39,526 nt of DNA from Deltaproteobacteria bacterium TL4 (lineage in GTDB: Bacteria; SAR324; NAC60-12), in the NCBI GenBank assembly GCA_051382335.1, contig JBBCAX010000248.1, positions 1-39,526 of the forward strand, read 5' to 3'. Made by a program: the position numbers and the translations under genes. Below, piece by piece: positions 1 through 39,526 of this stretch; position 1 is the stretch's first letter; every line of letters begins with the position of its first letter. A model generated the notes under the pieces. The model was not told the origin of the DNA. It saw nothing but the letters and a program-made list of their open reading frames with translations, and searched no databases.

Positions 1-97
1 CTACCCAACCTACTGAAATGATGGCTGTCCCGTCTTAGGCCAGTAGCCAAAAAAAGGTACCTGCACAGGTGGAAAAATATTAGCAAAGAACTATTTG

Positions 98-226
98 ATA
101 TAGATGTTCATTTGAATAAGTGCAGGGTAGCCTCGGGTTTCGCCCTGAGGGAATGAGCGTCGTCGCCCCCTGGGACGAAACCCAGGGCTACCGCAAAAAT
201 GAAATTATTTAAATGACGGTCTATAT
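98..226. mobile_element. MITE-like element with ~22-bp imperfect terminal inverted repeats enclosing a GTAG-type REP-like palindrome
   Basis: Left end ATATAGATGTTCATTTGAATAA (98-119) matches the reverse complement of 205-226 (ATATAGACCGTCATTTAAATAA). The ends read TATAG...CTATA. There is an inner inverted repeat GGTAGCCTCGGGTTTCG / CGAAACCCAGGGCTACC (126-192). Confidence 0.6.
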
Positions 227-291
227 TTTATCCTTTCAACGCATTGAACGGGCCAACGTCAAAAAAAATAAGTTTAAAAATAAACTTATCC

Positions 292-307
292 TTGACGTTA
301 ACGTCAA
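292..307. promoter_or_regulatory. LiuR-type operator palindrome overlapping a probable sigma70 promoter of the liu operon
   Basis: Perfect palindrome TTGACGTTAACGTCAA ~65 bp upstream of liuR, resembling the LiuR consensus TTTACGTwwACGTAAA. TTGACG (292-297) lies 17 nt before TATGAC (315-320). Confidence 0.8.
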
Positions 308-372
308 CTTGAAGTATGACGTTAGGCCTTTGAATCAGAAAGCTAATATCGTATAAGCGGGCAGGTGTAAAA

Positions 373-747
373 ATGGAAAAAGACTATACAATCACAGAGT
401 TAGCAAAAGAATTCGCAATAACGACCCGTACGATCCGTTTTTATGAAGAAAAACAGTTATTGACGCCTCAACGCAAGGGGACGAGCCGGATTTACAGTTC
501 GAAAGACAGAACGATTCTGAAGTTGATTATCAGAGGGAAACGGTTGGGTTTTTCTTTAGAGGAAAGCCGTGAGTTGATTTCGCTCTATAACCCTGAGCAG
601 GGAAACCGTGCGCAATTGAAAAGGATGATTGAGAAAGTTAGCGAAAAGAAAGCCCAATTACAAAAACAGTTGACTGATTTACAAGAAATAACCAATGAAT
701 TGGATCGCACTGAAATGCGTTGTCAAGCAGCGTTGAACAAAGAATAA
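373..747 (+). CDS. liuR: MerR-family transcriptional regulator LiuR
   Basis: YTITELAKEFAITTRTIRFYEEK MerR HTH and RGKRLGFSLEE motif. It is the first gene of the liu cluster. Confidence 0.9.
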   Translation: MEKDYTITELAKEFAITTRTIRFYEEKQLLTPQRKGTSRIYSSKDRTILKLIIRGKRLGFSLEESRELISLYNPEQGNRAQLKRMIEKVSEKKAQLQKQLTDLQEITNELDRTEMRCQAALNKE

Positions 748-777
748 TGGCCACCTTTTAGGATAAGGATTGAATAT

Positions 778-1947
778 ATGATGACTCGATTGCCCATGTT
801 GAATTTTGAATTAGGGGAAACTATTGAAATGTTGCAAGAAACGGTGAGACGTTTTGCTGAAAAAGAAATCGCCCCCCGTGCGGCAGAAATTGACAAGGTC
901 AACGAATTTCCACAGGACCTTTGGAAAAAGCTGGGGGGATTAGGACTTTTAGGACTGACGGTCGCTGAAGAGTATGGCGGTTCAGCGTTGGGCTATTTGG
1001 CTCATATTGTGGCTATGGAAGGCATCAGCAGAGCTTCAGCGTCAATTGGACTGAGTTATGGAGCTCATTCCAATCTGTGTGTGAATCAGATTTTTCGCAA
1101 TGGGAATGAAGCGCAGAAGCAGAAATACTTACCCCAATTAGTCAGCGGAGAGCATGTCGGTGCTCTGGCGATGAGTGAATCGAACGCGGGTTCTGATGTG
1201 GTCAGTATGCGTTTATGCGCAGAAAAGAAAGGGGATCGTTATCTCCTGAATGGTACCAAAATGTGGATTACCAATGGACCAGAGGCCAGTACTTACGTCA
1301 TTTACGCGAAAACGGGTATAGACAAAGGACCACGAGGCATCACCGCTTTCATTGTGGAACGTGATTTCAAAGGATTTTCACGTGCGCAAAAGTTAGATAA
1401 GTTAGGAATGCGGGGATCGAATACCTGCGAACTTGTCTTTGAAGATTGTGAAGTTCCCGCGGAAAATATCCTTGGATCGCTTGATGAAGGGGTCAAGATT
1501 CTGATGAGTGGACTGGACTATGAGCGAGTTGTTTTATCCGGAGGACCGCTTGGGATAATGCAAGCGTGTTTTGACAGTGTGCTGCCCTACATTCATGAAC
1601 GAAAACAATTTGGTAAATCCATTGGTGAATTTCAATTAATGCAAGGCAAACTTGCGGATATGTATGTCACGATGAATGCGACCCGTTCTTATGCCTATGC
1701 GGTTGCCAAAGCGTGTGATCGAGGCGAAACGACGCGTAAAGATTCTGCGGGTGTTATTTTATATGCGGCGGAAAACGCGACTCAAATGGCCTTGCAAGCC
1801 CTCCAATGTTTAGGAGGCAATGGCTACATCAACGACTATGAGACCGGCCGTTTGTTACGTGACGCGAAGTTATATGAAATCGGTGCGGGAACGTCAGAAA
1901 TTCGTCGAATGTTGATCGGTCGGGAATTATTTAGCGAAACCATGTAA
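778..1947 (+). CDS. liuA: Isovaleryl-CoA dehydrogenase
   Basis: Acyl-CoA dehydrogenase motifs [39 protein letters not shown] and [17 protein letters not shown]. Confidence 0.95.
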
Positions 1948-1962
1948 CCTCTATGGAATTTC

Positions 1963-3570
1963 ATGCCAGTCATTGAAAGTCAAATAAACACAAGGTCTGC
2001 TACATTTCAAGAAAATCGTGCCCATATGTTGGGCCTCTTGGGTGAACTGAAACAGATTGTCGCGCAAATCAAAGAAGGAGGGGGTGCGCACTCTCAAAAT
2101 CGTCATCTGGAGCGAGGCAAATTATTACCCAGAGAGCGGGTCAACGCATTGTTGGATGAAGGCTCTCCCTTTCTGGAACTCTCACAGCTTGCCGCCTACC
2201 AGGTTTATGAAGAACCGATTGCTTCCGCAGGGATTATTACCGGCATTGGGCGTGTTGAAGGGGTTGAATGCATGATTGTCGCTAATGACGCAACGGTCAA
2301 GGGCGGTAGTTATTATCCACTAACCGTCAAAAAACACGTCCGGGCACAGAAAATCGCAGAAGAAAATCATCTTCCCTGTATTTATCTGGTGGATTCCGGT
2401 GGCGCGAACTTGCCTCAACAAGCAGATGTTTTTCCTGATCGTGATCACTTTGGTCATATATTTTACAATCAAGCGATTATGTCTTCCAAGGGAATTCCTC
2501 AGATTGCCGTCGTTATGGGATCTTGTACCGCGGGAGGAGCCTATGTTCCTGCAATGGCGGATCAGGCGATTATTGTCCGTCAGCAAGGAACCATTTTTTT
2601 AGGGGGCCCTCCATTAGTCAAAGCGGCGACCGGAGAAATCGTAACGGCTGAAGCGTTAGGGGGGGCGGATGTCCATTGCAGAATATCTGGCGTTGCCGAT
2701 TATTACGCTCAAAATGATCATCACGCTTTGCAGCTTGCGAGAAATTGTATCGCAAAAATCAATCATAAAAAAAATAGACCCTTCACGCTTTCAACGCCAA
2801 GGGCGCCTAAATATGATCCCGAAGAATTGTATGGAATCATTCCTACAGAACTCAGAAAAACCTATGATGTTCGGGAAGTAATTGCCCGGATCGTGGATGG
2901 TTCCGAATTTGATGAGTTCAAACAGTTATTTGGAACGACCCTGATTTGCGGCTTCGCTCATATTCATGGGTATCCTATTGGAATTCTTGCGAATAATGGC
3001 ATTCTTTTTTCGGAATCCGCACAAAAGGGAGCTCATTTTATAGAGCTGTGCTGTCAACGTAAAATTCCGCTGTTGTTTTTACAAAACATCACAGGGTTTA
3101 TGGTTGGGAAAAAATATGAGGAAGGCGGAATTGCAAAGCACGGCGCCAAAATGGTAACCGCTGTGGCCTGTGCCAAGGTCCCCAAATTTACGGTAATTAT
3201 TGGAGGAAGTTTTGGTGCGGGGAATTACGGAATGTGCGGCCGGGCTTATGATCCGCGTTTTATGTGGATGTGGCCCAATGGTCGAATTTCTGTGATGGGC
3301 GGCGAACAGGCGGCCGGAGTGTTGACCAGCATTAAGAGCGTTGCTTTAGAAAAACGGGGCACGCCCTGGACTTCAGCGGAAGAGGCCCAATATCGTCAAC
3401 AAATCACAGCGGAATATGATCAACAGGGGCATCCCTATTATGCCAGCGCCCGTCTATGGGACGATGGCATCATCGACCCTGCGGAAACGAGAATGGTTTT
3501 AGGCTTGGGCATTTCAGCTTCCTTGAACGCACCGATTCCTGAGACTCCCTTTGGAATTTTCAGAATGTAA
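1963..3570 (+). CDS. liuB: 3-methylcrotonyl-CoA carboxylase beta (carboxyltransferase) subunit
   Basis: [33 protein letters not shown] and [13 protein letters not shown] motifs; C-terminal FGIFRM. Confidence 0.95.
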
Positions 3571-3586
3571 GTTATCAATAATTATT

Positions 3587-3645
3587 CAACCGCAGATTTT
3601 CGCGGATAAAAATAATCTGCGTTCAACTGCGTTTATCTGCGGCTG
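3587..3645. repeat. Intergenic palindromic repeat element
   Basis: CCGCAGAT...ATCTGCGG arms with internal ATCTGCG/AACTGCG iterations, lying between liuB and liuD. Confidence 0.6.
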
Positions 3646-3686
3646 AGAAGTTATCCCTTCAATCCTAATTTTTAAGAGCACAGGCC

Positions 3687-5687
3687 ATGTTTGATAAAAT
3701 ATTGATTGCCAATCGTGGTGAAATCGCATGCCGGGTTATTCGTACGGCTCATCGTTTAGGAATTCGTTGCGTTGCGGTTTATTCAGACGCTGATGCGGAC
3801 GCCAGGCATGTGGACATGGCGGATGAAGCCTACTTACTGGGTGCCGCTCCTGCGAAAGAAAGTTATTTGCGCGGAAACCACATTTTGGAGGTTGCTAAAC
3901 GTTCAGGCGTTCAAGCGATTCATCCCGGATACGGATTTCTTTCGGAAAATGCTGATTTTGCCAGAGCTTGTGAAAAAGCGGGTGTCGTTTTTATTGGTCC
4001 TCCCGCTTCAGCCATTGAAGCCATGGGCTCAAAAAGCGCGGCAAAACAAATGATGCAAGCCGCCCACATTCCCTTGATTCCGGGATATCATGGTTCGGAT
4101 CAGAGTTACGAAGTCCTTTTGCGAGAAGCTGAGAACATCGGTTATCCTGTTTTGCTCAAGGCGACCGCGGGCGGCGGTGGCAAGGGAATGCGTTTGGTTG
4201 AAAATCCACAAGCGTTTGAAAAAGCGTTGGAAACGGCTAGAAGAGAAGCGCTTGGCAGTTTTGCCGATGATCAAATGCTTGTAGAAAAATACCTGATTCA
4301 TCCCCGGCATATTGAAATTCAGATATTTTCTGATAGTCACGGAAATGCTGTTTATCTTTTTGAACGGGACTGTTCAATTCAAAGACGTCACCAGAAAATC
4401 CTGGAAGAAGCTCCGGCCCCCCATTTGCCCGAGCAGACACGCAAGCAAATGGGTGAAACCGCAATTAAAGTAGTTAAAACACTGAACTACGTCGGTGCGG
4501 GGACCATAGAGTTTCTGCTGGCACAGGATGGCTCCTTTTATTTTATGGAAATGAATACCCGCCTGCAGGTGGAACATCCGGTTACAGAAATGATTACAGG
4601 CTTGGATCTGGTGGAATGGCAACTTCGAGTGGCTGCTGGTGAAAACTTGCCCTTACGCCAGGAAGACTTGAGTTTCCGTGGTCATGCTATTGAAGCCAGG
4701 ATTTATGCCGAAGACACTCAACATGATTTTTTACCCGCGACTGGAGAGTTGGAATACCTTCAAACGCCGAGGGAAACGGACAATGTCCGTGTTGACACGG
4801 GGGTTCGTCAAGGGGACACTGTCAGTGTGTTCTATGACCCGATGATCGCCAAATTAATTGTATGGGACTCTGATCGTAAAGCGGCCTTGTTGCGACTTCA
4901 ACGGGCATTGCAGGAATATCGGATCGTGGGATTGAAAACGAATCTGCATTTTTTAAGCAGAGTTTTGGCCAATGAGACTTATCAACGCGGTAAAATGCAT
5001 ACCGGTTTCATTGAAGAACAACACGCACAGCTTTTCGATTTGGAACTTCCTTCCCTGGAACAATCGGCCCTGTTTGCTTCGCTCTACATCCTGCTCAAAA
5101 ACAAGCAAAACTCCTTGGAACGAAGACAATGTCACTCCGACTGTTTTTCCCTTTGGGGAGAAGTCTCTGGCTGGCGCTTGAATGAAGCACACGCGCATCA
5201 ATACCAATGGGGGGTTCCAGAACACGGGGTATTGACCGTAGCCATTGAAGAATCACGAACTGCTGATTATCATATTACCTCTGGGAATCTCAAAGCCACG
5301 ATATCGGGAAGTTTAAGTCAGCATCAACTTTCTGTAACTTGGGATGATCGTTATTTTCACATTCCGATCGCGGAACAAAAGGAACGGATCACCGTGTTCA
5401 TGGAAAACGGCGCTGTGACTTTAAATCGAATGAGTCCCCATTTGGGCGAAGAGGAAGAGGAACTGCATGAGGGGAGTTTGCATGCCCCCATGCATGGCAC
5501 GATCGTTAGCATTCTGGTACAACCTGGTGATGTGATCCAAAAGGGAGATTCTTTAATCATCATGGAAGCCATGAAAATGGAACACACCATTACCGCACCC
5601 AGGAATGGGGTGGTCCAAGAAATCTTTTTTGCACAAAAAGAGTTAGTTGAAGAGGGTGCCGAACTCTTAAACTTCAAAGATGAGTGA
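3687..5687 (+). CDS. liuD: 3-methylcrotonyl-CoA carboxylase alpha subunit (biotin carboxylase plus biotin carrier)
   Basis: KILIANRGEIACR, HPGYGFLSEN, GGGGKGMR and EMNTRLQVEHPVTE motifs; biotinylation motif EAMKMEH. Confidence 0.95.
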   Translation: MFDKILIANRGEIACRVIRTAHRLGIRCVAVYSDADADARHVDMADEAYLLGAAPAKESYLRGNHILEVAKRSGVQAIHPGYGFLSENADFARACEKAGVVFIGPPASAIEAMGSKSAAKQMMQAAHIPLIPGYHGSDQSYEVLLREAENIGYPVLLKATAGGGGKGMRLVENPQAFEKALETARREALGSFADDQMLVEKYLIHPRHIEIQIFSDSHGNAVYLFERDCSIQRRHQKILEEAPAPHLPEQTRKQMGETAIKVVKTLNYVGAGTIEFLLAQDGSFYFMEMNTRLQVEHPVTEMITGLDLVEWQLRVAAGENLPLRQEDLSFRGHAIEARIYAEDTQHDFLPATGELEYLQTPRETDNVRVDTGVRQGDTVSVFYDPMIAKLIVWDSDRKAALLRLQRALQEYRIVGLKTNLHFLSRVLANETYQRGKMHTGFIEEQHAQLFDLELPSLEQSALFASLYILLKNKQNSLERRQCHSDCFSLWGEVSGWRLNEAHAHQYQWGVPEHGVLTVAIEESRTADYHITSGNLKATISGSLSQHQLSVTWDDRYFHIPIAEQKERITVFMENGAVTLNRMSPHLGEEEEELHEGSLHAPMHGTIVSILVQPGDVIQKGDSLIIMEAMKMEHTITAPRNGVVQEIFFAQKELVEEGAELLNFKDE

Positions 5688-6597
5688 TGTTATGTCGCTA
5701 CCTGAAATTGTAAGAATCGTTGAAGTAGGCGCTCGTGACGGTTTGCAAAATGAGGCACAGTTTGTTCCGACTTCCACGAAGGTGGAGTTGATCAACTTGT
5801 TAAGCCAAACCGGGTTGAAATCCATTGAGGCCGCAAGTTTTGTTTCTCCCAGATGGGTTCCTCAAATGCAGGATTCAAGTGCGGTGATGCGGCAAATTGA
5901 CAGAAATTCTGAGGTTGTTTACTCTGCGCTGACTCCCAATATGAGAGGCTTGGAAAGTGCTTTGGCGGCTCATGTTGAAGAGGTTGCGGTCTTTGCCGCG
6001 GCATCGGATGAGTTTTCCCAGAGAAACATCAACTGTTCCATAAAGGATGCGTTGAAGCGATTCATTCCAATGATTGAAGTTGCTCGTCAAAACAAAGTAA
6101 AAGTACGAGGTTATGTGTCTTGTGTTTTGGGATGTCCTTATGCCGGGCTTATCCGGCCTCAAGCGGTCGCGGATGTCGCAAAAGAACTCTATTCCATGGG
6201 CTGTTATGAGATTTCATTAGGAGACACTATTGGGGTTGGAAACCCTTTGAGTGTTTTGAAGATGATCGAAGCGGTGGCAACGGATATTCCATTGCCAGCG
6301 ATAGCGGTTCATTTCCATGACACCTATGGCCAGGCTCTTGCCAATATTTATGCGGCATTGACTCAAGGGATTACTATTGTGGATGCGTCGGTTGCAGGTT
6401 TGGGGGGATGCCCTTATGCTAAAGGCGCCACAGGGAATGTTGCCAGTGAAGACGTGGTCTATTTGTTAAATGGTCTGGGTATCCACTCTGGAGTTGATTT
6501 AAACAAACTCATAGCCGCAGGACAGATGATTACACAGTACTTAGGAAAAACAACAAGTTCCAAAGTGGCTCAAGCCTTGAGCTGTCGTATCCATTGA
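5680..6597 (+). CDS. liuE: Hydroxymethylglutaryl-CoA lyase
   Basis: EVGARDGLQNE, HFHDTYGQALAN and GLGGCPYAKGATGNVASED motifs. The start overlaps the liuD stop. Confidence 0.95.
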   Translation: MSDVMSLPEIVRIVEVGARDGLQNEAQFVPTSTKVELINLLSQTGLKSIEAASFVSPRWVPQMQDSSAVMRQIDRNSEVVYSALTPNMRGLESALAAHVEEVAVFAAASDEFSQRNINCSIKDALKRFIPMIEVARQNKVKVRGYVSCVLGCPYAGLIRPQAVADVAKELYSMGCYEISLGDTIGVGNPLSVLKMIEAVATDIPLPAIAVHFHDTYGQALANIYAALTQGITIVDASVAGLGGCPYAKGATGNVASEDVVYLLNGLGIHSGVDLNKLIAAGQMITQYLGKTTSSKVAQALSCRIH

Positions 6598-6616
6598 TTC
6601 ATTAAAAATTATGAGG

Positions 6617-6670
6617 CTAAAGCTGTTCGCCTGAAGGCGAAGGTTTTAAACCAGTCGCTCGGAAAATAAA
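6617..6670 (+). other. Hairpin after liuE: possible terminator or IS200/IS605-type end remnant
   Basis: TTCGCC-TGAA-GGCGAA hairpin (6626-6641) followed by GGTTTTAAACC. Confidence 0.35.
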
Positions 6671-6998
6671 TTTCCGTTTATTTGTCCGGCAATCTTTATG
6701 CCAGGACAAACAAATTCTACATACTATACATTAAAATAAATCTTTCCTTTTTTTTGTGTGTGCACAGTAAATCGGACTTCAGGATACAAAATCGATATGA
6801 TCCCTCTTTTTTTTACCTTGACATCGTTCCTGTATTTCGTTAGAAAATCACGCGGAAGCCGTTTAATTTCCTGATAACATGATGTATGATAGAAAGCCTC
6901 TTTAGCCCATAGTTTACTAGGTTTCAACGATAGTTGCCTTTGCGAGGATTTTGGTTGGAACCTAGCCGAAAAGATTTTGGATGGTGTCAGCAACTCTC

Positions 6999-7068
6999 GT
7001 CATGGTGAACGAAGTTGAACCAGTGCCGGATGAGAGGGGCACCGTTCAACTTCGCTTAGAATGATGAC
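6999..7068. repeat. REP-like intergenic palindrome
   Basis: Perfect 11-bp arms CGAAGTTGAAC (7010-7020) / GTTCAACTTCG (7044-7054) with outer GTCAT/ATGAC. Confidence 0.6.
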
Positions 7069-7204
7069 TCATCAAATTAAACAGGGATTACTAGAACCTT
7101 AATTGTATTCTTGTTTTTGGGAACCGTTTCCCCCTTTCTCCATCAAGGCTGTCGTGATAGGGCGTTGTTACAGCGAGTTAGCAGGCAGTATATAGAGGTA
7201 AAAA

Positions 7205-7897
7205 ATGAAGAAAATCGTAAAAGACGCAAGTATTGCCATTTCTGGAATTACAGATGGAATGACCTTGATGGTTGGAGGGTTTGGGCTTTGTGGGATACCC
7301 GAAAACTCTATTGTGGCATTGTCAAAAACAAACATAAGGAATCTAACCTGTATTTCCAATAATGCCGGTGTTGATGGCTTTGGCTTGGGTATGCTCTTGA
7401 GAACGAGGCAAATCAAAAAAATGATTTCCTCTTATGTGGGAGAAAATGCCGAGTTTGAAAGACAATTTATAAGTGGGGAACTTGAGGTGGATTTGATTCC
7501 TCAAGGTACGCTTGCCGAACGAATAAGAGCTGGCGGTGCCGGGATTCCTGCCTTTTTTGTCCCAGCCGGTTTTGGAACTGAAGTGGCTGAAGGAAAAGAA
7601 GTACGTGAGTATAACGGCAAAATGCATCTGCTGGAAACAGCATTGACCGCTGACTTCTCTATTGTTAAGGCGTGGAAGGGCGATACGGCGGGAAATCTGG
7701 TCTTTAAGAATACGGCCAATAATTTTAACGCTATGATGGCAACTGCCGGGAAAATTACGATAGCAGAAGTGGAAGAGTTGGTACCAGCGGGGGCACTTGA
7801 TCCCAATTGTATCCATGTTCCAGGGATTTATGTGAATCGGATTTTTCAAGGAGTTAATTATGAGAAACGTATTGAACAACGTACCATTTCGAAATAA
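7205..7897 (+). CDS. scoA: Succinyl-CoA:3-oxoacid CoA-transferase subunit A
   Basis: [37 protein letters not shown] and [19 protein letters not shown] motifs. Confidence 0.93.
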
Positions 7898-7922
7898 GTT
7901 CACACTTTTTTTATAGGTCATT

Positions 7923-8576
7923 ATGGCATTAGATAAAAACCAAATTGCAAAACGGATTGCGCAAGAAGTAAAAGATGGTAGCTACGTTAATCTGGGGATT
8001 GGCATTCCGACCCTGGTGGCAAACTACATACCAGCCAATATTGAGGCAGTGCTTCAGTCGGAGAATGGGTTACTCGGTATAGGTCCTTTCCCAACAGAGG
8101 AAACGATTGATCCCGATCTTATCAATGCGGGAAAGCAAACAGTTACCGCTATCACGGGCGCAGCATTTTTTGACTCAAGCGCAAGTTTTGCCATGATACG
8201 CGGGGGACATGTTGATTTGACAATTTTAGGAGCCTTTGAGGTATCTGATAATGGTGACATCTCCAGTTGGAAAGTACCGGGTAAACTGGTGAAGGGGATG
8301 GGTGGAGCCATGGATTTGGTAGCCAGTGCTAAAAATATCGTAGTGGCCATGCAGCACACGAACAAAGGCCAATCGAAACTCTTAAAAAAATGCACGTTAC
8401 CTCTCACGGGTGTGAACTGTGTAAAACGGATAGTTACAGATTTAGCCGTTTTAGATGTTACAGAGAGGGGTTTTGTTTTAAAAGAGCGTGCTCCAGGTGT
8501 CTCCGTAGAAGAAATTATTAAATCAACCGAGGGTAGGCTTGTTGTTGAGGGAGAGATTCCGGAAATTGTGCTATAA
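7923..8576 (+). CDS. scoB: Succinyl-CoA:3-oxoacid CoA-transferase subunit B
   Basis: YVNLGIGIPTLVANY, catalytic QSENG and GMGGAMDLV motifs. Confidence 0.93.
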   Translation: MALDKNQIAKRIAQEVKDGSYVNLGIGIPTLVANYIPANIEAVLQSENGLLGIGPFPTEETIDPDLINAGKQTVTAITGAAFFDSSASFAMIRGGHVDLTILGAFEVSDNGDISSWKVPGKLVKGMGGAMDLVASAKNIVVAMQHTNKGQSKLLKKCTLPLTGVNCVKRIVTDLAVLDVTERGFVLKERAPGVSVEEIIKSTEGRLVVEGEIPEIVL

Positions 8577-8849
8577 GCAAGACGTGGGTGATGATTATTG
8601 CTACCCCGGAGGACTTGGAGTTTTACAAGTCTATTCCTGAACTGCGGCAGGAATAGAAAAAACACGACTCTCAGTTTGATGGGAAAAAACGGTTGTCGTT
8701 TTTTTTCGCAATGATCATTCATATCAATAAAGCAGATCAGTGCTTTGTAAAATGAAGGGCTTCTTTTTCTGTATCAAAAATAGGAAGGGTTTTATCTGAA
8801 CCTACCAATCTCAGCATCCTACTGATATCTTCGTTCACTCTTCCAAAAA

Positions 8850-9219
8850 AATCTATCCAATGATGCGGATTCCCTGATTTTCACTCAGGTTTTTTTAATC
8901 ATCTACGCTATCTCATGTATTCTTCGGGGACAACCGGCGTTCCCAGGTGTATTGTTCATAGCTTGGTGGCACCTTAATTCAGCATTTGAAAGAACATGTC
9001 CTATATACCGATTTGAAGCGTGAGGATGTTTTATTTTATTTCACAACTTGCCCCGTTTATCCTGGAGAATTACAATGTCGAGGACTCGGGGTCAAGATAT
9101 ACAATGAGGAAGGCGTGCCCGTCAAAGAACAAAAAGGTGAGTTGGTTTGCCTTCCGTCCTTTCCCTCAATACCCATCTATTTTTGGAATGACCCGGATGG
9201 TCCCAAATTTATAAACTAA
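8850..9219 (+). pseudogene. aacS: Acetoacetyl-CoA synthetase (acetoacetate-CoA ligase) remnant
   Basis: Translation across two frameshifts gives NHLRYLMYSSGTTGVPRCIVHS/GGTLIQHLKEHVLYTDLKREDVLFYFTTC, joined directly to PVYPGELQCRGLG...KGELVC..FPSIPIYFWNDPDG. Both ends and a large internal segment are missing. Confidence 0.85.
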
Positions 9220-9242
9220 AACCTCAATGATCATGATGACTT

Positions 9243-12200
9243 ATGGCAACACAACTTCAATCTCAAAGAGTTCGATTTGTTACAGCAACCAGCCTTTTTG
9301 ATGGACATGATGCTTCCATCAACATCATCCGCCGTATTTTGCAGAGTCAAGGTGCAGAAGTCATCCATCTGGGACATAATCGGGGTGTGGAAGAAATAGT
9401 GAATGCGGCCATTCAGGAAGATGTCCAGGGAATTGCGGTGAGTTCTTATCAAGGGGGGCATAATGAATATTTCAAATATATGGTTGAATTATTAACAGAA
9501 AAAGGCGCTGGTCACGTTAAGGTCTTTGGTGGTGGAGGGGGTGTTATTATCCCAAAAGAAATTAAAGAATTGATGGATTATGGGGTTGCTCGTATCTACT
9601 CTCCTGAAGATGGACGGACGATGGGACTGGAGGGAATGATCACGGATATGCTCCAACAGTCCCAGTTCAGTACCTTACCCTCAGGCTATAAGCCAACGCC
9701 GGAGCACTTCAACCACAACTCAACGCTGGAATTAGCCAGAGCCATTACCTGGTTGGAACAACAGGTCAACAAGCCCGAACAACTGAATGAATTTCTCAAG
9801 GGGTTCTCAGGGAATTCCAGTGTCCCTGTTGTGGGGATTACCGGTACCGGAGGTGCGGGGAAATCTTGTTTAACTGACGAAATCATCCGACGGTTTTTAA
9901 TGGAGTTCAAGGATTTGCGCTTGGGGGTGCTCTGTGTGGATCCCACTAAAAGAAAAACGCATGGCGCCTTACTTGGCGATCGTCTCAGAATGAACGCAAT
10001 TGATTCGAATCGTGTTTTTACACGCTCGATGGCAACCCGACGTTCTCACCACGCGACTTCGGCTGCCTTGGAAGGAGCCATCAAGCTGATGAAACAAAGT
10101 GGTTATGACCTGGTTTTGGTCGAAACCGCCGGTATTGGACAAAGTGACTCGGATATCACTGATTTAGTGGACGTAAGTGTTTACGTCATGACGCCAGAAT
10201 TTGGCGCGGCGACTCAGTTGGAAAAAATTGACATGCTGGATTTTGCTGACATGGTGGTTATCAATAAATTCGATAAACCGGGCTCTCTGGATGCGTTGAA
10301 GGCCGTACAAAAGCAATATCAACGCAACCATAAACTGTTTGAAACGCCTACAGACGCACTGCCTGTTTTTGGAACCATTGCCAGTTATTTTAATGATCCG
10401 AGTACGGATTGGTTTTATTTCTGTTTAATCAACGAAATCATTAAGAAAAAACAAGTTCCCTGGAAACGTACTTTTTCTTCAGAATTTGCAATCGCGACAG
10501 GTTCGGAACTTATTTCCGGTGAACGCCGGGATTATTTAAGGAACATTGCCCAAACCGTCCGTTCCTACAAAGCGAAACTAAAACAATCCGCCCAAATCGC
10601 CCGGGAAAGTTATCAGCTTTATGGAACCCTGCAACAGTTAGGATGCCACCTTTCCCAGCCTCTGGCTTTGCTTGAACTTTCAAAGTTCAAGGCCGAAACG
10701 CTCTCATTAGCAAAACGCTACAACCAAAAGGTGGAAGCCCTGCCAAAAGAATGCTTGGAGCCTCTGAAAAATTATTGGAGCAAAAAAGAAAGCCTCGCGC
10801 AGGAATTCTCATCGTATGAGGTCCGGGGAAAAACGATTAAAGTCAGCAACCATCGGAAAAGTTTATCCGGACTCAATATCCCAAAAATCGCAACTCCATC
10901 ATTCAGTGATTGGGGCGATCTTGTAGAATGGTTGGGGTTAGAAAATTTTCCCGGCGAATTTCCTTATACTTCAGGGGTTTTTCCTTTCAAGCGTGAAGGG
11001 GAAGATCCCACCCGCATGTTTGCCGGAGAGGGTATTGCGGAACGGACCAATCGACGTTTTCATTATCTGGCCAAGGGCCAAAAGGCCGTTCGTTTAAGCA
11101 CCGCCTTTGATTCGGTAACCCTTTATGGCGCCAACCCTGAGTCTCGTCCTGATATTTATGGCAAGATTGGAAACTCGGGTGTGTCTATCGCAACCGTTGA
11201 TGATGCCAAACGTCTCTATTCAGGGATTAATTTATGCCTTCCTTCAACGTCCGTATCCATGACCATCAATGGTCCAGCACCTATTTTATTAGCATGTTTC
11301 TTCAATACCGCGATAGATCAACAAGTGGAACGCTACCTTCAGGAAAATGGGAAAATGGACCAAGCTCGTCAAACGATCAGAGGCTTATATCAAGAACGCG
11401 GGATGACGCCTCCTGTTTATCGTGGAGAGTTACCTCAGGGACACAATGAACTGGGTCTGCAAACACTGGGGATTTCAGGTGAAGAATTAGTGATGGCTGA
11501 CGTTTATCAAAACATAAAGAAGGAGGTTTTATCACAAGTCAGAGGCACCGTCCAAGCGGATATTTTGAAAGAGGATCAAGCACAAAACACGTGTATCTTC
11601 TCCGCGACCTTTGCGCTCAAAATGATGGGAGACATTCAATCCTTTTTTACACAGAGTCACATTGATAACTTTTATTCTGTAAGCATCTCGGGATACCACA
11701 TCGCGGAAGCCGGAGCCAATCCCATCACACAAGCGGCGTTTACTTTGGCGAATGGCTTTACGATTATTGAATATTACCTTTCACGAGGAATGAAGATTGA
11801 CGAATTCGCACATAATTTAAGCTTCTTTTTTAGTAATGGAATGGATCCTGAGTACACTGTTATCGGTCGTGTCGCACGTCGCATTTTTGCTTTGGCCTTG
11901 AGAGAACGCTTCCAGGCTAACACCCGGTCCCAAAAATTGAAGTATCACATCCAAACCTCTGGACGTTCGCTGCATGCCCAGGAAATTGACTTCAATGATA
12001 TTCGTACCACACTCCAGGCTCTGTATGCGATCTATGATAATTGTAATTCCTTACATACCAATTCCTATGATGAGGCCATCACCACACCTACCGAAGAATC
12101 CGCACGTCGTGCGTTGGCAATTCAGATGATTATTAACCAGGAATCAGGTTTGGCAAAAAATGAGAATCCCTTACAAGGCAGTTTCATCATTAATGAACTT

Positions 12201-12641
12201 ACCGAGTTAGTTGAAGAAGCGATTCTTGTGGAATTTGTCCGCCTTTCTGAGCGAGGTGGCGTTTTGGGCGCAATGGAAACCATGTATCAACGCAACAAAA
12301 TTCAGGAAGAATCCTTGTATTATGAATCGCTTAAACACTCTGGTGAACTTCCGATTATGGGGGTCAATACTTTTATAAACCCTCAGGCTCAGGATCTTTC
12401 AGATTCCCTGGAGTTAGCTCGATCGACTGAAGAAGAAAAACAAATACAGCTTGAATCTTTAAATCGGTTTCATCAGTTTCATCAACCTGAAGCGGATCAC
12501 GCCTTGGCACAATTGAGGTTAGCCTGTCAGCAAAAAGAAAATCTTTTCGAAACACTGTTTGGCGTTGTGAGACATTGTTCCTTGGGACAAATCAGTGACG
12601 AATTATATCGGTTAGGCGGTCAATACCGTCGGAATATGTAG
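9243..12641 (+). CDS. icmF: Fused isobutyryl-CoA mutase IcmF (B12-binding, MeaB-like GTPase and mutase domains)
   Basis: N-terminal SLFDGHDASINIIRRILQ B12-binding motif, P-loop GTGGAGKS, LLGDRLRMN, ETAGIGQ, NKFD, DPTRMFAGEG and GTVQADILKEDQAQNT. Confidence 0.95.
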   Translation: MATQLQSQRVRFVTATSLFDGHDASINIIRRILQSQGAEVIHLGHNRGVEEIVNAAIQEDVQGIAVSSYQGGHNEYFKYMVELLTEKGAGHVKVFGGGGGVIIPKEIKELMDYGVARIYSPEDGRTMGLEGMITDMLQQSQFSTLPSGYKPTPEHFNHNSTLELARAITWLEQQVNKPEQLNEFLKGFSGNSSVPVVGITGTGGAGKSCLTDEIIRRFLMEFKDLRLGVLCVDPTKRKTHGALLGDRLRMNAIDSNRVFTRSMATRRSHHATSAALEGAIKLMKQSGYDLVLVETAGIGQSDSDITDLVDVSVYVMTPEFGAATQLEKIDMLDFADMVVINKFDKPGSLDALKAVQKQYQRNHKLFETPTDALPVFGTIASYFNDPSTDWFYFCLINEIIKKKQVPWKRTFSSEFAIATGSELISGERRDYLRNIAQTVRSYKAKLKQSAQIARESYQLYGTLQQLGCHLSQPLALLELSKFKAETLSLAKRYNQKVEALPKECLEPLKNYWSKKESLAQEFSSYEVRGKTIKVSNHRKSLSGLNIPKIATPSFSDWGDLVEWLGLENFPGEFPYTSGVFPFKREGEDPTRMFAGEGIAERTNRRFHYLAKGQKAVRLSTAFDSVTLYGANPESRPDIYGKIGNSGVSIATVDDAKRLYSGINLCLPSTSVSMTINGPAPILLACFFNTAIDQQVERYLQENGKMDQARQTIRGLYQERGMTPPVYRGELPQGHNELGLQTLGISGEELVMADVYQNIKKEVLSQVRGTVQADILKEDQAQNTCIFSATFALKMMGDIQSFFTQSHIDNFYSVSISGYHIAEAGANPITQAAFTLANGFTIIEYYLSRGMKIDEFAHNLSFFFSNGMDPEYTVIGRVARRIFALALRERFQANTRSQKLKYHIQTSGRSLHAQEIDFNDIRTTLQALYAIYDNCNSLHTNSYDEAITTPTEESARRALAIQMIINQESGLAKNENPLQGSFIINELTELVEEAILVEFVRLSERGGVLGAMETMYQRNKIQEESLYYESLKHSGELPIMGVNTFINPQAQDLSDSLELARSTEEEKQIQLESLNRFHQFHQPEADHALAQLRLACQQKENLFETLFGVVRHCSLGQISDELYRLGGQYRRNM

Positions 12642-12704
12642 GTTGCGTAGAGATCACTTTATAATAGTTTGCCCGGTTTTTTCCAAGCGCAGCTTTCTTG
12701 TGTC

Positions 12705-12769
12705 TTGCCACCAAAGCCACAAAAACATTAAAATAATATTTTTTGTGTCTTTTGTGGTTTTAGTGGCAA
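12705..12769. repeat. Intergenic palindromic repeat element
   Basis: TTGCCACCAAAGCCACAAAA ... TTTTGTGGTTTTAGTGGCAA imperfect inverted repeat. Confidence 0.55.
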
Positions 12770-12798
12770 AAATATAAACCCTGAAATAAAGGATAATT

Positions 12799-13566
12799 AT
12801 GGAAATAAAAGATAAAGTCGTTGTTGTTACTGGAGGAGCTTCAGGACTAGGCGAAGCTTGTGTCCGTCTGCTCCTGGGCGCCGGCGCAAAGGTCTCTATT
12901 TTGGATTTCAATGAAGATGCCGGGACAAAACTGGCGGAGGCCTTGGGAAGTCAGGTGATGTTCCAAAAAACAGATGTTTCTAATGATCAAAGTGTTCAAA
13001 ACAGTATCCAGGCGACGATCGCGCAATTCAAAGCGCTTCATATTGTGATAAACTGTGCCGGAATTGCACCTCCAATGAAAGTTTACAGTCAGCGTAAAGG
13101 CATCATGCCTTTTGATTACTTTAATAAAATTATCCAGGTAAACTTGATTGGAACCATGAACGTTATTCGTCATGCAACCGCTCAGATCGTCAATAATGAG
13201 CCTAACGCGGATGGAGAAAAAGGCGTGATTATTAATACGGCTTCAGTAGCCGCGTTTGACGGACAAATTGGTCAGGCCGCGTATTCTGCGTCAAAAGGTG
13301 GAGTTGTTGGAATGACATTGCCGATTGCAAGAGAGTTTGCGTCTTATGGTATTCGTGTGATGACGATTGCTCCGGGTTTGTTTCATACGCCTATGATGGC
13401 CAGCCTGTCCCAGGAAGTTCAGGACTCTCTGGCCAGTTCAGTTCCTTTCCCAAAGCGGTTAGGCAAGCCCGACGAGTACGCTCAACTGGCGCAACACATC
13501 ATTCAAAATCCGATGCTTAATGGAGAAACTATTCGCTTGGATGGTTCGATCAGACTGGAAATGTAA
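12799..13566 (+). CDS. SDR-family 3-hydroxyacyl-CoA dehydrogenase (HSD10 / type II HADH-like)
   Basis: TGGASGLG, NCAGIA, INTASVAAFDGQIGQAAYSASKGG and NPMLNGETIRLDG motifs. Confidence 0.9.
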   Translation: MEIKDKVVVVTGGASGLGEACVRLLLGAGAKVSILDFNEDAGTKLAEALGSQVMFQKTDVSNDQSVQNSIQATIAQFKALHIVINCAGIAPPMKVYSQRKGIMPFDYFNKIIQVNLIGTMNVIRHATAQIVNNEPNADGEKGVIINTASVAAFDGQIGQAAYSASKGGVVGMTLPIAREFASYGIRVMTIAPGLFHTPMMASLSQEVQDSLASSVPFPKRLGKPDEYAQLAQHIIQNPMLNGETIRLDGSIRLEM

Positions 13567-13700
13567 AGACTGAAATTTTCGGAGACTTCGTCTTGTGCCT
13601 TGGTGCGTTTAAACTGAAGTAAACGCACCTGAATCAAAGCTTCACTTTCACCGAAATTGTATCGATTTGATCTTTTGAGAAAGTTGGTAGAGACGGGCTG

Positions 13701-13871
13701 TTACTTTTTGTTTTTCACATTATCAACGTATTTGAGCAGAGGCTGATAATACAAACCATCCGCCCCTGAATGGGTCATACTTCCGATAGGTTCCCATCCT
13801 TTTCGTATCAGACGGTTTACGGTTTCCGTTAATTCCTTGATGTCCAATGCAACAGCAATACGATATTTCAT
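13701..13871 (-). CDS. Small DUF1737-like protein (56 aa)
   Basis: MKYRIAVALDIKELTETVNRLIRKGWEPIGSM...YYQPLLK fits the DUF1737 pattern. A GAGGAG ribosome-binding site precedes the ATG at 13871, so the ORF-track start at 14006 is probably too long. Confidence 0.7.
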   Translation of the reverse strand: MKYRIAVALDIKELTETVNRLIRKGWEPIGSMTHSGADGLYYQPLLKYVDNVKNKK

Positions 13872-13929
13872 GACAAGCTCCTCGATTTTTTTGAGTGGAA
13901 TAGTAAAGTGTGGTACGTCGATAAGGCTG

Positions 13930-13958
13930 CTTATAAAGCCTGGCGAGAAAGATGTCAA
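13930..13958 (-). promoter_or_regulatory. Near-consensus sigma70 promoter for the DUF1737-like gene
   Basis: Minus strand reads TTGACA-N17-TATAAG, about 60 bp upstream of the ATG. Confidence 0.7.
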
Positions 13959-13964
13959 CTTAAT

Positions 13965-14287
13965 CTTCGGCTCCATCCGGAGGTTTGCCCCGTTAACTAC
14001 AACCAAACGGAGCCGAAGCGCGCCAAGAACACTAATTCTGAAGAAGCACCGAGAACTTCTGTATGTGAGACTTCTTTGACACTCTTTTCTTCGGTCCCAT
14101 TCGGAAGTTTGCCCCGTTGACTACAACCGAACGGAACCGAAGCGCGCCAAGAACACTAATTCTGAAGAAGCACCGAAAGCTTCTGTATGTGAGATTTCTT
14201 TGGTATCCATTTCTTCGGATCCATTCGGAGGTTTGCCCCGTTAACTACAACCGAACGAAGCCGAAGCGCGCCAAGAACATTAATCTG
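13965..14287 (-). repeat. 124-bp tandem repeat (~2.6 copies) with conserved hairpins; candidate structured ncRNA array
   Basis: Units start at 13965, 14089 and 14213. Each has a 54-nt stem-loop CTTCGG...CCGAAG, and the two full units carry a second hairpin AGAAGC-N7-(G/A)CTTCT. The period is not a multiple of 3. Confidence 0.9.
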
Positions 14288-14542
14288 AAAGATAGGAAGT
14301 GAGGTATTTATACGGGAAACCTGTTCTATTTGCCATTCGTAATATTACTTACGTACTTTTACCAATGGACATTTGTGGCTGAATTCACTACCATCTCAAC
14401 ATGGGTTTCTGCTTTTATGGGGAGTGATACACCCCCACCTGTTGACCTCCTTATCTATGAAAGCTTAGACCCATTCCCCCCTTCAATCCTCGCCAAACAA
14501 TTGAAAATCGAAGTCGTTCAGGAACCCACTGTTAGATAAAAT

Positions 14543-15409
14543 CTAGGAGAGACTGTCTGGGAGAGGCGGATACATTTCTTGGGTCATTGTATGCAGTTTT
14601 TTGGAGAGTTCCCTAATAATGAGGCGTAACAATCGTTCTCGTAATTCATCAGAAAAAAGTTGAATCGCATAATACGGCAGCATAAAGACTACTGATTTAC
14701 CATGACTGATGACTCGTGTTGAGGAATGGCTTCGTGTCAGCAATGAGGTTTCTCCTAATAAAGAACACGCCCCAAGTTCGGTGATCAGTTCTGGTTCAGA
14801 ATGAGGTTGGACGAGATAAACACCAACTTTTCCTTGAAGCAAAATTCCCAGTTTGTCAATGGTTCCTTTTTCTTGAATTAGAACGTCATCATGCTCAAAT
14901 TTCCTGAGATACCCCAACGATAAAAATGTTTGTATTTCATTCAGGTTAAAGTTTTTAAAGAAATCTGTTTTTACAATACGTTCAATGGTTTCTTTTGAAA
15001 AATTGATTTCTATGCCCAGCGTTGTTTTAACCTTTTCAAATAAGGTATTTCCCTCAAGCGGATGAATCAGCACATGTTGGATTCCATACTCCTTGTAGAG
15101 TTTGAGTTTGGCAAAAGTAACTTCAGTGGTGAGTAAAATGAGCGGAATTTTGTGCCATTGTTTGGAATTGCTCCAGAATTGGACCAAGGCGTTGAATTTG
15201 AGATCTTGGAATTCATCGGTAATCAGTAAATCATAGTTAGGCTTATTTTTGAGATGGGTTACCCCCTTTTGAGGATTGATGGCCTGATGGAGCTTACATT
15301 TTCTCAAGGCGGATAAGGCCTTTTTTATAAAAATCCACGTGTCTTGATCTTTTGTGACAACGAGAATGGCTTGAGGATCATTTTGGTTCATGATTGACCT
15401 TTTCATCAT
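14543..15409 (-). CDS. Atypical receiver domain plus cyclic-nucleotide-binding domain protein
   Basis: N-terminal REC-like segment (YDLLITD, IPLILLT). C-terminal cNMP domain (LIQEKG..DKLGILLQGKVGV, LLGETSLL). Confidence 0.7.
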   Translation of the reverse strand: MMKRSIMNQNDPQAILVVTKDQDTWIFIKKALSALRKCKLHQAINPQKGVTHLKNKPNYDLLITDEFQDLKFNALVQFWSNSKQWHKIPLILLTTEVTFAKLKLYKEYGIQHVLIHPLEGNTLFEKVKTTLGIEINFSKETIERIVKTDFFKNFNLNEIQTFLSLGYLRKFEHDDVLIQEKGTIDKLGILLQGKVGVYLVQPHSEPELITELGACSLLGETSLLTRSHSSTRVISHGKSVVFMLPYYAIQLFSDELRERLLRLIIRELSKKLHTMTQEMYPPLPDSLS

Positions 15410-15791
15410 TCAAAAAGTGAATTATTACCGTTTGATGGCGAAATAATGATTGGAACAGAAATCAGGCTACTTGTAAAACGAGTTTTTAGATGTTACATAT
15501 CATAACATCAAGGGTTCTGACACATGACCCTCTTCATTTTTGATCCAAATCTTCCGAATGGTTTTGTCTTGGCAGCAGAGTCACAATGTTGTATCCCGTG
15601 GCGATTGAAGTTGTAAATCACTTCGGGAGCGTTATATGTACCTTATATTAGCGGGACTTACAATAGGATCTTATGTCGCTCATGAGTTCAGAAATTTGAA
15701 GGAGGATGACCGCTTTACTTTTCAGCTCGCATCTTTAGGATTTTGACCTCTTTTCTCCCGCGTTTTTAATCACAAATTCAAGGAGTCTTCT

Positions 15792-16229
15792 ATGATTAAG
15801 GTAAAAGACATCATGACCACAGACTTATATGTTTTGCAAGAGAATGACAGTGTTAATCTGAGTCGTTTTTTGATGGAATCGAAACGTATACGACACGTAC
15901 CTATTGTGAATTTGGATTATGATTTCATTGGGCTACTGACTCATCGTGATTTATTAGCACTGAGTGTTTCAACTTTAGCCGGTATTTCAGAGGAAGAACT
16001 CGCAGCGATTCAGCGCAGTATTGCTGTCAAAGATGTCATGAATGTTGGGATTAAAACGATAAGCCCAGAGCTTGATTTACGAAGCGCGGCGAAAATGATT
16101 TTAGATCAAAAATTTGGCTGCCTCCCCGTGGTCAAGGGCAAAAAACTGGTAGGGATTGTGACCGAAGCGGACTTTGTCAGAATTACGCTTCAGTTGCTTG
16201 AGTTTGTCGAAAATCAAGAAGCCCAATAA
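15792..16229 (+). CDS. CBS-pair domain protein
   Basis: VKDIMT, IRHVPIV...GLLTHRDLL, VKDVM and FGCLPVV..KKLVGIVTEADF motifs. Confidence 0.9.
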   Translation: MIKVKDIMTTDLYVLQENDSVNLSRFLMESKRIRHVPIVNLDYDFIGLLTHRDLLALSVSTLAGISEEELAAIQRSIAVKDVMNVGIKTISPELDLRSAAKMILDQKFGCLPVVKGKKLVGIVTEADFVRITLQLLEFVENQEAQ

Positions 16230-16259
16230 ACGTCATCGTTTGCATGAAGAAATGAGTCT

Positions 16260-18716
16260 ATGATGAGTGAATCTCAAAACTACGAAGTCACCGTAATGAC
16301 AGATCTGGTCGTTACCATTTCAAAAGATGGTAAGATTTTGGATGTGAATGTATTGGTTTGTGACCTTTTGGGATATACCAGAGAAGAATTGATTCAAAAA
16401 CCTTTTGATATGATTGTTTCGAAAAAAGATTTTTTTGAATACGCGAGCTATCGAGATATTTTTGCGTTGGGATGTATCATCAACGTTGGAGCTCAATACG
16501 TAGCCAAGGATGGAAGTGAGGTTCCTATTCTTTTATCAAGCAGGGTTGAAAAAGATAGAGTGACGCAAACCGAAAGAGGGGTTTGTATTGCTCAAAATGT
16601 GTCCGCAATCAGTTCAATGCAAAATGTTTTATCGAAGACAAATATTGAGCTTGAGGAACGTGTTGAAGCACTGAATCGGGATAAAGATTCACTGCTTAAA
16701 CAAAGTTTGAAGAATCAGCAAACTCGAAAAATTCTTCAGGCAATCGTTGAAGGAACCTCCTCTGATGTGGGCATTGATTTCTTTCGGTCCTTGGTCAAGA
16801 CACTCTCCTTAACGCTTGAAATCCGATGTGCGTTTGTAGGCAAAATTGACAAAGCGAATCCAAGACAAATGCAAATGCTGGCAATTTGGACAGGGGAACT
16901 CTTTGCGGAGCCCATCACCTTTGATATCAAGGGATCTCCTTTTGAAAAGATAGATCGACCCGAAATTTTTATTTTTCCTGAAGGGATTCAATCCCATTAT
17001 CCCGATTCCATTTTTTTAAAAACAAGAGATATCGAAAGTTTATTAAGCTTTCCCCTGTTGAACTCTTCAAACGAAATGATGGGGGTCCTTGCGGTCATGC
17101 ATGATCATCCCATGGAGAACACCAGTGACATTGAGTCGTTTGTAAAGATTTTCGCGACACGCGCGGAATCAGAGATGATGCGCCAGGAGATGGAGAAAGA
17201 TCGCGATCGTTTAGCTACAGCAATCGATCAGGCGGTTGAAGCGATTGTCATCACGGATGAGAAGGGCAGAATTCAATATACGAATCCCGCTTTTGAAAAA
17301 GTGAGTGGTTTTACGAGTAGTGAAGTTCTTGGGCAAACATCCAGACTCTTAAAAAGTGGCAAACAACCCAGTTTTTTTTACAAAGAAATGTGGGAAACCA
17401 TAGCACAGGGGAAAGTTTGGAGTGGGCGCATCATCAATCGAAAAAAAGATGGTTCCTTGTATGATGAAGAAATGACGATTTCTCCGATTCGTGATCATCG
17501 GGGGAATATCTCCAATTTTGTTGGCGTAAAACGAGATATTACCTATGAAGTCCAGTTGGAAAAGCAACTTCGTCAATCCCAAAAAATGGAAGCGTTAGGA
17601 ACTATGGCAGAAGGCATTGCTCATGATTTCAATAACCTTTTATTTGCAATGCTGGGTTATATAGAAATGGTTCGGGATGACACCCCGGAAGGCTCGCTTA
17701 ATCGAAAAAACTTGGAGGAAGCGCTTATTGCAGGAAAACGCGCGAAAAATCTGGTTGCTCAAATCCTTTCTTTCAGTCAGGATGCCGAACTGCACCAGGA
17801 ACTCATTCAAATCACACCCATTATTGAGGAAAGTATTCGGCTTTTGCGCCCCAGTTTTCCTGAGACCTTGGAGATAATAAGGGATTTAGAAACGAAAAGT
17901 GGACACATTTTAGCGGATTCAACACAGGTTCAACAAATCCTGATGAACTTATGCTTGAACGCCCGCGCTTCCATGCAGGACAGCGGCATTCTCGAAATTG
18001 GATTAAAACGAGTGGTCATTAAATCAGAATTTGCGATACTTCATGATATCCATGCCGGACCCGCAATGAAACTCTCAATAAAGGATACCGGCACAGGGAT
18101 TGATCCCGCCATTATAGATCGAATTTTTGATCCTTTCTTTACCACAAAGGCAGTGAATGAAGGGACAGGTTTGGGACTTTCCATCGTGCATGGGATCATC
18201 AAAAAACATAATGGCGCCATCACCGTAAACAGTGAACTGGGAAAAGGTACAATTTTTGAAATTTATTTCCCATTAGTGGAAACTGGCAATGAAGAGGGTG
18301 CTTACGGCCATCTGACCTCACGTGGAACCGAGCGTTTGTTGTTTGTCGATGATGAAGAATTGCTGGTGACTATGTTCAGCCAAGCCTTAGGTGAGCTTGG
18401 GTACCATGTCACTGCGATGATGAGTAGCATGGAAGCCTTGGAATTCTTTCGTTTAAAACCGGATCAATTCGATTTGGTGATTACCGATCAAATGATGCCT
18501 GAGATGAGTGGGAATCAATTGGCCGAAAATATAAGATTGATACGTTCTGATATTCCTATCATGATGTTGACCGGGTACAAACACAATGTTAGTTCCGAGT
18601 ATCTAAGACAAATAGGAATTCAAGAGTGTTTAGTAAAACCGATTGAAATGAGTCAACTTTCATCTAAAATCAGGTACTTATTGGACGCCCATTTAATAAA
18701 AAAGCCACGTCCCTAG
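16260..18716 (+). CDS. Hybrid sensor histidine kinase (PAS-GAF-PAS-HisKA-HATPase-REC)
   Basis: H-box GIAHDFNNLL, N-box QILMNLCLNA, DTGTGI, FDPFFTTK, GTGLGLS; C-terminal REC with FVDDE and ITDQMMP. Confidence 0.92.
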   Translation: MMSESQNYEVTVMTDLVVTISKDGKILDVNVLVCDLLGYTREELIQKPFDMIVSKKDFFEYASYRDIFALGCIINVGAQYVAKDGSEVPILLSSRVEKDRVTQTERGVCIAQNVSAISSMQNVLSKTNIELEERVEALNRDKDSLLKQSLKNQQTRKILQAIVEGTSSDVGIDFFRSLVKTLSLTLEIRCAFVGKIDKANPRQMQMLAIWTGELFAEPITFDIKGSPFEKIDRPEIFIFPEGIQSHYPDSIFLKTRDIESLLSFPLLNSSNEMMGVLAVMHDHPMENTSDIESFVKIFATRAESEMMRQEMEKDRDRLATAIDQAVEAIVITDEKGRIQYTNPAFEKVSGFTSSEVLGQTSRLLKSGKQPSFFYKEMWETIAQGKVWSGRIINRKKDGSLYDEEMTISPIRDHRGNISNFVGVKRDITYEVQLEKQLRQSQKMEALGTMAEGIAHDFNNLLFAMLGYIEMVRDDTPEGSLNRKNLEEALIAGKRAKNLVAQILSFSQDAELHQELIQITPIIEESIRLLRPSFPETLEIIRDLETKSGHILADSTQVQQILMNLCLNARASMQDSGILEIGLKRVVIKSEFAILHDIHAGPAMKLSIKDTGTGIDPAIIDRIFDPFFTTKAVNEGTGLGLSIVHGIIKKHNGAITVNSELGKGTIFEIYFPLVETGNEEGAYGHLTSRGTERLLFVDDEELLVTMFSQALGELGYHVTAMMSSMEALEFFRLKPDQFDLVITDQMMPEMSGNQLAENIRLIRSDIPIMMLTGYKHNVSSEYLRQIGIQECLVKPIEMSQLSSKIRYLLDAHLIKKPRP

Positions 18717-18755
18717 GGGCTTGGTTTTCCATGATTAGAATAAAATAAAGGAATT

Positions 18756-19127
18756 ATGTCACGAATATTGGTGGTCGATGATGAAGCTCAAGTTCGGGAG
18801 ATGCTGACTCTCAAATTAACTCGAGAGGGGTATGAGACAATTTGCGCGAGCAACGGCGAAGAAGCGATACAAATGTTTCGGGATCAGCCCGTCGATTTAA
18901 TCATAACGGATCTTCTCATGCCCGGAAAAGATGGGTTGGAACTCATTATGGAATTGAGGCGAGAATTCCAAGATGTAAATATTATTGCTATTTCCGGAGG
19001 CGGACGAGGAAAATTACTCGAAAGTTTAAAGACCAACCATTATTTTTTTGGTGCCGTAAAAACATTCGCAAAACCTTTGGAATTGAATGAACTTTTAGCG
19101 GCGGTACGGGAAATTTTGGGGGAATAG
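18756..19127 (+). CDS. Single-domain response regulator
   Basis: ILVVDDE, ITDLLMPGKDG, IAISGG and AKP motifs. Confidence 0.9.
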   Translation: MSRILVVDDEAQVREMLTLKLTREGYETICASNGEEAIQMFRDQPVDLIITDLLMPGKDGLELIMELRREFQDVNIIAISGGGRGKLLESLKTNHYFFGAVKTFAKPLELNELLAAVREILGE

Positions 19128-19183
19128 ATGTTATGAGTGAGAATCCACCTTTGGCTCAAGAATCCCTAACCTAAAGGCTGTCT

Positions 19184-22117
19184 ATGTTTTTAAATCGTAT
19201 TTCAATTAAACATAAGCTCCTGATCATGCTGACGTTACCTGTCATCGGGGTGCTGTTCTTTTCTATGGAGGGAATCTCCAGGAAATATGAAATCCGGCGT
19301 GATATTGAAACGTTAAAAGACAAAACCACGTATATTGAGAAAGTTAGTGATTTGATTCAGGAAATCCATGCTGAAAGAATTTTTGCCTCAGGGTTCCTCG
19401 GGAGTCAGGGTCAGTTTTTCGAAAAGAATTTCGTTTCTCAACAAGCTAACACGGATCGTGCACTGCAGGATTTACTTGAATTCACAGCCTCGTTACCGCC
19501 TCTTCCGATCCCTCAAAAATTCTCCTTATTTTCCAATGTGATGCGAATGTTAAAAGAAATTCAAAAACATCGAAGTGCTCTTTTGCGGTTTCAAGGTTCT
19601 TTTGACGAAATAGTTGCGTTTTATACTCGATTGAATCAGCTTTTAATAGAAAATATTGCGCCTTCAGCCAGTGATCTTAATTTTCCTGAACTTAAAGAAA
19701 ACAGGACAGCTTTGACAAGCTTCTTAATCATGCAGGAACTTCATGGCGAGACAGCGGCGATACTCAGTTATGCTTATGCCTTGGGGCGAATGGATGAACA
19801 CCCTTATCGTCAATTGGAAGCGCTATTGTTGAAGCAAGAAGCGCAGCGTGAGATCTTCTTTTCCTTGTTTGCGGAAGGGCACTCTTATCAAGAGGAACTC
19901 CAACAAAAACCTTTCATGAAAGAATTTGATCGGATGCAAATGCTTGCGCTGCAAAATGTGGCGCCAAAGCCTTTGGAAATCGATCCTGAAGCTTGGTACC
20001 TGCAAGAAAAACAAGTACGTAATTTTTTTCAAGTCATTGAAACTCACTTGCTTGATGACCGAAAAGCTCAGATTGAGCACTTGCGGGAAAACAGTTTGAA
20101 TGATTATCTTAAGTACTTGGGGATCTTTGTAATTGGTGGAATCTGTACTTTATTCGTTGGCATGTTGATCATTAACAACATTAAACAACGTATTCTTTTA
20201 ATGTTTCATGCTTTAAAAGAAATCTCCGAAGGAAATTTTGATCCGCAAACCTCTTCGGCTCTTCAACACTGGAACAATCAGGATGAGTTATCTGTTTTAT
20301 CTGAAACGATCACCGAGATGTCCAATAAGCTGGCGGCCCTTTTTTCAGAATCAAAAGGGGTTACAGTACAGCTATTCGAGGCTAATCTCAAATTGGAGAA
20401 AGCGGTTTCACGACACAAAATAACAGAGCAGGAGTTAAGAGAGGGGCAGCGTACCATCATGACCTTGATGGGCAATTTGAATGGCTTGGTTTATCGTTGT
20501 CGTAATGAAGCCGAATGGACTATGAGGTTTGTCAGTGAAGGGTGCTTTAAATTAACAGGTTATCATCCTTCGCAACTGATTGAAAACTTCGCTGTTTCTT
20601 TTGGGAGCTTGATTCATAACGACGACCAGGCTTTTATTTGGAGCGAAGTCCAGAAGGCACTTGAGACAAAAAAACATTTTCAATGCATTTATCGTATTGT
20701 CACCGCATCAGGAGGGATGAAGTGGGTTTGGAATCAAGGTTGTGGTGTTTTTGATACCCAGGGAAAACTTCTGTGTATTGAAGGCTTTATCACAGATATT
20801 TCTGAATTAAAGAACGCAGAAGAAGCCATCCAGCGTTCTTATCGTGAACTGGAACGAATCTCGAAAACTTTCCAGTTGTTTGTGCCTAGACAATTTTTAC
20901 ATCGTATTCAGAATTCAGAGGACCAGATCATACCAGGCGAAGTGCAAGAGGAGAAACTCACTATTTTGTTTTCAGATATTCGTTCTTACACGATGCTCTG
21001 TGAGCAAATGAGTTCTAAGGACATGGTTGAGTTCTTAAATACTTACCTCCATTTGATGGAACCTTGTATCACCGCAAATCACGGTTTTATTGATAAGTTT
21101 ATTGGTGATGCGATCATGGCGCTGTTTGAGTTGGAGAGTTCTTCCGTTCAAGCGGTACAAGCCGCGGTCGATATGCAACAGGCCATCAATACTTACAATG
21201 AAACCCGGGATGGAACGCATCGGCCCTTTATTAAAGTGGGAATGGGAATTAATACAGGGACGGTAATGATTGGAGCCTTAGGTTCTGCCAATCGTTTGGA
21301 ATCAACTGTTATCGGCGATCATGTCAACCTCACTTCTCGACTGGAAGGCTTGACGAAAAAATACAAAGTCCGGATTCTTATTTCACAATATACTTACGAT
21401 GCCTTACCTGAGGATCACTTTTTAATTCGTGAAATTGATACGGTCAAAGTGCATGGCAAATCGAACGCAACCAGGATTTATGAAGTTTATGATGCGGATA
21501 GAGAAGACATTCGTGAGAAAAAAGAACAGACCAAGTCTATGTTTTCAAAGGGGATACAAACCTACAAAGTGGGAAAATTCCAGGAGGCTCTCGCGTATTT
21601 TCTAAAAGTATTGGATGTTCATTCAAGTGACCGAGTTGCGTTGGAGTATGTAAAACGCTGTCATTATTACAGCAAATATCCTCCCTCCTTGGAAGAATGG
21701 GGGGGCGTGACTCCTGAAAATTATCAATTCATCGATCAGAGCATCAGACGCCATTGGCCAAGGCATGTCTTAAATACTCCTGCCAATTTATTTAAGACAC
21801 ACTCCGACCTCCAACTGGCTGGAATCATACGCAACATTTCAGAAGGAGGCATTCAGTTGGATACTTCCCATAATCTTCAATTAGGGGATACGGTTAATGT
21901 TGAGATCTTCCTGCCGCAGAAAACCCTGGACGATTTTTTGGATCAGAAACCCCATAAAGTTTGGTGTCAAGTGGTTTGGCAAATTCCAAACGATGTTTTT
22001 AATCAGCGCCCCTATTGGGAAACAGGTTTGGAATTTGTGGTGATTTCAGATGATGATGAACAAAGGTTAAAGCAAATTTTGGGACCCATTAAAGTGAAGA
22101 CACCTGAGCTCACCTAG
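19184..22117 (+). CDS. Membrane class III adenylate cyclase with NIT-like sensor, HAMP, PAS and C-terminal PilZ domain
   Basis: Two TM segments flank a NIT-like region (IQEIHAERIFASGFLGSQG). HAMP (DELSVL) and PAS follow. The cyclase has FSDIRSYT, DKFIGDAIMA and TVIGDHVNLTSRLE. PilZ motifs RHWPR and NISEGG are present. Confidence 0.85.
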   Translation: MFLNRISIKHKLLIMLTLPVIGVLFFSMEGISRKYEIRRDIETLKDKTTYIEKVSDLIQEIHAERIFASGFLGSQGQFFEKNFVSQQANTDRALQDLLEFTASLPPLPIPQKFSLFSNVMRMLKEIQKHRSALLRFQGSFDEIVAFYTRLNQLLIENIAPSASDLNFPELKENRTALTSFLIMQELHGETAAILSYAYALGRMDEHPYRQLEALLLKQEAQREIFFSLFAEGHSYQEELQQKPFMKEFDRMQMLALQNVAPKPLEIDPEAWYLQEKQVRNFFQVIETHLLDDRKAQIEHLRENSLNDYLKYLGIFVIGGICTLFVGMLIINNIKQRILLMFHALKEISEGNFDPQTSSALQHWNNQDELSVLSETITEMSNKLAALFSESKGVTVQLFEANLKLEKAVSRHKITEQELREGQRTIMTLMGNLNGLVYRCRNEAEWTMRFVSEGCFKLTGYHPSQLIENFAVSFGSLIHNDDQAFIWSEVQKALETKKHFQCIYRIVTASGGMKWVWNQGCGVFDTQGKLLCIEGFITDISELKNAEEAIQRSYRELERISKTFQLFVPRQFLHRIQNSEDQIIPGEVQEEKLTILFSDIRSYTMLCEQMSSKDMVEFLNTYLHLMEPCITANHGFIDKFIGDAIMALFELESSSVQAVQAAVDMQQAINTYNETRDGTHRPFIKVGMGINTGTVMIGALGSANRLESTVIGDHVNLTSRLEGLTKKYKVRILISQYTYDALPEDHFLIREIDTVKVHGKSNATRIYEVYDADREDIREKKEQTKSMFSKGIQTYKVGKFQEALAYFLKVLDVHSSDRVALEYVKRCHYYSKYPPSLEEWGGVTPENYQFIDQSIRRHWPRHVLNTPANLFKTHSDLQLAGIIRNISEGGIQLDTSHNLQLGDTVNVEIFLPQKTLDDFLDQKPHKVWCQVVWQIPNDVFNQRPYWETGLEFVVISDDDEQRLKQILGPIKVKTPELT

Positions 22118-22331
22118 AGAGATCTAATCCCCAGGCAAACATTCCATGCCTTTCTCTCAGAAACACCTTGAATTTGCGTCTTATTAAACGTATTTGAAGT
22201 ACAATACTTGAAGCGTCATCTTGATCTGGGGGGATTCCTATTCAACACCCCTCTCTCCGAACTTACCATGCGCCAAAGTACTTCAAAAAAAAAGGCCAAG
22301 CTGGATCTGCAAACATTATTGATGAGTCCTT

Positions 22332-23267
22332 ATGGAAGACCAAGGTATCCTTTTACGAGCAGGAACCAATGAACTCGAAGTCTTGGGAATAATCCTGGGA
22401 ACGCAGTATTTTGGAATTAACGCTTTGAAAGTATTACAAATTATTCCTTATAAGCCTGAAGACGTTACCCACCTTCCTGGACCGAGGTCTTCAATGTTAG
22501 GAACTCTTCTGTTTCAAGATAATTGTATTTCGTTAGTCGATCTTAAAGCACATATCCATAAAAAGGAAGTGGCGTCAAAAGAATACCGACAGGTTGTGCT
22601 GATTACCGAATTTAACAAGCAAATAAATGGTTTCCTTATTGATGGTGTGGATCAAATATATAGAGTCAGTTGGGAAAAAATTCACTCGCCTTCTCCTCTT
22701 TTAACAGCCGGTTCCGTCTCACAAGTTACGGGAATCGTTACCATTGACAATCACGAAGTCATCATGCTTGATTTTGAGAAGATTGTTCGTGAAATAGGGG
22801 CCAACGCCGCGGACGACGCTGAAGACACCCCGGACATTTCGGCAGTTCCTGAATTGCAAGAGCAACGAAGGCTTATCAAAATTATGGTTTCGGAAGATTC
22901 CAAATTAATTAGAACCCAAATTACCAAGAAACTGAAACAGGCCAATTACACGGATGTTGAAAGCTTCGAAAATGGAAAACACCTTTACCTTGCCATCCAG
23001 GCCTTAATTGCAAGAGCACGACAGGAAAATCGACCGGTTACGGATTATTTAATCATCATTATTACCGATATTGAAATGCCAGGAATGGATGGGCTGACCT
23101 TATGCAAGGCGATTAAAGCGGAAGTGCCTGAAGTCCACGTTCTTATTTTGTCATCCATGATCAGTGAACAAATGGCGTTGAAATGTTCAGAAGTTCATGC
23201 GGATGCGTACCTTTCCAAGAAAGATATTCAAAAGTTAATACAAGTCGTTGATGAATTGTGCCTATGA
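22332..23267 (+). CDS. cheV: Chemotaxis protein CheV (CheW plus REC)
   Basis: ILLRAGTNELE, YFGINALKV, VLITEFN and MLDFEKIV motifs; REC with ITDIEMPGMDG. Confidence 0.88.
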   Translation: MEDQGILLRAGTNELEVLGIILGTQYFGINALKVLQIIPYKPEDVTHLPGPRSSMLGTLLFQDNCISLVDLKAHIHKKEVASKEYRQVVLITEFNKQINGFLIDGVDQIYRVSWEKIHSPSPLLTAGSVSQVTGIVTIDNHEVIMLDFEKIVREIGANAADDAEDTPDISAVPELQEQRRLIKIMVSEDSKLIRTQITKKLKQANYTDVESFENGKHLYLAIQALIARARQENRPVTDYLIIIITDIEMPGMDGLTLCKAIKAEVPEVHVLILSSMISEQMALKCSEVHADAYLSKKDIQKLIQVVDELCL

Positions 23268-24439
23268 TTCTGCACTCTCACCCCCTGAATGAAATGGCTG
23301 ACACCACAACGCACGCACGTATTCTTACCGTTGATGATGATCCGCATGTGCTTCAACAAGTCAAGGAATTGCTGACTTCCTTGGGATATCATTCTGGTAT
23401 TTTACCCAGAGCCGAGTTTCTTTTTCAACGTTTGGATGTGGAATTGTATGATTTAATCCTGATGGATGTCCACATGCCGATGATTGACGGCCTCACTTTA
23501 TTAAAAAAAATTAAAGAGCATCCCCTTTATCAAAATATTCCTGTAATCATGTTGACCGGAGAAGTCAGTGAACACGTATTGGAAGAGTGTTTTAATGCAG
23601 GAGCAACCGACTATATCAATAAGCCTGTTCGCCCTGTCGTCCTGAGCGCAAGGATTCGTGCCGCCATATCGGCAAAACTGGCCTTTGATCAGATTGCGGT
23701 GCAAAATCAACAGTTTCAAAAAGATATGGATTTAGCCGCCAGTGCGCAACAGTTTGTTCTCAAGCCGCTCCCTGAGCTTTCTTTTTTAAAAATATGCAAA
23801 ATATACCAACCTTTTGGTGGAGTTTCAGGCGACACCTATGACGTCTCCGCAGCCTCCAATCAAAGTGTTAATATCTTCTTGGGCGATGCGACAGGGCATG
23901 GCATTGATGCCGCGTTCATAACGATGATGATTCAAGTGGGGCTTGAAACCATTTTTCCAATTCTGGCGCCCAGCATTATGATCCGTCAATTGAATAAACT
24001 TATTTTTGCTCGTATCCCGGATGGAAATTACATGTGTGCCTCCCTGGTCAAAATATTTCCGGATGGACGCTTAACTTTTTGTGCGGCAGGTAATCCGCCC
24101 TTACTCATTTTGAATCCAGAAACCAGTGAAGTGACCGCATTGATCCAGGGAACTCAAGCCATTGGAATGTTTGATGAGGAAATCACACCCTTTGTGGATC
24201 TCAAATATCAGCTAAAATCAGGGGACCGGATTTTTATGTTTACGGATGGTCTCACTGAGTGGGAAAATGCTCAAAGAGAGGAATTCGGTAAAGAGCGGTT
24301 GATTGATTTCATCCAAGCCAATTCCACCTTGGACTTAGATGTGTTGTGTGACAATTTGATGAAATATCTCCAGAAATTTTCGAATGGAATTAAAGCTCAT
24401 GACGATATTACGTTACTGGCCATTCAATATCGGGGGTAA
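23264..24439 (+). CDS. Response regulator with SpoIIE/RsbU-type PP2C phosphatase output
   Basis: REC (TVDDD, MDVHMPMIDG) plus VSGDTYD, DATGHG, FTDGLTE and DDITLL. ATGA overlap with the cheV stop. Confidence 0.88.
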   Translation: MILHSHPLNEMADTTTHARILTVDDDPHVLQQVKELLTSLGYHSGILPRAEFLFQRLDVELYDLILMDVHMPMIDGLTLLKKIKEHPLYQNIPVIMLTGEVSEHVLEECFNAGATDYINKPVRPVVLSARIRAAISAKLAFDQIAVQNQQFQKDMDLAASAQQFVLKPLPELSFLKICKIYQPFGGVSGDTYDVSAASNQSVNIFLGDATGHGIDAAFITMMIQVGLETIFPILAPSIMIRQLNKLIFARIPDGNYMCASLVKIFPDGRLTFCAAGNPPLLILNPETSEVTALIQGTQAIGMFDEEITPFVDLKYQLKSGDRIFMFTDGLTEWENAQREEFGKERLIDFIQANSTLDLDVLCDNLMKYLQKFSNGIKAHDDITLLAIQYRG

Positions 24440-24495
24440 TCTCTCCAAAAGTAAACACAGTTATTCTTTATGACACTCATAACTAAAGGAAAACA

Positions 24496-25872
24496 ATGTC
24501 TGAACTCAAAGGAATGTTATCGCTCAGTCAGCTTTCAAAAATGGTAGAATCCAACGAAATTGAAACCGTTTTACTGGTCTTTACTGATGTGTATGGTCGT
24601 TTTATGGGGAAGCGTTTTGACGCGGAATTTTTCATAAAAGACACGGCTTCTCATGGGGGGCATGTTTGCAATTATCTGCTGGCCGTTGATATGGAAATGG
24701 TGCCCGTTGAGGGCTATCAATTCGCGAGTTGGGAGCGCGGTTACGGGGATTATCGTCTCATCCCTGATTTAAGTACGTTACGGATTGCAAGCTGGTTGGA
24801 CAAAACGGCGATGGCCATCTGTGACTTAAAAGATGAAAATGAGAATTTTCCGCCACATGTTCCCCGATCAATGCTCAAAGCTCAAATAGAAAAGGCAAAA
24901 GCCCTGGATTATTCCGCAAAAGCCAGTTCCGAGTTGGAATATTATATTTTTAATGATTCTTACCGTGAAGCCTATCAAAAAGGCTATCTGTCCTTACAAC
25001 CTGCGGGTTGGTATAGTGAGGATTATCACGCACTGCAAGGCATGCGGGTTGAACCCTATAACAGTGCCGTTCGCAAACATTTAAAATTGTCGGGCATCCC
25101 TGTTGAAAATTCCAAAGGTGAAACAGGAATAGGTCAGCATGAACTCAATGTACGCTATGCGGATGTGCTGGCCATGGCAGACCGTCATTCAATTTACAAA
25201 CAGTGTATGAAGGAAATTGCCGAAACCATGGGCATCAGCGTGACCTTTATGGCAAAGTACTGTACCGAGGATGCCGGTTCCAGTTGTCATATTCATTTGA
25301 GTTTATGGAAAGAGGGGAAAAACGCGTTCGCTGGCTTTCAAGCGTTAGGACAGGCAAAATGTTCTAATATTTTTAAATGGTTTTTAGGTGGATGGATGGC
25401 GCATACTCCTGAGTTGATGGTATTTTACGCTCCAACCGTTAATTCTTACAAACGTTATCAGGCGGGGTCCTGGGCGCCCACGAGGATTGCCTGGAGTTAT
25501 GATAATCGAACCGCCGGATTTCGCATTGTAGGTACGGGGAATAGTCTAAGAATTGAATGTAGAATTCCAGGTGCGGACTGTAATCCCTATTTAGTCTACG
25601 CCGCAGCCTTGGCTTCAGGTTTGGATGGGATTCAAAATCAAATCAATCCTCCGCCTATTTTCGAGGGGGATGTCTATACTGCGGAAACCTTACCCCGCGT
25701 TCCACTGACCTTCACGGAAGCCATCGCTCAATTTGAAAAAAGTGAGTTTGTTCGACAGGCCTTCGGTGAGGAGGTCGTTGCGCACTATGTTCATCACTTT
25801 AAAACGGAGCAGAGCGCGTATGACAACGTAGTGACCGACTGGGAACGGAAACGTTATTTTGAAAGGATATAG
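24496..25872 (+). CDS. Glutamine synthetase-like gamma-glutamyl-amine ligase (PuuA/GlnA-like)
   Basis: DVYGRFMGKR, SELEYY, GQHELN, TFMAK, GSSCHIHLSLW, DNRTAGFR and RIECRIPGADCNPY motifs. It is paired with a C26 hydrolase. Confidence 0.85.
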   Translation: MSELKGMLSLSQLSKMVESNEIETVLLVFTDVYGRFMGKRFDAEFFIKDTASHGGHVCNYLLAVDMEMVPVEGYQFASWERGYGDYRLIPDLSTLRIASWLDKTAMAICDLKDENENFPPHVPRSMLKAQIEKAKALDYSAKASSELEYYIFNDSYREAYQKGYLSLQPAGWYSEDYHALQGMRVEPYNSAVRKHLKLSGIPVENSKGETGIGQHELNVRYADVLAMADRHSIYKQCMKEIAETMGISVTFMAKYCTEDAGSSCHIHLSLWKEGKNAFAGFQALGQAKCSNIFKWFLGGWMAHTPELMVFYAPTVNSYKRYQAGSWAPTRIAWSYDNRTAGFRIVGTGNSLRIECRIPGADCNPYLVYAAALASGLDGIQNQINPPPIFEGDVYTAETLPRVPLTFTEAIAQFEKSEFVRQAFGEEVVAHYVHHFKTEQSAYDNVVTDWERKRYFERI

Positions 25873-25879
25873 GTCCCGC

Positions 25880-26584
25880 ATGAAACAGCCCCTGATTGGT
25901 CTCACAACTTATGGTTGCAATGAGAAACAACGCTATACGTTACCCGTGGTTTATGTCGAAGCCGTTAGAAGAGCCGGAGGCATCCCCCTCTTAATCGTTC
26001 CGGGAGAGCCTCATCTTCACAGCATATTGGAAGTATTAGACGGCATGATTTTGACCGGAGGTGGTGATATTCACCCCAATCGGTACGGTGGAACTCACCA
26101 TAAAACCATGTACCAGTTTGACCATGGAAGAGATCAATCCGAAATGGATATTACGCAGTGGGTTTTGAATTCCGGTATGCCGATGTTGTGCATTTGTAGA
26201 GGAGCCCAGGTTTTAAATGTCACTTTGGGAGGAACCCTGATTGAGCACATTCCTGATGAAGTAGGTGAAAAAGTCTTGCATCGAGCTCCGCTTGTAGAAC
26301 CTGTTGCTCACGAAGTTCGCATCCTTCCCTATACACGTCTGGCAAATACGTTGGGCGTCTCTCAACTGAAGGTGATGTCCTGGCATCATCAAGCCTTAAG
26401 AAAAGTCGCGGATCCCCTGAAAGTCGTGGCCTTTGCTGAAGATGACATTATTGAAGCGGTAGAACTTCCGTCACACCCTTGGTTACTGGCGGTACAATGG
26501 CACCCTGAACTTACAGCAGCAGAAGACCCCCTCCAGCAAAATTTGTTCAATGCCCTGGTGGAAAAATCTCAAAGACCCCGATAA
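25880..26584 (+). CDS. Gamma-glutamyl-gamma-aminobutyrate hydrolase family (peptidase C26, PuuD-like)
   Basis: LTGGGDIHP, ICRGAQVLNV, SWHHQA and VQWHPE class I amidotransferase triad. Confidence 0.88.
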   Translation: MKQPLIGLTTYGCNEKQRYTLPVVYVEAVRRAGGIPLLIVPGEPHLHSILEVLDGMILTGGGDIHPNRYGGTHHKTMYQFDHGRDQSEMDITQWVLNSGMPMLCICRGAQVLNVTLGGTLIEHIPDEVGEKVLHRAPLVEPVAHEVRILPYTRLANTLGVSQLKVMSWHHQALRKVADPLKVVAFAEDDIIEAVELPSHPWLLAVQWHPELTAAEDPLQQNLFNALVEKSQRPR

Positions 26585-26797
26585 TAAGAACTTCGCCACC
26601 GAATCACAGAGCTATAGAGCAATACCCCTGAGTGAAATAAAAGAACCTTATGGATGACAAGGCACTTAACATTTTGCTCTGCTCAGAAAGCAAGTAATCA
26701 CCAGCTAAGACCTAAACGCTAACACCTAATATCTCATTTGCACAGGTAGAAACTTTATTTCATTAATCAGAAATGGCTATCAACTTACGTTTTAGGA

Positions 26798-26921
26798 TGC
26801 CAACGTTTGCGTGACAGCAGCAGACCAACGGTGAACGTTGAAAAAGCCACTGTCCTTACGAGTTACTATAACTTGTCGAAAAAAAGCGCGGGTCTGCCGT
26901 ACTGTCCACGCCGAGTTGGGC
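26798..26921 (-). other. Integron attC recombination site
   Basis: Minus strand reads R'' GCCCAAC ... R' GTTGGCA, with paired arms GCGTGGACAG/CTGTCACGC (extrahelical base) and GCAGACC/GGTCTGC. It lies downstream of a minus-strand gene. Confidence 0.75.
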
Positions 26922-26978
26922 TAGAACCTACCTCTAACGGCTGCACAGTGAAACAATTACCCACATAAACACCAATTG

Positions 26979-27623
26979 TTACTTGATATAATATTCATTT
27001 AACTCTGGAAGTAATCCAACATCTCTTGCAAACACATCTAGTCGGTTACCAGTCACCTCTCCGAGGTGATTGACAGTAATATCTTTGGCTTTTTCATAGT
27101 CTATTGAAACATTTTTCAGAAGATGTTTTACGCCAATATCATCTTTAGGTTCTCCTGAAACCATTTTCATAGCAATAAGGTATTCGACAGGTACCACAGG
27201 CATCTGAATTTCATCGTCGATTTCCACATTTTGTGTAGAGGCTTCCAGTGCTTCTAAAAATAGTTGTTCTACCTGGATATGTCTATCTATGAAATCAATA
27301 TAAATTTCATTTTCTCTGATACCAAGTCCTCCAATATTAAGATGCATATAATGTAAATTGCTTTCCTTAATGGCTTGCTCAATAGATTCAATATTTTTAT
27401 AGGGAACAGCAATATCAATATCTTTAGTGAATTGGTGGATCGTCTCATCTTCAATATGAACCCACATTGCAACACCACCAATTAGTGCGTATTTTTCTAC
27501 ATTAGCTTTTTTTAGGATTTCAATTGCTTTTTTTGCTGAAATATTGGGATTGAAAGAAACTAATCGCTTTTTTATGGTTTTTGAGTGTTTCTTTATTTTT
27601 GGATTGTATCGTTCGTTTTCCAT
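26979..27623 (-). CDS. Nucleotidyltransferase (AbiEii/DUF6036-like), cassette-borne
   Basis: YALIGGVAM...FTKDIDIAV motif and EYLIAMKMVSGEPKD. Visibly AT-rich relative to flanking genes. Confidence 0.7.
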   Translation of the reverse strand: MENERYNPKIKKHSKTIKKRLVSFNPNISAKKAIEILKKANVEKYALIGGVAMWVHIEDETIHQFTKDIDIAVPYKNIESIEQAIKESNLHYMHLNIGGLGIRENEIYIDFIDRHIQVEQLFLEALEASTQNVEIDDEIQMPVVPVEYLIAMKMVSGEPKDDIGVKHLLKNVSIDYEKAKDITVNHLGEVTGNRLDVFARDVGLLPELNEYYIK

Positions 27624-27642
27624 AGAATGTCTGTAAAAATGT

Positions 27643-28065
27643 TTATCCTGTGAGGTTGTTGTAGTAAAAAGTATCCGCTAGAAGCTTTCCATTCCAACTA
27701 AGCAAACACCTAGCCGATGTATTCATTATCTGTGTTGCCCTTAATTTATCGGGGTCAAGCATCTCATCATAATCACTGCTTTGACGCTCATCAAACGCAT
27801 GGTGAATAAAACGGGATAATTCTTTAGGAAATTCACCTGTTTTGACAAATTCCCTGTCAAAGAGACTGATCACACCACTATGTTTGGAACTGCCTAACCC
27901 CTTGGTCGCCAATAATGCGGATACCGCATAAAACATCGCGTAATAAGAACGATTGATACTTCCTCGAAATGCTGATTTTTCCAGCAAAATATGAGCTTCT
28001 CGCAATGTGTCTCGTGCCTGAGAAAGTCGATGTTGTATCAATAAACTGAGTTGGTCGTCATTCAC
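27643..28065 (-). CDS. HEPN-domain protein; C-terminus possibly replaced
   Basis: NRSYYAMFYA, KHSGVISLFDREFVKTG and RQSSDY motifs. GTGA overlap with the upstream MNT gene. Confidence 0.85.
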   Translation of the reverse strand: MNDDQLSLLIQHRLSQARDTLREAHILLEKSAFRGSINRSYYAMFYAVSALLATKGLGSSKHSGVISLFDREFVKTGEFPKELSRFIHHAFDERQSSDYDEMLDPDKLRATQIMNTSARCLLSWNGKLLADTFYYNNLTG

Positions 28066-28385
28066 ACCTCAACTCCTTCCTTTTCTATTTGCGCAATCAG
28101 CGGATTGGCTCCTTGCGCTCCTTGTTGTATTTCCGCTACAGTAGTCACGAAGGTTCCAATAACACGATCATTTTCAAACCCTACTTCCCACGCTAAATCT
28201 GATATTTGATAACGAAGAGTGTTGTTCATACTTTCGGTTTTGACAAAAATATCCAGATCCGAGTCTTCTGAAAAATCCCCTCTTGCTCTGGAACCAAATA
28301 CTTTGAGTTCAAAAACTGGGATGATCTGTTTCAATCGGTCACGAAACATCCTGGCGATTTGTCGATCTTTGTCTAATAGTTTCAT
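28062..28385 (-). CDS. Minimal nucleotidyltransferase (MNT) partner of HEPN
   Basis: FGSRARGDFSEDSDLDI (GS-x10-DxD) and C-terminal IEKEGVEV. ATG at 28385 is preferred over GTG at 28421, which overlaps the attC core remnant. Confidence 0.88.
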   Translation of the reverse strand: MKLLDKDRQIARMFRDRLKQIIPVFELKVFGSRARGDFSEDSDLDIFVKTESMNNTLRYQISDLAWEVGFENDRVIGTFVTTVAEIQQGAQGANPLIAQIEKEGVEV

Positions 28386-28493
28386 TTTCTCTATAGCATT
28401 AATGTTAATGATGAGCCTCACTCCAACGCTGGGATGATGAAAACAAGGGTCAACTAGCGTTCTTAAATTGTTTCTGTGTTACTCATTGGATTT

Positions 28494-28554
28494 CGTGAAT
28501 CGTGCTCGTGAACGAATTGAAAGGAATCGAGCACGTTTACGAGCACAATTCACG
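28494..28554. repeat. Palindromic repeat element inside the cassette array
   Basis: CGTGAATCGTGCTCGTGAACG / CGTTTACGAGCACAATTCACG, 21-bp arms with 2 mismatches. Confidence 0.7.
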
Positions 28555-28622
28555 GAGACAAAAACGAGAGCACTGCTTTTAGAAGAAAATAATTATCTTT
28601 CAAGTGTATTTTTATCACCCCA

Positions 28623-28733
28623 CTCCAACGCTCGGCTCACCTGCTCCCAAATCGGAGCGGTTTTTGTGGTAGAGTGTAGCGCAGCGAAACTCACAAAAAC
28701 AGCGTAGGATTGGGCGTCTGCGTGGAGCCGCTT
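28623..28733 (-). other. Integron attC site, interrupted at its R'' end by a group II intron
   Basis: Minus strand reads AAGCGGCTCCACGCAGAC...GCAGGTGAGCCGAGC-GTTGGAG, with inner arms GTTTTTGTG/CACAAAAAC. The R'' AAC core is absent where intron sequence begins. Confidence 0.8.
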
Positions 28734-29025
28734 ATGCCCATGGGCGTGATCTGAGGGGGTGAAAGTCCCCGGAAAGCCACTGGCTTTCAATGCTATGGAA
28801 CCGATCATGCAGCACTGGCGGGAAACCAGCCAGCAAACAGCGAACAAACCGTGTTCCTAAGGTAAGGAGTACCATGAACTATTAGCGAAAGGCAAGGGCG
28901 AAATCGCGAGAATCACTCAGCGTCTCATGGGGCAACTCATGAGGTGACTGGACAGAAGTTAGCCGAAGCCATAGGTGCCAAACGCCTGTCGTAATGGGCT
29001 GGACAGGGTGAAGGGCCGAACGTAG
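28734..29025 (+). mobile_element. Truncated class C (IIC-attC type) group II intron 5' fragment with no RT ORF
   Basis: TGCCCATGGGCGTGATCTGAGGGGGTGAAAGTCCCC (5' end/DI), AAGGCAAGGG, a GCAA-looped DII-like hairpin, and CAGAAGTTAGCCGAAGCCATAG...GAAGGGCCGAAC (DIII). It is oriented opposite to the cassettes. Boundaries are approximate. Confidence 0.8.
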
Positions 29026-29605
29026 AAAGAAATAAAAGACTTATGGCAGGGTGGGATCACAAATACCTCAGGACCATATTAGAGGGGATTCACACATACG
29101 ATGGCCCCGACGGTTGATAAGCGTAAAGACAGGCTAAAATGACTCGGGAAGGGGTTCATGGCATCATTACCAATATCCGGACCGCTTGATCAAAATACTG
29201 GAAGCGGAGCAGCGTTAAATCAGGAAACCGGGAACATTAAAAGTATTGGGAACAAGAATAACTCTGGAAATGTCTTTCAGATTCGTGTATACAGGGGGCG
29301 GACGGATTCAAAAGGCACCCTTAATTGTTTAATTCGAACAGCGTATTGAAGAGAATATTATGTCATGGGCTATTGTTTTTAGTGTTTTTGTGTTTAGTTT
29401 TGTTATTTGTCCAGGACTTGTTTTTTCGTATCATTTGAGTCAAAAGAAGCAACTGAAAAAAAAAATAGGCAGGATGGTATGAGACCTACAAACCGACCCT
29501 CAGGACCTATCCAATGGGCCTGTCGAGGGTTTTGACACCAAGACGCTCTTCCTTTCCAGTTACTGTGGTTTTCCTCACATCCTTAGATAAATAGTAGATT
29601 CATTC

Positions 29606-31144
29606 ATGAACGAAAAGAATCGTAACCTCACCATTGTTTTCTTTAAGAAGACGTCGCTATTACTGATTTTCACATTGATGCTGCTGGGTCTGTGCAGCAA
29701 AAGTGGCGTTGCGGCTCCTTCCCGACAACTGGTAGTGGGGATTGAATCCAAACCCCAGACGCTGGATCCTCGCTTTGCGGTAGATGTGGAGGGAATGCGT
29801 ATCACACAACAGTTGATTTATGAAACCCTGGTACAGCAGGATTATCAATTGAAAATAGTTCCGGCTTTAGCGGAACGCTGGGAAATTCCCACACCGACAA
29901 CGTATGTTTTTTACTTGAAGCCTGGCGTTACTTTTCACAATGGCAAACCCCTGACCGCCCAGGATGTCAAAAACAGTTTTGAACAGGTGATGTTAAAAGA
30001 AACGGGTTCTCCTTTTCAGTTCATCCAAGAAAAAATCAAAGGTATCTCTGTCGTCGATGAGCATACGGTTCGCTTTGAACTCCATGCGCCTCAAGCCTCC
30101 TTTTTGCTGGATAGTTTCATTCCTGTTTTTCAGGGACAAGGTCCGGATTTTTCGGGAACAGGTCCCTTTATTTTAAGCGAAAACACCCCTTCCCAGATTG
30201 TTCTCAAGCGCAATCCTCATTACCATGAAGGTGCTCCTTTTTTAGAGGAGGTGGTGTTTAAAGTGATTCAAGATGATACAACCCGTTTTTTAAAAATTCA
30301 AAAAGGGACCTTGGATCTGGTCATCAACGCCGTTCCCTTGATGAAGTTGGAGCAGTTCAAAAAGGGGAAGCTTTCAGAAACCTATCGTGTTGTGGAAGAA
30401 CCCGGCTTGTCTTACCAGTACCTTGGGTTTAATATGGAACACCCCATCTTAAAAAATCAAAAAGTTCGAGAAGCGATCGCGCATGCGATCAATCTACAAG
30501 AACTGATTGTCCATTTCAAAAAAAATCACGCGTCGATCGCGGATAGTTTACTCACCCCTCAGAATGAGTATTATGCCAAAGATCTTCCGGCCTATGACTA
30601 TAATCCACAAAAAGCGGCGGAACTGCTGGAGCAGGCCGGTTATCCTGTTAAAGGAGGAAAGCGTTTTAGTTTGGAATATAAGACCACAACAAAGCAGGAT
30701 GTAATCACTCAAGCTCGGATTATTCAAAATCAACTCCAACAGGTGGGCATCGAAATCAGTATCCGTTCTTTTGAATGGGGTACTTTTTTCGCGGATATTA
30801 AGTCTGGAAATTTTGACTTATTTTCCTTACGCTGGGTTGGCGTTTCAGAACCGGATTTTTACTATGCAGCGTTTCACTCTTCTCAAATCCCCCCTGCTGG
30901 TAGGAATCGGGTTCGTTTTAGTAACACGGAGATAGATCACCTTGTGGAACAAGGAAGCGTGGAAATGAACCTGGAAAAAAGGCAGTCTCTTTATTTCAAG
31001 GTTCAGCATCTTCTCGCAGTGGAACTTCCTTATTTGAGCTTATGGTACAATAACAACATTGCTATTGTCCGAAATGATCTCTCAGGATTTCGCTTGCACC
31101 CGACAGGAGGCTATCATTCGTTTAAATCAGTTCAACGAAAGTAG
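29606..31144 (+). CDS. ABC transporter substrate-binding protein, family 5 (peptide/nickel)
   Basis: Signal peptide, TLDPR, IYETLV...PALAERWE, LKPGVTFHNGKPLTAQDV, GTGPF and VREAIAHAIN. Confidence 0.9.
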   Translation: MNEKNRNLTIVFFKKTSLLLIFTLMLLGLCSKSGVAAPSRQLVVGIESKPQTLDPRFAVDVEGMRITQQLIYETLVQQDYQLKIVPALAERWEIPTPTTYVFYLKPGVTFHNGKPLTAQDVKNSFEQVMLKETGSPFQFIQEKIKGISVVDEHTVRFELHAPQASFLLDSFIPVFQGQGPDFSGTGPFILSENTPSQIVLKRNPHYHEGAPFLEEVVFKVIQDDTTRFLKIQKGTLDLVINAVPLMKLEQFKKGKLSETYRVVEEPGLSYQYLGFNMEHPILKNQKVREAIAHAINLQELIVHFKKNHASIADSLLTPQNEYYAKDLPAYDYNPQKAAELLEQAGYPVKGGKRFSLEYKTTTKQDVITQARIIQNQLQQVGIEISIRSFEWGTFFADIKSGNFDLFSLRWVGVSEPDFYYAAFHSSQIPPAGRNRVRFSNTEIDHLVEQGSVEMNLEKRQSLYFKVQHLLAVELPYLSLWYNNNIAIVRNDLSGFRLHPTGGYHSFKSVQRK

Positions 31145-31185
31145 AAGGCTTTTGTGGATTCACTACTCAAAATATAAAGGAAGTT

Positions 31186-31779
31186 ATGCAAGAAGCACTA
31201 AGCAGAGAGGACGAAGAGTTTTTAGAAAAGATGGATAGCGACATTAGGGATTTTGTTCTTTCAGAGAAGCCACAATTGGAATTGGAACCTATGAACGCTT
31301 ATCGCAGGAGGTTGGTGCATCGGCTGGGAGGTCTGTATCACATAACCAGTCATTCCATGGGCGAGGACGAAGGACGTTATGTTTGCCTGGAAAAAACGCC
31401 AGAGACTGAAATTCCCGAAGAGGACGTCGATTTTTCAGAGGTTGTTGAACTTGATAAAAAGCCTCAACAACCGGATAAACTCCGAGGCACCCGTAATGAC
31501 AAAGGCGGGCGAAATGAGAAGAACGGGAGGAATGACCGGAATGATAAAAATGATCGATCCCGAGGGCGCTCTTCTGAAGGCTTTGTGAGTGCCAATCAAG
31601 TCTACCGGACCATTCCCGGAACCTTGATTATTTTGAGAAATGATGGCAGTTTTGGTATCTTGCGTTCTGACGATCGTCCGAATGATATCGTCGAAAAACG
31701 TGTGGTTGACGATGGCGTTTTTAAAATAATCAGAAATCGTATCATCTGCACCTCAGACAAAGAATGGGCAAAACCATAG
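31186..31779 (+). CDS. R3H-domain nucleic-acid-binding protein
   Basis: LEPMNAYRRRLVHRL...SHSMGEDEGRYV R3H motif and an R/N/D-rich low-complexity linker. Confidence 0.8.
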   Translation: MQEALSREDEEFLEKMDSDIRDFVLSEKPQLELEPMNAYRRRLVHRLGGLYHITSHSMGEDEGRYVCLEKTPETEIPEEDVDFSEVVELDKKPQQPDKLRGTRNDKGGRNEKNGRNDRNDKNDRSRGRSSEGFVSANQVYRTIPGTLIILRNDGSFGILRSDDRPNDIVEKRVVDDGVFKIIRNRIICTSDKEWAKP

Positions 31780-31786
31780 GCACGCA

Positions 31787-32206
31787 TTGAGTGAACTTCT
31801 TTTCAATACTTCAACGTTTGCACTCGCTTATTTGGGGGATGCGTGGTACGAACTATGGTGCCGGAATTATGTTTTATCGGTCATTCAGAAACCGTCGAAA
31901 GTTCACAAATGTGTTGTTGGACTGGTGCGGTGTCAAACTCAATCGAAGTTGATGAGAGAGATACTGCCTTTTTTGAATGATGAAGAGCGGCTGATTTATC
32001 GTAGGGGGAAAAATCTCAAACCCTTGGGTTGTCCCAAACACGCTACGGTTGAAGACTACCGTATCGCGACGGGATTTGAATGTTTGATTGGGGCATGGTA
32101 CCTTCAAGAAAATACACAGCGTTTTGAAAAACTGCTGGAGCAGGAATCCATACGCCATTGGTTCGCGGAAAAACTACTGACAACAACTGATAAGGAGAGG
32201 AATTGA
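31787..32206 (+). CDS. mrnC: Mini-ribonuclease III
   Basis: LAYLGDAWYEL, YRRGKN and DYRIATGFECLIGAWYL motifs; 139 aa with no dsRBD. Confidence 0.82.
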   Translation: MSELLFNTSTFALAYLGDAWYELWCRNYVLSVIQKPSKVHKCVVGLVRCQTQSKLMREILPFLNDEERLIYRRGKNLKPLGCPKHATVEDYRIATGFECLIGAWYLQENTQRFEKLLEQESIRHWFAEKLLTTTDKERN

Positions 32207-32271
32207 TGACGGTGCTGTTGATTGAGGCCGCGTTTATTGATTTCCTTCCCTCGTAATTCGCAAAGGATCCG

Positions 32272-32544
32272 ATGATAGTCATTGTAGGCGTGATTTTGAG
32301 TATAGTCACCGTTGTTATTGTAATCTACCCTCTATTTTTTCAAAAAATTTATCAATATGAGTTAGCGGAGAGACCTTCTTTAGACTTTAATGAGGTGGAC
32401 TCTTTGTTATTAGCGTTGCAGGACTTGGATAGTGATTTTGAATTGGGCAGCATCTCTCAATCGGATTATGAGCGATTAAAACTCTATTTTCAAAGACAGT
32501 ATTTAAGCTTAAAACGTAAGTCCAAGTCTCAGAACGCCTCATGA
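32272..32544 (+). CDS. Small membrane protein (CcmI-N-terminus-like)
   Basis: N-terminal TM helix followed by LQDLDSDFELGSISQSDYERLK. Confidence 0.6.
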   Translation: MIVIVGVILSIVTVVIVIYPLFFQKIYQYELAERPSLDFNEVDSLLLALQDLDSDFELGSISQSDYERLKLYFQRQYLSLKRKSKSQNAS

Positions 32545-33404
32545 CACTTTTAGCTCCCATCATGCAAAAAACACCTTTAACCCAAGATTCTCACGAACGT
32601 CTTTCCGCAGAAGGCCTTTTGGTGTACCCTGTTCTTTCCAGACGATCGGAGGGCATCTCTATCGGTATCAATCTGAACCCTGATAAAGTTTGTAACTTTG
32701 ATTGTGTGTATTGCCAGGTTGACCGGAGGTCTCCGTTTCAAGTTCCTGAGATAAACCTCCCGAAAATTATTTCACATTTGGAATGGTATTTGGATAAGAT
32801 TCAGAAACAAGGTGGCCATTGGGAGGGAATCCCTGTGAAGGATATCGCCTTTTCTGGAGACGGGGAGCCCACAACCTCTCCTTATTTCCCTCAAGTGGTT
32901 CCAGAGGTCATTCAGTTGCGGGACCGTTATCACTTGGAGCACTTGAAATTGGTTCTGATCAGCAATGCCACGTGTTTTCATCTTCCACGGGTTTGGGAGG
33001 TTCTCCCCGCTTTTTTTCAAGGCGGCGGGGTGATCTGGGCCAAGTTGGATGCGGGAGATGAAGCTTCGTTTTCTGAAACGCTGAGAACCCAGGTTCCTTT
33101 TCATCGGATTTTGAGCAATATCAAGCGAGTCGGTCAAAAATATCCTATCACGATCCAGTCTTGTTTCATGCAAAGAGGAGAGTCCTCTTTTCAAGAGGAC
33201 TCCCTGAAACCCTATATAGAAACCATTCAGGAACTGGTGAAGGCAGGAACGCAAATTCAAAGAATACAGGCGTATACCATTGCTCGTGTGCCCGCAGAAT
33301 CTTTTGTCTCGGCATGGAGTAATGCGGTTATGGATAAAATTGGGGAAATTTTAAACTTCCATTTGCGTTTCCCTGTTAAAGTTTATTATGGTACAAAGTA
33401 TTAA
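32541..33404 (+). CDS. Radical SAM protein (COG0731 / TYW1-like), function unknown
   Basis: CNFDCVYC cluster motif, VYPVLSRRS, FSGDGEPT and WAKLDAG. Confidence 0.85.
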   Translation: MTLLAPIMQKTPLTQDSHERLSAEGLLVYPVLSRRSEGISIGINLNPDKVCNFDCVYCQVDRRSPFQVPEINLPKIISHLEWYLDKIQKQGGHWEGIPVKDIAFSGDGEPTTSPYFPQVVPEVIQLRDRYHLEHLKLVLISNATCFHLPRVWEVLPAFFQGGGVIWAKLDAGDEASFSETLRTQVPFHRILSNIKRVGQKYPITIQSCFMQRGESSFQEDSLKPYIETIQELVKAGTQIQRIQAYTIARVPAESFVSAWSNAVMDKIGEILNFHLRFPVKVYYGTKY

Positions 33405-33410
33405 TTCATT

Positions 33411-34229
33411 TTGTTTTACTCACAATCCAGTTTGATTAGCATGTCTGCATTAGTATTAGGGAACGGTAATTCTGACTCCCCGACAACGGTTCAATCGTTA
33501 GCATGGATTTGTAGTGCTATTTCCAGTCAAGGCGTGGGGTATAAAGACATCAATGAAGATCGTATTGTCATTTCTCCTGAGCACAATGTGCTGTGTGTCA
33601 TTGACGGCATGGGGGGGCCTGGGGAAGGGGACAAAGTGTCACAATTTCTGGCAGAAGCACTGGTGAAACTCACGGTATTCAATACCGACTCAATGGATCG
33701 TATCTTTCAACAAGTTTCCAAGCGTATAAAAACGGAATGTCAGCATCAGGGAGCCGGTGCGTGTTTTCTGATCGCAAAACTGGTCAAACCTCGGTTGGAG
33801 ATTTGGTATGCGGGCGATGTTAAACTCCTTTTGGTTAACAAAAGCGGTAAAGTTGATTATGAAACTCATGATCATTCCTTGCTCAATGAGTGGGTTGCTT
33901 TAGGGAAGATCAGTCCCGAAGGCATCATCAATCACCCGCTGAGAAATGTCGTCACCAAAGCCTTGTCAGGAGAGGTGATTGATGTAGAGTATTGTGAAAC
34001 CAAAGTGTTATCGGATCACCAAATTGTGATTGCCTCCGATGGCTTATGGGATAATTATACCGCTGGGGAATGTGGAAAGTTGATTCAGGGACAAACCCAT
34101 ATTGAAGCGGTCCACACGCTTTATAAAAAAACACTGGAAAAAATGAAACAGCTTCCTTCTGAGAACTGGGAGGGGTTGCTTTTTCCGAAACCAGATAACC
34201 TCAGTATTTTGGTTGCCGATGTTTTATAG
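33411..34229 (+). CDS. PP2C-family Ser/Thr protein phosphatase (start may be ATG 33441)
   Basis: INEDR, IDGMGG, AGD, THDHS, RNVVTKAL, ASDGLWD and DNLSI motifs. Confidence 0.85.
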   Translation: MFYSQSSLISMSALVLGNGNSDSPTTVQSLAWICSAISSQGVGYKDINEDRIVISPEHNVLCVIDGMGGPGEGDKVSQFLAEALVKLTVFNTDSMDRIFQQVSKRIKTECQHQGAGACFLIAKLVKPRLEIWYAGDVKLLLVNKSGKVDYETHDHSLLNEWVALGKISPEGIINHPLRNVVTKALSGEVIDVEYCETKVLSDHQIVIASDGLWDNYTAGECGKLIQGQTHIEAVHTLYKKTLEKMKQLPSENWEGLLFPKPDNLSILVADVL

Positions 34230-34563
34230 TGACCCTACCCGCCGATCTTTTTTTACCACCCCCATTCCCGCTGATACTCCGGTACCCCTGCTTTATAGAA
34301 AACACAGTTTAATCATCCGGTATTCCCTTTTTTTTGTAGCCTTGCTCTGGGTGGGGGTTCTGCTGTTGATTTATGGGGGGTTACGCCTTTTAGGGTACTT
34401 GCCTCTATTGACTAAGAAAAATTTTGTTGTTATTAAGAAGAACATTCCCTTTCAAAAAATAGAGTCATTACTTTCTCAGTTTCACCTCAAACGTTTCTTA
34501 ACAGGTGCCCCAAATGAAACCACACTATCAGAGCGTCAAGAATCAGATAACCCATTTTTTTAA
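34219..34563 (+). CDS. Hypothetical membrane protein
   Basis: ORF with a hydrophobic segment that fills the gap between PP2C and the acyltransferase; no recognisable family. Confidence 0.35.
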   Translation: MFYSDPTRRSFFTTPIPADTPVPLLYRKHSLIIRYSLFFVALLWVGVLLLIYGGLRLLGYLPLLTKKNFVVIKKNIPFQKIESLLSQFHLKRFLTGAPNETTLSERQESDNPFF

Positions 34564-36349
34564 AAGCGCGCAAGGGGAAAATTATCCTACTTTTGGAGAA
34601 TTTCGCTATTCGCATCGAGCTGTTGTTCGTGAGCTTGAACGAGCACCTGAAATTATAAAAAGGCAGGAACAATTTCCTGTTGAGCGAAAATGGTATTCCT
34701 GGCATCGAAATCCTGCCCGAAGTCAGTTGAAAGAAATTGTCGCCAATCCCTCTCCTGGAACCGCGTATCTCCTGTTGTTTGTCCTGAAGTTTATCTGGAA
34801 CCGAATCTTTAGTGGTGTGGAAGTTCGCGGGTTGGAAGAAAACCGACAGGAATACCAAGGAAAGACCTTAATCTACATGCCTTGTCATCGAAGCCACTTG
34901 GACTCCGGCTTGCTCTCGTATATTGTGCATCAACACAACTTTCCGCTCCCTCACGCTATTGCCGGAGATAACTTAAATATTCCTATCGTTGGTAATATTT
35001 TAAAACGCTGTGGTGCTGTTTTTATCCGAAGAGTGTTTAAAGGCGAAAAACTTTATTCAACGGTGTTCCTGGCTTACTTGTACTATCTGTTGGATCATCA
35101 GTTTTCTTTAGAGTTTTTTATTGAAGGCGGACGTGCCCGTACAGGAAAAAACCTGCCTCCCAAAACAGGTTTTCTTTCGATGCTGGTACAATATCTGGAG
35201 GAACATCCTGAGGCGGATCTGCATCTGGTGCCGGTTTCCAATGTTTATGACCGTATTATGGAAGAGGCTTCCTATGTTAAAGAATTGGGGGGGTTACCCA
35301 AGCGTAAAGAAAATTTGGGGGATTTTCTGAGAGCACACAAATTATTAAGTATCAATTATGGAAAAGTCTATGTTTCCTTTGCGCCTCCCGTTTCCTTGAG
35401 AGGTATGGTCAACGCGTATCAAAGCCAAGGCGTTGAACGGGCAGACATGCTGTATGCTATTGGAACAGACGTGATGGATGCCATCAATCAATATTGTGTG
35501 ACCTCCGCAACGCCTTTGATTTCTACCGCCTTACTCTCAGAAAAAAAACAGGGATTTCGTAAACATGAATTGCTGGCGAAAGTGGGCTTACTGATAGACC
35601 TTTATCATCATATGCACCCCCGATCTCGGGAAACCTTGGTGGATAACAAGCAAAATCTGGATAAGCGCATTGATTTCATGCTGGATAGAGGCTCAGTGGG
35701 CTGTTTGCCAGACGTCAAAGGGGATGTCTATTTCTTCCGGTATCAGAACAAAATTCTTTTGAATATTTATAAAAACATTACAGTCCATCATTTTGTGATT
35801 CCTTCGGTTTTAGCCTGGCATCTGCAAAAATCGCCTCAGACCATGGAATCTTCCCTGGAAAATATCTCCAGGTTTGAACACCTTTTCCGCTATGAATTTA
35901 TGTTTCCTGTTTCTTTCGACTTTAAGCAAGCAACGGCAGAAGCCATCACGTTTTTTTTGGCGACAAAGTTGATTCAAAAAAACAACGAGGTCTTTCAGCC
36001 CTCACCCGACCATGCTGCCGGCTTGAGCCGACTTTCCAGAATTCTGCTGCCCTTTCGGGAAAGCTTTCAAGTTGTTGTTTACGCTCTGAAACAAGCGGGT
36101 TTTCTTGCCACAAGCTCTTCGGATCTTGTAAAAGAATGTCAACAAACCTTTCTAAAACTCTATTTTCTTGGCTATATTGAATCCGCGGAGGCCAACCTTA
36201 CGGTAACGTATCAAAATATTATAAGATTTTTGACCGAAGAAGAATATCTCTCTATTGCGCCTGATCACTCAGGTCAAAAACTCCTCATCCAAGGAAAAAA
36301 TTTCACCAAACTTTCGGAACTTGTGGAACAGGATCAGGAAGGGGAGTGA
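34505..36349 (+). CDS. plsB: Glycerol-3-phosphate acyltransferase PlsB-like (start may be ATG 34514)
   Basis: PCHRSHLD (HxxxxD), AGDNLN, GAVFIRR, FFIEGGRARTG and YVKELGG motifs. Confidence 0.82.
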   Translation: MPQMKPHYQSVKNQITHFFKSAQGENYPTFGEFRYSHRAVVRELERAPEIIKRQEQFPVERKWYSWHRNPARSQLKEIVANPSPGTAYLLLFVLKFIWNRIFSGVEVRGLEENRQEYQGKTLIYMPCHRSHLDSGLLSYIVHQHNFPLPHAIAGDNLNIPIVGNILKRCGAVFIRRVFKGEKLYSTVFLAYLYYLLDHQFSLEFFIEGGRARTGKNLPPKTGFLSMLVQYLEEHPEADLHLVPVSNVYDRIMEEASYVKELGGLPKRKENLGDFLRAHKLLSINYGKVYVSFAPPVSLRGMVNAYQSQGVERADMLYAIGTDVMDAINQYCVTSATPLISTALLSEKKQGFRKHELLAKVGLLIDLYHHMHPRSRETLVDNKQNLDKRIDFMLDRGSVGCLPDVKGDVYFFRYQNKILLNIYKNITVHHFVIPSVLAWHLQKSPQTMESSLENISRFEHLFRYEFMFPVSFDFKQATAEAITFFLATKLIQKNNEVFQPSPDHAAGLSRLSRILLPFRESFQVVVYALKQAGFLATSSSDLVKECQQTFLKLYFLGYIESAEANLTVTYQNIIRFLTEEEYLSIAPDHSGQKLLIQGKNFTKLSELVEQDQEGE

Positions 36350-37229
36350 GACAGCGTTTCCTGGGACGGAACAACCATAACTGGACCAAAAATGAATTTA
36401 TTGTGAACTAAGGTTTCGTGCTTGGAGCTTGAGGCGAAGGGGACGCGACTTTTTCTGCAGTGAGGAACCGATGTCTGGAAAAGTCCATCCTTGAAGGACT
36501 TGGTTAGAAAATGCTAAAGCAACTATTTTATCGGCCATCCTTACGGTGCCAATTTTTTAATAACAACTATTGAAGCTGTGGCTTTATATTCGTTCAAAAT
36601 CTTCTTTGATCTTTCGCACAGAAACTCCACACTATGCGACACAGAATCCTCTGGTGAGAATTTAGTACCTGGTCCATTTTTTGTTGAACGAGTCAACACC
36701 ATCCAATCTTTATTCACTACGTTGTCCATCACACCTACATCATTGCGGATTACCCAAAATCGCCGCACAGGAACCTCCGGGTAGGTCTCATCCTGAACGA
36801 GTGTAAACGATCTTAAAAACCTTTCCTCTCACTGCAATAAGATAGGAGAGACTAAGCAGTACAGAGCGAGCAGTAAATCCACTTGGAAAATCATTCGGTT
36901 GATTCGGTGCTTCACCTTTTTAGTCCTCTCCCCTATCTAATCATTGTAAAACCAAGCGGACTATAACAGAACCAGATTTGGATTTATATTCGTGCTTATA
37001 CCTAGGTAAATCTACCTAACAAGGTCTTTTATCTGCCCAGAATCTTATCAAGGCTTCCGTCCTGCTTCTCATTCTCATTGATCTGTAGCGCATGGAGGAA
37101 GGATTCGCAATAAAAATTCATTCAGTCAGTTATTATAAAAAATAGGATACGTTGCACACTTCCTGCAGGGCTATTGCTATAGGAAAAGGGTAGCGAGGAA
37201 AAAGAAACACTTAAAGTCATTGGGTCAAT

Positions 37230-38177
37230 ATGCGACAGAAAAATGAAGCTTCAAAAAAATTCAAAGTTCTGCTGCTTACCGCAGTCTTGGTGCTGGGCAC
37301 TGTTTCAGGTTATAAAGTCAAAGATAAACTGGTTGAAAATGGCTGTGAACTCCTGGGCGAAAATGTGATCCCCTTGGATGTGCAGCAAGCCGATCCTGAG
37401 ACACTGAGATTTTTAGCAGTGGGGGATACAGGTGTTGGGGATGAAAACCAAAAAAAAGTAGCCAAAGGGATGGACAAAGTATGCACGGCTCAGGGGTGTG
37501 ATTTTGTGTTACTCCTTGGCGATAACTTTTATGAAAAAGGTGTTAAATCCATCCAGGACCCTCAATTTCAAACCGCTTTCGAACAAATCTACGAACCCAT
37601 AAAAAAACCATTTTTTGCAGTCTTAGGAAATCATGATGTGAACGGTAACGCCTTATCACAAGTGATTTACAGTATGAAAAGTCCTATGTGGAGAATGCCT
37701 AATTATGAGTATCAATTTGAGATGGGTTCTGCCCGATTTTTTGCGCTCAACACAAACTGTCACGTCAGTACGCTGGAAAGACTGAGACAGCGTTTGATTC
37801 CGGGAGAAAAGCCCTGGACTTTTGTTTTTGGACATCACACTGTGTTTTCCAGCGGCAAGCATGGAGACTCCGATATAGGTTACCGTCTCTTTTGGAAACA
37901 CTTTTTGCAGAAAAATGTTGATTTCTATATCTCTGGACATGATCACTATCTTGGCCATTTGGCACGAGCTGGCGAAGGGACGCAATATATAGTGAGTGGC
38001 GCAGGAGCGAAACAATACGGCTCGGCAGAAGAAAAAAAGGAAAAGACCGCATCGGGTGTTGAGAGTAAGTTTGTCTATAACGCGAATGGCTTTGTGGGCT
38101 TTCAAGTCACTTCACAAAAAGTAACGGTTCAATATTATGATGTCGATGGAAATCAACTCTACGAATTCTCCAAGTAA
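37230..38177 (+). CDS. Exported metallophosphoesterase (purple acid phosphatase/TRAP-like)
   Basis: GDTG, GDNFY, GNHD, GHH and GHDH metal-binding motifs; N-terminal hydrophobic anchor. Confidence 0.88.
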   Translation: MRQKNEASKKFKVLLLTAVLVLGTVSGYKVKDKLVENGCELLGENVIPLDVQQADPETLRFLAVGDTGVGDENQKKVAKGMDKVCTAQGCDFVLLLGDNFYEKGVKSIQDPQFQTAFEQIYEPIKKPFFAVLGNHDVNGNALSQVIYSMKSPMWRMPNYEYQFEMGSARFFALNTNCHVSTLERLRQRLIPGEKPWTFVFGHHTVFSSGKHGDSDIGYRLFWKHFLQKNVDFYISGHDHYLGHLARAGEGTQYIVSGAGAKQYGSAEEKKEKTASGVESKFVYNANGFVGFQVTSQKVTVQYYDVDGNQLYEFSK

Positions 38178-39393
38178 AAAGCCCGCTTATCAACTGTTCA
38201 TGGTTACGGTTGTCAGTTTATTGACAGCCTTGTTTTTTCTGGACGACTATGTGTCTCATCGAACCCAAATCATCGATACGGCCAGAGATCATGTACAACA
38301 GGAAACTCTGAAGGCTAGTACGGCAATCAATACGAATATGAAAGGTATATATGCTGAGGCAAAAACACTTGCGGATGATCTGGCTTCGGGTGTTGTGCGT
38401 CAAACGATGATTCATGAAAAGTTGCAGACAATCCTGTCAACTAATCCCCAAATACTGGGTATGGGCGTGGCCTACGTTCCCAATATCCATGCAGCGGATA
38501 TCCGAAGTCAAACGCCCTATTATGTGAAGCGAACTGACGCTGAGAATATGGATCCTTTTATGCGGATTCAGCTATTCACGATACCATTTTCTGCCATTGA
38601 CCCCTTTACACAGAAGGTCATCATTAAAGGCATCGTTTTTGTGGATTATTCCTTGTATGATTTGCAAACTCTGATCAATGACCTTGATATGGGAAAGACG
38701 GGATATGGATATATTCTTTCCAGAAAAGGCCGTTTTCTGGCTCATCCTGTAGCCCCTTATGTCAGAGGTCAGAAAACTATATTCGCTGAGGCCGAATTAA
38801 AAAGTGATCGAATGTTACAAGTTATGGCCGAATATGCCACTCAGGGTCAATCAGGTCTTATGGACTACGTGGATCCTCAAACTGGATTTCTCTACTGGAT
38901 CTGTTACGAACCTATTCCTTTGACAGAATGGTCAATGGTGGGTCTGTTTTTAAAAGATAGAACTTTGACTTGGCAACGTCCTCTGTTGCATCAACTGATA
39001 AAGACGATCTTTGTATGGGTCGTATTTTTGACCTTATTATCCGCACTGTTTGAAAAATTTAAATCGGAGCAGCCAAACTACCTCAAGGTGTTTTGGCTCC
39101 TGACCTTCCTGCTGTTTCTGGAAACCTGTTTTTTGTACTATCTGGCCCATGTGAATCCCAATACGATTCATCCAGGGGAAGTGGTTGTCACCAATAGTTC
39201 AGGGATGACTCAATTCCTGAATGATAATTTATCCAAACGAGCAATTACTTCAAAAGAACCTCTCCTTATTATTCCAACGGGAATCTTTATCAAATCCGTA
39301 TTGCTCGCAGGTGAGGGAAAAACAATGATCACCGGCAATATCTCAATACCCGTGCATGAAATTAAATTCTACCGAAAGATGAGTGGTATGTAA
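38137..39393 (+). pseudogene. Cache-domain membrane protein, probably truncated at 39343 by an IS insertion
   Basis: TM, then Cache (GKTGYGYILSRKGRFLAHP, YEPIPLTEWS), then two TMs, then IPTGIFIKS...ITGNI, followed by an unrelated 16-aa tail. Confidence 0.65.
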
Positions 39394-39526
39394 AAATTGA
39401 AAAAACAGAAGAATTGGATTGAATATGGCGGTGTTTCTCCCGTAAAGAGTTGTCTTTTTCCACAAAGATTAACTTAGCAAAAACAGGAGAAACATGAAGC
39501 AGATTCTAGAGGAATTCGGAAAATAT
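39344..39526 (+). mobile_element. Probable left end of an insertion sequence (IS4-family-like); ORF starts at 39494 and runs off the window
   Basis: Begins CAATACCCGTGCATGAAATT where the upstream protein loses its expected pattern. A GTTTCTCC...GGAGAAAC inverted repeat sequesters the RBS before ATG 39494 (MKQILEEFGKY...). Confidence 0.55.

What the first reader, a model, noticed from the sequence alone, without database searches (positions are those of the whole stretch)
13965..14287. Unannotated 124-bp tandem array of covarying hairpins: candidate novel structured ncRNA (or ssDNA) array
Seen in sequence: three units start exactly 124 bp apart (13965, 14089, 14213; the third is partial). Each has a 16-bp stem around a nearly invariant 22-nt interior, reading TTGTAGTYAACGGGGCAAACYT on the minus strand. 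One stem position is C-G in copy 1 and T-A in copy 2, a compensatory change. Seven of the eight non-Watson-Crick stem positions across the copies are C/A on the plus strand, which are G-U wobbles on the minus strand. The second hairpin (AGAAGC-N7-GCTTCT) also varies by a change that gives G-U only on the minus strand. The period is not a multiple of 3 and no start codon is conserved. Inference: selection acts on a minus-strand fold. I do not recognise it as a riboswitch, ribozyme, tRNA or CRISPR repeat. It could be a processed multimeric RNA, a protein sponge, an RNA antitoxin-like array, or a folded-ssDNA recombination substrate.
Basis: partly seen in the sequence, partly recalled or inferred. 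Interest (0 to 1): 0.85.

Follow-up and report, generated by a model that had tools for sequence, protein, structure and literature searches.

The report
Tandem array of worn REP-like hairpins
Three head-to-tail copies of a strong hairpin sit between two genes at a single spot in one bacterial genome; they are likely a worn-down, locally duplicated relative of the palindromic repeats (REPs) that fill this genome, rather than a new regulatory RNA.

Summary
The array is real: 2.6 copies of 124 bp, 88% alike, each with a 16-bp stem that folds best on the minus strand. The case for a new RNA is weaker than claimed. The seven G-U cells are five distinct positions (p=0.06), the interior is not significantly better conserved than the stem (p=0.45), and an ATG is conserved. 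There is no Rfam match, no second locus in the genome and no homolog in anything searched. The genome holds 606 similar intergenic hairpins, many in REP-doublet families. The array's arms lie closest to one dispersed family (7 of 32 mismatches; 5 of 2000 permutations as close). That family shows the same one-strand wobble skew when counted the same way. The arm consensus is 15/16 identical to a CGTC-tagged REP core in other bacteria. However, tag, monomer stem, loop and flanks do not match, so membership is not shown. Best reading (0.5): a decayed REP-doublet cluster amplified in place, at most a passive RNA barrier upstream of the promoter of a small DUF1737-like gene. An orphan structured RNA remains possible (0.2). 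Earlier scan notes describe REP doublets elsewhere in this genome; none returned by my four look-ups covers this unit.

The parts
13964..14289 (.). Tandem array, 124-bp period, 2.6 copies, 88% matches; single locus in the assembly
13965..14018 (-). Hairpin copy 1: 16-bp stem, 22-nt interior, 3 G-U pairs, -28.5 kcal/mol as RNA; arms REP-core-like
14089..14142 (-). Hairpin copy 2: 2 G-U pairs, U-A at pair 7, -30.7 kcal/mol
14213..14266 (-). Hairpin copy 3: 2 G-U pairs, one C.U mismatch, -21.4 kcal/mol; closest to family F arms (7-8 of 32 mismatches)
14042..14060 (-). Second, 6-bp hairpin in the linker between copies 2 and 1; linker as a whole folds no better than shuffles (z -1.0)
14166..14184 (-). 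Second, 6-bp hairpin in the linker between copies 3 and 2 (linker z -0.3)
14156..14224 (-). 22-codon frame from the ATG in the 3' arm of copy 3; probably not a gene
14032..14100 (-). Matching 22-codon frame from copy 2; 5 of the 6 codons that differ from copy 3 change the residue
13930..13958 (-). Sigma70-type promoter-like site TTGACA-17-TATAAG (11 of 12), starting 6 bp after hairpin copy 1; predicted only
   Evidence: not listed by the scan, which requires T at the last position
13701..13871 (-). 56-aa DUF1737-like ORF with GAGGAG ribosome-binding site at 13878-13883
   Evidence: Pfam E=0.001, below cut-off; Atlas 0.91, DUF1737 clusters; 15 relatives at 33-48%
14543..15409 (-). Upstream gene with a cyclic-nucleotide-binding domain; its read-through would carry the array on the minus strand
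13602..13629 (.). Perfect 10-bp inverted repeat between the convergent SDR gene (12799-13566, +) and the DUF1737-like ORF; likely their shared 3' hairpin

Best explanation
The array is likely a decayed REP doublet (two inverted copies of a palindromic-repeat core forming one long hairpin) that was duplicated in place twice with its flanks. Shown: three 54-nt hairpins at a 124-bp period, a single locus, arms closest to a dispersed REP-doublet family of the same genome, and many other tandem arrays in this genome built from such repeats. Inferred: an old doublet landed between the cNMP-domain gene and the DUF1737-like gene, lost its tag and monomer stem, was amplified by slippage or unequal recombination, and drifted to about 12% divergence. 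If it does anything, it would act as stable RNA hairpins in the 3' trailer of the upstream minus-strand gene, slowing 3'-to-5' decay or read-through ahead of the small gene's own promoter. That role is taken from the REP literature and was not tested.
For: - Background: 606 of 792 long hairpins found genome-wide are intergenic, and the largest clusters are dispersed doublet families.
- Tandem arrays: 46 of 64 non-coding, non-CRISPR tandem arrays are built from units that match 3 or more other loci.
- Nearest relatives: of 215 genomic 16-mers within 3 mismatches of an array arm, 18 have a partner arm; 6 are the array itself and 12 are one family, F.
- Significance: best two-arm distance is 7 of 32; 5 of 2000 column permutations reach 7 or less and 39 of 2000 reach 8 or less.
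- Array and F differ by three compensatory pairs in the model alignment.
- F shows the same one-strand skew (16 G-T, 2 C-A, 4 other cells), including wobbles at stem pairs 9 and 14 as in array copies 3 and 1.
- An arm variant 15/16 identical to the array consensus is one arm of a CGTC-tagged doublet in L087 and carries a TGTC tag in L088; those genomes hold 25 and 10 matches to the core pattern.
- Tandem repeats of doublets with their flanks are the commonest higher-order REPIN arrangement in P. fluorescens SBW25 (PMC3116915, passages).
- The alternative fold I built is 12-24 kcal/mol worse than the rod, so no switch is evident.
Against: - The unit has no other copy in the genome; it is 1 of 8 orphans among the 64 arrays, and its 88% identity is below the dispersed arrays' median of 97%.
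- A profile built from 21 oriented F copies does not hit the array even with thresholds off.
- The array model scores F doublets at only 15-19 bits, below genome-wide significance.
- Loop (22 versus 16 nt) and flanks are unrelated apart from a short stretch after the stem.
- The arms lack the tag and the outer monomer stem.
- All 5 distinct wobbles favour the likely transcribed strand, whereas intergenic hairpins in general show no such preference (159 versus 146 over 243 loci), and F's skew is only 5:2 when distinct events are counted.
- The permutation null may be liberal if this core is common in stable hairpins generally.
- 22 of the 26 loci fetched with the arm pattern from other phyla were not REP-like by inspection.
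Confidence: 0.5

Rival explanations
1. An orphan structured RNA kept in three copies by selection: a minus-strand transcript whose 16-bp stems are cut (for example by RNase III) into monomers, or which presents three identical 22-nt loops to a protein.
For: All 5 distinct non-Watson-Crick stem positions that can pair, and the one change in the second hairpin, are G-U on the minus strand (6 of 6, p=0.03). One double change keeps pairing. Both interior changes are compatible with the predicted inner pairing. The minus strand is the sense strand of both neighbouring genes. The copies persisted to about 12% divergence. It has the strongest minus-strand fold per base of the 8 orphan arrays.
Against: The strand was chosen after the fact. 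Adding the linker's outer stem, counted by hand, gives 8 of 10 (p=0.11). 6 of 7 stem events keeping a pair has p=0.03-0.08 at 80-100% transitions. The interior is not better conserved than the stem. There is no U-tract terminator after any hairpin. No homolog was found in 87 other genomes of the class or in the collection scans. Rfam gave no hit on the array.
Confidence: 0.2
2. A neutral local duplication of a hairpin unrelated to REPs, brought in with the phage-type DUF1737-like gene as a small lineage-specific insert; the likeness to family F is convergence.
For: The orthologue of the upstream gene in G009 (55% identity) is followed by different genes, without the small ORF or the array. The ORF was not found with this query in 63 other genomes of the order. 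DUF1737 is a phage capsid-binding domain (bioRxiv 10.64898/2026.04.10.717836, passages). The F profile misses the array.
Against: The arm likeness exceeds the permutation null. No terminal repeats or phage genes bound the insert. DUF1737-type loci L061, L062 and L081-L084 carry no such hairpin.
Confidence: 0.2
3. A DNA-level operator array: TTCGG boxes 10 bp apart, in dyads, bind a regulator just upstream of the TTGACA-17-TATAAG promoter of the small gene.
For: The nearest arm ends 6 bp before the -35 hexamer. 4 of the 6 variable stem columns lie in the 4 nt between the boxes. The neighbourhood is rich in signalling genes.
Against: The between-box bases stay complementary, which a protein site does not need. 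TTCGG-N5-TTCGG is not enriched (16 sites versus 5-36 at other spacings), and the full dyad occurs only here apart from one loose match.
Confidence: 0.1

Closest known systems
REPINs and tandem REPIN clusters (Bertels and Rainey 2011, PMC3116915; passages read)
   Same: Inverted doublet forming one hairpin; tandem repeats of doublet plus flanks; extragenic; the host genome has 12 Y1_Tnp matches.
   Different: Single locus; copies 88% rather than nearly identical; no Y1_Tnp match on this contig; arms do not fold as monomers.
CGTC-tagged REPs (Di Nocera et al. 2013, PMC3733652; abstract, sections 6, 14, 16 and passages read; figures with the consensus sequences not seen)
   Same: Arm consensus 15/16 identical to the core of a CGTC-tagged doublet in L087; located downstream of a gene between co-oriented ORFs.
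   Different: No CGTC/TGTC tag and no 8-9-bp monomer stem; the family number cannot be assigned.
Family F of this genome: about 125-bp element with terminal inverted repeats around a 48-nt doublet
   Same: 16-bp arms in register with 22-25 of 32 identities; same polarity; same wobble positions.
   Different: Loop 16 versus 22 nt; no terminal inverted repeats in the array; the F profile does not hit it.
c-di-GMP-I riboswitch (resemblance recalled from memory: GGGCAAAC followed by a tetraloop hairpin)
   Same: A short GGGCAAAC stretch followed by a possible 3-4-bp hairpin.
   Different: No Rfam hit at E up to 10, no third helix, and the alternative fold is far less stable.

Membership tests
REP/REPIN/BIME | Inverted doublet forming a long hairpin in extragenic DNA | tested here: met
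REP/REPIN/BIME | Many dispersed copies in the genome | tested here: not met
   One locus only by blastn, nhmmer and covariance model
REP/REPIN/BIME | Arm sequence belongs to a dispersed REP family | tested here: inconclusive
   Arms closer to family F than 1995 of 2000 permutations, but the F profile gives no hit
CGTC/GTAG-tagged REP | Terminal tag and self-folding monomer stem | tested here: not met
   No tag next to any arm; the outer stem seen for F arms is absent in all six array arms
REP/REPIN/BIME | Cognate RAYT flanked by the same repeat | not tested
   12 Y1_Tnp matches in the genome, none on this contig; their flanks were not inspected, but the unit has no copy elsewhere
MITE | Terminal inverted repeats enclosing the unit | tested here: not met
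   (25 of 32 pairs shown) lists none that bounds a unit or the array
Any Rfam 15 RNA family (riboswitch, ribozyme, sRNA, antitoxin) | Covariance-model match | tested here: not met
   3 chance hits at E 1.3-7.5, none on the array
Riboswitch-like tandem leader | Two competing folds and position inside the 5' leader | tested here: not met
   The one alternative fold tested is 12-24 kcal/mol worse; a promoter-like site lies between array and gene
CRISPR array | Identical repeats with unrelated spacers | tested here: not met
   The two linkers are near copies of each other
Type III toxin-antitoxin RNA array | Short pseudoknot repeats directly upstream of an endoribonuclease toxin (definition recalled) | tested here: not met
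   124-bp unit; the next gene is a 56-aa DUF1737-like ORF
Integron attC array | RYYYAAC...GTTRRRY ends (definition recalled) | tested here: not met
   Read by eye; no such pair bounds the hairpins
Novel structured ncRNA | Significant covariation across homologs | tested here: inconclusive
   Only three paralogous copies; 154 of 500 shuffles score as high
Novel structured ncRNA | Transcription and defined ends | not testable with these tools
   No sequencing run was available to lay reads on

The most novel reading that the evidence does not exclude
A REP-derived or independent hairpin has been domesticated into a three-unit minus-strand RNA. Its stems are held by G-U-tolerant selection and display a fixed 22-nt loop, and it acts as a processed multimer or protein sponge, or controls the phage-type DUF1737-like gene through the ATG buried in each 3' arm (in frame with that gene in copy 1).
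Probability: 0.18. Interest if true: 0.65.

Novelty: new variant of a known kind. Interest (0 to 1): 0.25.

Why it matters
On the best reading it is a small example of how REP doublets decay and amplify locally until no profile recognises them. It is also a caution for this scan: counting G-U cells across paralogous copies gives a one-strand skew even in ordinary mobile repeats. If the novel case holds, it would be a step from selfish palindrome to functional RNA array, which is proposed for REPs but hard to catch.

Tried and rejected
Searches for homologs of the unit:
- blastn against relatives: 1 weak hit in 60 other genomes, on the linker only.
- Covariance model: 0 of 87 other genomes of the class and 0 of 5 further genomes.
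- Exact patterns in viral contigs gave 0, 2, 34, 0, 0 and 0 loci; GTDB genomes gave 5 and metagenomes 1. The fetched loci scored at most 21 bits against 111-119 for the real copies. These scans need exact matches, so diverged relatives would be missed.
- Phages and plasmids: only short chance matches.
- Arm pattern: 19 of 401 and 5 of 301 genomes of two other phyla matched; none of the 26 loci fetched had the array's hairpin.

Other checks:
- Upstream 256 nt: folds no better than shuffles (z -0.89) and has one 25-nt weak hit in 87 other genomes.
- Peptide coding: 5 of 6 differing codons are non-synonymous and the ATG is buried in the stem.
- Sigma54, sigma28, hammerhead, hairpin-ribozyme, glmS, 5S and tRNA-like readings were considered from recalled motifs and dropped; Rfam and ARAGORN gave nothing.
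- Sequencing runs: none was listed, which is no evidence on expression.
- Viral relatives by alignment: the DUF1737 alignment was too diverse for the locus search; the single protein gave 4 loci without the hairpin.

Paper searches: DUF1737, 5 papers; CGTC/GTAG REPs, 14 papers with 10 listed; REPIN arrays, 1; two searches for tandem RNA motifs and for a guessed clade name, 0 each. None of the listings describes this unit. Supplements and figures were not seen, and Figure 2 of PMC3733652 would bear on the family assignment.

Full report
Observation. The array is at 13964-14289: period 124 bp, 2.6 copies, 88% matches, no indels counted. Copies 1 and 2 differ at 15 of 124 sites, 14 of them transitions. 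Each unit has a 54-nt hairpin with a 16-bp stem and a 22-nt interior. Of 48 stem cells, 40 are Watson-Crick, 7 are G-U on the minus strand and 1 is a C.U mismatch. The minus strand folds better than the plus strand (z -2.94 versus -1.24). So the description is right in the main.

How strong is the sign of selection? Weaker than stated. One G-U is invariant and was counted three times, so there are 5 distinct wobble positions (two-sided p=0.06). With the second hairpin it is 6 of 6 (p=0.03). With the outer stem of the linker, where I count two further G-U and two A.C positions by hand, it is 8 of 10 (p=0.11). The single compensatory pair is broken in copy 3, and 154 of 500 shuffles reach the observed covariation score. 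The interior varies at 2 of 22 columns and the stem at 6 of 32 (p=0.45). An ATG is in fact conserved in all three 3' arms, but 5 of the 6 differing codons in the two 22-codon frames change the residue, so coding is unlikely.

Surroundings. The array lies 253 bp downstream of a minus-strand cNMP-domain gene and upstream of a 56-aa ORF on the same strand. The ORF is DUF1737-like: Pfam E=0.001 below cut-off, Atlas score 0.91, and 15 distant relatives. A bioRxiv preprint (10.64898/2026.04.10.717836, passages seen) shows DUF1737 as a phage capsid-binding domain. A TTGACA-17-TATAAG site starts 6 bp after copy 1. TTGACA-17-TATAAN occurs at 11 of 4208 TTGACA sites against 5-7 at control spacings, so this site is a likely but unproven promoter. 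It would place the array outside the small gene's leader. No U-tract follows any hairpin. In G009 the orthologue of the upstream gene is followed by other genes, so the array and ORF look lineage-specific.

Homologs. None was found. The unit occurs once in the genome and in 0 of 87 other genomes of the class. Exact-pattern scans of viral, genome and metagenome collections and blastn of phages and plasmids gave only chance matches. Rfam has no match on the array at E up to 10. No genome of the same genus was available, so this absence says little about close relatives.

The genomic background. This genome is full of such hairpins: 606 of 792 long stems found are intergenic by a crude ORF test, and the largest clusters are dispersed doublet families. 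Of 64 non-coding, non-CRISPR tandem arrays with periods of 40-350 bp (overlaps merged; CRISPR and mostly coding rows dropped), 46 are built from dispersed repeats and 8, this one included, are orphans. One dispersed family, F, is an element of about 125 bp with terminal inverted repeats around a 48-nt doublet. It matches a strict pattern at 16 loci here and at 1 locus in 87 other genomes. F is the only hairpin family whose arms come within 3 mismatches of an array arm (12 of the 18 paired hits, the other 6 being the array). The best two-arm distance is 7 of 32, reached by 5 of 2000 permutations; 8, the distance to typical copies, is reached by 39 of 2000. In other phyla a variant 15/16 identical to the array's arm consensus is one arm of a CGTC-tagged doublet (L087) and carries a TGTC tag in L088. 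4 of the 26 loci fetched looked REP-like by inspection and 22 did not.

Against REP descent. An F profile does not hit the array. The array model gives F only 15-19 bits. Loop and flanks are unrelated, and the tag and monomer stem are missing. The array is single-locus and more diverged than typical REP arrays here (88% versus a median of 97%). Intergenic hairpins overall show no wobble preference for the transcribed strand (159 versus 146), whereas all of this array's stem wobbles favour it. The array therefore fails the membership test for an intact REP or REPIN; the claim is descent and likeness of behaviour.

Mechanism. Shown: the repeat, the fold, the single locus and the arm likeness. 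Inferred: insertion of a doublet, loss of its tag, two local duplications with flanks, and drift. Tandem doublets with flanks are described as the commonest higher-order REPIN form (PMC3116915, passages). REPs downstream of genes are thought to act in RNA stability or termination (PMC3733652, abstract, sections 6, 14, 16 and passages). A passive barrier in the upstream gene's trailer is the most likely effect, if any. A switch is unlikely, since the one alternative fold I built is 12-24 kcal/mol worse.

Verdict. Real feature; best read as an orphan, decayed REP-like doublet cluster (0.5). Rivals: selected structured RNA (0.2), neutral duplication unrelated to REPs (0.2), DNA operator array (0.1). 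Interest 0.25. The REP lead came; the scan's earlier notes on this genome, seen afterwards, agree that it is rich in REP doublets, and none returned covers this unit.

Noticed in passing
window 13602-13629; G000:C367:35991-36021: Perfect inverted repeat between the convergent SDR and DUF1737-like genes, with a looser copy on another contig; 11-6-11 geometry with arms like a XerC site (likeness recalled from memory).
   Followed up: partly
window 12690-12770: Hairpin with internally repeated purine-rich and pyrimidine-rich arms between the mutase and SDR genes; similar hairpins recur in the genome.
   Followed up: no
window 7006-7058: Hairpin whose arms resemble family F cores in the opposite polarity.
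   Followed up: no
window 28921-29016: Group II intron D1-D4 fragment (RF01998, 49.5 bits), near a further hairpin at 28494-28554.
   Followed up: no
window 26979-28421: Nucleotidyltransferase plus HEPN gene pair followed by a weak AbiEii-like gene, a likely toxin-antitoxin or defence block.
   Followed up: no
window 19184-22117: NIT-PAS-adenylate/guanylate cyclase-PilZ fusion, an unusual mix of a cyclase with a c-di-GMP sensor domain.
   Followed up: no
window 14385-14540, minus strand: AAGGAGGT followed by GTG and a 7-codon frame inside a hairpin; the region folds at z -1.64, not significant.
   Followed up: partly
G000:C84:316-837: Another strongly folding, nearly orphan non-coding array: 138 bp x 3.8, 97% alike, one other locus.
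   Followed up: no
G000:C49:376-501 and about 20 other places: Family F: about 125-bp element with 23-bp terminal inverted repeats around a REP doublet; the doublet core recurs in a Pseudanabaena plasmid (L111) and in other phyla.
   Followed up: partly
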